Shown: in pieces, positions 1 through 64,000 of the stretch | How positions within the stretch are numbered: the stretch's first letter is position 1 | How the letters are laid out: each line of letters begins with the position of its first letter | Assembly: GCA_964016885.1 (NCBI GenBank) | Contig: OZ024743.1 | Location: forward strand, 251,286,001-251,350,000 | Length of the DNA stretch: 64,000 nucleotides | Source: Eledone cirrhosa | Taxonomy: Eukaryota | Direction of reading: 5' to 3' | Translations under genes and position numbers: made by a program | Notes under the pieces: generated by a model | Seen by the model: the letters and a program-made list of their open reading frames with translations, nothing else | Databases searched by the model: none | What the model was told of the DNA's origin: nothing

Positions 1-3000
1 TTTGATGGAACTAGTGATGTTGGTGATGTTGATGTTGCTGTTGTGGTTTGATGGAACTAGTGATGTTGATGATGTTGATGTTGATGTTGTGGTTTGATGG
101 CACTAGTGATGTTGGTGATGTTGATGTTGCTGATGTGGTTTGATGGAACTAGTTATGTTGGTGATGTTGATGTTGCTGTTGTGGTTTGATGGAACTAGTG
201 ATGTTGGTGATGTTGATGTTGCTGATGTGGTTTGATGGCACTAGTGATGTTGTTGATGTTGATGTTGCTGATGATAGTGATGGCACTAGTGATGTTGGTG
301 ATGTTGATGTTGCTGTTGTGGTTTGATGGAACTAGTGATGTTGGTGATGTTGATGTTGCTGTTGTGGTTTGATGGAACTAGTGATGTTGATGATGTTGAT
401 GTTGCTGATGATAGTGATGGCACTAGTGATGTTGGTGATGTTGATGTTGCTGTTGTGGTTTGATGGAACTAGTGATGTTGGTGATGTTGATGTTGTGGTT
501 TGATGGAACTAGTGATGTTGGTGATGTTGATGTTGTGGTTTGATGGAACTAGTGATGTTGGTGATGTTGATGTTGCTGATGTGGTTTGATGGCACTAGTG
601 ATGTTGTTGATGTTGATGTTGCTGATATGGTTTGATGGAACTAGTGATGTTGGTGATGTTGCTGATGTGGTTTGATGGAACTAGTGATGTTGTTGATGTT
701 GATGTTGCTGATGTGGTTTGATGGAACTAGTGATGTTGGTGATGTTGATGTTGTGGTTTGATGGAACTAGTGATGTTGGTGATGTTGATGTTGTTGATGT
801 GGTTTGATGGCACTAGTGATGTTGTTGATGTTGATGTTGTTGATGTGGTTTGATGGCACTAGTGATGTTGGTGATGTTGATGTTGTTGATGTGGTTTGAT
901 GGCACTAGTGATGTTGTTGATGTTGCTGTTGTGGTTTGATGGAACTAGTGATGTTGGTGATGTTGATGTTGCTGATGTGGTTTGATGGAACTAGTGATGT
1001 TGGTGATGTTGATGTTGTGGTTTGATGGAACTAGTGATGTTGGTGATGATGATGTTGTTGATGTGGTTTGATGGCACTAGTGATGTTGTTGATGTTGCTG
1101 TTGTGGTTTGATGGAACTAGTGATGTTGGTGATGTTGATGTTGCTGATGTGGTTTGATGGAACTAGTGATGTTGGTGATGTTGATGTTGTGGTTTGATGG
1201 AACTAGTGATGTTGGTGATGTTGATGTTGTTGATGTGGTTTGGTGGCACTAGTGATGTTGTTGATGTTGCTGTTGTGGTTTGATGGAACTAGTGATGTTG
1301 GTGATGTTGATGTTGCTGATGTGGTTTGATGGAACTAGTGATGTTGGTGATGTTGATGTTGTGGTTTGATGGAACTAGTGATGTTGGTGATGTTGATGTT
1401 GTTGATGTGGTTTGATGGCACTAGTGATGTTGTTGATGTTGATGTTGCTGATGTGGTTTGATGGAACTAGTGATGTTGGTGATGTTGATGTTGCTGATGT
1501 GGTTTGATGGAACTAGTGATGTTGGTGATGTTGATGTTGTTGATGTGGTTTGATGGCACTAGTGATGTTGTTGATGTTGATGTTGCTGTTGTGGTTTGAT
1601 GGCACTAGTGATGTTGGTGATGTTGCTGATGTGGTTTGATGGAACTAGTGATGTTGGTGATGTTGATGTTGTTGATGTGGTTTGATGGCACTAGTGATGT
1701 TGTTGATGTTGATGTTGCTGTTGTGGTTTGATGGCACTAGTGATGTTGATGATGTTGATGTTGTGGTTCGATGGCACTAGTGATGTTGGTGATGTTGATG
1801 TTGCTGATGTGGTTTGATGGAACTAGTGATGTTGATGATGTTGATGTTGCTGATGTGGTTTGATGGAACTAGTGATGTTGGTGATGTTGCTGATGTGGTT
1901 TGATGGCACTAGTGATGTTGTTGATGTTGCTGATGTGGTTTGATGGCACTAGTGATGTTGATGATGTTGATGTTGTGGTTCGATGGCACTAGTGATGTTG
2001 GTGATGTTGATGTTGCTGATGTGGTTTGATGGAACTAGTGATGTTGATGATGTTGATGTTGCTGATGTGGTTTGATGGAACTAGTGATGTTGGTGATGTT
2101 GCTGATGTGGTTTGATGGAACTAGTGATGTTGGTGATGTTGTTGATGTGGTTTGATGGCACTAGTGATGTTGTTGATGTTGATGTTGCTGTTGTGGTTTG
2201 ATGGCACTAGTGATGTTGATGATGTTGATGTTGTGGTTCGATGGCACTAGTGATGTTGGTGATGTTGATGTTGCTGATGTGGTTTGATGGAACTAGTGAT
2301 GTTGTTGATGTTGATGTTGCTGTTGTGGTTTGATGGAACTAGTGATGTTGGTGATGTTGCTGATGTGGTTTGATGGAACTAGTGATGTTGGTGATGTTGA
2401 TGTTGCTGTTGTGGTTTGATGGAACTAGTGATGTTGGTGATGTTGATGTTGCTGATGTGGTTTGATGGAACTAGTGATGTTGGTGATGTTCATGTTGCTG
2501 TTGTGGTTTGATGGAACTAGTGATGTTGGTGATGTTGATGTTGCTGATGTGGTTTGATGGAACTAGTGATATTGGTGATGTTGATGTTGCTGATGTGGTT
2601 TGATGGCACTAGTGATGTTGTTGATGTTGATGTTGCTGTTGTGGTTTGATGGAACTAGTGATGTTGGTGATGTTGCTGATGTGGTTTGATGGAACTAGTG
2701 ATGTTGGTGATGTTGATGTTGCTGATGTGGTTTGATGGCACTAGTGATGTTGATGATGTTGATGTTGCTGTTGTGGTTTGATGGAACTAGTGATGTTGGT
2801 GATGTTGCTGATGTGGTTTGATGGAACTAGTGATGTTGGTGATGTTGATGTTGCTGTTGTGGTTTGATGGAACTAGTGATGTTGGTGATGTTGATGTTGC
2901 TGTTGTGGTTTGATGGCACTAGTGATGTTGGTGATGTTGATGTTGCTGTTGTGGTTTGATGGAACTAGTGATGTTGGTGATGTTGCTGATGTGGTTTGAT

Positions 3001-6000
3001 GGAACTAGTGATGTTGGTGATGTTGATGTTGCTGATGTGGTTTGATGGAACTAGTGATGTTGGTGATGTTGCTGTTGTGGTTTGATGGAACTAGTGATGT
3101 TGGTGATGTTGATGTTGCTGATGTGGTTTGATGGAACTAGTGATGTTGGTGATGTTGATGTTGCTGTTGTGGTTTGATGGAACTAGTGATGTTGGTGATG
3201 TTGCTGATGTGGTTTGATGGAACTAGTGATGTTGGTGATGTTGATGTTGCTGATGTGGTTTGATGGAACTAGTGATGTTGGTGATGTTGCTGATGTGGTT
3301 TGATGGAACTAGTGATGTTGGTGATGTTGATGTTGCTGATGTGGTTTGATGGAACTAGTGATGTTGGTGATGTTGATGTTGCTGATGTGGTTTGATGGAA
3401 CTAGTGATGTTGGTGATGTTGATGTTGCTGTTGTGGTTTGATGGAACTAGTGATGTTGGTGATGTTGATGTTGCTGATGTGGTTTGATGGAACTAGTGAT
3501 GTTGGTGATGTTGCTGATGTGGTTTGATGGAACTAGTGATGTTGGTGATGTTGATGTTGCTGATGTGGTTTGATGGAACTAGTGATGTTGGTGATGTTGC
3601 TGATGTGGTTTGATGGAACTAGTGATGTTGGTGATGTTGATGTTGCTGATGTGGTTTGATGGAACTAGTGATGTTGGTGATGTTGATGTTGTTGATGTGG
3701 TTTGATGGCACTAGTGATGTTGTTGATGTTGATGTTGCTGTTGTGGTTTGATGGCACTAGTGATGTTGATGATGTTGATGTTGTGGTTCGATGGCACTAG
3801 TGATGTTGGTGATGTTGATGTTGCTGATGTGGTTTGATGGAACTAGTGATGTTGATGATGTTGATGTTGCTGATGTGGTTTGATGGAACTAGTGATGTTG
3901 GTGATGTTGCTGATGTGGTTTGATGGCACTAGTGATGTTGTTGATGTTGCTGATGTGGTTTGATGGCACTAGTGATGTTGATGATGTTGATGTTGTGGTT
4001 CGATGGCACTAGTGATGTTGGTGATGTTGATGTTGCTGATGTGGTTTGATGGAACTAGTGATGTTGATGATGTTGATGTTGCTGATGTGGTTTGATGGAA
4101 CTAGTGATGTTGGTGATGTTGCTGATGTGGTTTGATGGAACTAGTGATGTTGGTGATGTTGTTGATGTGGTTTGATGGCACTAGTGATGTTGTTGATGTT
4201 GATGTTGCTGTTGTGGTTTGATGGCACTAGTGATGTTGATGATGTTGATGTTGTGGTTCGATGGCACTAGTGATGTTGGTGATGTTGATGTTGCTGATGT
4301 GGTTTGATGGAACTAGTGATGTTGTTGATGTTGATGTTGCTGTTGTGGTTTGATGGAACTAGTGATGTTGGTGATGTTGCTGATGTGGTTTGATGGAACT
4401 AGTGATGTTGGTGATGTTGATGTTGCTGTTGTGGTTTGATGGAACTAGTGATGTTGGTGATGTTGATGTTGCTGATGTGGTTTGATGGAACTAGTGATGT
4501 TGGTGATGTTGCTGATGTGGTTTGATGGAACTAGTGATGTTGGTGATGTTGATGTTGCTGTTGTGGTTTGATGGAACTAGTGATGTTGGTGATGTTGATG
4601 TTGCTGTTGTGGTTTGATGGCACTAGTGATGTTGGTGATGTTGATGTTGCTGTTGTGGTTTGATGGAACTAGTGATGTTGGTGATGTTGCTGATGTGGTT
4701 TGATGGAACTAGTGATGTTGGTGATGTTGATGTTGCTGATGTGGTTTGATGGAACTAGTGATGTTGGTGATGTTGCTGTTGTGGTTTGATGGAACTAGTG
4801 ATGTTGGTGATGTTGATGTTGCTGATGTGGTTTGATGGAACTAGTGATGTTGGTGATGTTGATGTTGCTGTTGTGGTTTGATGGAACTAGTGATGTTGGT
4901 GATGTTGCTGATGTGGTTTGATGGAACTAGTGATGTTGGTGATGTTGATGTTGCTGATGTGGTTTGATGGAACTAGTGATGTTGGTGATGTTGCTGATGT
5001 GGTTTGATGGAACTAGTGATGTTGGTGATGTTGATGTTGCTGATGTGGTTTGATGGAACTAGTGATGTTGGTGATGTTGATGTTGCTGATGTGGTTTGAT
5101 GGAACTAGTGATGTTGGTGATGTTGATGTTGCTGTTGTGGTTTGATGGAACTAGTGATGTTGGTGATGTTGATGTTGCTGATGTGGTTTGATGGAACTAG
5201 TGATGTTGGTGATGTTGCTGATGTGGTTTGATGGAACTAGTGATGTTGGTGATGTTGATGTTGCTGATGTGGTTTGATGGAACTAGTGATGTTGGTGATG
5301 TTGCTGATGTGGTTTGATGGAACTAGTGATGTTGGTGATGTTGATGTTGCTGATGTGGTTTGATGGAACTAGTGATGTTGGTGATGTTGATGTTGCTGAT
5401 GTGGTTTGATGGAACTAGTGATGTTGGTGATGTTGATGTTGCTGTTGTGGTTTGATGGAACTAGTGATGTTGGTGATGTTGATGTTGCTGATGTGGTTTG
5501 ATGGAACTAGTGATGTTGGTGATGTTGATGTTGCTGATGTGGTTTGATGGAACTAGTGATGTTGGTGATGTTGCTGATGTGGTTTGATGGAACTAGTGAT
5601 GTTGGTGATGTTGATGTTGCTGATGTGGTTTGATGGAACTAGTGATGTTGGTGATGTTGATGTTGCTGTTGTGGTTTGATGGCACTAGTGATGTTGGTGA
5701 TGTTGATGTTGCTGATGTGGTTTGATGGAACTAGTGATGTTGGTGATGTTGCTGATGTGGTTTGATGGAACTAGTGATGTTGGTGATGTTGATGTTGCTG
5801 ATGTGGTTTGATGGAACTAGTGATGTTGGTGATGTTGATGTTGCTGTTGTGGTTTGATGGAACTAGTGATGTTGGTGATGTTGCTGATGTGGTTTGATGG
5901 AACTAGTGATGTTGGTGATGTTGCTGATGTGGTTTGATGGAACTAGTGATGTTGGTGATGTTGATGTTGCTGATGTGGTTTGATGGAACTAGTGATGTTG

Positions 6001-7806
6001 GTGATGTTTATGTTGCTGATGTGGTTTGATAGAACTAGTGATGATGGTGATGTTGATGTTGCTGTTGTGGTTTGATGGAACTAGTGATGTTGGTGATGTT
6101 GATGTTGCTGATGTGGTTTGATGGAACTAGTGATGTTGGTGATGTTGATGTTGCTGATGTGGTTTGATGGAACTAGTGATGTTGGTGATGTTGCTGATGT
6201 GGTTTGATGGAACTAGTGATGTTGGTGATGTTGATGTTGCTGATGTGGTTTGATGGAACTAGTGATGTTGGTGATGTTGATGTTGCTGTTGTGGTTTGAT
6301 GGAACTAGTGATGTTGGTGATGTTGCTGATGTGGTTTGATGGAACTAGTGATGTTGGTGATGTTGATGTTGCTGATGTGGTTTGATGGAACTAGTGATGT
6401 TGGTGATGTTGATGTTGCTGTTGTGGTTTGATGGAACTAGTGATGTTGGTGATGTTGCTGATGTGGTTTGATGGAACTAGTGATGTTGGTGATGTTGCTG
6501 ATGTGGTTTGATGGAACTAGTGATGTTGGTGATGTTGATGTTGCTGATGTGGTTTGATGGAACTAGTGATGTTGGTGATGTTGATGTTGCTGATGTGGTT
6601 TGATGGAACTAGTGATGTTGGTGATGTTGATGTTGCTGTTGTGGTTTGATGGAACTAGTGATGTTGGTGATGTTGCTGATGTGGTTTGATGGAACTAGTG
6701 ATGTTGGTGATGTTGCTGATGTGGTTTGATGGAACTAGTGATGTTGGTGATGTTGATGTTGCTGATGTGGTTTGATGGAACTAGTGATGTTGGTGATGTT
6801 GATGTTGCTGATGTGGTTTGATGGAACTAGTGATGTTGGTGATGTTGATGTTGCTGTTGTGGTTTGATGGCACTAGTGATGTTGGTGATGTTGATGTTGC
6901 TGATGTGGTTTGATGGAACTAGTGATGTTGGTGATGTTGCTGATGTGGTTTGATGGAACTAGTGATGTTGGTGATGTTGCTGATGTGGTTTGATGGAACT
7001 AGTGATGTTGGTGATGTTGATGTTGCTGATGTGGTTTGATGGAACTAGTGATGTTGGTGATGTTGATGTTGCTGATGTGGTTTGATGGAACTAGTGATGT
7101 TGGTGATGTTGATGTTGCTGTTGTGGTTTGATGGAACTAGTGATGTTGGTGATGTTGATGTTGTGGTTTGATGGAACTAGTGATGTTGGTGATGTTGATG
7201 TTGCTGATGTGGTTTGATGGAACTAGTGATGTTGGTGATGTTGCTGATGTGGTTTGATGGAACTAGTGATGTTGGTGATGTTGATGTTGCTGATGTGGTT
7301 TGATGGAACTAGTGATGTTGATGATGTTGATGTTGCTGATGTGGTTTGATGGAACTAGTGATGTTGGTGATGTTGATGTTGCTGATGTGGTTTGATGGAA
7401 CTAGTGATGTTGGTGATGTTGATGTTGCTGATGTGGTTTGATGGAACTAGTGATGTTGGTGATGTTGATGTTGCTGATGTGGTTTGATGGAACTAGTGAT
7501 GTTGGTGATGTTGCTGATGTGGTTTGATGGAACTAGTGATATTGGTGATGTTGATGTTGCTGATGTGGTTTGATGGAACTAGTGATGTTGGTGATGTTGA
7601 TGTTGCTGATGTGGTTTGATGGAACTAGTGATGTTGGTGATGTTGATGTTGCTGATGTGGTTTGATGGAACTAGTGATGTTGGTGATGTTGCTGATGTGG
7701 TTTGATGGAACTAGTGATGTTGGTGATGTTGATGTTGCTGATGTGGTTTGATGGAACTAGTGATGTTGATGATGTTGATGTTACTGATGTGGTTTGATGG
7801 AACTAG
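1..7806. repeat. Tandem minisatellite, main unit GTGGTTTGATGG(A/C)ACTAGTGATGTTGGTGATGTTGATGTTGCTGAT (46 bp) with 40- and 37-bp deletion variants; runs off the left edge
   Basis: Direct reading. Every unit contains ACTAGT. The unit length is not a multiple of 3, and the ORF track has no long ORF here. Confidence 0.97.
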
Positions 7807-8252
7807 TCATGTTGCTGATTATGATAGTGATGTTGGTTATGATGGAGATGTTTGTTGTGATGTTGGTGATAATAGATGTTGTTGGTACTGGTGATATTGG
7901 CGATGTTGCTAATGTTGCTGAAATTGCTGTTGGTGTTGCTGCTGAGAACAATGCTGCAACATTTAATATTTGTAACGGCTTTAAACAGAAATGTAAGACC
8001 GTTCTTAATGTAATCATTCCACCTATTATGCAATGACTTTCAGTGTTCTCAATAGCACATTACAGTAAAGACAATAGTTTGAATTATTTCTGCTCCACAT
8101 TGAACCTATAGCCCTTTTACCTCCTCCTGCATACTCTACCCTCACAGTCTCAAATATTGACACTCCGATATTATATATATATATATATACAGAATATGCA
8201 CACACACACATAATCTCAAATACAGCCAGTCTGACATTATATATATATATAT

Positions 8253-8445
8253 AACGAAGGAATTGTGTGTGGTAAGGAACCAGATGGACCATAACGCACC
8301 AGAGTACTCAATACTTAGGGTAGTAGAGTGGGTAATAGGAAAAGGTATGACCCTGACGGCAGAACTCAAGCCGTTTCGACGGCTATTTATAGAAATAGCC
8401 GTCGAAACGGCTTGAGCTCTGCCGTCGGTGTCATAGCTTTTCCTA
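8253..8445 (-). mobile_element. Short fold-back element of the 16082-17932 family: palindrome 8336-8445 carrying the HHR 3' half, plus 3' tail 8253-8335 next to (TA)n
   Basis: 8253-8390 aligns with 16082-16200. The arms TAGGAAAAGGTATGACCC...GACGGCTATTT and AAATAGCCGTC...GTCATAGCTTTTCCTA are inverted. Contains GAAACGGC-loop-GCCGTC. Confidence 0.85.
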
Positions 8446-10376
8446 TCATCATCATCATCAGGTTTAGCGTCCGTGTTCCACGCTTGCATGGGTTTGGACG
8501 GGGGTTTTCCCACTTGAGGCAAGAGTGGTTGTCTTGCTCGCATAGGACTGTCTGGCGGGTTTTCTACAGTTGGATGCCCTTCCTAACACCAACCACATTT
8601 ACAGTGTGGGGCTGGGAGGTTTTTACCGTGTTGCCTACACGGCCACATTACAGCGTGGACTGTCTGGCGGGTTTTCTACAGCTGGATGCCCTTCCTAACA
8701 CCAACCACATTTACAGTGTGGGGCTGGGAGGTTTTTACCGTGTTGCACACACGGCCACATTTACAGCGTGGACTGTGTGTTTTTTGTCGTGACACCTACA
8801 CGATCTCATTTGTTTCGGCCTGGATGTTGTGGGACCAACATAACTTTACATTGAAAGGGGCGGTGTGGGTGGGGTGGAGGTGGTGGGACGGGGGTGTGTT
8901 TTGATAGAGATGCCTACTGACTGTAGTAGGTTTTTACTTTGTATTTAGGTAAGGCGGGTCTTCTCTATTACTGAGTACCGCCAAAGGTCTCGGTCCAGTG
9001 ACATTGTCTTGGAGAGGTGTAAGCGTGTGAGGTCGGAATTTATCAGCTCGTCCCATGTTTTTCTGGGTCTGCCTACTCCGTGGCTACCGTCTATCTTTAT
9101 TGCCCTGCACTTTGTTATACAGCTGTCGTCTTTCATGCGCATCACGTGACCGTACCAACATAGCCTTCTCTCGAGTAAACAACATCTGATCCCTCTTATT
9201 TCTAATTTTTTCCTTAGTTCGTTTATGCTTTTCCGTTCACGTATATTACTATTGCACATCCAGCGGAGCATGCAAGCTTCGTTCCTCTCTAGTCTGCGTA
9301 TATCCTCTGCACACAATGCCCAGGTCTCACTGCCATGCAGCATTGCTGTTCGTATGCAGGCATCGTATAACCTGCCTTTCATTTTTAGGGAGAACCCTCT
9401 AGCGGCTAATAGTGGTATAAGCTCTCTGAACTTTTTCCATCCAGTTCTGACTCTAGCTACTGTACTTTCAGAGCACCCTCCCCTACTGCTGATTTTGTCA
9501 CCCAGATAACGGAAGCTGTCCACTATTTCTATAGAACCCTCTGCGCAGTTGAAGGAGCTAGTATTTGTGGGCACTTGCTGCTACTTATTGCACTAGAGCA
9601 CCGGCCACATGTAAAATCTATGTTCTTAGTTAGCTTACCTGTGATCCCACTACATCTTTTATGCACCCATACTTTGCATTTGGGACATAAAATGGAGTTT
9701 CTACCTACGCCTTTCCTACACACTGAGCATGGCCATTTCCCAGATGGGACCGCCGCCTTATTTTCTTTCCTACAAACTAGAACTTTAGTCTTAGCCAGGT
9801 TAATTTTAAGGCCTTTTGATTCTAGGCCGTGCTTCCATGTTTGGAATTTCTTCTCTAGTTCGGTCATTGATTCAGCTATGAGCGTTAGATCATCTGCGTA
9901 TAGGAGTTCCCATGGGCAGCCGGTCTTGAACTCCTCTGTTATAGCCTGAAGGGCAATAATAAATAGTAGGGAGCTAAGAACAGAGCCCTGATGGACACCA
10001 ACTTTTACGCTAAACTCTTCACTATATTCGTTGTTAATTCTAACCTTACTGACTGTTTTTTTATACATGGCTTGTATAGCTCTCACAAGCCATTCGTCAA
10101 CACCTAGTTTTCTAAGAGACCACCAGATAATGGAACGGGGGACTCTGTCGAAGGCTTTCTCCAAGTCGACGAAAGCTAAGTATAGGGGTTTACTTTTAGC
10201 TAGGTACTTCTCCTGTAGTTGTCGTACAATGAAAAGAGCGTCTGTGGTACTTTTGCCTGACACAAACCCGAACTGCATTTCATCTAGATCAATTCTCTCT
10301 CTGATTAGTTGCGCTATTACTTTTTCCGTGACCTTCATGACCTGGTCGATTAATTTAATGCCTCTATAGTTACTCC
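8446..10376 (-). mobile_element. 5'-truncated RTE-clade LINE with (GAT)n tail and a 112-bp tandem duplication in the 3' UTR (units starting at 8545 and 8657)
   Basis: Nearly identical to the 3' part of the 21922-24938 copy. RT motifs are present. Confidence 0.95.
8945..10376 (-). pseudogene. Frameshifted RTE reverse transcriptase (ORFs 9529-10389 and 8945-9574)
   Basis: Motifs NYRGIKL, QFGF, FVDLEKAFD, GVHQGSVLS, LLYADD and YLG. One frameshift near 9570 relative to the longer copy. Confidence 0.93.
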
Positions 10377-10474
10377 ATATTACTAGCAACTGGAAAGACC
10401 GATGGAAACATTGTTTCCTCGGTCCGATTTGCGAAAGTCGATCGATTTAAAAAAAAAAAAATATATATATATAT

Positions 10475-10514
<40 letters not shown>

Positions 10515-10515
10515 C

Positions 10516-10593
<78 letters not shown>

Positions 10594-10693
10594 TATATGT
10601 CTGCACATGCCACATTGTAAACATGCAATTTGTTACCACTCTGAGACAGGTTTTGTTCGATAAACTTTCATTCCATACATCATTGAGTGTGTG

Positions 10694-10740
<47 letters not shown>

Positions 10741-10745
<5 letters not shown>

Positions 10746-11028
10746 TTATTAAAAGCAACAAAAGACTGCACTGAAAACCTTCTTTAAAATGTTAATTCCG
10801 TAGGAATATACAGATTTCAATGGCACTTTCAATGGGATATTGAAATATGTATATTTTTGCAGGATTTAATTTTAAAGAAAGATTCCAGTCCAGCCTTCTG
10901 TTTTTTTTAATGAATATTTAATTCCATTTCTGCACCAGCTGCAGGATACCACATCTATGGTGGATGATTTACATAACATTGAGTGCTTTAATTTACTCCA
11001 TCGTTTACTAACCAGAATCACCAGTTCT
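10741..11028 (+). mobile_element. Degenerate fold-back element next to (TA)n: palindrome ~10741-10918 centred near 10826, with an HHR-like 3' half (GAAATATGTATA) and a tail containing GAGTGCT
   Basis: TTCTTTAAAAT...GAATATACAGATTTCAAT is inverted to ATTGAAATATGTATATTTTTG...ATTTTAAAGAA, with mismatches. GAGTGCT at 10981. Confidence 0.6.
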
Positions 11029-11394
11029 ACCCTTTGTTAAACAACATAATAAAAATGGTACACACACACATATACATATGCTCATACACACACTCCAACA
11101 TTATATATATGTATATGTGTATGTGTATGTATATATTCATGTGTGTGTGCGCATATATACACACACACATATATACACAGACATATACACTGATTTGCGT
11201 GTTGTAAAATGTCATTTCAAATCATTTAGGAACATCCATTTAGAAAATTTGTTTCATATTTCACATTTATCTTTTAAGCCCTGGTCATTTCTTACAGAAA
11301 GAGACAAAATTGGGAGATAGCTTTATAAAATTAGATGATCCATGTTTTAAACAAATACATCTATTTACACAGCAGTCCTGTTTTATATATATAT

Positions 11395-11760
11395 AGGTGT
11401 TAAGGTGTAAATTAATTGTATTCATAGGTGGTATGCCGAATGAGCACTCAATGTTCATGGGGAGTATCAATAGTATTAATATATAAAGGAACAAAGAATC
11501 AGAGTTGCATCATATAGATATCTAATTACATATTACATATGTTTCACTGTCGATCAGTTCGAGGAGCGACCTATTAATGATCGAACCTGACTCTGGAATC
11601 TGAAGCTCCTCAGATATGTTTTAACATGTAGACTCACAGCTACAGGTTCAATCATGAATTGATCGTTCCTCGAGCTGATGGACAGTGAAACATATGTAAT
11701 ATGTAATTAAATATGTATATGATGCAACTCTGATTCTTTGTTCCTTTATATGTTAATACT
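11395..11760 (-). mobile_element. Fold-back element: palindrome 11472-11760 with HHR 3' half (GAAAC ATAT GTA), plus 3' tail 11395-11471 next to (TA)n
   Basis: About 125-bp inverted arms, from AGTATTAATATATAAAGGAACAAAG to CTTTGTTCCTTTATATGTTAATACT. Microsatellites lie on both sides. Confidence 0.8.
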
Positions 11761-11767
11761 CTCTCTA

Positions 11768-11821
<54 letters not shown>

Positions 11822-11822
<1 letters not shown>

Positions 11823-12638
11823 TAGGGCAGGTAAAATTCCCAAGATCCATGGACGAGTTCGCTCCAGCGGTCTCTGTCCCTCATTATCGCTGCCATGTCC
11901 TGCGTCTCCAACAGACCAGTGTCTGTCCTTAGGGCATCAACATACGTTAACCTTGGTCTTCCTCTTCCAATGTGTCCATGTAGGGGCTCCCACAGGAGTA
12001 CTGAGTGCAATGTCAACTCTTGATGTCGGTGAGCATGTCCAGCTAACCTCAGTCTCTTCTGTGTCACTTTTGAGCTGATTTTGGGAGGCTCCCATACAGC
12101 TCTGAGTTTTTCATCCTCAGTGTATACTGATTAATGTTCAGAGCCATCTTCAGCATTCTTGTGTAGCACACATCCACCATCTGAGTGAGTTTCTTGGTCA
12201 GTGTCCAAGTCTCAGACCCGTACAGCAGCACAGACTCTACTACAGCAATGAAGAGGCGGATTTTCAGGTCTTTACGAAGGTCCGACTTCCACACCGATCT
12301 CAAGCTGTGGCACGCCGCCCAGGCTCTGTTCTTCCTCTCAACCACATCATCTTCCGTATTCCCAATCTTTGCTCCCAAATACAGGAAGTCCTCAACCAAT
12401 TCTAGCGGCTTCCTGCCTACATTAGTGATCCCCTCTGGCTTCTCAACATTCTCTACCAGATATTTTGTTTTAGTCTCATTCATTCTCAGCCCCACACTCA
12501 CCGACACAGTCTCAACCTTCCGCATCAAATCCTCTGCCTCCTTCACTGTATTTGTCACCAAAACTATGTCGTCGGCAAATTCAGCATCTGATATCTTTTT
12601 CGCCTTAACTCTCCTGCTCTGAGCCGGTGCTACAGTAA
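11822..12638 (-). mobile_element. RTE/RTE-X-like LINE fragment (RT C-terminus), frameshifted
   Basis: ADDIV-like motif, FLYLG, LLYGSETWTLT, RLRLAGH, LLWEP..GRGRP. Confidence 0.88.
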
Positions 12639-12639
12639 A

Positions 12640-12908
12640 GTATCTCTGGATAACTTGAACCGTTAAGGTATATTATCCTTTGACATGTCAAATATTTATA
12701 AAAGATTTAGTATTTTATCTGATGATAACGTACCAAAATTTTTGGTACCCTTGAAATATATTTTAATAGAATAAATATGGTTTTATAAATATAGTTTCCA
12801 TTTATTTAATATCATTGAATACTTACTCCAGAAAACTGTCGAGTGCTCTGAATCAGTTATAAACATCTATATTTGTTGGATTTCCAACAAATTAAATATC
12901 TCTTCTAC
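12640..12908 (+). mobile_element. Single, diverged copy of the HHR element family at 30547-30966
   Basis: Shares TATTTTATCTGATGA...CCCTTGAAATAT...AATAAATATGGTTTTATAAATATAGTTTCCATTT and the TTACTCC...GAGTGCT tail with 30770-30966. Confidence 0.8.
12711..12773 (+). ncRNA. Type I hammerhead ribozyme, partly degenerate
   Basis: Stem I TATTTTAT/ATAGAATA. CTGATGA at 12719. Stem II GTACCAAA/TTTGGTAC. GAAA at 12753. Confidence 0.6.
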
Positions 12909-12914
12909 ACACAC

Positions 12915-12985
<71 letters not shown>

Positions 12986-13036
12986 GGAAAGTAAGAAATC
13001 GGAGAATAGACCGTTAAAACATGTTTATTTAAAACA

Positions 13037-13078
13037 GCACCTACGTACGTTTCGCCCAGTTGGGCTTCTCAAGGGCAT
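13037..13078 (-). ncRNA. Minimal type I hammerhead ribozyme, U3-A8 core variant
   Basis: Minus strand reads GCCC-UUGAGAA-GCCC AACU GGGC-GAAA-CGUACG-UA-GGUGC, with palindromic helix III ACGUACGU. Confidence 0.75.
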
Positions 13079-13447
13079 AAATAATCAAAAGTGTTCCTTA
13101 CATTGCTCGGAAAGAGTTTTTGGGGTTAAATCACGTCAAGGTTCATTGCTCGCAAAAATAGCTTGTTTTGATTTTGCAGCAGGTCAAGGGAGGTAACTCT
13201 GGCCGGTGTTAGGGCAGTCTTTCCCGGACAAATTTTTTTTTATCTGCTACGAGATGAGGTTACAACCTTACCATTGTCGATACGCATGTAATCAACGCTT
13301 ATTTTGAGAGTTTTTTTTTGCCGCATCTGTTTGTCTGAGTCGTTTGAGGCTGGGTCTGGTATGCAAGGATTGTTTCCTGGGTGTTATTTTGCAGCGCTTG
13401 CTCTCCGGGGTGTTAAGACTTGTTGCAGGGAGATCCGGTGCACGGTT

Positions 13448-13991
13448 TCACTCCTCATCCTTAACCCATCTGAAGAAGGATATTTTTAAGCGATGTGTAC
13501 AACTTATCGCTGTTTCAGCTTTGCTGTTGATGAGCTCGTGGGGTGCAGTTATGATGTGGTAGAGCTCCACGAGGCAAAGATCGCATTTCCTCTTGAAGTT
13601 GTACGGTGCAGCCCTGCCGACAATCTCCCAGTGCGTGGAGAAGCTGGTGTTTAAGTCCTTTAGTGATGTAATATAGTCCACGAGCGAAGTGGAGTGCCTT
13701 AGTTTTCTATTTGTGAAAGAGTGGAGATGTGTTCGAAACCTAATTTTGAACGGGCTGGAGGTAGCCCCTATATAATGTTTAACGATATTGTGGCTAGTAA
13801 TAGTGCATCTATATATAACCCTATCAGTCAAGCAGTATCCTCTAAGGGGGCAGCGTCCTCTGTCGCGGCAGTTGCAATTTCCGTCGCGGTTCCGTCTATT
13901 TCCCACGGTAAGGCTATCATTGTTGCTGCCTACGTTGTTACCTACGCTACCGCAGCTGTCGTTAGCACCATTACAACCAACAGCACGCGGC
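13448..13991 (-). CDS. Penelope-like GIY-YIG endonuclease, C-terminal part of the PLE ORF (apparently intact arm; RT part missing)
   Basis: CNCRDRGRCPLRGYC (CxCx5C), VIY...YIG, FKIRFRTHLHSF, WEIV, KCDLCLVE, INSKAE..SCTH. Confidence 0.88.
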
Positions 13992-14086
13992 AACGGCATC
14001 CGCAGACGCAACCAGCATAACCGCGAAATGACTGGGGAACATGCAGGACATGACGTGCGGAATAACATGGCGTGCGGAATACCACC

Positions 14087-14630
14087 CCGCGTGCTGTGGG
14101 TTGTAATGGTGCTAACGACAGCTGCGGTAGCGTAGGCAACAACGTAGGCAGCAACAATGATAGCCTTACGGTGGAAAATAGACGGAACCGCGACGGAAAT
14201 TTCAACTGCCGCGACAGAGGACGCTTCCCCCTTAGAGGATACTGCTTGTCTGATAGGGTTATATATAGATGCACTATTACTAGCCACAATATCGTTAAAC
14301 ATTATATAGGGGCTATCTCCGGCCCGTTCAAAATTATATTTCGAACACATCTCCACTCTTTCACAAATAGAAAACTAAGGCACTCCACTTCGCTCGCGGA
14401 GTACATCACATCACTAAAGGACTTAAACATCAGCTTCTCCACGCACTGGGAGATTGTCGGCAGGGCTGCACCGTACAACTTCAAGAGGAAATGCGATCGT
14501 TGCCTCATGGAGCTCTACCACATCATAACTGCACCCCCACGAGCTCATCAACAGCAGAGCTGAAACAGCGATAAGTTGTACACATCGCTTAAAAATATCC
14601 TTCTTCAGATGGGTTAAGGATGAAGAGTGA
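14087..14630 (+). pseudogene. Second, mutated copy of the GIY-YIG domain (Cys-to-Phe changes and a frameshift near 14535)
   Basis: ORF 14072-14563 reads FNCRDRGRFPL and FKIIF. An extra base in the C-run shifts the frame. Confidence 0.85.
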
Positions 14631-14964
14631 AACCGTGCACCGGATCTCCCTGCAACAAGTCTTAACACCCCAGCGAGCAGGAAACAATCCTTGCATACCA
14701 GACCCAGACAAACAGATGCGGCAAAAAAAACTCTCAAAATAAGCGTTGATTACATGCGTATCGACAATGGTAAGGTTGTAACCTCATCTCGTAGCAGATA
14801 AAAAAAAGATTTGTCCGGGAAAGACTGCCCTAACACCGGCCAGAGTTACCTCCCTTGACCTGCTGCAAATTCAAAACAAGGTATTTTTGCGAGCAATGAA
14901 CATTGACGTTGATTTAACCCCCAAAACTCTTTCCGAGCAATGTAAGGAACACTTTTGATTATTT

Positions 14965-15006
14965 ATGCTCTTGAGAAGCCCAACTGGGCGAAACGAACGT
15001 AGGTGC
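14965..15006 (+). ncRNA. Minimal type I hammerhead ribozyme, U3-A8 variant (mirror copy with two substitutions)
   Basis: GCTC-TTGAGAA-GCCCAACTGGGC-GAAA-CGAACG-TA-GGTGC. Confidence 0.68.
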
Positions 15007-15221
15007 TGTTTTAAATAAACATGTTTTAACGGTCTATTCTCCGATTTCTTACTTTCCCACGTGTTTACGCTCTGCTAACTCTCTAGCCCACTAAATATTA
15101 ACACTTCCAATATTTAATACTGCCGGCACTAGTATCGAGCACCTTTGGCATACGCTACTTGGTAAATAACTATATGTATCACCTATCCTCCCCTTTTTTT
15201 CTGTCTCTCGATACGTAAATA

Positions 15222-15287
<66 letters not shown>

Positions 15288-15464
15288 TTTCTGTCACATC
15301 ACCAGTCTGAGGTGCAGATCAATAGTGGAGTTGTGTCCATAACTCTAATGGGTCACCTTGAGTCAATCCTCTGTGAAACATGCATAACAGATTGATACAC
15401 AATAAATATCTTTTGTATGTAAATGAAGCTTCTTCATTTTTTTCTGTTATATATATATATATAT

Positions 15465-15878
15465 AACCATCTTTCCAACTACAACCCTTGGCATCTTTTT
15501 GAATTCCATATGTCTATAACCCGTGGACATGCTGACAAAATCAGAAAACAGTACAGCTCCCATGACCTTTGGACACATTTTTTCATGCTCAGATTTTCTG
15601 AAGCATGTAACAAACTACCTGCATCATTTGTTAGCTGTTGGGACACTGCAGCCTTCAAAACTTCCATGCTCCCTGAAATTCACCAAAACAACATCTGATA
15701 TTCCCCCTCCATACACACACATGCATACATGTGGGTGTGTTTCTTTGTATATATCATGACTCATACACTGTTCACTTACCTGACTTTTGTACATTATTCT
15801 ATGTACTGTACACACACCTTTGATGAGTTATAGAGCACCTGAGCACTGTACACAATTTTCATTATTATTATTATTATT
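15465..15878 (+). mobile_element. CR1-type LINE 3' fragment with (ATT)n tail
   Basis: Homologous to the reverse complement of 41620-42010. TRGH..K-like C-terminal motif. Confidence 0.8.
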
Positions 15879-15892
15879 TATATCATATATAT

Positions 15893-16060
15893 ATATATTC
15901 ATTTATTATGGCTAAATAGTCAGTCATGTTACACTGAAATTTCACCTGCTAACAACCTTGTGAGCAAGGAGGTGAAACTCTGGATTTACTATTTAGCCAT
16001 AATAAAGGAATACTTAAACTCTACTTCAGTATTGTATACTCTTTACTCTCATCTGTCAAC
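15893..16060 (+). mobile_element. Small imperfect fold-back element between (TA)n tracts
   Basis: TTTATTATGGCTAAATAGT...TTTCACCT is inverted to AGGTGAAA...ACTATTTAGCCATAATAAA, followed by a short tail. Confidence 0.55.
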
Positions 16061-16081
16061 TATATATATATATATATATAA

Positions 16082-17932
16082 TGAAGGAATTGTGATAAGG
16101 AACCAGATGGACCATAACGCACCAGAGTAATCAATACTTTGGGTAATAGGAAAAAGTATGACCCCGACGGCAGAGCTCAAGCCGTTTCGACGGCCATTTC
16201 TGGACTAAATTAGAATTTTTAGCCTGGTGAATAAATAGCCGAACTTGTCAATGGGTACTTCCTTATATGGGAAGATTGTAGTTGTCGAGAGGATTGGTCA
16301 AAATTTGTTGTAAACACAAATAAGTCTATCATGGCATTTGGTGGGAGGTAGGGGTGGATGAACTTGCCTGTAGAACAATGAGGGAGTGAGTGGAGCCGGT
16401 CAAGCATTGAAAGTGATATGTATACAGCAGATTCTAAGGATAGTGTATGAAAAGTCGAAAAATTGTTCTGGAGAAAATGGAGGAGGGAAGTTATAGAATG
16501 GGTAATTCGAATGAGAGTAAAAGACAATAAAAAATAATAGAAAGAAATCTAAAAAAAATATATAGTGAGAAATGAATAATAAAAAAAAAAAACTGGTAGG
16601 GTCTAGAAACAGCTGCTATGATTAGTAGGTGTTGCTTGTAAGGCCAAAGCTAAAGAAAAGGTTAATAAGTTGAGAATGGAAAATACTAAATAAGAAATTG
16701 TAGAAGTGGGTAGTGAAAATATATAAAGCAAACTTTTCAGGGGTCTAACACAGCTGCTAAAAATAGTTAGTAAAGCGTATTCCGCCAAATCTATCTTAAA
16801 ATTACAGGGGTGGGGGGTACTGAGTCTACAGAGGCCCGATGGGCTGCATCGGGGTAGGCGAAAGGGGAAAAACAGACAAGGAAGAAGATCAGGGGTGGAA
16901 GGAAGTGATAGGATGAGACAGAGGGAACAAGAAAACATAGAGGAAAAGAAAAAAAAAAAAGAAAAGAGGTACATCTATTCTTTTCCTCTATGTTTTCTTC
17001 TTCCCCCTGTCTCATCCTATCACTTCCTTCCACCCTTGATCTTCTTCCTCGTCTGTTTTTCCCCTTTCGCCTACCCCGATGCAGCCCATCAGGCCTCTGT
17101 AGCCTCAATACCCCCCACCCCTGTAATTTTAAGATAGAATTGGCCGAATAAGCTTTACTAACTATTTATAGCAGATGTGTTAGACCCCTGTAATTTTGAA
17201 TCATTTTTGTTACTACTCCATTTCTACAATTTCTATATATATATATATTTTTTCTATTCTCAACTTATTAACCTGTAATTGTAAGATAGCATTGGTGGAA
17301 TATGCTTTACTAACTATTTTTAGCAGCTGTGTTAGACCCCTGAAAAGTTTGCGTTATATTTTTTCACTACCCACTTCTACAATTTCTTATTTAGTATTTT
17401 CCATTCTCAACTTATTAACCTTTTCTTTAGCTTTGGCCTTACAAGCAACACCTACTAATCATAGCAGCTGTTTCTAGACCCTACCAGTTTTTTTTTTTAT
17501 TATTCATTTCTCACTATATATTTTTTTTAGATTTCTTTCTATTATTTTTTATTGTCTCTTACTCTCATTCGAATTACCCATTCTATAACTTCCCTCCTCC
17601 ATTTTCTCCAGAACAATTTTTCGACTTTTCATACACTATCCTTAGAATCTGCTGTATACATATCACTTTCAATGCTTGACCGGCTCCACTCACTCCCTCA
17701 TTGTTCTACAGGCAAGTTCATCCACCCCTACCTCCCATCAAATGCCATGATAGACTTATTTGTGTTTACAACAAATTTTGACCAATCCTCTTGACAACTA
17801 CAATCTTCCCATATAAGGAAGTACCCATTGACAAGTTCGGCTATTTATTCACCAGGCTAAAAATTCTAATTTAGTCCAGAAATAGCCGTCGAAACGGCTT
17901 GAACTCTGCCGTCGGGGTCATACGTTTTCCTA
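16082..17932 (-). mobile_element. Non-coding palindromic HHR element (pLTR-like): arms 16147-~16950 and ~16975-17932, 3' tail 16082-16146, flanked by (TA)n
   Basis: Near-perfect inverted arms. The right arm has an extra diverged ~150-bp tandem copy at 17120-17272. No credible ORF. Confidence 0.9.
17821..17920 (+). ncRNA. Type I hammerhead ribozyme, U3-A8 variant, long stem II (mirror copy at 16159-16258 on the minus strand)
   Basis: ACCCA-TTGACAA-GTTCGGCTATTT..AAATAGCCGTC-GAAACGGC..GCCGTC^GGGGT. Predicted cleavage after 17913. Confidence 0.75.
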
Positions 17933-18883
17933 TATATATATATATATAGAGAGAGAGAAAGAGAGAAAGAGAGAGAGATGCATGTTAGTATAAGTATAAA
18001 TATATTATCAGTAGAAAATGGCCACAGTTACATAAGACAAATAGCTGAGAGATAGTGTGAGAAAAAAGGAAAGATTGGAGGAGATGAGAATAGAATTGGG
18101 GGCACAGACGAAAAGATAAATAGAAGAAATTTGAGGAATTTGAGGAATTTAATCAACCCCAGTACTTATATAAAGAAATATAGTTTTATCAAAACAGGTG
18201 TAGATAGAGAGGGAGATACATTGAATTAGCCATTCCAACTCATATAGCTGACTGGGGGGGGGGGGGTTCTCTGTCTCAATAGTAGCAAGTACATAGTGGG
18301 GTTGGTGACCCAGTTCTGCTGGAATAAGTGTCACTGCATATCGATTCCCTGATGCCCATTATTCTACAAATCAGTCTAATAATCTAACTTCATTCAGTTG
18401 TTTAATTAAATCTCTTTAGATGGAGTAAGCTATGTGCAGTAGGTAAATGCATCCCACCCAGGAGAAGATGTCTCCCATTTAATGAATGTCACAAAACTTG
18501 GAGATAGAGACCAGCCCAGAGGAACAGAGACCATTATCATTCTAAACAATCTAAATTATCTAATGTCATTAGATCTTTTTGGATAAGGTAAGCTGCCTTC
18601 TGTAGGTGAATATATCCTATTCAGAGGAAGATCACCACCATTTTACATGGGTTGAAAGCTAAGCAGTTTTTGGATGACACCCACAACAATTGTATTATTA
18701 TCATGACATGCTAATCAACTGAATGGTATAAGAATTGGAGATAGATATCCACCCAGATGGAGTATTATATGTCAATGCTCACCTACTTTTCTTTTCAATG
18801 GTGCCCCTCCTCACATCAGATTTAGAAGACTTACAGTGATATGCTTGTTCCAAAACAGTGCCTTCGAATTATTGTAAATTAGA

Positions 18884-18926
<43 letters not shown>

Positions 18927-18927
<1 letters not shown>

Positions 18928-19082
18928 ATAAACAATAGGCTTCCATGTAGTTTCTGTTTAACAAATTTCACTCATAAGATGTTGGTCAAAGTAATGTTAT
19001 AGAAGAAGATATATGACCAAAGTGCCACACAATGGGACTGAACCCAAACCATATGGTTGTAAAGTAAACTTCATAATCACAC
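18927..19082 (-). mobile_element. Degenerate tRNA-derived (CORE-like) SINE; related copies at 19275-19430 (-), 20657-20820 (+) and 48785-48885 (+)
   Basis: B-box-like GGTTCAGTCCC followed by GTGTGGCAC..TGG.CAA.T.TCTTCTAC. The copies are similar to each other. Confidence 0.6.
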
Positions 19083-20816
19083 TTGCTCTCTCAGAATTCC
19101 AAATACTATATTGCTATTAGCACTGTTACATTGCTGATGACTGAGTCTTTGAGTTAATTTGTGCCAGATCCCTTGCAATAATGTCAATATCTATATAAGG
19201 TTTTCATTTAAAAAGGAAAACAAAACCTTCTGACCTAGCATACAGATACTGAATTGTCATACACATGTCAGATATCTGCATGGTTTCCATCTTCTAGATT
19301 TCACTCACAAGGTGTAGTAAGTCAATCCAAGACTATTATAATGGACACATGCCCAACGTGTCATTCAGTGGGACTGAACCTGAAGCAATGTCATTGCAAA
19401 ATGATTTTCTTAATAACCACACAGCCATACCTGTATGGTTTTGAAGGGTGTATTTGAATTTAATTTATAGCTGATGTGTTATAGCTTTTGGGTTAGGGTT
19501 GATTGTTGGATGTCATATAGTTTTATAGTCAATGTTATGATGATTATATAAGACCACTAATATTCTCGTTGAATTCCAATGTTGTAATATTGAAATTCTG
19601 ACTCTAATGAAGAATTTGAAATATGTATGATATTTTATTTCTTTTCAAAGAAATTCCTTGAAAAATGTCACAATTTCTTAATGAGTCTCTGACCACTTGA
19701 CAAATCCTTCTTGCCAGGAATTAATTAAATAAAAACAATTTTTCTCTGTATCTTGAAAGTCTTTTAATGTTCTGTTGGTTAGAAGATTTTCAGATTTGGT
19801 AAAAACATTAAAATTAATTTTAAAAAAATGAATGGTCGATATTTTGATATCAATTAAAAATGTTGTTAATTACTTGTTTAAGTGATATGACACTTGTGTA
19901 AATGTGTATAATTAAATATACATATACATGTGATTAAATATATTCATGAATATTGACAGATAGTTGAATATATATACATAAAGATTCACACAAACACATA
20001 TATGTACAAAATGGTTTTATCTCATTTTCAAGAATTGCCATCCCTTGACATTTTTGCTTATATATGGGTGGTATGAAAATGTTATTTTTGCCCTTCCAAG
20101 TTACTTACATCAGGTGATGTCTATGCTTGAAGCTTTTTTTTAAGTGAAGAAAAATTTTGCACAGAGTCTTTGAATAATGGTGACAGGTAACCAAAACGAA
20201 GAACAGGTGAACATAATTGGCTGCCACCAAGTTGCAGATATTACACCAGAGTTTTCCTTCCAGAATGATGCCCTAAAAAGAACTAGGAGGTCTCTCACTC
20301 CTGGTGGGCTAACTCCACAATCAGACACAAACCAAGTATTTCCATGTGGTTGCGCATATATATATATAATATATAAGCCCTGTTTCAAATGGGTTGATTA
20401 AACACGTACATACTTTGTTGAGTAAAGATTTTTTCACTTTCTTCCTTTCCTTATTCTCATTTATCCTTCTATTTCTTCTTTTATGTCTCACTCTGTCTTC
20501 TGATAAATAAGTAATGTCAGAAACATCGAGACTATTTTCCTGCTATATCAACCATAAAACTAATATATATATCAACACTGTACTGTATTGTTCTCCTGTG
20601 TTGGTTTTCCTCAATAACCTTTTGCATTTATATATATATGTGTGTGCCAGAATATTTGTGTGGTCATGAAGTTCACTTTACAACTGTATGGTTTTGGGTT
20701 TAGTCCCACCGTGTGGCACTTTGGCCAAATATCTTCTACTATATCCTTAGTTTGACCAACATCGCGTGAGTGGTGAGATTTGTTGAATAGAAACTACATG
20801 GAAACCTATTGTTTAT

Positions 20817-20856
<40 letters not shown>

Positions 20857-22314
20857 GAGTGTCTGTGTGTGTGTAGAGAGAGATGTGTATGTGTTTATAT
20901 TTACTGTTTGTTTATGCCCTGTAACAGCAGTTCAATGAAAAATAGATTGATAAAATAAGTACTGGGGTTGATTAAATTCCTCGAAGATGATGCTCTGCTA
21001 TAGGCAGTCTAATAACTGAAATAACTGAAACTAATAAAATGGTAATGCAAGCATGGAAAAGAGGTACAAAAGGGTGAAAGAATGATGATGCTAGCAGGGA
21101 AATTGGAATTTAAATGATGAGGATGATATATGTATGTATTGTCAGGAATTTTCAGTGGCAGAAGAAGACCAAAGGATACATTGATAGAAGTGGTGAGAGA
21201 GATCTCAAAACACTGAACTTGAATGGGGGGATAATGAAGAAAGCAATATGTGGAAGAAGTTGTGCTGGGAATACTTGTCCACCCTTATGTGGTGAATCAG
21301 CAGAGTTATAAGACCATCAAATAGAATGCTTTGCAGTACTCATTTCAGGTCTCTGCTATCTGAGTTCAAATCCTGCCGAGATCAACTTGCCTTTAATCAA
21401 TTCAAGGTCGATAAAAAAGTACTGATTCTTCCCCTGTATCTCTTTCGCAGTTCTATTCTCTAACTCTCTATCCTTCTCGAGAAGAAATCCTCTGTATTCA
21501 GACCTGGTGATGCAACAGGCTCCCCAGGTTTAAAAATGCTCTAGAAATTCCATTTGTCAATATGACACCCCTATGAATCCCTCAGGATTTATGGGTAAAG
21601 ACACACACACACGCACACGCTGAATAGGGTGTTTTATATAGTAGAGTACATAAACTTTTCAAACATTAACTGAATGAGTACTCAATACATATGAGCAATG
21701 TGTAAGAGTTATTTTTTGTAGTGGTAGTGACTTAAAAGTTTTGGTGAATGCCTCTTCTGACTGTGATGGAGATATTTTTTTGTAAGCTTTATAGATGTTT
21801 TAGTTTTAATTTTACACACTGTTTATAGAATTTAAGTTAGCCTAATGGAAAATACAAAAAATAGAAAGTTTTAAAATAAAAATATCAGACCTCTGTGACT
21901 TTTGGCTTACTCTGTGTGTGTATCATCATCATCATCATCATCAACGTTTAACGTCCGTGTTCCACGCTTGCATGGGTTTGGACGGGGGTAGTCCCACTTG
22001 AGGCAAGAGTGATTGTCTTGCTCGCATAGGACTGTCTGGCGGGTTTTCTACAGCTGGATGCCCTTCCTAACACCAACCACATTTACAGTGTAGGTCTGGG
22101 AGGTTTTTACCGTGCTGCCTACACGGCCACATTACAGCGTGGACTCTGTGTTTTTTTGTCGTGACACCTACACGATCTCATTTGTTTCGGCCTGGATGGC
22201 GCGGCACCAACATAACTTTACATAGAACGGGGTGGTGTGGATGGGGTGGTGGTGGTGGGACGGGGTGTATTTTGTTAGAGATGCCTACTGGTTGGAGTAG
22301 GTTTTACTATATAT

Positions 22315-24657
22315 TTAGGTAAGGCGGGTCTTCTCTGTTACTGAGTACCGCCAAAGGTCTCGGTCCAGTGACATTGTCTTGGAGAGGTGTAAGTGTGTGA
22401 TGTCGGAGTTTATCAGCTCGTCCCAGGTTTTTCTAGGTCTGCCTATTCCGTGACTACCGTCTATCTTTATTGCCCTGCACTTTGTTATACAGCTATCGAC
22501 TTTCATGCGCATCACGTGTCCATACCAACGTAGCCTTCTCTCGAGTAAACAACATCTGATCCCTCTTATCTCTAATTTTTTCCTTAGTTCGTTTATGCTT
22601 TGCCGTTCACGTATATTACTGTTACACATCCAGCGGAGCATGCAAGCTTCATTCCTCTCTAGTCTGCGTATATCCTCTGCACACAATGCCCAGGTCTCAC
22701 TGCCATGCAGCATTGCTGTTCGTATGCAGGCATCGTACAACCTGCCTTTCATTTTTAGGGAGAACCCTTTAGCAGCTAATAGTGGTATAAGCTCTCTGAA
22801 CTTTTTCCAACCAGTTCTGACTCTAGCTACAGTACTTTCAGAGCACCCTCCCCCACTGCTGATTTTATCGCCCAGGTAACAGAAGCTGTCCACTATTTCT
22901 ATAGAACCCTCTGCGCAATTGAAAGAGCTAGTATTTTGTGGGCACTTGCTGCTACTTATTGCACCAGAACACCGGCCACATGTAAAATCTATGTTCTTAG
23001 TTAGCTTACCTGTGATCCCACTACATCTTTTATGCACCCATACTTTGCATTTAGGACATAAAATGGAGTTTCTACCTACGCCTTTCCTACACACCGAGCA
23101 CGACCATTTCCCAGAAGGGACCGCCGCCTTGTTTTCTTTCCTACAAACTAGAACTTTGGTCTTAGCCAGGTTAATTTTAAGTCCTTTTGACTCTAGGCCG
23201 TGCTTCCATGTTTGGAATTTCTTCTCTAGCTCGGCCATTGATTCCGCTATGAGTGTCAGGTCGTCTGCGTATAGGAGTTCCCATGGGCAGCCTGTCTTGA
23301 ACTCCTCTGTTATAGCCTGAAGGGCAATAATAAATAGTAGGGGGCTGAGAACAGAGCCCTGATGGACGCCAACTTTTACGCTAAACTCTTCACTATATTC
23401 GTTGTTAATTCTAACCTTGCTGACTGTTTCTTTATACATGGCTTGTATAGCCCTCACAAGCCATTCGTCAACGCCTAGTTTTCTAAGAGCCCACCAGATA
23501 ATGGAGCGGGGGACTCTGTCGAAGGCTTTCTCCAAGTCGACAAAAGCTAAGTAGAGGGGTTTACCTTTAGCTAGGTACTTCTCCTGTAGTTGTCGTACTA
23601 TGAAAAGAGCGTCTGTGGTACTTTTGCCTGACACAAACCCGAACTGCATTTCATCTAGGTCGATTCTCTCTCTGATTAGTTGCGCTATTACTTTTTCCGT
23701 GACCTTCATGACCTGGTCGATTAATTTAATGCCTCTATAGTTACTCCTATCTAGGGCGTCTCCTTTACTCTTATAACAGTTAACGATGATGCTGCTATGC
23801 CAGTCCTTCGGAACAACCCCATTCTGTACGACTTGGTTAACTATGCGGGTGACCATGGTGTGTCCCACCGTGCCAGATGCCTTCAGCATCTCAGCAACTA
23901 TTTCCGAAGGCCCAGCCGCCTTACCCGTCTTCATATCCTTGATTGCCTTACTTATTATACTCCCCTCGACTAACACTGCTGGTCCCTCTATTAGGTCGAT
24001 ATGGGGGAGACTGTCTTTCTCCCATTTATTCTCCTCATTTAGTAGCCTTTCGTAGTGACACTTCCAAGCTACCTTCTTATCAGCGTCGGTGATGGCAAGT
24101 GTGCCATCGTCGTTTAGTACACACTTCTCCCCGACAATATCACGGTTTTCCTTGACGCATTGCCTAGCAATCCTGAACACCTCACGTTTTTGGTCATCGC
24201 GTTGTAGAACATGCTTGAACTTTCTTTCCTCAGCTTCCCTTCTTGCTAAGTACACTTGTCTCCTAGCTTCCCTCCTGGCCACTTGATAGTCTTCTCTACT
24301 TCCCCCATCCCGCCATACTTTCCAAGCCTGCTTTTTGGCCTTAATTGACCCCTCCACCTTACTGTTCCACCACCATGTTACTCTCCTCCTGCCTACAGGC
24401 CTGCTCCAGCCACAGACTTCGTCTGTCGCCAACAGCAGGTTTGCTTTCAGAAATTCCCACTCTCCCTCTATATTGTCCGACTCTAAATGTTCTTCCTTAC
24501 TGTCGAAAGCATCAAGTAATATGCTTTGAAATTTATTCCTGGCTGTGGGGTCCTTTAGCTTCCATATTTTTCTCCTGAGGATAGTCCTCTTCTGCTGTCG
24601 AGTACGTCTCGTCCTGACTATGAGGTCGCTAATTATCAGTCTATGTTGGGAGTGCAT
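22315..24657 (-). CDS. RTE LINE reverse transcriptase with an internal PHD (C4HC3) finger; separated from the APE part by one frameshift
   Basis: KAAGP, NYRGI, QFGF, DLEKAFD, GVHQGSVLSP, YADD, CSVC..CPKC..H..C..CGRC, YLG. Confidence 0.93.
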   Translation of the reverse strand: MHSQHRLIISDLIVRTRRTRQQKRTILRRKIWKLKDPTARNKFQSILLDAFDSKEEHLESDNIEGEWEFLKANLLLATDEVCGWSRPVGRRRVTWWWNSKVEGSIKAKKQAWKVWRDGGSREDYQVARREARRQVYLARREAEERKFKHVLQRDDQKREVFRIARQCVKENRDIVGEKCVLNDDGTLAITDADKKVAWKCHYERLLNEENKWEKDSLPHIDLIEGPAVLVEGSIISKAIKDMKTGKAAGPSEIVAEMLKASGTVGHTMVTRIVNQVVQNGVVPKDWHSSIIVNCYKSKGDALDRSNYRGIKLIDQVMKVTEKVIAQLIRERIDLDEMQFGFVSGKSTTDALFIVRQLQEKYLAKGKPLYLAFVDLEKAFDRVPRSIIWWALRKLGVDEWLVRAIQAMYKETVSKVRINNEYSEEFSVKVGVHQGSVLSPLLFIIALQAITEEFKTGCPWELLYADDLTLIAESMAELEKKFQTWKHGLESKGLKINLAKTKVLVCRKENKAAVPSGKWSCSVCRKGVGRNSILCPKCKVWVHKRCSGITGKLTKNIDFTCGRCSGAISSSKCPQNTSSFNCAEGSIEIVDSFCYLGDKISSGGGCSESTVARVRTGWKKFRELIPLLAAKGFSLKMKGRLYDACIRTAMLHGSETWALCAEDIRRLERNEACMLRWMCNSNIRERQSINELRKKLEIRGIRCCLLERRLRWYGHVMRMKVDSCITKCRAIKIDGSHGIGRPRKTWDELINSDITHLHLSKTMSLDRDLWRYSVTEKTRLT

Positions 24658-24938
24658 TCTTCATGGGGGAGGGATTTGGTGTTTACAACAGACACTCTGT
24701 CACGTCTTCTGGTAAGGATATAATCTACCTGGCTTGTGTGTTCCCCGGATCTATAGGTGATCAGGTGATTGTCACGTTTTTTGAAGTTAGTGTTACAGAT
24801 AGTTAGGTTATTTGCATCACAGAATTCCAGGATTCTGGAGCCTTCCTCATTTCTAGTACCAAACCCATAGCCTCCATGGATTTCGTCGTAGCCGTCACAA
24901 TGTTGCCCAACGTGACCATTTAGGTCTCCTGCAACCAT
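24636..24938 (-). pseudogene. C-terminal half of the APE endonuclease of the RTE element
   Basis: GDLNGHVG, GFGTRNEEG, NTNFKK, QVDYIL. Confidence 0.9.
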
Positions 24939-26683
24939 TTAGTCGCCTGTGTATGTGTGTGTGTTTTAGCTATAACCACACATAAAGACAGATAAACACT
25001 AGCCAAGGTCTAAGTCTGGGAGAACTGTAGATGTAGTTCAGTTTTAGAGATTGGAGGAAGAAAATGTTTTTTATATCATGGGAAATATTATGTTGCCCCT
25101 AAGGGAATACATCTGTGTGAACAGTGGAACTGAAGATGGTAAAAAAAAATAGTATGACATAGTAAACATTTGTATTATATGTATATATGGAGAAGTGAAG
25201 AATTGGTTGAGTTCTGGTGGGAGTTGAAGTGAGGATGAAAAAGAACTAAGTGCCAATGCTAGTTTGATAAATGGCACAAGAGTTCTGATTTGACACTCAA
25301 AGTCTCTTTTGGAGATATAATTTCAAGATGGATCATGTGTAACTTTGTGTTAGTGTATGTATGTAGGATGTGCATATGTGTATATCATGTCTTTGTATGT
25401 TGATGTGTGTGTGTGTATTTGTATGGATGTATGTATGTGTGTGTGTATTTGTATCTATGAGTTTGTATGTGGATATGTGTGTGTATTTGTTTGTATATGG
25501 GCTTGTGCACACATGCATGTGTGTGTCTGTCTCTGTATGTGCATGTGCATACATGTATGTATCTGTATGTGCTTATGATTTTGTATATTTATGTGCAACT
25601 TGTGAGCATGCACATGCTTGTAAATATCTTTAGAGTGTAAATGAATGTGTATCTGAGGGAGTAGGAGGGAGAAGCAATCAAGATTTCTGAAAGGATAAGT
25701 CGGAGAAAGAGTGATATATAGATAAAGAGAGAGGGGGAAGAGTGATAGAAGGATATGGAGAAGGAGTGAGGAAATGAGAAAATGTTGTTGTGTGAAGAGT
25801 AAAGGAGGGAAGAAAATTAGAGATTGATGAAAAACTATGAGGGAGTGGATGATTGAGAGGTGAGGGAGGATGAGATAGAGGAGAATGAGGAGTGGGAGCA
25901 GAGAGAGGGGTAGCGGATATAGGGTGAGTGAGAGAGAGAGAGATAGATAGAGGGTAGATAGGTTGATGGCAAAAGAAATCAGAGAAACTTTGATATTTTG
26001 TGTCTAAAAAAGATGTTGTTTGAGGAGGTGTTAAAAGCCAACAAATATAGAGTTAATAATGGCTGCAATGAGTGGAATCCATCTTATAATGCCACTCCAT
26101 TCCTTTGGCACCAAACCCTTTCACCTCCTAATGGAGAGCAATTAGTCTCTGTCAGTTAATATAACCAAGGGAGATAGCATTAATATACCAGTTTGACTAT
26201 TGCAAACATCATTACGTTGTATTGCTGCAACAACCGACACATTCACACACACACACACATATATATAGGGAGAGAGAGAGACGTTAGGTAAGGAAATATA
26301 TATAATCAAAGGAGGAGCATGTAGCATTACAGCACTATTAAATAGCAAAGTTGCGCAATTTGTCTGCAATGTATCCCATCCTGTTTCTACTCGTAAGACA
26401 TTTTATTGTTATTTGTTCACTTACTTACTTTGCTGTCCTAGTAAAAAACACTGCTGCTTTTCCCTGTCTCTATGTTGCCGTATTATCTCATATGCATCTC
26501 ATTGGCAGCTTGTTTAAGCTGTCATGCAACCTGGATTCAGTATTATGCAATACCCCCCCTATCCTCAAAATTGCATTGCCCAGTTGGTGGCTGATGATGA
26601 AGATAAATGATTTTTTTTTGTTTTTTCGTCCTTCATGTTTAATTTTTTTCCATATACAACTTTGCGGTACACACACTCACAAT

Positions 26684-26751
<68 letters not shown>

Positions 26752-26769
26752 AACAAACATGCATACACA

Positions 26770-27375
26770 CATAAAGCTTTCTTGTTGCCTTGATGTCTCA
26801 GTATGAATGCTTTAGTATTTGTTTGTGTTTGGATAAATAGTGTTAAGTGGAAACCATTCAATGTTGGTATTGGTATTTGCCTAAAATGTGTACTGTCACC
26901 TCCCCTGTTCACCATGGACAGGACTGGCATGTGCAGTTGTAATTTGCGGATGACATGGTATTACTTAACTCATCAGGTGATGTCCGACATGTACTTGATA
27001 GGTTTGCGGCCAAATGCTGCAAGAATACGATAACAAATACAAGCAGCTGAAATGGAAATTATTGAGTAACATTACTTGATAGAGAGCATAGCTTGAAGAT
27101 CAGTGAGTCACTCCAGGTAGACCCACTATTTTTCCAAATTGAGAGGTCACAGCTCTGATATTATGGACATGCGAAAGAATCACTAGGCAGATTTTACAGA
27201 CAAAACTAACCAGTAGACCCTGAGCAAGATGGTTGAATAACATCCATGAACTCAGCTGGTCTCACTTGGTTATAGGGCCAGATCAATTGGAGACAGCTGC
27301 TTCCAACAAAACCCACTGGAAGGTGTGCTTGAGTACTCTGCGCCTATGGCCCTCTCGGGAATAAGTGGGCAATTA
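26770..27375 (+). mobile_element. Highly decayed RTE-like LINE fragment
   Basis: PFNVG.G...CVLSP.LF motif. The 3' part resembles 40680-40965. Confidence 0.6.
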
Positions 27376-28009
27376 GAAGATATACATGCAGATTCATATA
27401 AACTTATAGCCTTATTTAAATGATTTTTTGTGTGGTTGATTTATGCTGATTGGGAGAAGAAATACTGTATATATTTTATCTAATGATTCTATGGACTTAT
27501 TTTATATATATATATATATATATATAAGATTTTCTTTTATGCACTGGTTTCGAAATATGTGTGCATACATGCAAACATGCACAGCAGCTCAGAGAGAACA
27601 ATGTCTATGATCACTACCTCTCCTGCCTTTGTTTTCTCATTGTCAGAGGTCATAAATAGAGAGGTCAAGTGTGATGACCTTTCCTATTAAACTAAACCAC
27701 AAATGAATATATCGAAAAGAAATCAACAAAAAGAAAGAAAGCACAAATAAAGCAATTTTTGCACCCTCTCCATCTCCATTACTTCCTCTTCCCTAAATGA
27801 AAAATTATTTTAAAAAGAGATTTTAATTTCTATCAGTTGTCAGTTGTTTTGAATTGATGAAAACTTTATCATTTGTGTAACTACCATCTTTTAAGAGCTG
27901 CATGTGTGTTGTAAATTGTTGAATCTGCTCTGTTGTGGAATCCAGTCTTGTATAGACTCTTTCTTGCTGAACATGTTTTCCTCAGGTTGTGTGTGTGGAC
28001 TCTGTATTG

Positions 28010-28250
28010 TCTAGCTGGTGTGTTATAATAGTATTATGTGGGAGTGTGTGTGGACTGTTATATTGACTAGCTGGTGTGCTATAATAGTATTATGTGGGAG
28101 TGTGTGGACTGTTATATTGACTAGCTGGTGTGCTATAATAGTATTATGTATGTAGGAGTGTGTGTGGACTGTCATATTAGCTAGCTGGTGTGTTATAATA
28201 GTATTATGTATGTGGGAGTGTGTGCTTGTGTGTGGACTGTCATATTGACT
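28010..28250. repeat. ~60-bp tandem repeat, about 4 copies (CTAGCTGGTGTG(T/C)TATAATAGTATTATGT...GGACTG)
   Basis: Direct reading. Confidence 0.85.
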
Positions 28251-28876
28251 AGACAGTTAATAATATAGTAGTATGTGTATGTTATGCTAATGTGTGTGAT
28301 TTTGTGTGTTCATATTAGTTGTGTAGTGTGTGGTTATGTGTGCATTTGTATGTGTTCCTATTAGCTGTGTGTTGTATTATAATGTGTGCGCTTGAATGGA
28401 TGAGGGTGTATGTTCTTATCAGTTGGGTAAAGGTGGCTAGGGGTAGTGGCTTTGTTGTTGTTTGTGGTGTAGGTGATGCCTGTATAGTGATTGGGGTGGT
28501 GACTATATGGAGGTGGTTGTGAGGTGTCTATATTATGGTGGTGGTGGTGGTGTCTGTATGATTGTGGAGTTATAATAATGATTGTTTCACATCATCACCA
28601 GTTGTATTTCTCACTCCATTAAAGAATATCAATAACATTTTCTGCTATTGTTATTATATCTTCTGACATGCACCACTTAGCAACTGGTGCAGGTGAGGCG
28701 AAGGGGGTGTTCTATTGCCTGCTTTCATTTCTATTTAACAGCAACAACACACACTTACACTGCCCTCTCCACCCCATATTCCACCTGGCTTTCTCCAGCT
28801 GCTCCTGCCCTCCATCCACACCTCCTGTCTCCTTCAACTCCACCTCACATATTACTTTTTTATTTGAATTTTCTCA

Positions 28877-30150
<1,274 letters not shown>

Positions 30151-30502
30151 GTTGAGCAAGTAATGGAATATAATGGAGTCTAGAAACTTGCTATTGTTTA
30201 CTAAAATGACCATTGATTTTTTTTTCTTTTATATTTTTATATAAATGTTTTGTGTGTGTGAGTATGTATGTATGTATGTATGTATGTGTGTGTGTGTGTG
30301 CAAGTATGTGTGTATGTATATGTTTGTATGAGTGTGAGAGCGTGTATATGTATCTGTGCATGTTTATAGTTATGTATATATAGGTGTATCTATCTATCTA
30401 CGTGTCAATATGTTTGTGTGTATATGTATGTGGGTATGAGTATGTGTGTGTATATGTATGCATGTATGCATGTTTATATATATCTGTCTGTGAGAGTGTA
30501 TG

Positions 30503-30546
<44 letters not shown>

Positions 30547-30554
<8 letters not shown>

Positions 30555-30965
30555 ATATTAACAAATGGAAACTATATTTATAAAACCATATTTATTTCAT
30601 TATACATATTTCAAGGGCCACCAGAGCAAACTATGGTGCACTTTCATCAGATAAAATATAATATAGGTTAGTTTTATAAATAAATATTGACATACCCAGG
30701 AGATTCCAACCAGAATGGTTGCATTTTTTAAGGGTATGTCAATATTTATTATAAAACTAACCTATATTATATTTTATCTGATGAAAGTGCACCATAGTTT
30801 GCTCTGGTGGCCCTTGAAATATGTATAATGAAATAAATATGGTTTTATAAATATAGTTTCCATTTGTTAATATATTGTATATTTACTCCAATAATGTGAG
30901 TGCTTTATATCAGTTATAAAAATATTTTGCTTGTTGTATCCCAACAAATTAAATATAACCTCTAC

Positions 30966-30966
<1 letters not shown>
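30547..30966 (+). mobile_element. Fold-back HHR element: arms 30547-30697 / 30732-30881, 3' tail 30882-30966, within (TA)n
   Basis: About 150-bp near-perfect inverted arms, each with a full HHR core. Confidence 0.9.
30770..30835 (+). ncRNA. Minimal type I hammerhead ribozyme (mirror copy at 30593-30658 on the minus strand)
   Basis: Stem I ATTTTAT/ATGAAAT. CTGATGA. Stem II around CACCA/TGGTG. GAAA-TATGTA-TA^. Confidence 0.75.
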
Positions 30967-31020
<54 letters not shown>

Positions 31021-31199
31021 TATGTATGTATGAATATATGTGTGTGTCTATCTATGTATGTATGAATATGTTTGTGTGTATTGTATGTGTGTGTGCCAAT
31101 CCTATGTGGTCCACTCCCACATCTGTTCACTCAGAACAAGTTGAGCTGAAACAAAGCTGCACACAATTGTCTATACTTTTCAATGATTTTGTTATCAAC

Positions 31200-31680
31200 C
31201 ACCACCTTAACCCCTACCAAGATCACACACCACCAAAACCATCACCACTACTGCTACAACCATGGCCACTGGCTTCTTTACCACCTCTTCCACCACCACA
31301 ACCACTCCAACCACCACCACAATCACTCCAACCACCACCACTAATACAACCATAACCACTGGCAACATTACCACAACCAACTCAAGAATCACCACCACGA
31401 CTACTGCTACTACAACCATAACCACTAGCAACTTTACCATTGCCAACACCACCACCTCTACACCCACAGCCATAACCACTGGCAAATTATACTACAACCA
31501 ACACTACCAACCACCACCACTACTACTACAGTTATAACCACTGGCAACCTTACCACAGCCAACACTAGAACAACCACCATCACCACAACCACTATTGGAC
31601 ACTTTACAACCACCTCCTTCAAATCTACCATTACAACCCTAGCCACTTACTATTATACTACTACTGCCATCCCCACAACT
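31200..31680. repeat. (ACC/ACT/ACA)n low-complexity tract
   Basis: Direct reading. Confidence 0.8.
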
Positions 31681-32681
31681 AAATGACTCTCAGAAGAGAC
31701 AGAGAGTGTGCAAAAATGCATGATGTGGAAAGCTTTACTTTTTCAATAAAGTTACATACAATTTATCTAGTAATTTTGGTTGGAGACCCAATTAAAATCC
31801 TCCACAATACAAACAGATGGCGAGATTTGAAGCACATTTTCATTAGCCTAACAGAAAAAAATGTGAAATTCATGAAGTATTGCAATTAGTTTCCAGATTA
31901 ATGGGGTAGCAGCATTTGTTCCCCTTTTAGAAGTTCTAGTAATCTATTCAACAACATAGATGAGAGAGGATTTTATGGTCTTGTCAAGTACCTGCTGACC
32001 TCTTTAGTGTTGTTGTTATGATAAAATGCACCAAGTATACTCTTTATAGTGATGGTGCTGTTGCTACAAAATAATGCATTGAGTACACTCTGTAAATATT
32101 AAGGACATCCAACTATAGAAACCATGCCAAAATATATATGTCCTTATGTAGCATGGTTTCTATGGCTGGAAACCTTTCCTAATACTAACCAATTTACAGA
32201 TTGTACTGGGTGTATTTTATTGTGGCATCATCAATAAACACTCACGAGAAACAAGAAAAGGATCACCAAAAAGACACATATTGCATTTATGTGTGTGTGT
32301 ATGTATGAATATGTATGTGTATATATATATAAAGATTGTGTAGTATTACTGTCCTTGGTAGTCATCCATTTACTCATAAGTGTTTTGAAATATATCTACA
32401 TAGTTTTATCAGTGTTGATATATGTATATTTATTTACACATACACACATATACATAGATGTATTTCAATGCAGATATATATCTCTACATAGTTATATATG
32501 GATACCATCAATACTTATTTGGTGATTCATATATTCATATTGTATATTTAAATATGTAAATAGCCACTTTGTAACTCGCTGCTATCTTAGTCATATATAT
32601 TATATATATATATTATATATATATATATTATATATATATATATTATATATATATATATTATATATATATATATTATATATA

Positions 32682-32742
<61 letters not shown>

Positions 32743-34586
32743 TATATATATATATATAGCTTTATACGTTTTACCTATCTCTGTTCCTATCTCTCCATAT
32801 ATCTATCTACATTCATGCACACACATCATCATTTCATCTGAGACAATCTTCTGAGTGAACCAGGGAAACACATATACAATACCAAATGTCTCTATCTACC
32901 ATCACTATTTGTATTACTGATACAGACTTCAATCCAATGCCTATTTAATGTGTGGTCAAGGACTTCAGTGTATGTTTGCATATATATTTATGTCTATCAA
33001 TATATATATCTCACTAATTCTATCATCACATTCTTAGTCATACAATATATGACAAGATAATATTTAAAATATTTTTTTTTACAATATCTTAGTCATAAGA
33101 TGAAAAGCAATAGTAATTGTTATCACCATATAACTACTTTCTATGCATTTTTGCATTTTGATAAATTAATGCTTTGCATAAGAGAAACCTTTTAGCTTAT
33201 GATGATAACTGATATATTGAAGGGATTAAAGTATGAATACTTAAATAATTCATTTCTTGGATATAATTACATAAATGTTCAGCATGTATGTACAAATGAC
33301 ATTCAAGATTAAATGAATGAGTAATTTTAGAGAAATAACTATTTACAGGGACAAATGTACACATGTAGGGTTAGAACTTTGTACTTTGTGATTGGAAAGC
33401 AAAATAGTTATTGTATAAACAGGACTGATGTAGGAAATGCATAGTGTATGTGTGTGTAAATTTTAAAGAGTTACAAGCAGTGATATATATATAAATATAT
33501 TTACAAACACACATGGCTTATTATTATGGTTGATTTAATATCAATCCTATTGTATTTTACCTTGGGCAAGTATCTTCCTCTGTATCTTCAGCTTGACCAG
33601 TACCTTGTGAGGGAAATTTGGTAGACAGAAGGTTGTCATGCACACACACACTCAGACAGTTATGCACACACTCACAATAGCATGCACATTCACATACACA
33701 CTTGTGTGCATGTGCACACACAGACACACATGTTGAGGTAAATTCGAAATATGTAATAAACATACATAGAGTGAGACAACATGTATGTTTTTTATACATA
33801 AACATACTGCATGTTTCTATATATGCCTCTCTCTTTCTCTCTTTGTTTCAGTACATATACAAACACACACACACACACACATAAACGCACACACACATAC
33901 ACACATACACACACAGACACACACACAATCACAAACACACACACACACACAGAGTAGAATGGAAAGATCCTCAATTAAATTGAGGTACTCAATAAATCAG
34001 ATAGAGAGTGAGTGTATTTAGAAATTGCTCTTAGAGGACTAATTCTGTTTCATTCAGTGATAGAATTATCCAAAACCACATGGTTGCACTATAGACTCCT
34101 TAACCACATAGCCATACATGCAACCCTTATCCAATTTGTATGACATTCTTCACAGTGTAATAAAAGATCATTTGATGTGTGATTAGCAAGCAAGCTGTCT
34201 AAGAGCGACTAACACCATCACAGATCAATGGTAACCCAAGAGATGTGCTACTAGTCACAGCTTGGCTTTTTAAACTCCTAATTCATTGAAGCTGAAAACT
34301 GTAATTCATTACGTAAATGCACATATGAGCCCACCCAACCAGGCACTGGTGTAGTTAGAAAACCCCCTCCTGACCCAAAATTAATTGAAGTGTTTGTTTA
34401 TGTATCTGTTGTGCTAATGATGATGATGATGATGACAATGATGATGATGCCGATGATGATGGTACTTCTGCTGGAAGCAATGATGCCTGAGCCATCATTT
34501 TATCTAATACCAAACACACCTTTTAGAATATGTATACACACAAGAAAATGTACATATAAAATTACATACACACACACACACATACT

Positions 34587-34634
<48 letters not shown>

Positions 34635-35614
34635 CATGTATGTATGTGTGTGTATGTAATTTTATGTATATACATATATATATATATATATATACACACA
34701 CTCATGCATACATACAGAGAGGAACATGTATGCACTCACAGGAAGACACTCCATACATATACATTGATAAAGGATACAGTGTTAAAAGTGGAACATTATG
34801 GCTTAACATAACAGCAATTTAGAAACTATATCTATTTACTGTGAAGCCAGCAGAGTTATTGATTCCATCTAATAGCAAAATGAAGTTCGCTTTGAGCCAT
34901 GAACAAGTCAAAATATTATGAGAAGATTGGCAAATACTATATATTCAAGCCAATAGCATAATTTGAGTTTTTCTTAATTTCTCTTGTGGGTCTTTTCTGT
35001 GTGTTTTTGTGAGATTTTTGTGCTTTTTAAAAAAATTATTTATTGGATGTTTTCTTAGTATTTTTGTGAACATAATGAAAAACATGTAAAGTTTACATAT
35101 ATATATATATATGCACACACACATATATATATATATATATGTACATATAAATATATATATAAATATGCACACACACACATATATTTGTACTTATATATAT
35201 ATATATATATATACACACACATACATTTATATATACACACACATAGATATATGTGTGTACGTACGCATACATATTTAAAAAGATTTAAATAGATAGATGA
35301 ATATTTTTTTCTTTTCCCACCTCCGTCGTGCTATCCTATAAATCTCTTACCTATGTTTTGTGTTGCTGTTGTGTCTAGTAGACCAAAGACTGAGATTTAT
35401 ATAGAAGTGGAAATATAAAACAGATTACAACGCCTACAATAAACTTCCTCTCCCTCCTCTGACTCTTAACTCACATAGTTTTGGACACATAAATGAAGTC
35501 GCAGCTTTTACAAAACATACACACACAAACATTATATATATATATATCGACTGCGTTGTGGAGCATCAACACTGAAATCCTCCTAGTTGATATATCAAAC
35601 ATTACAGATGAGAA

Positions 35615-35658
35615 CTGTCTGACGAAATCCTATCTGAAGGTTTAAATTTGTGTAACAG
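35615..35658 (+). ncRNA. Degenerate hammerhead-like motif downstream of a (TA)n tract
   Basis: CTGT-CTGACGA-AATCCT ATCTGA AGGTTT-AAA-TTTGTG-TA-ACAG. Stem I CTGT/ACAG is present, but the G of GAAA is missing. Confidence 0.45.
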
Positions 35659-35974
35659 ATATGGTATAACAACTTTTACATACTAAATAAAATGTGCTTG
35701 CAACTGATATAGAAATTATGTAATATGATGGCTGCAGCTTGATGATGTCTGTCATCCCCATATCAGTAATTGGTACAGGTTGGTTGTTGTTTCATTAGGA
35801 AAGTATCGTTTTGAAGGATATGTTTGTATTTTTATTTATGTTGTGTGCTGTATGTCTTTAATAAGTGGGGTTGTAAGATTATGATTTGCTTTTGCTTGAG
35901 TTTATAGTTAGCATGTGTTTAGTGTAGATTTCTTTATGTTGTATATAAGGCATCTTATACTGTTAGTTTACACT

Positions 35975-36135
35975 GTAAACGTGGTTGGTGTTAGGAAGGG
36001 CTTCCAGCCGTAGAAAACCTGCCAGACAGTCCTATACGAGCAAGATAACCAATCTTGCCTCAAGTGGGACAATTCCCGTCTAAACCCATGCTAGCCTGGA
36101 AGATAGACTTTAAACGATGATGATGATGATGATAT
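35975..36135 (+). mobile_element. RTE 3'-end fragment with (GAT)n tail
   Basis: Matches the reverse complement of 21925-22085. Confidence 0.8.
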
Positions 36136-36305
36136 GATGATATTTTGGCTTTGTTTGATTTACAAGTCTCATGAACAGATCGGGCTGGTTGGGGGAGTCT
36201 ATAGCATTTATAGAGATCCTGAGTCACCCATCTGTGAAACGGTCGTAACTGTGTATAATCAATAAAGACCTTAATGTGAAACCTCTTCTTTTTACAATCT
36301 CTCTC

Positions 36306-36341
<36 letters not shown>

Positions 36342-36343
<2 letters not shown>

Positions 36344-36894
36344 TTTTGAGTTTATGTTGGTTGTATACCAACACCTCAGTATGCAGGCTGGAGCACTCGA
36401 CGAAGTGCGCAGGTTGGTTGTATACCAACACCTCAGTATGCAGGCTGGAGCACTCGACGAAGTGCGCAGGTTGGTTTGGTTACTCCGGAGTAGTGTAAAA
36501 TAAAGTTAAATAAAAGTCAAATGATTAAAATTTAGCTTCGTTTATTACTGCTATATATATTTCAGTGACAGCCATCTTTGGCTGTGACCTCTTCAGGCAG
36601 TTTGAATTAGTATGGTATAGACAAGTACATATGTTGTTTAGGTGTATGATATTGTCAATACTCTGATATGCCCAGTTCCTTGTTGGGTTGTTCCCCAGTG
36701 AATTAACAACCCAACAAGGAACTGGGCATATCAGAGTATTGACAATATCATACACCTAAACAACATATGTACTTGTCTATACCATACTAATTCAAACTGC
36801 CTGAAGAGGTCACAGCCAAAGATGGCTGTCACTGAAATATATATAGCAGTAATAAACGAAGCTAAATTTTAATCATTTGACTTTTATTTAACTT

Positions 36895-36901
<7 letters not shown>
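36342..36901 (-). mobile_element. Fold-back HHR element: 197-bp arms 36496-36692 / 36705-36901 with a 12-nt spacer, and 3' tail 36342-36495 containing a 57-bp tandem duplication; (TA)n on both sides
   Basis: The arms appear identical on reading, and each contains a canonical HHR. Confidence 0.93.
36796..36850 (+). ncRNA. Canonical minimal type I hammerhead ribozyme (mirror copy at 36547-36601 on the minus strand)
   Basis: ACTGC-CTGAAGA-GGTCACAGCCA AAGA TGGCTGTCACT-GAAA-TATATA-TA^GCAGT. Predicted cleavage after 36845. Confidence 0.88.
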
Positions 36902-36972
<71 letters not shown>

Positions 36973-36975
<3 letters not shown>

Positions 36976-37045
36976 AATAAAATACAGAGTTATTAACTGA
37001 CATTGATACCCTGCAATTCACAAGCTCAAAGTATAAATACTGAGC

Positions 37046-37050
<5 letters not shown>
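36973..37050 (-). mobile_element. ~80-bp terminal fragment of the 468-bp HHR monomer family, between (TA)n tracts
   Basis: Nearly identical to 39260-39338. Confidence 0.85.
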
Positions 37051-37091
<41 letters not shown>

Positions 37092-38632
37092 TTTGATGGC
37101 CTTTATTCTCTCGTTCACGATTTCACCGAATTTAAATTCATAGAAATCTGGGACTTGTCTCTTTCTTCATCACTTTCTGTTGCTTAAACCATTTTGTTTG
37201 TTTACCCTCGCGTCCCCTTTATTTACGTGTCCCAACGACTTTTTTTAGCCGTTGCTCGCACCAACCGGAGGTATATGGTCTTTAAAGCGATGAAATGCCT
37301 ATGATGGTTGGAAGATCACTGATGAAGGACAAACTTTTTCATATGTAACCCATTTGCAACGCCGCAGCTCCATTATTATCATATTTACACATATATTTTT
37401 TCCTCTGCTGCTACACGTCTGTTTCGTTCTTTGTATCTTTACCCTTTCTAGCAGTCTCTCTCTCTCTCTCTGTTAGCCTCTTCCTCACCCTTCACTCACT
37501 CATTCTCTGTCACTACCTCTCCTCCTCCTCTTTCTTCCCGTTTGACCTGTGTGTGATTCTTTTCTCTCGCGCGCTGGCCAAGCTGGTATGAATTTTTTTT
37601 CTCTCTCTCGTCTACGGTTTCACAGAACTTATGTTTACCGAATTCGCAGACCAGACCCCTTCTCCCCCCCCCGTTAGACCTGTGCAAAATTCCTTCCTTG
37701 CTCACATTTCAACCAGGTTTGATGGTATTTATTCTCTCGTTCACGATTTCACCGAATTTAAATTCATAGAAATCTGGGACTTGTCTCTTTCTTCATCACT
37801 TTCTGTTGCTTAAACCATTTTGTTTGTTTACCCTCGCGTCCCCTTTATTTACTTGTCCCAACGACTTTTTTTAGCCGTTGCTCGCACCAACCGGAGGTAT
37901 ATGGTCTTTAAAGCGATGAAATGCCTATGATGGTTGGAAGATCACTGATGAAGGACAAACTTTTTCATATGTAACCCATTTGCAACGCCGCAGCTCCATT
38001 ATTATCATATTTACACATATATTTTTTCCTCTGCTGCTACCCGTCTGTTTCGTTCTTTGTATCTTTACCCTTTCTAGCAGTCTCTCTCTCTCTCTCTGTT
38101 AGCCTCTTCCTCACCCTTCACTCACTCATTCTCTGTCACTACCTCTCCTCCTCCTCTTTCTTCCCGTTTGACCTGTGTGTGATTCTTTTCTCTCGCGCGC
38201 TGGCCAAGCTGGTATGAATTTTTTTCTCTCTCTCGTCTATGATTTCACAGAACTTATGTTTACCGAATTCGCAGACCAGACCCCTTCTTCCCCCCCCCCC
38301 CGTTAGACCTGTGCAAAATTCCTTCCTTGCTCACATTTCAACCAGGTTTGATGGTATTTATTCTCTCGTTCACGATTTCACCGAATTTAAATTCATAGAA
38401 ATCTGGGACTTGTCTCTTTCTTCATCACTTTCTGTTGCTTAAACCATTTTGTTTGTTTACCCTCGCGTCCCCTTTATTTACGTGTCCCAACGACTTTTTT
38501 TAGCCGTTGCTCGCACCAACCGGAGGTATATGGTCTTTAAAGCGATGAAATGCCTATGATGGTTGGAAGATCACTGATGAAGGACAAACTTTTTCATATG
38601 TAACCCATTTGCAACGCCGCAGCTCCATTATT

Positions 38633-38637
<5 letters not shown>
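37092..38637. repeat. Tandem repeat of a ~626-629-bp complex unit, about 2.5 copies, bounded by (TA)n
   Basis: Units start at 37092, 37718 and 38347, with very few differences. Confidence 0.95.
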
Positions 38638-38678
<41 letters not shown>

Positions 38679-38683
<5 letters not shown>

Positions 38684-38862
38684 TTTGGCAGTATCGGTAG
38701 AGGATCGGACGCCATGCTTTCCAGCATAGTTGCGTCCCTTTACGATCTGAGTTCAAATCCCGCCGAGGTTGACTTTGCCTTTCATCCTTACGGGGTCGAT
38801 AAAATAAAGTACCAGTAATGCACTGGGAAATTGCTGGCCTTGTGCCTAAAGTAGAAACAATT
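38679..38862 (+). mobile_element. tRNA-derived SINE with a Nin/Deu-like central domain (family A)
   Basis: A box TGGCAGTATCGG, B box GAGTTCAAATCC, then GCCTTTCATCCTTACGGGGTCGATAAAATAAAGTACCAG. Many copies in the window. Confidence 0.85.
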
Positions 38863-38870
38863 ATATAATA

Positions 38871-39937
38871 TATAATAATAGATGTAGAAATAAACCCAGT
38901 AAATTCTGTCTAAAATTACGAGGGTAGAGAAACCACAATTGTTTTATATATTTAACCTGAAACATACAGTAAGATATATAATTTTATATACAGACCATAT
39001 CAATAACCATTTCATCTCTCGGACAGATTAGAGATTTAATCTGTTTCGCCCTGAAAATTGTGTTTGTAACAGATAATCCGTAGGCTTTTCGTCAGCGAGA
39101 GATAAGATCAAATGAAACAAAACACATTTAACTACAACTCACAGGAGTAAATAATACACCTCGTGGGTTGCACACTATACGTTGTGAGAGTGGATATGCT
39201 AGAAATGATAGCCTTATTACACTCAACTTATAATCTCACCTAGTTAGGGAGCCGAAATACAAATAAAATACAGAGTTATTAACTCATATTGATACCCTGC
39301 AATTAACAAGCTCAAAGTATAAATACTGAGCATTATATAATAAAAAGCCAAACAGATTAAATCTCTAATCTGTCCGAGAGATGAAATGGTTATTGATATG
39401 GTCTGTATATAAAATTATATATCTTACTGTATGTTTCAGGTTAAATATATAAAACAATTGTGGTATTCTCTACCCTCGTAATTTTAGACACAGAATTTAC
39501 TGTGTTTATTTCTACATCTATTATTATATAATGCTCAGTATTTATACTTTGAGCTTGTTAATTGCAGGGTATCAATATGAGTTAATAACTCTGTATTTTA
39601 TTTATATTTCGGCTCCCTAGCTAGGTGAGCTTATAAGTTGAGTGTAATAAGGCTATCATTTCTAGCATATCCACTCTCACAACGTATAGTGTGCAACCCA
39701 CGAGGTGTATTATTTACTCTTGTGAGTTGTTGTTAACTGTGTTTTGTTTCATTTGATCTTATCTCTCGCTGACGAAAAGCCTACGGATTATCTGCTATAA
39801 ACACAATTATCAAGGCGAAACAGATTAAATCTCTAATCTGTCCGAGAGATGAAATGGTTATTGATATGGTCTGTATATAAAATTATATATCTTACTGTAT
39901 GTTTCAGGTTAAATATATAAAACAATTGGGGTATTCT
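38871..39937. mobile_element. Retrozyme-like locus: one full ~468-bp HHR monomer on minus (38871-39338) and ~1.25 tandem monomers on plus (39350-39937)
   Basis: AAACAGATTAAATCTCTAATCTGTCCGAGAG recurs at 39350 and 39818. The minus copy is exactly one period long. Confidence 0.88.
39761..39850 (+). ncRNA. Type I hammerhead ribozyme with 8-bp stems I and III (mirror copy at 39014-39103 on minus; 3' half at 39350-39382)
   Basis: ATCTCTCG-CTGACGA-AAA-GCCT..AGGC-GAAA-CAGATTA AATCTC TAATCTG-TC^CGAGAGAT. Confidence 0.88.
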
Positions 39938-39939
39938 AT

Positions 39940-40362
39940 TGTGATAAAAGCCGACCTTACACAATTACACCTCTCAAAGGCGATGACACACGACCGTGAC
40001 CTCTGGCGTCACGCAGTAATACAGAGTACCCGACCTCCCATGGGTACAAGCGGAAGCATATAGACAATATTCCCCCAATCCTCCCACTTCAAGGTGGTTG
40101 TGGAGGTGCCACGGCAAAAAAGCACCCAGCCAGCCCACACTGTAAAGTGGACATGTAGGCGCCACGGAAAAAGCACCCAGCACTCACTGTAAATGAGGTT
40201 GGTGTTAGGAAGAGCATCCAGTTGTAGAAATCAAGCCAAAATCAGTTGCTGTATGAGCAAGGCATGGTCAGCCGACCAGACACTGCCCACAACAGGACAA
40301 CCCGTCTAACCCATGCTAGCATGGAAGAACGGACGTAAAATGGTGATGATGATGATGATGAT
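39940..40362 (+). mobile_element. 5'-truncated RTE LINE of a second subfamily (last codons, 3' UTR and (GAT)n)
   Basis: Translates IKADLTQLHLSKAMTHDRDLWRHAV, homologous to INSDLTRLHLSKTMSLDRDLWRYSV. Confidence 0.85.
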
Positions 40363-40367
40363 ATCTA

Positions 40368-40403
<36 letters not shown>

Positions 40404-40439
40404 AAAAATTAAAACATTAGGGGTTTCCTTTTGCAAAAA

Positions 40440-40965
40440 TTACAGGAGCTGGAGCAGTAATGTGCCTACTTAAGCATTTGGTAATCAGAAGAAGGGAGGT
40501 AGGTGTAAAAGTCAAACTCACTATCTTCAATTCAGTATTCATGCCAATCTCTATTTATGGTCAGGAATCTTGGGTAATGACCGAAAGAAAACAATTGCAA
40601 ATGCAAATGGCCGAAATGGAGTTCCTCCTCCAAAGGGTCTTTAAAGTAATGTTACTCAATAGAGTGCATAGCTCAGAAATTAGAGAGTCACTCCTGGTAC
40701 AGCCACTACTTTTCTGAATTGGGAGTTCAAAGCTCCGATACTATGGGTGTGCAGTTAGAATGTTTAAGAAAAGAATTGCAGGAGAGATTTTATGAGCAAA
40801 ACAACCCGGCAGGAGATCCAGGAGTAGACTTTGAGCAAGATGGTTGGATAACATCCATGAGCTTGGCTGGTTTCGATTAGGGGTCCAGCCAGATCAGTTG
40901 GAGACAGTTGCTTCTGACAGGTCCTGCTAGAAGAAGTGTTTGAGGACTCTGCCCTCATGACCCAC
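40440..40965 (+). mobile_element. Decayed RTE LINE fragment (RT C-terminus)
   Basis: KLTIFNSVFMP..IYGQESWVMTER...AEMEFL...SSEIRESL. Confidence 0.8.
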
Positions 40966-41167
40966 ATGAATACAGAAACAATCTAAATAACCAAAAGGTC
41001 AGTGATTGCATTTTTCAAACATCATTTCCCCTGTATATATATATATATATGGTATTTTCTTCGTGGTTATAAGAGGCTTAGCTCTGTTTCTCGACCGTTA
41101 TATCGCGTGACTATCTCCCCCTCCGCCTTTTGTGTAGACGCGTTCTTGAGACTAGTAAAATGAGGTA

Positions 41168-41255
41168 TCCTCTTGATAAGTCGGCAGACCTCGCAAGGAC
41201 TCTATACCTTTGATATATTGTTTTTGTTTATGCCACGAAACTACGTAGTCGAGGA
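41168..41255 (+). ncRNA. Type I hammerhead ribozyme, U3-A8 variant, in a ~280-bp CpG-containing insert (41051-~41330) after (TA)n
   Basis: TCCTC-TTGATAA-GT(C)GGCA..TGCCAC-GAAA-CTACGTAG-TC^GAGGA, with palindromic helix III ACTACGTAGT. Confidence 0.82.
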
Positions 41256-41486
41256 ATTTAGGAACAGTTTAGGTATGATACATTTTATTACTAATTATAT
41301 CTAAATGTTTCTTCTCTCTTCATAATGTATTTTTAACTCTGATACTGGTTCAGTCTGGTTCAAACTGAATTGGTCTGTCCCAGTCATTCATTGAGCAACA
41401 TCGGTGAAGTTGGCACCCTTAACTCACAGTTGGGTGCGGATGCATTCATGTATATATGTGTGTGTCTGCATGTATCTGTGTGTTTC

Positions 41487-41529
<43 letters not shown>

Positions 41530-41613
41530 ACATCCAACCATAGAAACCAAGCCAAAAACATAATTGTTTCTACTTTAGGCACAAGGCCAGCAATTACCCA
41601 GTGCATTAAAAAC

Positions 41614-42880
41614 ATAATAATAATAATAATGAAAATATTGTGTACAGTGCTCAGGTGCACTACAACTTATCAAAAAGTGTATGTATAGAACATAGGGTAA
41701 TGTACAAACGTCAGGAAAATGAACAGTGCATGCGTCAATATATACACATGTGTGCATGTGTATGGAAGGGGGATATCAGGTGTAGTTTTGGCGAATTTCG
41801 GGAAGCATGAGGGTTTTAAAGGATTCAGTGTCTCAGCAGCTAACAACTTACGCAGATAGTTTGTTCCATGCTTCAGCAACTCTAAGCATGAAAATATCTT
41901 TCCGAGAGTCATGGGGGCTGTGCTGTTTTCTGATTTTGTAGGCATGTCTACGTGTGTTAGACACATGGAGATCAAAAAGGTGTTCAGGGTTGTTGTTGGC
42001 GAGATGGTTAATAACTTTGTGGGTGTTTACCAAGTCCATTGCCAGATGTCGGAGCTTCTATGAATCCATGCCCAGGGAAGCAAGGCGTTCAGAGTATGGT
42101 AGGTGTCTGATGGAGAGTATGCGCTTGGTTGCACATCTCTGAACAGTTTCCAGGAGGTCAATGCTCTGAGCAAGATAGGGGTTGCAGACTGATGATGCGA
42201 ATTCCAAGTGTGGTCGTACCATAGCTGTATACAGGTTTAAATAGATGGCTGGAGAGCAACTAACAAAGGTCTTGCTGAGGGATGCCAAGACACCCTCGGC
42301 TTTCTTGACAATCTTAGAGACGTGCTTTGTCCAACGCAAATCGCTGCTGACAGTAATGCCCAGGTCACGTTCACAAGAGGACTTCTTGATATCAGTGTTG
42401 TGGAGGAAGTATGTGGACGCTGGATTTTTCCTCCAAAAATGCATCATGGTACACTTGTCCACAGCCAGCTTCAGTTGCCAGTCTGTGATCCATTGCTGCA
42501 TTGTGTCCAGGTCTGATTGTAGGAAAGAGTTATAGATTTCAGGATCAGTCCTTTTGATTTCAAGGTACAGCTTGATGTCATCTGCATATTTCAGTACCAT
42601 GGCATTCTTTAAGTTGGCATCTATGTCATTAATATATGCCACAAACAAAAGGGGACCAAGAACAGATCCTTGTGGTACACCAGATGACATCTCATATGGT
42701 GAAGAATGCTGTCCTAGAACCGTGACTACCTCTTTTCGGCTGAGAATGAAGGATTTCAACCAGTTAAAAAGATCATCCCTCACACCCATTGCAGAGAGTT
42801 TCACCATAAGTCTTTTGTTGGCACAGAATTAAAAGCCTTAGCGAAGTTGAGGTAAACAACATCCACCCATGCGCTGCTGT
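41614..42880 (-). mobile_element. 5'-truncated CR1-clade LINE (RT fragment at 42058-42807) with (ATT)n tail
   Basis: SGVPQGSVLGPLLF, KYADDIKLY, ERDLG, VRPHLEF, LETVQR.ATK. Confidence 0.93.
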
Positions 42881-43064
42881 CATATGATCATCTGATCTAA
42901 CTTGTCTGATAACATGACAACCCATGTAACCCATGCAAGCATGTAAAATAGATATTATTAAACAATGATAATGATGTATCTCTCTCTTTCTCTCTCTCTC
43001 TTTCTCTCTCTCTCTCTTTCTCTCTCTCTCTTTCTCTCTCTCTATCTCACTCTCTCTCTCTATC

Positions 43065-43120
<56 letters not shown>

Positions 43121-43559
43121 TGGATACAAATGAAAGAAAAAAGCAATCAGTACATGTGGAAGTTGATTGTATTTTTGTTAACATTTTTACTTATTTCTGC
43201 TTTAAATTTTCATAGATACAAATAGTTAATGCAGAGATAACTCAAACTGTTGATATCACATATTATTCACAAGTACTTCTGAATAATATCATCGGATTAA
43301 GTTTTATTCAAATTAGTAATAATGATATTCTCTCAGCATGACTGTTATCATAGAATGCTATTTCAATGAAGCCTGAATATATTACATTCTATACAACCCA
43401 TTAAAGAATTTTTTTTTCATTTACAAACTATATCATTTCATTCTAATATTCTTTGTTTTAGCTCCATTTTTATTATTTCTAATGAGATTCTTAAATATAC
43501 TGAAATTTGAGTTTCTTGAAATACACATTCTCAAACCTTGAAATATATTTTTTTAAATG

Positions 43560-43936
43560 AGTCGTTAGAGCATTGGGCTTGCAATCAAAAAAGGTTGTGA
43601 GTTCAATTCTCAGACCGGGTGATGTGTTGTTTCCTTGAGCAAGACACTTTATTTCACATTGCTCCAGTTTACTCAGCTGTAGAAATGAGATGATAGGACT
43701 CGGGTCCCTATCATTCCACTGCAAAGTGGTCATGGAGGTGCCACGGCAAAAAAGCACCCAGCCCACACTGTAAAGTGGATGTGTAGGCGCTAGGGAAAAA
43801 AAGCACCCAGCACTCACTGTAAATGAGGTTGGTGTTAGGAAGGGCATCCAGCTGTAGAAATCAAGCCAGAATCAGTTCCCGTCCCACCCTTGCAAGCAGG
43901 GAAAAGCGGACGCAAAATGATGATGATGATGATGAT
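43560..43936 (+). mobile_element. tRNA-derived SINE with an RTE-derived 3' tail (family B); other copies at 48355-48600 (-) and 52650-52975 (-)
   Basis: B box GAGTTCAATTC, then TCCTTGAGCAAGACACTT. The 3' part matches the RTE UTR at 40100-40240 and ends in (GAT)n. Confidence 0.85.
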
Positions 43937-44093
43937 ATCATTGAATTTCATTTAAACTTAATCTTAACCCTAAACTTCCTATGTTACCACTTTCTTTACG
44001 TTGCTATCTCTATCCTTCTCTCTCCCACTGTCCTATCTCTGTCCGCACTTTCTCACCTTCTCTCTCTCTCTCTCACTTTATATATATATGTAT

Positions 44094-44124
<31 letters not shown>

Positions 44125-44770
44125 AATATAATCTATCTTCTTGTATTTCCTTATTCTCAGCAAACATTTAACAGTCATCAAACATTCTCTTATAATCCAC
44201 CTTCTCTCTTATTGTTGTAGTTGATTGGCTGTGACATTAGAGAGTCAGACAAATGATTAGCAGTATCTGTCCTGGTTCTTGACATTTTGAGTTCAAATCA
44301 CGCCAATGTTAACTTTACCTTTCGTCTTTCCAGGGTCAATAAATTACTGTCCCAGTCAAGTATTGGGTCGATATATTTGATTTTCATTTCCTCCCAAAAT
44401 TGCTAGCCTTGTGCCAATGTTATGATATCTAATCACCCAATTAAGTTAAATCAACTCAGTTTGAAAGCACATTGCATAGAATGTTTGCAGTCCATACCAA
44501 AGCAGTTATATTTGGCGAAATGCCAATTTCGTTCAAATAACACACTAAGATTTTGGTGACCGATCCCAATGCTCCTATCACTATTGGTATTGCTTTCATG
44601 CTTTTGTCTCACACCCTAGCAATTTCAACTCTTAAATCAGAATAGTTGTAAAAATTTAGATTTCCCTTCTTTTTAATAAAATGATCTCCTGGTACTGCCA
44701 TGTAAAGTATCCAACATTTGTTCTCATTCTTATCTGCCACTACCACCATCACCACTATTAACACCACCAC

Positions 44771-44772
<2 letters not shown>

Positions 44773-44804
<32 letters not shown>

Positions 44805-45225
44805 TGAGTCTCAGTCATTGATGTTATTTAACTGGAAAGTTTGTTGAAATCAATATCAAGCCGCTACCTGCAGCCTCAGACATTTGGGACGTATCGGAGG
44901 GTTCTTGCTGTTCCCAGCAAGCATGCCTTTTGAAGTGTTCCAAAAAAACAGGGCTGGACTAATCTTCTTTAACCATCCTTGGAAACTCTTTGAGATAGTA
45001 CCTAGTGCTCCTATTACAATCAGGACGACCTTGATCTCATGACAGTTCCAAATCCTTTTTAACTCCCACTTAAAATCCTGGTATCGGTTAATTTTCTCCC
45101 TCTCCTTTTCTTGCACTCTCGTGTCAAATGGGCAGGCATGATCTTTTTTCCTTGTCAAAAATCACCAGGTCAGGCCTATTGTGTTCTAATTCTTGTCCGT
45201 CTGTATCCCAAAATCTCATAGCACC
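44773..45225 (-). mobile_element. R4/Dong-like LINE 3' fragment (restriction-like endonuclease) ending in (TAA)n
   Basis: HNRPDLVIFDK, ACPFD...EKEREKINRYQD, IVIGALG. The 3' end abuts (TAA)n. Confidence 0.85.
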
Positions 45226-45339
45226 TTCACTTGATCGTTTTCTATCATGTTCAATCAGTTGTGTAGTTACTTTGGGGATTTTCCCATATATCTGTTTAAG
45301 CGAGGGATTGTCTGCCAAGGAATATTATGAGCCTTTCTC

Positions 45340-46190
45340 ATCCATCTAAAGGGCTCTAGATGAGAGTACTAGATCCAAGTCTCAGAACCATAGAAAAGGA
45401 TAGGCTCTACTGTTGCTCTAAACAGGCTGATTTTAAATTTGTTTGGTATTTGGATTTCAAAATTTTATCGAACTTATGAAGTGCATTCCAAATCAGGGCT
45501 CAACAAATGTTAAAGTCTTTTTCTGAGTTCATTATGAAAGAACCAAGGTACTTAAAGTCTTCTACTTGCTTTAAGGGTTTCCTGTTTACTGTGACTATTC
45601 TAGCATCAGATTCTATTGAGATAAACTCAGTTTTTCAGCCATTGCAATAGAGACCAACATAAGCCGAAGCTTATTCTTGTGCATGAAGGAGTAATTAGGT
45701 ATTTGCTACTGAGTTTGAGTGAAAAGCCAAATCATCAGCGAAGTCTAGATTGACAAATTCAGCAAGATACCTTCTGCTTCTTCTGGTATTGCAATCCAAT
45801 AAAATATGTAGGAACAATTATAAAGAGAAAAGAAGCGAAAGTATCCCCTTGAAGAACCCTAGCCATTATATCGAAATATTCTGTTTCTCCATCTGAAATT
45901 ATAACTCATGATTTTGTACTGGTGTATAATGCTCATTGCTTTAACTATCTTCTCTGTAATGTGTTAAAGCAGTAGTGTGTGACACATTACCTCTCAGTTG
46001 ATTGAATTGAACGCTCTCCTAATGTCCACAAAAATTATATGAAAATCTTTATTGCCATGGCTCATTTCTTCAATGATTGTCTGTAAGGCCAGGATCTGTG
46101 CAGTTGTAGAATGTGCTATATGAAATCCATTTTGATTTCTCCTCAAAATGGTATTCAGGAAAGGAAATATCTTGTTGAGAATCAACTTGT
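45340..46190 (-). mobile_element. Decayed RTE/RTE-X RT fragment
   Basis: ILRRNQNGF..ST.QILAL, FVD...AF.SI, GVLQGDT, DFADDL, FKYLGS, LFYGSETW. Confidence 0.82.
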
Positions 46191-46486
46191 AACTTGTAGT
46201 AGTAGTACAGATTCCAAATCTATTACAGATATAGTGCTAAAAATATACAAAGCAAAATAAGAATGAAATGTTTCGAATTCATTTCAATTTTCAAGAATTC
46301 CAAATTCAAATTTGTAGATTCAAAATCTTTATTCTGTTCTACCTTCTATTATTGTATGATTTCCGATGTGCCATCAAATCAAATGAGACCTCTATGTGGT
46401 TCCTTAATTTGATAGAAACAGCAGACAAATCTCCCTTGAATCACACGTTACTGTTTTGTGTGTGTATATAAATGTATAGATGAAAC

Positions 46487-46526
<40 letters not shown>

Positions 46527-46857
46527 GACTGTTTATTTCAAAGTTCTCATATTTATCTAAAATCCTTTGAACATAATTTTATAAAAGTTTCTTTAAGTTA
46601 ATGCTCCAAGCACTAACTTATTTTCAAAATTATTTGAAACTCAGAGGCAGTGTTTTTCATTAGAAGTATGGGAATGAATGGGTTATTAAAACACCAAACA
46701 TACAGAGAATATAAAATAAAGCCATATAGCAAATTAGATGTCATTAGTACATTGGATAGGATGTTTTGTCAGTGTTTGTTTCGGCTCCGTGAGTTCAAAT
46801 CCCACTGAGGTCAGCCTTGTTTTATCATTTTGAGGACAATATTTTAAGGACAAGGAC

Positions 46858-47045
46858 AATGGATTGGCAGTATCGGTAAAGCATCAGACACCATGCTTTA
46901 TAGCATAGAGTTATGTCCCTTTATGTTCTGAGTTCAAATCCCGTCGAGGTTAATTTTGCCTTTCATCCTTATGGTGTCAATAAAAGAAAGCACCAGTAAT
47001 GCACTGGGGTAATTGCTGGCCTTGTGCCAAAAGTAGAAACAATTA
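46858..47045 (+). mobile_element. Family A SINE
   Basis: Similar to 38679-38862. Confidence 0.82.
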
Positions 47046-48306
47046 TTTTGAGGACAATTAAAAAAGTACCAGTCCTGTACTATTATCGATTTTTTCTCTG
47101 TATCTCTCTCTTACTCCCCTCCCCTCTCTTCTTCTTTGGAAGAATTTGGCTGTGTTCAGTCCTGGAGAGATGATAGGCTCCACCAAGTCCAAAGTGTCAT
47201 AATGGTGCCCCTACAACTCCATCAGGAGTTACATGTTCATATATGCATTAAGAAAAGCCACTGTTTATGAACATGACACCATATATTTATCAGCAAACCA
47301 GAAAAATTGGATTATTTTAACAGAAAATCCTGATGTTAAAATTTGTTGAACTTCAACATTCTTTAAAGTATCTTGTGTAGTTTCTTTCTATTGTTATTAT
47401 AACTGAAATCTCCAATGACTCAGACCTTCTATTGTCTTTCACAGATTTTCCAGAAAACCAATTTTTGAATAAAGGAAAACAACCTTGCACATATGCCAAA
47501 GTAATTCTCAGCTGAGAAGTTTTGCTATTTCAATTTTGTACATTTAACAGCAAATTTTGTGTGGAAAGGCGCTAAACAGTTTTTAGAGTATTTGCTATAT
47601 TTAGAAGATGCTTGATGCTTCATATTTGTCTTTAGAAGAAATTGCCTCATCTATTATGCATACTATCTGAGAGCATTAACTGTTACTTACAAATGAGAAA
47701 TTTTACCTTGTATGACTGCATATTGCATAACCTCTAGCTACTTCCATTACATCCATATTTAGATTTTAATGCTCTTCACATCAACCAGTTTGTCTGTTGT
47801 GCAATTTTCAAAAATAAGTATATTCCTTAGTTTAGGGAAGCTTGTTTTATAGCATAAATTTTAGGAAAAAAATGTTTAACCTCTATCCTCATTTACACAA
47901 ATACTCCATGATGCAAACATTGTATACATTAAAAAGCAACCTAACACATACATACACACACAAAACACATACATACATACACGAAACACACAGACATACA
48001 CAAAACACACACACACATACACAAAACACACACACACATACACAAAACACACACACACATACACAAAACACACATACACAAAACACACACACACATACTC
48101 ACATACATACATACATACACAAATACATTAGCAGTATTTTCTGAGTGTTTTCCTTATGGGTTAAGGCAATCAACAGCCTTATTTGCATACATACAAACAT
48201 TTATTCATACATAGATTCATGCATACATACATAGATTCATCAATACAACCCCTGCTAGTGTGGAAGAATGGACGTAAAATGGTCATACATACATACATAG
48301 ATACAT

Positions 48307-48344
<38 letters not shown>

Positions 48345-50356
48345 ATGAACAACAATTCATTTCATTCATTTCATGTCCACTTTTTCCCTGCTTGCAAGGG
48401 TGGGACGGGAATTGATTCTGGCTTGATTTCTACAGCTGGATGTCCTTCCTAACACCAACCTCATTTCTACAGCTGAGTAAACTGGAGCAATGTGAAATAA
48501 AGTGTCTTGCTCAAGGAAACAACACATCACCTGGTCTGAGAATTGAACTCACAACCTTTCGATTGCAAGGTCAATGCTCTAACCACTAAGCCATGTGCCT
48601 CCTATTTCCTTTTTAGGTATTTTTAGTCAAAACCAATTCCTCACTTTCAACAAGATATTTACTTTTCACCATACTTTAAAACCAGATTGTTTAAAATAAA
48701 TCAATGATGCCCTTGAAATATCTTTCTTCAAAATTTCCAAAGACATCATTACCTTCTTTATTATTCCTGATTCCTTTCAAAAAGGTGCAGGTATGGTTGT
48801 GTGATTAAAGCATTTACTTCATTGTCATCTGGTTTCAGGTTCAGTCTCACTGTATAGCATCTTGAACAAGTGTCTTCTACACTCAGCCACACCTGTATTT
48901 ATCTCTAGCAATTCTATAAAATGCTATTTCATTTCCTTCAAGATATTATATTACAGCAGCATTAATAAAATACAATGCAAGCACAGAGTTAACAACAGCT
49001 TCTGTTTTGAATCAGGAATTTGAATACTTCCTTACCTCTTCAGTGTCACAGATGTATGTATGGACCTGTAACACCTGGTAGAGTTGCAGGTGTGCCATAT
49101 TTGCATTTGAGACTTTAACCTGAGTAGAGACCATCTCCTCTCTAGATATAAACACAACCAATTTCTTTCAGAGAAGGAGAGTGAGAAAGAGATACAGAGA
49201 ATTAACATCAAAATTAATAAAGCCAAAGTTGACCTCGGTGGGATTTGAACTCAGAAAGTGAAGAAATCCAGAATGAATATTGCAAAGCCTTCTATTCAAT
49301 GTTCTAATGACTGCTAATTCACCACCTGCTAATGCAGAGATCATCTTTTAAAAACCAAAGAAGAAGAGCAGTTCATGTACGGGAAGCTAATGTGATCTTT
49401 AACCATATTTCTAGTAATAGACATTGCTTGTTATTTTAAAGTAATTTTGGATATAATTGTAACTTCGACGGGATTTAGTAATATAATCAACTTTCTCATC
49501 ATTAATCTTATAGTTGGAGCATAACCTAACAAAAAGTCTCACGTAAAATTCTGATGGAATTGTTTTAGATATAAACAAAAGCTTTAACTCTTTCATTACC
49601 ACGATTCTAATAAAATATATTGCCCAGGATTTTTGAAGTTTTGAAAGTAATAAAAAATTAAGGACAGCAAAATAACTTTCTCATAACTTATCTGGTGATT
49701 GGGGTATTTTATCATGGCACCAACACTATGGGAGCTATACCCTTGACCCAATTAAAGAGTCCTTTTACCGTTGGGTTCCTTTCCTAACACTAATCATTTT
49801 ACCTAATGTATTAGGTGCATGTTAATGTGGCTTCACCATTCCAGATGTTGTCATATCCTTGACACAACTGAAGAGTACTTTTAACCCTTCGACCTTTTAT
49901 TTAGCATAGTTTCAACAGCTGAATTCTCTTCCTAGCACTAATCTTTAACCATTTTTCTCTGTACCACAGCTTGAATTATCATCTAAATTTTTGCCTATTT
50001 GCAAGAATAATTGAGATATTTTCTTTGATCAGTTTAAAAAAAATTACTACCTTTCATTATCATTTGTAAATAAAAGTTGTTTAGAACCCTTCATGTCTGT
50101 TTGATGGGAGGCCGGGTGTTTATGGCAGTAGTTAATCTGTCATCTCAAGTTCTGGGGATGTTTATCCAGTCCCGATTAATTAAATTAACGAAACCCAGAG
50201 GAAGAGTAATTAGGTAATTACTAAACATGTTTCACGTAGCATTTCATTTAATTCACTGTGTGTGTATGTCTATATACATATAGAAATACACACACATGCA
50301 TATGTGTGTGTGTGTATAAATGTATATGTGTGTATATATATATATGTGTGTGTGTG

Positions 50357-50401
<45 letters not shown>

Positions 50402-51830
50402 GCACACATACATGCACATATGTATGCATGTATCCATATACAGAGAAAGAGAGAGAGGGAGGTTAGCTTTTCAATTTAATTTAAGGGAAGTTCTAGGTTT
50501 CTGCTGTGTTTATTAAAACCACAGCAGATGTTTTCTAAATGGGGTTTGGGCTTGTCGCTAAGTTGCTTAGCCAACGAGAAGAACCCTCATTTCTTAAAGT
50601 TGTACAACTTCTACTACTATCACCACCACTATTGCTATAACTACTACAAGCAAAACTAAGCATGTGTGTATATAAAGATTTATTCCACCAACAACCACGT
50701 TGGTTGTCGCTAGAATTTGTTGACCATCTTACATAATTTCCATTGAACAATTATTCTGGTTTGGTTGCCACTCCTCTCTTCTCTACCACCAGCACCTCTC
50801 CCCCACTACAACTAGGATAACCACCATCAACACCACCCTATCAACTTTTATCACCTCAGCTCTCACTACTACCAACATTCCACCACCTCACCCTCAAATA
50901 AAGATAGAAAATGAGGAAGAAGGCAAACAGGAAGGTGAAGAAAATAGAAGATAGGCAAAGAAGGAGAAGATAGAAAGAATAACTGAATGAGATGATGATG
51001 ATAATAATGATATTGATGATGCTGTTGCTGCTGATGTATACATTATAATTACAAAATCAAGAAATACCAAATATCTTTCTCTCAAGAAATTTAATTTGCA
51101 ATAGGATGTGGAGAGGGAGAATATATGGAATATGACAGTCTTAAATTCTTCGATTCTTAATCTGGTTTTAAAGTATGCTGAAAAGTAAATATCTTGTTGA
51201 AAGTGAGGAATTGGTTTTGACTAAAAATACCTAAAAAGAAAATAAATAAATAATAAATAAATAAGTGTACCCAAAAATCAAACTAAAAAGAAAAAATCTG
51301 GACTGGAAAACCCTTATCTTTCTATATCGATTCACTCAAAGATTGGTAGAGAGGTGGGTATGGAAGGAATAAAGTGGAGAATATATGGAGGGAACTGTAT
51401 GGAACATAGTGGGAGACAGTGGGGAAGAAGAAAGCAGAATCGAAACGTGTGACATAGACACATTTTTGTTGATTATTTTTTAAAAACTTAATATGAAATT
51501 GAGAAAATTAATTTGGAAAGGTCAAAAGTTCTTCGCTAAGATCTTAAATTGATATCAATATAGCCAGTCTATAATCCGTGCTTCTCAATACATTACTGAT
51601 TGTAAATTTACAAGGAAAATGCTTGCATTGCTACAAGGAAGAATCTGTCTATCTCCACCAAACCCCCAACCTCTTGTTCCCTCCTTTCTTTCCACACTCT
51701 CTTTGTCTGTATTACACACACATATGTATATATGAACATATATATACACACACACAAGCATGCACACATATATATATAAACACATACATACACAATTATA
51801 TACAGATATATATATATAGATAGATACATA

Positions 51831-51888
<58 letters not shown>

Positions 51889-51983
51889 TATACATATATA
51901 TATATATATACATATATATACATATATATATATATATATACATATATATACATATATATATATTTATGAATATATATATATAT

Positions 51984-52034
<51 letters not shown>

Positions 52035-52057
52035 TATACATATATATATATTTATGA

Positions 52058-52090
<33 letters not shown>

Positions 52091-52989
52091 TATATATACA
52101 TATGTATATACACACATATATATCCACACACACATATGCACATATATACAGACATATACATATGCACAGACACGCAGAAATATATATATTTCATTTCATA
52201 TAATTCCTGTAGCAATCCCATCTTGTAAGAATCATAGTTTAAAGAAAGATGCCTAGCTAGCTCTCTAGTTTTTAGAAACAATATCTAGTCATGCGTACAG
52301 TGATATCTCTTCTAATATAGTGGAGAATTATTTTAAAAACACTCTCTGTTCTTTATTTCCAAATTCATTTTATTTATCTATTTATTATTATTGTTGTTTT
52401 ATTTCCATCATTATTATCACTGTTATCATTTCGTTCACTATTATTACTGTTGTTGTTGTTACTGATATCATATACCTATTTTTACTATTTTTATTGTTAT
52501 TGTTTGCTATTTTTATTGTTATTATTCAAATCCTGCCAAGATTTGCTCTTTCTTCATCCTCACAAGGTCGATAAAATAAAGTACCAGCAACGTTCTGGGG
52601 TCGATTTAATCGACTTTTCCCTCCCCCAGAATTGTTGGCCTTGTGCCTATCATCATCATCATCATTTTACATCCGCTTTTCCCTGCTTGCAAGGGTGGGA
52701 CGGGAACTGATTCTGGCTTGATTTCTACAGCTGGATGCCCTTCCTAACACCAACCTCATTTACAGTGAGTGCTGGGTGCTTTTTTTTCCGTGGCACCTCC
52801 ACGACCACTTTGCAGTGGAATGATAAGGACCCCAGTCCTATCATCTCATTTCTACAACTGAGTAAACTGGAGCAATGTGAAATAAAGTGTCTTGCTCAAG
52901 GAAACAACACATCATCCGAATTGAACTCATAACCTTTCGATTGCAAGCCCAATGCTCTAACCACTAAGCCATGCACCTATATCAGAAAC

Positions 52990-54390
52990 CGTCAGTATCG
53001 GTAGAGGGTCGGACGCCATGCTTTCTAGCATAGTTACATCCCTTTACGTTCTGAGTTCAAATCCCGCCGAGGTTAACTTTGCCTTTCATCCTACGGGGGT
53101 CGATAAAATAAAGTACCAGTAATATACTGGGTAATTGCTGGCTTTGTGCCAAATGTAGAAACCATTATTAAGGGCAGTGTATTGGTAGAATCGTTGTTGT
53201 TTAAAATATTTTATGGCATTTGTTCCTGCTCTTTACGTTCTGAGTTCAAGTCCTTCCAAGAATAGCTTTGCTCTTCATCCTTACGGAGTCATAAAATAAA
53301 GTACCAGTAATGTACTTGGCTTGATTTAATTGTCATTCTCCTTTCTAAGTAGCTCGCCTTGTGCCAATTGCTAGAAATATTATTATTAGGGTGGTAGATT
53401 GGCAGTATCAGTAAAGTTTCAGACAACATGCTTTGCAGCATATAGCTACAGCCCTTTATGTACAAAATAAAGTACCAGTGATTCACTGGGCTCGATGTAA
53501 TCGACTTTCCCCTCCCCCAAAATGTTTGGCCTTCTGCCTAAATCAGAAACTATTATTGTTGTTGCTGTTATCTGTCATCTATCTCATTTTCTATTTCTGA
53601 TGTCTTTTGTCCAGAATAGATAGAATCATGTTGTAGATTGGCTTTTTATAACTTTCCTGTATTTTATAAAGTCTAGAATAGAAACCGAAAAAAAAAAAAT
53701 ACTAAATTTTTATTTCATTTTATCTTATTTTAATTTTGTATTGATAATAATTTTCTACTTTTTGGCACAAGGCCTGCAATTTGAAGGGAAAGTGGGTTAG
53801 TAGCATTGTATTTTACCAACTCCAAAAGAATGAAAGCCAAAGCTAACTTTAGCGGGATTTGAACTCAGAAAGTAAACGGTCAAAACTATTTGGCACAAAG
53901 TATTCTGTCGAAAGCTCCACCGATACTGTCTATCCACTTATTTTAATTTTGTATTGATAATAATAATGATTATAATAATATTCATTTCTAATTTAGGCAC
54001 AAGGCTAACAAATTGTGGAAAGGAGAAAGTTGATTAGATCAACACCATTTCATGACTGGTACTTTATTTTTTCAACCTCGGAATGATGACCTCAGTGGGA
54101 CTTGATCTCATAAAGAGCTATAACTAAATGCTTCTAAACATTTTGTCTGATGCTCTAGCAATTCTGCCAAGCCATTGACCTGATGATGATGATAAATAAT
54201 GGTTTCTTATATAGGTACAAGGCCATCAATTTTGGGGAGGGGAAAGTCAATTAAATCGACTCTAGTACGTGACTGGTACTTTAGTTTATCGACTCCGTAA
54301 GGATGAAAGGCAAAGTTAACCTCGGCGGGATTTAAACTCAGACTGTAAAGTACCATAACTCTATGCTGCAAAGCATGGTGTCCGACGGTG
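52990..54390. mobile_element. Cluster of about six family A SINE copies (three on plus at 52990-53550, three on minus at 53752-54390)
   Basis: Repeated GAGTTCAAATCC, TAAAATAAAGTACCAG and GCCTTGTGCC blocks. Confidence 0.8.
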
Positions 54391-55720
54391 GTGGTGATAA
54401 TTTCATTATTTGAATTTTCTATTTTCAATTTTCTTTTTATCTCAATTTATTTTATTGGAATTTTACAACAATAATAATGATAATGGTGCCCATGTAATAA
54501 TAGTAATAATAATATAATAATTTCTTTTATTTTTACATTAATGATGATGATGATGATAATAATAATATTTCTTTTACTTTTCATGTTTAAATTTATTTTC
54601 TCATTTTCACTTTTACTTTATTTTATTTTAAACATTTCATCAACAATAATAACAATAACAGTAATAATAATCATCATAATCAAAAAATATCTCAGAAACA
54701 GAAAGAGACTGCCCTAGAAAACCCTGACAAACCCCGAAACCCATATTCCCCACCCTCCACCAAACTGTGCTATCTGATGAAAATCTTTTAGTTTTCCAAC
54801 TTAAAACAAAGTAAAGAAAGAAAGAAACTAGAAAATAAAAAAATAAATGTAGAAATATATAAAAATGAGTTTGAAGAAAACTTTGTTGTTGATTTTTTTT
54901 GTTCCAAGACTGAGGTGAGGAGGGAGAGAAGGATCTAGAAGAGGAAAGAAGGAGAAAAAAATGAAGAATAAGAACTGGAAAGAGAAAGAGAATTGGTGGT
55001 GAATGAGGAGAAAAATTCAGAAATATAGAAATAAATAAAAAATGGTTTTGAAGAAATATCTTCTGGTTTTTAGTTTCAACACTAAGACGGGGGGGGGGGG
55101 GGGTGATGATGATGATGATGATGATGGGGGGGGGGGGGGATGAAGAGGAAGAAGAACTAGAATGGAACTGGATGGAAAAGGAGAACAAGATGATGAAGGA
55201 TAAGTAGAATAATAAAAAAAAAAAAAGATTTTAGTTATCAAAAAGAGGGTAATAAAGAAAAAAAATTAATATTCTGTGTTGATAAAATGGTTCACTGTTG
55301 TTCATCCAATGGATCAATGGTTTTAAATCCTGGTACTTAACAGTTCTTGGATCTACTCCACACTCTTCTGTCTCTCTGCCTTTCTTTCTCTCTCCCCCTA
55401 TCTATCCTTCTCTCACACTATCTCTTTCTCTTTCATATGGAATTGAAGAATTCAGGAGTGATAGTGTTTATTATGTTTGTGTCTCTGTGTGTGTATTTCT
55501 GTGTGTCTGTCTGTATGTGTGTGTTTCTGTGTTTCTCTGTGTCTTTGTGTGTATGCGCATCTATTGGCATGTGTATGTGTGTGTATGTTTATCTATTGCT
55601 ATGTATATGGGTATGTGTTCATTATGCAGCATATATATGTGTGATCTTGTTTAATTAATGTGTGGCTATTTTTTGTGTGTTTATGTGTCCAATTAATTGG
55701 TATTGTGTGTAATGTGTGCA

Positions 55721-55827
55721 TAGATATGTATGTGGATAGATATGTATGTGGATAGATATGTATGTGGATAGATATGTATGTGGATAGATATGTATGTGGA
55801 TAGATATGTATGTGGATAGATATGTAT
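55721..55827. repeat. 16-bp tandem repeat TAGATATGTATGTGGA, about 6.5 copies
   Basis: Direct reading. Confidence 0.9.
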
Positions 55828-55861
55828 GTGTCTATTTAATTAGTGTTATGTATAATCACGG

Positions 55862-56045
55862 TGGTGGATTGGCAGTATCGGTGGAGGGTCGGACGCCATG
55901 CTTTCCAAGCATAGTTACGTCCCTTTACGATCTGAATTCAAATCCCGCCGAGGTTAACTTTGCCTTTCATCCTTACGGGGTCGATAAAATAAAGTACCAG
56001 TAATACACTGGGAAAATTGCTGGCCTTGTGCCGAAAGAATAAACA
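55862..56045 (+). mobile_element. Family A SINE
   Basis: Nearly identical to 38679-38862. Confidence 0.85.
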
Positions 56046-56164
56046 GTTATGTATAATGTTACATTGGCAAAGTGGCAGAGTTGTGAGAACATTGAATATC
56101 TGCCATATTAGTTCTGGCTCTCAATACCCTGAATATAACTTTGTCTTATATCTTTTAAAAATAA

Positions 56165-56677
56165 AAATAATAATGAAAATATTGTGTACAGTGCTCAGGT
56201 GCACTACAACTCATCAAAAAGTGTATGTATAGTACATAGAGTAATGTACAAACGTCAGGAAAATGAACAGTGCATGAGTCATGATATACACATGTGTGCA
56301 TGTATTGAAGGGGGACATCAGGTGTAGTTTTGGCGAATTTTGGGAAGCATGAGGGATTTAAAGGATGCAGTGTCTCGGCAGCTAACAACTGACACAGGCA
56401 GTTAGTTCCATGCTTCAGCAATTCTAAGCGTGAAAAAAAGTCATGGGAGCTGTGTTGTTTTCTGATTTTGTAGGCATGTCCACGTGTGTTAGGCACATGG
56501 AAATCAAAAAGGTGCTCAGAGTTGTTGTTGGCGAGATGGTTAATAACTTTGTGGGTGTTTACCAAGTCCATTGCCAGATGTCGGAGCTTCAATGTATCTA
56601 TGCCCAGGGAAGTAAGGCGTTCAGAGTATGGTAGGTGTCTGATGGAGAGTATGCGCTTGGTTGCACGTCTCTGAACG
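56165..56677 (-). mobile_element. CR1 LINE 3' fragment, same family as 41614-42880
   Basis: High similarity to 41625-42145. Confidence 0.9.
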
Positions 56678-57521
56678 AGGTTAATACATAAAATACTGGT
56701 CGAAAACTAGGGTCGATTCTACTGCTATATCTCTTTCTCACTTTCTTTCTTTTCTTGTCTATTTTTCTCTCCCTTTCTCTCTGTCAGACTTACATCATCA
56801 TCTTCATAAAGAAACAATTGAACCTTCCTCAGAACCATGTAGGTGACAAAGAAAAGAATCATGAGTTCTAACTATAGAGCATCTATTTGTACCAGTCATG
56901 TTTTCTATTAGCAGGAATCTCACAGATTCAGTACCCAACTGATGGAAGCACATTTTCCTTACATTTCACCTGAAATGACTGTTTATCGGTGTTCACTTCT
57001 CAGCACACCCACCTTCCTGCTTCTCAAATGAATGTTTACATAACTTTGCATGGGTGGGTGCTGGGTACTATGCCTTGCCAAAGGGCAGCCTAGGATTTAA
57101 TCCAGGACTGCTTATTCAATATACTTGCAGCTATCCTTCATATCTGATAAAACTACATTTCTGTACTTTTTATTCTCATTATTTCAATTCCTTCATTATT
57201 TTATTGGTTTCAGTCATTAGACCCTGGCCATTCTGGGGCATTGCTGTGAATGGATTTAGTTGCTCATATTGATCCCAGTATTTAAAGATTTTAACTGGTT
57301 TTGAAAGAGTTAAATAATCCCTACCTGATATGTAACATTGATAAATCAATGCAAAACAGAATTTTTACACCACAATATGGGAACAACAACAACACAAACC
57401 ACAACAACAAGGACAACACAAACCACAAAAACAACAGTAATGAAAAGAACAGCTATGACATCAACAATGATGGGAGCAACAACAAGGACAACACAAACTG
57501 CAACAGCAACAACTATAATAA

Positions 57522-58182
57522 TGGTTTCTTATATAAGCACAAGGCCATCAATTTTGGGGGAAGGGGACAGTCGATTAAATCGACCCCAATGTTTGACTGG
57601 TTCTTTATTTTATCGACCCCGTAAGGATGAAAGACAAAGTTAACCTAGGCGGGATTTGAACTCAGGTCATAAAGGGCCGTAACTCCATGCTGCAAAGCAT
57701 GGCGTCCGACTCTCTACCGATACTGCCAATCCCCTACCATGGCAACAACTATAATAATAATAACAGCAATGATGTCAACAACATTGTCAATAATTGTTTC
57801 TACTTTTGGCACAAGGCCAGCTATTATCCAGTGTATTACTGGTACTTTATTTTATCGACCCCGTAAGGATGAAAGGCAAAGTTAACCTCGGCGGGATTTG
57901 AACTCAGAATGGCAAGGGCCGTCACTATGCATCAAAGCATGGCGTCCGACCCTCCACCGATACTACCAATCCACCGCCCTATTATATAATAATTGTTTCT
58001 ACTTTTGGCACAAGGCCAGCAATTATCCCAGTGTATTACCGGTACTTTATTTTATCGACCCTGTAAGGATAAAAGGCAAAGTTAACCTCTGCGGGATTTG
58101 AACTCAGATCATAAAGGGAGGTAACTCTATGCTTCAAAGCATGGCGTCTGACCCTCTACCGATACTGCCAATCCACCGCCCT
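57522..58182 (-). mobile_element. Three head-to-tail family A SINE copies
   Basis: Copies at about 57522-57735, 57792-57980 and 57990-58182. Confidence 0.85.
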
Positions 58183-58609
58183 ATTATATAATAATAACAA
58201 CAGCAATGATGTCAACAACATGTCAATAATGACAGGAACAACGACAACAACACTGATAACAGCAACATAGTAAAAAATACTGATACTTACAACAATAATA
58301 ATGTCAACAGCAGTGACAATGACCGCCACAACAATAATGATTTCTGATGACAATAACTACAACAAACACAACAGGAAATGCAGAAAATACATCAAGTAAA
58401 AAAATATAAAATATACAGAAAAATCTATAAACAACTACAGCAACATTTACAATGGATGTCATATTTTCAGTATCTTGAGAGATAAAAGACTGTGTCTAAC
58501 TTTGTACTTCTGTATGTGGTTGTATATGAATCTATCTGTGAGTGTAAGTGTATGTGTGTGTGTTTGATTTTTAGTACATGGTTCGATATGTGTTTGTGTG
58601 TTTATATGT

Positions 58610-59200
58610 GCGTGTGTATTTGTGTTGTATATAGTTGTCTATGTATCTGTCTGTATGTGTGTGTGTGATGTATGTGTGTATTTGTGTTGTATATAGTTGT
58701 CTATGTATCTGTCTGTATGTGTGTGTGTGTGATGTATGTGTGTATTTGTGTTGTTGTATATAGTTGTCTATGTATCTGTCTGTATGTGTGTGTGTGATGT
58801 ATGTGTGTATTTGTGTTGTTGTATATAGTTGTCTATGTATCTATCTGTCTGTGTGTGTGTGATGTATGTGCGTATTTGTGTTTGTGTATATAGTTGTCTA
58901 TGTATCTATCTGTATGTGTGTGTGTGATGTATGTGTGTATTTGTGTTGTTGTATATAGTTGTCTATGTATCTATCTGTATGTGTGTGATGTATGTGTGTA
59001 TTTGTGTTGTTGTATATAGTTGTCTATGTATCTATCTGTATGTGTGTGTGTGTGATGTATGTGTGTATTTGTGTTGTTGTATATAGTTGTCTATGTATCT
59101 GTCTGTATGTGTGTGTGTGTGATGTATGTGTGTATTTGTGTTTTTGTATATAGTTGTCTATGTATCTGTGTGTATGTGTGTATCTGTATGTAGTTGTCTA
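58610..59200. repeat. ~55-60-bp TG-rich minisatellite, about 10 copies (GTATATAGTTGTCTATGTATCT...)
   Basis: Direct reading. Confidence 0.9.
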
Positions 59201-61794
59201 TGTATGTCTATATGTGTGTGTGTGTGTGTGTGTGTGTTGGATTCTCAGTTTGTGGTTGTGTATGTATGAGTCTAAGTGTGTGTGTGTGTGTTTATTTGTG
59301 TTTCGGTATGTAGTCAAATATTAATCTAGCAGACGTTTGTGCATGTGTGTGTGCAATTCTCAATATATGCTTGTGTGTGTCTGTGTATGTGGCAGTATAT
59401 ATGTGTGTATGGTAGTACCTGCATGTTTAAGGTTCTGTATGTGTCTCTATTTCTCTGAATGTGCCCGTCTTTACCTATAGTAGTATTTATGTGTATGTGT
59501 CTTTGTATATTGTATGATTGTATGATAGTATCTTTATATATGGTAGTATGCATATGTGTGTTTGTATGATTCTGTATATGGTTATATGCAAGTCTCTCTG
59601 GATGTATGTGTCTCTGTATGTGTGTGCATCTCTATATCTGTTTGTCTGTATGTGCTTATATTTTTGTATATGTTAGTATGCATGTTTGTGTGTGTGTGTT
59701 TCAGTATATGGTAGTATGTGATTCTCTTTGTATATATGTCTCTTTATGCGTGTATGTCACTTTTGTGTATGAGTTTGTGCCTTTATATATATATAGTAGC
59801 ATGCACGTGTGTCTGTCTCTCTGTATGTATCTGTATATGCAAGTATGTTTGTATGTATGTGTCTCTGTTTTTGTTTATGTCTCTATTTCTGAGTGTTTGT
59901 CTTTGTGTCTTTGTGGCGTCACCATTTTCTTTTTAATTTTTTCTATTTTCGATTTTTAAAACAACATCGAGTGTCATGGATTGCCAACGTAAAAGTCTTG
60001 GATTTTTCTTTCTTGGAAAGAAATTTACTTAATTAATGCAGACCCCTAATTTCCTCAGGAAGAACATACGCCATAATGAAGTTAGCTCTTTCTCTACTTT
60101 TTATTCTCTTAATATTTTCTTTAATTATTACTTCTTTTTTTTACTGACAGGAAATTCTTTCACGTTGATCCTCATATAATTACGTTTTGTTTCACTCTTT
60201 CAGGTAGGAAACCAACCTTTCAGTTTTCATTTAGAACATACAGAATTCAAAAGAAAAACAGACAAATTCAAATAAATTACAATGCAAAAAGAGAATATAC
60301 ATATATATCTATAAAATGGTACACAATGACTATAAAAAATCAAAAGCAAAACTAACAAAACAACAACTCTATCCTTTTTATATTTTCTTGAGAAAATATC
60401 TTTAAAACATTTTTTTAATTTTGTTTACTAATTCTTTGCGTTCACTTTCAGTTAAACTGTATTTACTGTTTATATAGCACTGGGTTATTGGTTATAATAA
60501 TAATGGCAAACATGTTTTAATAGAATCAAGTTTAAAGTTATGTGCTTTTGGGCTTGGTTGAGCATGTGGGAAGGAATATTTCTAAAAGAATAAATATATT
60601 GTTGTTGTCGAGGTTTAAACCTAAACTTTGAATGAAAACAAAAACATGAATGATGTGAAAATATTAAACAATAAAGACAAATGACAGGAAGAATAGAATT
60701 TTATTTTACAAAAAAAGAAAACACTGATCTTTTTTAAAATATCGTAAAAAATTTTCTGTTACATATTTTATTATTTTGTTTTTGTTTTTATATTTATTTG
60801 TATTTTCTGCTTCTTTACTTGTCACATGTGTTTAGTAAAATCTTTGCCAAACTACTCTCTGAATTTTTTCTTTGTGCAAGAATTGGTATTATTGTTCCAA
60901 CCATTTTATACCATGGTTTTGCAAGAAGATCTGGCAAAAATCTTAAATAAAAGAAAGAATTTCATTTTCACAATCTCTCCACCTACATATAATAGGATTT
61001 GCAAAATATAATTTGAAATTTTATTAATGAGTGTTAGTGATTTATTAGTGATTAATTAGTGTGTTAATGATTTATGAAAACAGAAACATCATCAAGGTTA
61101 TTAACGATTGTTGCATGTGTTTTCTCCTGTCATCATCATCATTCATTACTGTTACATCCATCTTTCCATGGGTTCTAATGATCCTGTGTAACACACCATT
61201 TCACCACATGTAGCATTCCTCTGTGAGGTTCAGTATCTATAATCAGTTCTCACCACATGGGCTCAGGTTTTCCTAAGTCTTCTACTACAACATCTTCCCA
61301 ACTGTACTATCTATATACATTACATGTCTGTACCAGTGCAGTATTCTCTCTTGCAAAATGTATCTAATATCTCTTATGGCCATATCTCACTACCATCCAA
61401 TATTGCACTACATATACATGTGGTCTGTGTGAATCCATGCAAGTGTTTGTGACTGTATATGTGGGTGTAAATGAGCGTGTGTAAGTATGTGTGAATATTT
61501 ATGCATGTGCATGTCTGTGTACATGTGTGTATGTGAAAGCATGTTTGTTCGAGATTGTGTGTGTTGTGATTATGTGTGGATGTGTGTGTAAGTATGTGTG
61601 AATATCTATGCATGTGCAAGTCTGCAGACATGCACACCTATGCAAGTGTGTGTGTGTGTGTGTAGGCATGTACAGGGTAGGGTAGACTGTGTGCTATACG
61701 TAAATGTAAAGTTTGTTCCAAACTCTCAAAAAGTAAAATATGATAAAAAGGTTGGATCCCACATTTAGTCTACATGGTTAGCCTTCAGATTTAT

Positions 61795-62303
61795 AAGTGG
61801 CTGAGTATTCCACAGACATGTTATAGTGTAGGAGGCTGAGTATTCCACAGATCTGTTATAGTGTAACTGGCTGAGTATTCCACATACCTGTTATAGTGTA
61901 GGAGGCTGAGTATTCCACAGACTTGTTATAGTGTAACTGGCTGAGTATTCCACAGACATGATATAGTGTAACTGGCTGAGTATTCCACAGACATGATATA
62001 ATGTAAGTGGCTGAGTATTCCATAGACATGATATAGTGTAAGTGGCTGAGTATTCCACAGACATGATATAGTGTAACTGGCTGAGTGTTCCACAGACATG
62101 ATATAATGTAAGTGGCTGAGTATTCCACAGACGTGATATAGCGTAGGTGGTTGAGTATTCCACAGACATGATATAGTGTAACTGGCTGAGTATTCCACAG
62201 ACATGATGTAGTGTAAGTGGCTGAGTATTCCATAGACATGATATAGTGTAAGTGGCCGAGTATTCCACAGACATGATGAGGTGTAAGTTGTTGAGTATTC
62301 CAT
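61795..62303. repeat. 35-bp minisatellite GGCTGAGTATTCCACAGACATGATATAGTGTAA(G/C)T, about 14 copies
   Basis: Direct reading. The 35-aa periodicity in all three minus-strand frames reflects three 35-bp units. Confidence 0.95.
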
Positions 62304-62326
62304 ATAAATGTGTTCAATTAAAATAA

Positions 62327-62729
62327 CTAGCAGAAAAACCACCCTTCGGGTGGTTTTCTGCTAGTATGTGTAGTGTGTATATTGATATACGCAAGTATAT
62401 ACACATGTAGATATGATACATCAAATAAAATAGTAATTGACAATATAAACAGAAATTGAACGAAGTCGTTGTTACACTGTCTTATGTAATCAGTAACGAA
62501 ATCCATGATACATTTAAAAAAGACGATATTATATATAAACTGCATTAGGAGAAAATTAGTATGTTTATTTTTAAATTATTTATTTTTTCAAAATTATTTT
62601 TGTTTACGAAATTTAGAAGATAAATTATGTAATATTCATTCATTATTTATTCAAAGTAATCCAACTTATTTTACTAACAGGATAAAAATAAATAAACCGT
62701 ACGCAGTCCCGCATTTATTATAGTTTAGA
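62327..62729 (-). mobile_element. Non-autonomous Helitron (~403 bp)
   Basis: Minus strand starts A|TCTAAACTATAATAAATGCG and ends with hairpin CCACCCGAAGGGTGG then CTAG|T. No TSD; inserted between A and T. Confidence 0.8.
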
Positions 62730-62817
62730 TTCTCAAGCAGAATCAAATTAACACAATATGGGACAAGGCTGGACCATTGTAATTACTGGTACAATCAGTT
62801 TTGTTTGATAATTTAAG

Positions 62818-63005
62818 GATGGTGGACTGGCAGTATCAGTGGAGCATCAGACACCATGCTTTGCAGTATAGTCATGGTCCTTTATGTTCTGATTTCAAAT
62901 CTCGCCGAGGTTAGCTTTGCCTTTCATCCTTACGGGGTCAATAACATAATGCACCAGTAATGCACTGTGGTAATTGCTGGCTTTGTGCCAAAAGTAGAAA
63001 CAATT
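62818..63005 (+). mobile_element. Family A SINE
   Basis: Similar to 38679-38862. Confidence 0.8.
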
Positions 63006-63788
63006 ATAGTGTAAGTGGTGAAATTAGTGGATTGACTGAATCATTAGAGTGTTGGATAAAATGCTTTGTGGTATTTAGTTTGGCTCTTGTCGTTCTAAGT
63101 TCAAATCTCTCCTAGACCAACTTCTTCTCCTTCTAAGGGTGGTAAAATAGAGTACCAGTCAAGTACTGGATCAATATAATTGAGTTGCCATTCTCACAAG
63201 ATTGCTGGCCTTGTGCTAAAATTAGGTTTTTTTACTGACAGATGTATCCTTAACATAATTCCCAAGCTGAATTGATGCGACAGTATGTGACAAGACTGAA
63301 TCTTTGAACCACATGTAGAATCCATCATGTATTATAGAGTAAATGGTTAAGTATTCCCTAGACATGTGTATCCTTAACATATTTATTAAGCAGAATCAGT
63401 GTGACAAGGCTACACTTTTAAATAAGGGGTACATTTGATCTGACAGTCTTCTGAATATTTCCCTTTAGACAATTTAATCCACAAGGTTCATTTAATTTAT
63501 TTCATCGAGAAATAACTTTTACAGGAACAAATCTGTTTCCTTCAATGTTGAAACCATCAGAAAGCTTTATATATAAAGTTAACTGTCTCTAATACGTAAA
63601 TATCTCAATGAAAGGATAAGATCTATTAATAAATTATCGACTGAGAGAAGTATTAGAATATATTAAACTTAAGCAAAAAAAGTCAATTTTGAATTATATA
63701 ATTCCCTGACTGGTTTCTGGAACTGAAGATACAACATCAGCAATTCCAAGACATTGGAATAACCAATATATATATATATACATATATA

Positions 63789-63961
63789 TCAGAATGGATG
63801 CGGCAAAAGCATGTTAAACCATTACTCACTAGAGTGGGTAACATGAAAAATATTCAGGACCCCGATGGCTAAGCTCCAGCCGTTTCAACGGCTGCATCTG
63901 CTTGTACAGATCTAGCTGTTGAAATGGCTGGAGCTCAGCCATCGGGGTCCTGAATTTTTCA
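63789..63961 (-). mobile_element. Short fold-back element: palindrome 63844-63961 with HHR 3' half, 3' tail 63789-63843, (TA)n on both sides
   Basis: GAAATGGCTG GAGCT CAGCCATC^GGGGTCC is mirrored on both strands. Related to 8336-8445. Confidence 0.82.
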
Positions 63962-64000
63962 TATATATATATATATATAGGTACATGGCTTAGTGGTTAG

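Follow-up and report, generated by a model that had tools for sequence, protein, structure and literature searches.

The closest described relatives of the elements analyzed here are the Penelope-like elements of the Hydra clade that carry a C-terminal endonuclease (Craig et al., 2021; PMC8557442). Their reported architecture recurs at our locus: a unit of ~3 kb encoding a reverse transcriptase (RT) and then a GIY-YIG endonuclease, with RW[K/R] and DKT motifs, a CxCX5C linker, CxxC and CxH motifs but no CCHH, a canonical hammerhead, (TA)n targets, an inverted 5'-truncated copy and a one-sided tail. The PAc element of Anolis has been studied in vitro (Frangieh et al., 2024; PMC11167929), and resembles our elements in starting reverse transcription at two internal sites that bound the tail, in extending both target strands, and in having its ribozyme near the ORF start; it differs in belonging to the Poseidon clade and in its minimal, protein-assisted ribozyme, and the main account of it leaves the inverted arm unexplained and 5' ends unmapped. 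Head-to-head inverted repeats with a palindromic junction and a tail on one arm, as found here, have been described for Penelope, and self-priming was proposed as their origin (Arkhipova et al., 2013; PMC3846280). Published Penelope hammerheads share with ours the type I form, a long stem II, a short stem I, a U3:A8 core and occurrence in pairs on opposite strands (Cervera and de la Pena, 2014; PMC4209133). In a plant retrozyme the RNA start site lies upstream of the ribozyme cut, which clips the RNA (PMC12029980). The inverted architecture, tail, ribozyme and TA targeting of Penelope are already known; the origin of the inverted repeats and the role of the hammerhead are presented as open questions (PMC8557442, PMC11167929).

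We analyzed a stretch of 64,000 nucleotides (the window) from Eledone cirrhosa, whose genome of 3.0 Gb is rich in (TA)n. The family of the palindrome at 8336-8445, the 8336 family, has a tail of ~83 nt versus 30-40 in the Hydra clade, and adds a breakpoint hotspot, a mass of 60-143 nt stubs and a candidate start site inside the ribozyme, none of which figures in the core description of that clade (PMC8557442). Compared with PAc (PMC11167929), genomic junctions here point to two joined cDNAs, with a possible second pile-up at the cut site; counts in the 8336 family speak against the simple self-priming proposed earlier (PMC3846280); and, in contrast to the published hammerheads (PMC4209133), stem III is a stable hairpin of 4-5 bp, of monomer type, and most genomic copies are half ribozymes. 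In the literature surveyed we found no breakpoint pile-up inside a ribozyme, no junction statistics for two cDNAs and no start site that splits a ribozyme; the supplements may hold end pile-ups.

The thousands of natural junctions available here separate self-priming from two-sided priming. We suggest, with a probability of about 60%, that each stub consists of two separately primed cDNAs, end-joined head to head after both had run off the same RNA 5' end, located in loop II of the hammerhead. The process would resemble L1 twin priming, reportedly described by Ostertag and Kazazian in 2001, in which two primings from two target ends are said to leave joined, 5'-truncated ends; dual priming and joined 5'-truncated products are common to both. 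L1 arms do not normally duplicate each other, whereas in the present case the same 60 nt are often represented in both cDNAs, which yields a palindrome.

Palindromes of the window

All four palindromes named in a preliminary description of this DNA were recovered by self-comparison of the window, from which the arm identities below are taken. Element positions are counted from the G of the ribozyme GAAA (position 0), with minus values upstream.

8335-8446: palindrome of the 8336 stub, arm identity 91%
8253..8335, minus strand: Penelope 'tail' of the 8336 stub, about +43 to +125 from GAAA, on the left arm only
8336..8390, minus strand: left arm, a 5'-truncated element copy ending 11-13 nt 5' of GAAA
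8391..8446, plus strand: right arm, element -13 to +42
8393-8401, plus strand: stem II 3' strand
8404-8407, plus strand: GAAA, followed by stem III
8426, plus strand: base after which the cut is predicted
8427-8430, plus strand: stem I 3' strand
63790..63962: stub of a sister subfamily; palindrome 63843-63962, arm identity 84%; tail 63790-63843; both arms end ~14 nt 5' of GAAA
11396..11760: palindrome of a different family; 11472-11760, arm identity 83%; tail on the left; left arm ends ~90 nt 5' of GAAA
11607-11613, minus strand: core of a complete minimal hammerhead in the left arm of the 11472 palindrome
10743..11010: palindrome of a third family, old; 10743-10916, arm identity 75%; the two arms stop 7-8 nt 5' of GAAA; a right-hand tail begins at 10917, with its outer end placed approximately
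12983..15060: fourth family, used as control; a long palindrome that includes a GIY-YIG endonuclease end, its two outer ends each bearing a complete minimal hammerhead
16080..17933: insertion of the 8336 family forming a long palindrome; tail 16080-16145; arms 16146-16808 and 17272-17933

The stretch 8336-8445 is predicted to fold as a single hairpin of -88 kcal/mol (z = -17.7 versus shuffles). This palindrome and that at 63844 contain just a half ribozyme, consisting of GAAA, stem III, the cut site and the 3' strand of stem I, and their symmetry centres lie 13-14 nt 5' of GAAA. The 10741 palindrome, its structure taken from its parent, likewise holds halves alone. The earlier statement that only this half is mirrored is correct for these three palindromes and fails for the one at 11472, where the left arm carries a complete ribozyme and the right arm alone stops within loop II. 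Overlooked in that description was the unmirrored Penelope 'tail' on one side of every palindrome (8253-8335, 63790-63843, ~11396-11471 and from 10917 onwards). In the 8336 stub the outer end of the tail adjoins a (TA)n run, and the right arm stops at the +42 start site of reverse transcription. Position 8389 is likely a C-to-A change, with C at that base in most related contigs.

Self-comparison of the window also gave longer palindromes at 30543-30885, 36496-36901 and 38928-39937; these are TA-flanked, have arm identities of 94-98% and probably represent other Penelope-like families. The 8336 stub is inserted into the edge of a LINE-like RT fragment (8446-10400, minus strand) with a (CAT)n tail, which we take to be RTE-like, and positions 1-8000 of the window are occupied by a minisatellite, GT-rich and strongly strand-skewed, in which 46- and 40-nt units alternate.

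Element family and parent ribozyme

An autonomous Penelope-like element carrying a type I hammerhead gave rise to the 8336 hairpin, which is one of its stub insertions. The element is a tandem-forming unit of ~3.1 kb with the ribozyme at its start, and four copies (L135, L136, L139 and L147) span the tandem junction. A sequence walk upstream of full copies passes ~700 nt of non-coding sequence and then reaches the GIY-YIG endonuclease and RT frame. In translation this is one ORF, with a YRDD-type RT core followed by a C-terminal GIY-YIG domain with an IYQC...AYIG core, and the first methionine of the long frame lies ~210 nt past GAAA. Inspection by eye gave the Hydra-clade marks RWR (not RWK), DKT and a CxCX5C linker without CCHH, and, by comparison with the published clade (PMC8557442), CxxC and CxH near the protein end; in Pfam none of three protein pieces scored above cut-off, and the domain calls are made from motifs. 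Tandem pLTRs, an inverted 5'-truncated copy, a one-sided tail and a (TA)n target complete the architecture, and by motifs and architecture the family probably belongs to the Hydra clade. Copies have two fixed 3' ends, at +42 and +125 from GAAA, and the stretch between them is the Penelope tail, which in vitro is flanked by two internal sites at which reverse transcription starts (PMC11167929).

Two other assignments were rejected. The Neptune clade requires a CX2-5CxxC linker and CCHH, whereas this protein has CxCX5C and a single cysteine inside its GIY-YIG core. Non-LTR retrozymes are defined as tandem units with complete type I hammerheads (10.64898/2026.07.22.740005), whereas the stubs are dispersed and inverted and carry half ribozymes. 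Three of the copies (L136, L139 and L147) have a second frame without a methionine, open for ~125 codons from -16 in loop II through the tail and overlapping the start of the main ORF.

The segment 17821-17920, earlier put forward as the parent of the 8336 hairpin, does belong to the same family and contains a full type I hammerhead, its stem II formed by CGGCTATTT/AAATAGCCG; it is not a source copy, and sits in the right arm of another palindrome of 1.8 kb (16146-17933), both arms of which contain the full ribozyme.

17824..17917, plus strand: full type I hammerhead (predicted fold)
17828-17834, plus strand: core TTGACAA (U3:A8 variant), preceded by the stem I 5' strand
17838-17846 with 17880-17888, plus strand: stem II (9 bp)
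17847-17879, plus strand: loop II (33 nt)
17891, plus strand: GAAA
17913, plus strand: base after which the cut is predicted

Predicted folds of 17824-17917 contain the 3:8 pair, GAAA, an NUH triplet and stems I-III that characterize type I hammerheads; stem I is short and G/C, stem III has 4-5 bp and the triplet is GUC. The U3:A8 core, a published hammerhead variant (PMC4209133), occurs in 63 of 66 full copies of the family. An Rfam search of the window gave no hammerhead match at E <= 1, returning microsatellite and hairpin look-alikes only. For the 8336 family, the earlier recognition of half-hammerheads of retroelement origin was correct.

Arm ends cluster beside stem II

An exact 23-mer from stem III has 21,410 matches in the genome. 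Head-to-head pairs of an 11-mer number 8,425 at gaps of 0-30 and 11,139 at gaps of 31-61, giving 19,564 pairs within 61 nt, versus 702 across the next 31 nt (gaps of 62-92); the 8336 family has about 20,000 stub hairpins in the genome. To place the arm ends we used 86 unselected arms, the first 23-mer matches taken without regard to structure (30 given loci plus exact matches in 40 regions, leaving out the last 14 of the 100 matches listed). In this set 66 arms end at -11 to -21, which places them within the 3' strand of stem II or in the loop next to it, with the others at -10 or less (7), at -22 to -39 (7) and at -40 or beyond (6). Some arms extend a few templated bases beyond -18, giving the cluster a soft edge. 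By eye, ends in the sister subfamily of 63844, a set chosen by similarity, are similarly placed. Single, unmirrored stubs also occur, with 849 TA-flanked matches beginning at -18. Ribozyme screens would miss most copies of such families, because ~9/10 of arms are halves.

Breakpoints of the 8336 family are clustered next to stem II, as the preliminary description supposed; the tie to stem II extends to the sister subfamily of 63844 and not to the 11472, 10741 and 12983 families.

A predicted RNA start site in loop II

17842..17878, plus strand: predicted core promoter in stem-loop II
17842-17848, plus strand: TATA-like heptamer
17871-17876, plus strand: initiator-like hexamer (-20 to -15), with the predicted +1 at 17873

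We infer an RNA start site in loop II at -18. The A at this position (17873), 18 nt before GAAA, is the upper edge of the breakpoint cluster. It lies within a hexamer (-20 to -15) that we take, from consensus motifs, to resemble an initiator, and the heptamer upstream is presumably TATA-like. The hexamer is present in all subfamilies seen, while loop II varies, and the heptamer starts 31 nt upstream of -18 in the main subfamilies; the subfamily of L040 and L309 is without the heptamer, yet its arms end at the same position. A further point in favour of a start site is that ends in the 11472 family pile up upstream of the whole ribozyme. Start sites within the pLTR are reported for Penelope (PMC2377424) and Chlamys-3 (PMC8557442).

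We propose that insertion of a stub into a (TA)n run would proceed as follows. The enzyme would cut both target strands, and one cDNA would be primed at each internal start site, on the same RNA or a sister RNA; in vitro, both strands are extended by a Penelope-like enzyme, whose two internal start sites flank the tail (PMC11167929). Both cDNAs would run off the 5' end of the element RNA, predicted to begin inside loop II, and their ends would then be joined head to head, making the symmetry centre the mere meeting place of two cDNA ends. An RNA from -18 primed at +42 and +125 would give cDNAs of 60 and 143 nt, matching most arms; because the start sites lie just 60 and 143 nt from the RNA 5' end, most events would leave stubs. 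RNA made from the promoter would contain only the 3' half of the ribozyme and would not cut itself, whereas read-through RNA would contain the whole ribozyme and could cut. If the start site is true, a promoter that splits the ribozyme would be a simple switch, making self-cleavage dependent on read-through. More tentatively, and at somewhat less than even odds, the full picture may hold: a promoter inside the element's own hammerhead, a half-ribozyme mRNA, self-cleavage by read-through RNA only, ~20,000 stubs as a fossil map of the start site, inverted repeats as two joined cDNAs, and a smaller class at the cut site that records cleavage in vivo. The family singles out two testable positions: the start predicted 18 nt ahead of GAAA and the cut predicted 23 nt beyond it.

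A cap-derived extra G could in principle mark such a start (PMC2831318, PMC9341517). Among the first 100 of 849 matches listed, the extra base after TA runs was by eye G in 15, C in 2 and A in 1. Genome-wide, the base before -18 is G in 148 matches versus C in 20, against a background after TA runs of 2164:390 (p = 0.28); control starts at -13 are preceded by an extra G too (9 among the first 100 of 301 matches listed, by eye), and target duplication could account for 11 of 28 fetched extra-G cases. The base within palindromes was C in 87, G in 6 and T in 7 among 100 listed (by eye), compared with C in 77 and T in 23 among the first 100 of 199 matches listed for a control at -14; untemplated C on cDNA ends was seen 57 times at -18 and 38 times at -12, versus 5 T (by eye). 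We do not count the cap-G signature as support for the start site: the G excess is that of the TA-run background and is not site-specific, and the within-palindrome signal is cancelled by its control.

The main rival to a start site is that both cDNAs stop where the RT stalls, at structure or bound protein in loop II, on an RNA that does not end there; the candidates are, above all, a weak distal hairpin, or else contact between loops I and II when the ribozyme is folded. We consider this rather unlikely. The 3' strand of the predicted distal hairpin (-21 to -15) covers the breakpoint zone, similar hairpins fold in most subfamily copies, the ends are scattered over about ten bases, and the extra-base signatures fail to single out -18, all as a stall would have it. 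Yet that hairpin is weak and A/U-rich, and the enzyme would have passed the stronger stems III and II, with only 7 of 86 ends at -10 or less; in one sister-subfamily copy (L185) the predicted fold leaves the hexamer unpaired, while sister-subfamily arms end equally far out; and families with other long stem-loops II have no such stop.

A template that ends or is blocked in loop II because of RNA processing there, at a 3' splice site or a branch point, has a still smaller probability. The conserved hexamer also reads as what we take, from splice consensus, to be a pyrimidine-AG acceptor, and two subfamilies have a presumably branch-like A at -22; the latter is absent from the sister subfamily. 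Penelope elements carry introns in the 5' UTR, and an intron end overlaps the ribozyme in D. virilis (PMC4209133). Against splicing, none of 118 near-site arm ends is joined to upstream sense sequence at a donor site: the search, over 1,570 nt and missing exons of <14 nt, gave two matches, neither of them a splice joint.

Junctions between the two arms

Junctions were read in 115 palindromes, the first listed loci of contig C1, comprising 60 regions from the pairs with gaps of 0-30 and 31-61 plus other regions of the family. Filler is present in 45 and 20 are blunt; arms are often unequal, joined by filler or entirely unmirrored. Of 69 junction partners, 14 stop short of GAAA and mirror nothing of stem II, and in four loci (L131, L145, L157 and L158) a short antisense arm is joined to a sense arm starting at +674 to +856. 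Unmirrored joints of similar kind occur in short-read contigs from one independent sample.

This heterogeneity rules out that the short palindrome is a separate, MITE-like non-autonomous element, or an assembly artefact, spread as a unit, a reading to which we give very little credence: such a unit would fit with copies being so numerous and with one junction (gap 30, 21/115) being modal, but junction sequence and length vary between copies inside each subfamily, TA flanks and a one-sided tail fit Penelope insertions, and related joints are present in independent contigs. The commonest junction, gap 30, corresponds to two cDNA ends overlapping symmetrically by 6 nt through a GGAC pair with tandem G-A mismatches, which were repaired in more than one way.

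Least probable of all is the model of the preliminary description, in which one cDNA snaps back or switches template at the stem II hairpin and copies itself; in that form it is refuted. Symmetry centres do adjoin stem II in the 8336 family, and self-priming has been proposed for inverted Penelope junctions (PMC3846280), but the expected product, an intact loop II between perfect arms, is essentially absent, with one genome match, at a complex joint, versus 19,564 short pairs, and none among 114 fetched palindromes. In one subfamily a single base distinguishes the two native strands of stem II, as 2 full copies show; there, the left side is the complement of the stem II 3' strand in 43 of 43 palindromes and never the native 5' strand. 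A self-copy never exceeds its template, and the tail is therefore expected on the longer arm; exactly one arm is tailed in 112 of 115 palindromes, and the tailed arm is the longer in 46, the shorter in 44 and equal in 22 (arm extents of 25 in this set are an alignment artefact of true 18-nt ends, and the longer-arm call is unchanged in most rows). Loop-free perfect centres and unmirrored joints exist, and three other families lack clustering at stem II.

Both arms are of the same subfamily in 66 of 68 typed pairs, compared with 23% expected under free template choice, which indicates a single RNA, or a single source, for both cDNAs; self-copying predicts this equally. Some junctions may possibly have arisen by fold-back of a cDNA that had run off the RNA end, followed by annealing to the second cDNA. 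One locus (L193) has arms from two subfamilies and is likely a two-template event. In two others (L036 and L108) the antisense arms skip GAAA and stem III between two direct 6-mer repeats flanking them.

Possible ribozyme cleavage

Among the first 100 of 525 matches listed, inspection by eye gave 57 distinct loci with tailed arms beginning near the predicted cut. In 26 of these the arm directly abuts TA: 10 have their first base at +23, immediately past the predicted cut, 5 at +24/+25, none at +21/+22 and 11 across +12 to +20. The +23 excess has P about 3e-6 against a flat null of 15 positions, or 2e-4 without two ambiguous cases, and a target-derived G can turn +24 into +23. These starts are suggestive of a record of ribozyme cleavage; a stall at stem III is a possible alternative. 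Frangieh et al. (PMC11167929) detected no RNA ends at the cut of the ribozyme they studied.

The earlier suggestion that half-ribozymes serve as substrates cleaved in trans is predicted to be unworkable for palindromic RNA, in which the half is locked in the -88 kcal/mol hairpin. Co-folding of the missing half with palindromic RNA gave no pairing, and with a single stub gave stem II pairing only, without an active fold; on these models, trans-cleavage of palindromes is unlikely.

Other families of the window

Full-length, ribozyme-bearing parents exist for the 11472 and 10741 families; their absence would have refuted the preliminary description. In counts that miss any stub beginning 3' of the query motif, the share of ends located in stem-loop II is 6 of 30 for the 11472 family (21/30 lie at -76 to -102, upstream of the whole ribozyme core), 3 of 11 for the 10741 family (8/11 keep the core) and 0 of 30 for the 12983 family. 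The link to stem II does not hold for families in general.

The palindrome at 12983-15060, 2 kb long, represents a second Hydra-like family, with a CxCX5C linker, a GIY-YIG end and U3:A8 hammerheads with a palindromic stem III; among its 747 exact motif matches genome-wide we saw no short-stub class. In one 11472-family copy (L254) the end cluster is preceded, 28-30 nt upstream, by a TATA-like octamer that is degenerate in three other copies.

Follow-up and report, generated by a model that had tools for sequence, protein, structure and literature searches.

A bulged stem present twice per element lies just beyond the places where copies of Hydra-clade Penelope-like elements end

Introduction

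At positions 30543-30966 of the 64,000-nucleotide stretch of Eledone cirrhosa DNA analyzed here (the window), two truncated copies of a Penelope-like element (PLE) lie head to head, and only one of them continues into a tail. The question raised by this locus is what determines where each copy ends. An inverted truncated copy and a one-sided tail belong to the published PLE layout (PMC8557442, PMC3846280), and the origin of the tail and of the inverted ends has been an open question for about twenty years. In the one in vitro study, two internal start sites of reverse transcription were found, and the signal that sets them was not isolated (PMC11167929). The papers cited here were available in part, and statements about their contents refer to those parts. 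A sequence-only reading of the window had drawn attention to a heptamer, GAGTRCT or a close variant, in seven tails; it proposed that this heptamer is a conserved cis signal for the PLE enzyme, or a determinant of where the inverted arm stops. In the current study, the heptamer, its surroundings and the ends of related copies were examined in the window, in the rest of the genome and in metagenome homologues.

Results

The element at 30543-30966 and related sites in the window

The window is rich in (TA)n tracts, and the element at 30543-30966 is a head-to-head pair in (TA)n with a hammerhead core in each arm. The short arm (30543-30679, minus strand) is an inverted 5'-truncated copy, 99% complementary, that begins in (TA)n at end site 1, immediately ahead of stem 1. 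The long arm with its tail (30690-30966, plus strand) is a sense 5'-truncated copy of Hydra family F2, a family linked to a Hydra ORF. Our own core scan placed a minimal hammerhead ribozyme core at 30778-30827 (+), with a mirror copy at 30601-30650 (-); Rfam gave no hammerhead match for the core at 30778-30827. End site 1, consisting of the last bases common with the short arm (30877-30882, +), is TA-like, and its junction is ambiguous by up to 5 nt. Stem 1 follows at 30885-30904 (+), with ACTC at 30885-30888, an inner helix and loop, and GAGT at 30898-30901 plus GCT; compared with its family, this copy is 3 nt short in the inner helix and bulge. Farther along the tail, a GTTG..CAAC hairpin at 30933-30945 (+) is a family-level feature outside the clade-wide motif, and the tail ends at end site 2 (30966-30971, +), which merges into (TA)n. 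An Rfam scan of the window returned 129 matches, all below the gathering score and none over 30882-30966.

All seven heptamers of the sequence-only reading were found in place. That reading had assigned them to unrelated families, whereas they fall into five, with sites 12841 and 30898 in one family and sites 8303 and 63821 in another. It had also placed them beyond an inverted arm, but 10981 and 12841 have no such arm. Stem 1 is intact in family F0 at 8303-8329 (-; arms 8335-8388 and 8393-8446) and in an F2 subfamily copy without an inverted arm at 12825-12847 (+), and it carries a 30-nt insert in family F38 at 36449-36491 (-). Relative to their relatives, the copies at four sites are damaged (30898, 11443, 10981 and 63821). 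The stem at 11443-11465 (-; arms 11472-11589 and 11643-11760) has a 5-nt deletion, and the one at 10921-10987 (+) is a decayed stem 1 of an old family without an inverted arm, in which the 5' box reads ATTC and two of three relatives have ACTC. A doubtful site with an F0-type 5' box lies at 63821-63835 (-; arms 63848-63900 and 63907-63959); it departs from the family sequence right after ACTCTA, which may reflect a deletion or chance. One motif copy had been missed, namely stem 1 of family F37 at 15069-15143 (+), which has the GCTC/GAGC form and a 62-nt insert. Two head-to-head remnants of the F37 Hydra endonuclease, with the CxCx5C linker present, lie at 13466-13879 (-) and 14198-14533 (+).

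Other features of the window were also recorded. A 57-nt exact tandem duplication in the F38 tail (36356-36476) repeats the 3' box at 36392-36398, and the close relative L010 has a single copy. In a large F0 head-to-head pair at 16075-17933, a short deletion has removed the 5' box of stem 1 from the tailed arm. A satellite array of 178 copies of ~46-nt units occupies positions 1-7819.

A bulged stem at a fixed distance from the arm end

Elements were collected from the window and from 120 evenly spaced 10-kb stretches of the genome (3.0 Gb, 1796 contigs) by requiring an inverted pair that has (TA)n at one of its ends and a tail at its other end; the motif was not used. The 73 elements obtained formed 39 arm-plus-tail clusters. 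In these tails, the motif of Hydra-clade PLEs has the form of a bulged stem, RYUC-[helix]-loop-[helix]-UN-GARY-RCU, in which the 5' box is followed by a short inner helix, a variable insert (4-69 nt across genome clusters and metagenome families), a 2-nt bulge beginning with U, and the 3' box.

The expectation of a fixed position relative to the arm end was borne out, in that 17 of the 39 clusters have the 5' box at -1 to +8 nt relative to the arm end; corresponding counts were 0.42 (maximum 2) in shuffled tails, 0 in the upstream window and 1 in the reverse complement. Because the descriptor was derived from these same tails, the count of 17 is somewhat favourable, and the metagenome set described below served as the outside test. 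Of the 22 clusters without the motif at the arm end, three are nested F0 copies, some are junk, one has a motif at +18, and others are genuine motif-less families. By association, these positions connect the motif with where the inverted arm stops, as the sequence-only reading had suggested. Occurrence of this composite motif is far above chance; the evidence is weak for the bare heptamer, which was found 19 times on the two strands of the window, mostly outside these tails, against 11.7 times in shuffles (maximum 18). The heptamer was accordingly rejected as a marker, being mostly background. Three of the background GAGTGCT heptamers belong to a dispersed SINE-like repeat (8545-8776, 40179, 43809 and 52767).

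Pairing of ACTC with GAGT, also proposed from the window, is supported because GCTC/GAGC, GTTC/GAAC and TCTC/GAGA variants exist, that is, the outer pairs co-vary. Fold strength was weak (z-scores of -1.34 to +0.23), and the outer stem was part of the minimum-energy fold in four of seven cases. G-U and A-C mismatches in the stems numbered 6 and 5, respectively, so that neither strand is favoured, nor RNA over single-stranded DNA. The GTTG..CAAC hairpin noticed in three tails is indeed present there (12875, 30933 and 36360-36372), but the hairpins at 12875 and 30933 belong to a single family and the feature is not general; it was found in 3 of 39 clusters and in 1 of 33 metagenome families and was rejected as a shared signal.

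Motif-bearing elements belong to the Hydra clade

A GIY-YIG search gave 150 matches, and most of the 50 that were fetched were Neptune-type. A link of the motif to Neptune-type families was considered and rejected: the motif-bearing tails follow another endonuclease, that of the Hydra clade, whose protein has DKT, CxCx5C, CxxC and CxH and no DKG. These are marks of the Hydra clade (PMC8557442). The motif was seen only in this clade; the one Neptune-type tail identified (cluster 5 of 39) was without it, and DKG, absent from the motif-bearing families, is present in the other PLE families of this genome. Loci L111-L159 represent no fewer than five families of Neptune-type PLEs, which have CX2-5CxxC fingers and open frames of up to 1096 aa; one of these families has a TTGATAA-type hammerhead core.

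The Hydra-clade elements are about 3 kb long and have a single ORF encoding a reverse transcriptase plus a GIY-YIG endonuclease at the C terminus. Open frames measured 713 aa in family H1 and ~717 aa in F0, the latter within a 3.53-kb tandem unit; the F2 frame was broken in the copy read. A Pfam search with the H1 and F0 proteins returned no family. The CxCx5C linker was found in H1, F0, F2, the F37 remnant in the window and 71 of 76 aligned proteins. DKT was present in F0, F2 and three of four H1 copies (NKT in L202), DK[TS] in 75 and DKG in none of the 76 aligned proteins. The endonuclease lacks CCHH and has CxxC and CxH. At the N terminus, H1, F0 and F2 have RWR, differing from the RWK given for the Hydra clade (PMC8557442), which was seen in 49 of the 76. 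In a quick tree, H1, F0 and 25 homologues stood apart from three Neptune-type proteins of this genome with a support of 100. A hammerhead and insertion in (TA)n are also features of these families, with cores at 30778 and 36596 in the window and variant forms in H1 and F0. The hammerhead-like cores in the terminal repeats of the latter two start with TTGAGAA, with a very long helix II (L393, F0), and with CAGAAGA (L202, H1), and by their sequence they are putative variants of the hammerhead catalytic core.

A second stem lies beyond the tail end

At the repeat-to-ORF junction of H1, two stems were found, each 2-3 nt past one of the two places where copies end. From H1, a second stem after the tail end was predicted and then searched for in F2, F0, F38 and F37. 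Because the search patterns consisted of the tail end and the 5' box only, the 3' box and the ORF are independent support. For F2, the family of site 30898, junctions made up 14 of the 17 matches; the 3' box was intact in 12 and a Hydra ORF match was present in 13. F0 (site 8303) gave 413 matches; among 15 fetched, 13 had the 3' box and 10 a same-strand ORF match. Of 57 matches for F38 (site 36449), 12 were fetched, and these comprised 10 junctions, with an ORF match in nine. All eight fetched among the 23 matches for F37 (site 15069) were junctions. Patterns written backwards gave 0 matches each time in these four families.

Full-length Hydra-clade elements have the motif twice between hammerhead and start codon, with a stem-to-stem spacing of 78-99 nt in this genome and 54-82 nt in metagenome families. 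In full-length F2 copies, stem 2 begins 3 nt beyond end site 2 and is followed by the start codon; in F2 and F37, stem 2 has one inner pair only. Full-length F0 units repeat in tandem every ~3.53 kb at G000:C1 91476610-91487269 and 437200341-437210966, and such arrays are the kind of locus that would give junction-spanning RNA.

Copies mostly end before stem 1 or stem 2, and pairs join one of each

Copy ends were counted for four families at all sampled loci of this genome. Site 1 accounted for 156 ends and site 2 for 128, another 27 lay elsewhere and 28 were read-through; 284 of 311 ends lay before stem 1 or stem 2, mostly by 2-6 nt. Modal distances from end to stem were 2-5 nt, with 6 nt at site 2 of F37, and at end site 1 of the family of 30543-30966 the mode was 2 nt (34 of 46 measured ends). 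Most end sites have 2-6 TA-like bases, which could belong to the element or the target. When this slack is allowed for, a spacer of 5-6 nt fits 8/8 sites of the four families. A 5-7 nt spacer fits 10 of 14 single-copy elements, not the other 4, and 6 nt also fits site 2 of F37. Beyond most ends, TA or CA repeats follow.

Head-to-head pairs with both ends at a stem combined site 1 with site 2 in 74 of 74 cases, 22 of them from loci picked with a tail query, and none was symmetric; under independent site choice, about half of the pairs would be expected to be symmetric. A further 18 head-to-head pairs of the full set have an off-site or read-through end, and in the random DNA sample alone the counts were 19 site 1 plus site 2, none symmetric and 4 other. 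Given that copies end before stem 1 or stem 2, and that pairs join one of each, the tail equals the stem-to-stem distance. At loci L381 and L382 (G000:C2, near 7215683-7215821), the F38 tail is present in tandem with a period of ~104 nt and with site 2 joined back to site 1; this arrangement suggests either several successive starts or jumping of the template between these sites.

Two ends and lopsided pairs were likewise observed in families without the motif (10/10 and 6/6). The motif is thus not needed for a tail in PLEs generally; since motif-less families obey the pair rule, the asymmetry belongs to PLEs at large, and the motif is how the Hydra clade marks the sites. Clusters 1, 3, 4, 8 and 20 (e.g. 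L041:613-1046) are abundant and have fixed tails of 33-56 nt without the motif; pairs were strictly long plus short in clusters 1 and 8, and pair counts for cluster 3 were swamped by low-complexity matches. A repeated signal past the tail of motif-less cluster 1 was sought, and the four matches obtained were unrelated.

The doubled motif in other organisms

Aligned homologues yielded 78 metagenome loci, of which 41 had an ORF start and at least 150 nt upstream, representing 33 Hydra families. The last 200 nt before the ORF were scanned with a descriptor that asks for no pairing. Exactly two motif copies were found in 24 of the 33 families, one in seven and none in two, compared with 0.01 (two copies) and 0.92 (one copy) in shuffles, which ignore relatedness between families, and with 2 of 230 ORF-interior windows. 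The metagenome stem consensus was GCTC..TNGAGCACT. Spacers between the two motifs shared 28% identity; by association, the retention of the motif across Hydra-clade PLEs with spacers this divergent upholds the earlier proposal of a conserved cis signal. In 27 of 31 families, the distance between stem 2 and the aligned start of the ORF was 24-70 nt.

The inner helix, which was not used in selection, was assessed in the 44 unambiguous copies of 55. A MAFFT alignment left the variable loop ungapped, and pairs were therefore counted on anchored positions. Watson-Crick pairs occurred at the first three positions in 41/44, 27/42 and 19/31 copies, compared with 23.4, 12.6 and 8.0 after shuffling, and slid registers gave 24-31 of 132 pairs against 92 in the true register. 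The signal holds in stem 1 alone and is weaker in stem 2. Moreover, 23 rows of metagenome 3' copies were examined; 7 ran to the contig end and 4 were cross-family, and the rest represented eight distinct copies, seven of which end 0-4 nt before a stem and one in the hammerhead.

Six published Hydra consensuses were inspected by eye (PMC8557442), and the motif was clear in three, degenerate in two and absent in one. The Hydra-1_Ajap consensus contains both stems, its start being 2 nt ahead of stem 1, and Hydra-2_Ajap and Hydra-2_Amil have stem 1 in their 3' tails. Hydra-1_Crog and Hydra-1_Obim show degenerate forms only, and Hydra-1_Amil has none in its partial consensus.

Discussion

Hydra-clade PLEs have two bulged stems with copies ending mostly 2-6 bases ahead of them, and we consider it probable that the motif is a binding site on the RNA by which the element's protein is kept in place for reverse transcription to begin within the RNA just upstream. 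Binding to RNA is the likeliest reading because the protein of the green anole Poseidon element cuts and extends both strands, and its two start sites, both internal, bound the tail (PMC11167929). Several results speak against this reading, namely the weak folding of the stems, the even balance of G-U and A-C mismatches, the single inner pair in stem 2 of F2 and F37, the 22 clusters in which the motif is missing at the arm end, and the four single-copy elements that do not fit the spacer. A read-through RNA from a tandem unit would span the repeat-to-ORF junction, and the element's protein would bind the conserved CUC/UNGAG-RCU face of the stem. The endonuclease would nick (TA)n, and the freed DNA end would pair with the few U/A bases just upstream of the stem. 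Copying would then run away from the bound stem, which for that reason would never be copied itself. Synthesis begun at stem 2 would include the tail and stem 1, and synthesis begun at stem 1 would leave an end without a tail. If both target strands were cut, with one start per stem, a lopsided head-to-head insertion like that at 30543-30966 would result. More tentatively, a putative dimer of the Hydra protein may grip both stem-loops of one RNA, each subunit measuring about six bases upstream and priming from one cut target strand, so that a single event would write both arms.

A quite different use of the motif would be as DNA, with the GIY-YIG endonuclease recognizing single-stranded cDNA or an extruded hairpin and cutting a few bases away while resolving an intermediate. 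Craig et al. regard resolution by the endonuclease as the most likely origin of the tail (PMC8557442), and according to PMC11167929, DNA recognition by the Drosophila virilis enzyme required the tail; the mismatch counts do not favour the RNA strand, and the near-palindromic 3' box of some families would also agree with such a role. We nevertheless regard it as unlikely, given that tail ends match reverse transcription start sites in the one active PLE tested (PMC11167929), that a bulged stem whose insert varies from 4 to 69 nt is better matched to a folded single strand than to a duplex, and that stem 2 is missing from the finished insertion. Two sharp end classes would equally result if the motif directed a cut in the RNA upstream of each stem, by a host nuclease or an element protein, and ordinary target-primed reverse transcription began at the new 3' ends. 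A stem with an unpaired 3' trinucleotide does resemble a processing signal. Such processing is nonetheless rather improbable: ends 2-6 nt from the stem vary by family in step with the TA-like bases, a single cut RNA leaves the rule of one end per site unexplained, and the anole element used unprocessed RNA and started internally (PMC11167929).

The position of stem 2 shortly before the start codon, within the distances to the ORF given above, would fit stems that serve translation or transcription of the nearby ORF, their match to the copy ends being a by-product of a compact 5' region. This seems very improbable, as both ends track both stems within a few bases although the stem-to-stem spacing varies among families. 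We give the least credence to antisense self-priming, which was proposed for head-to-head palindromes in rotifer PLEs (Arkhipova et al. 2013, PMC3846280) and would make head-to-head insertions with the stems acting on the antisense strand, a strand choice that the mismatch counts leave undecided. The hammerhead, both stems and the ORF lie on one strand in a fixed order, and self-priming accounts for the inner junction but not for two fixed outer ends in (TA)n.

The elements themselves, their tail and the inverted arrangement were known before. Like the C-terminal EN+ PLEs of the Hydra clade described by Craig et al. (2021, PMC8557442), the present families combine a ~710-aa single ORF, DKT, the CxCx5C linker, CxxC and CxH with a hammerhead, (TA)n insertion, an inverted truncated copy and a one-sided tail. 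The tails in that report, in which the text available names no motif, are 30-40 bp, whereas the stems here are 54-99 nt apart. Poseidon PAc of the green anole (Frangieh et al. 2024, PMC11167929) likewise has two internal reverse transcription start sites bounding the tail, cuts and extends both target strands, uses an AT-rich target and starts beside a stem-loop, and a dimer was predicted by its authors. Its starts, however, lie 111-118 nt inside the ORF at an AC-rich stem-loop without homology to the target, unlike the Hydra-clade sites, which are upstream of the ORF and mostly have TA-like bases; the PAc RNA stretch in Fig. S1B of that paper, inspected by eye, was without the motif. Non-LTR retrozymes (Li et al. 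2026, bioRxiv 10.64898/2026.07.22.740005) share short hammerhead-bearing repeats derived from PLE terminal repeats. Whereas those are tandem non-autonomous units, the window copies are 5'-truncated ends of coding families, and the available text of the preprint describes no end-setting motif. No description of the present motif was found in the literature, including the available parts of PMC8557442, PMC11167929, PMC4209133, PMC3846280 and the retrozyme preprint; figures, supplements, the PAc sequence, Repbase or subscription papers could hold one. The motif is a real, clade-wide cis signal in a known family, apparently undescribed so far.

In several systems, namely the telomerase template boundary element, the R2 3' UTR and hepadnavirus epsilon, the point at which copying begins or stops is set by a small RNA structure bound to protein. 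The element described here differs from these in being doubled and in lying 3' of the start point, and no sequence relationship is claimed. If the dimer reading is true, the closest relatives of telomerase would have an RNA element that positions the template and could be moved onto any RNA; if portable, it would offer a way to aim a telomerase-related reverse transcriptase at an internal point of a chosen RNA. The motif also defines element boundaries for annotating Hydra PLEs, and as a short doubled motif, conserved across the clade, that predicts both ends within a few bases, it specifies exact mutations to test. For the biology of these elements, the motif likely tells the element's enzyme where copying starts, which would explain the one-sided tail.
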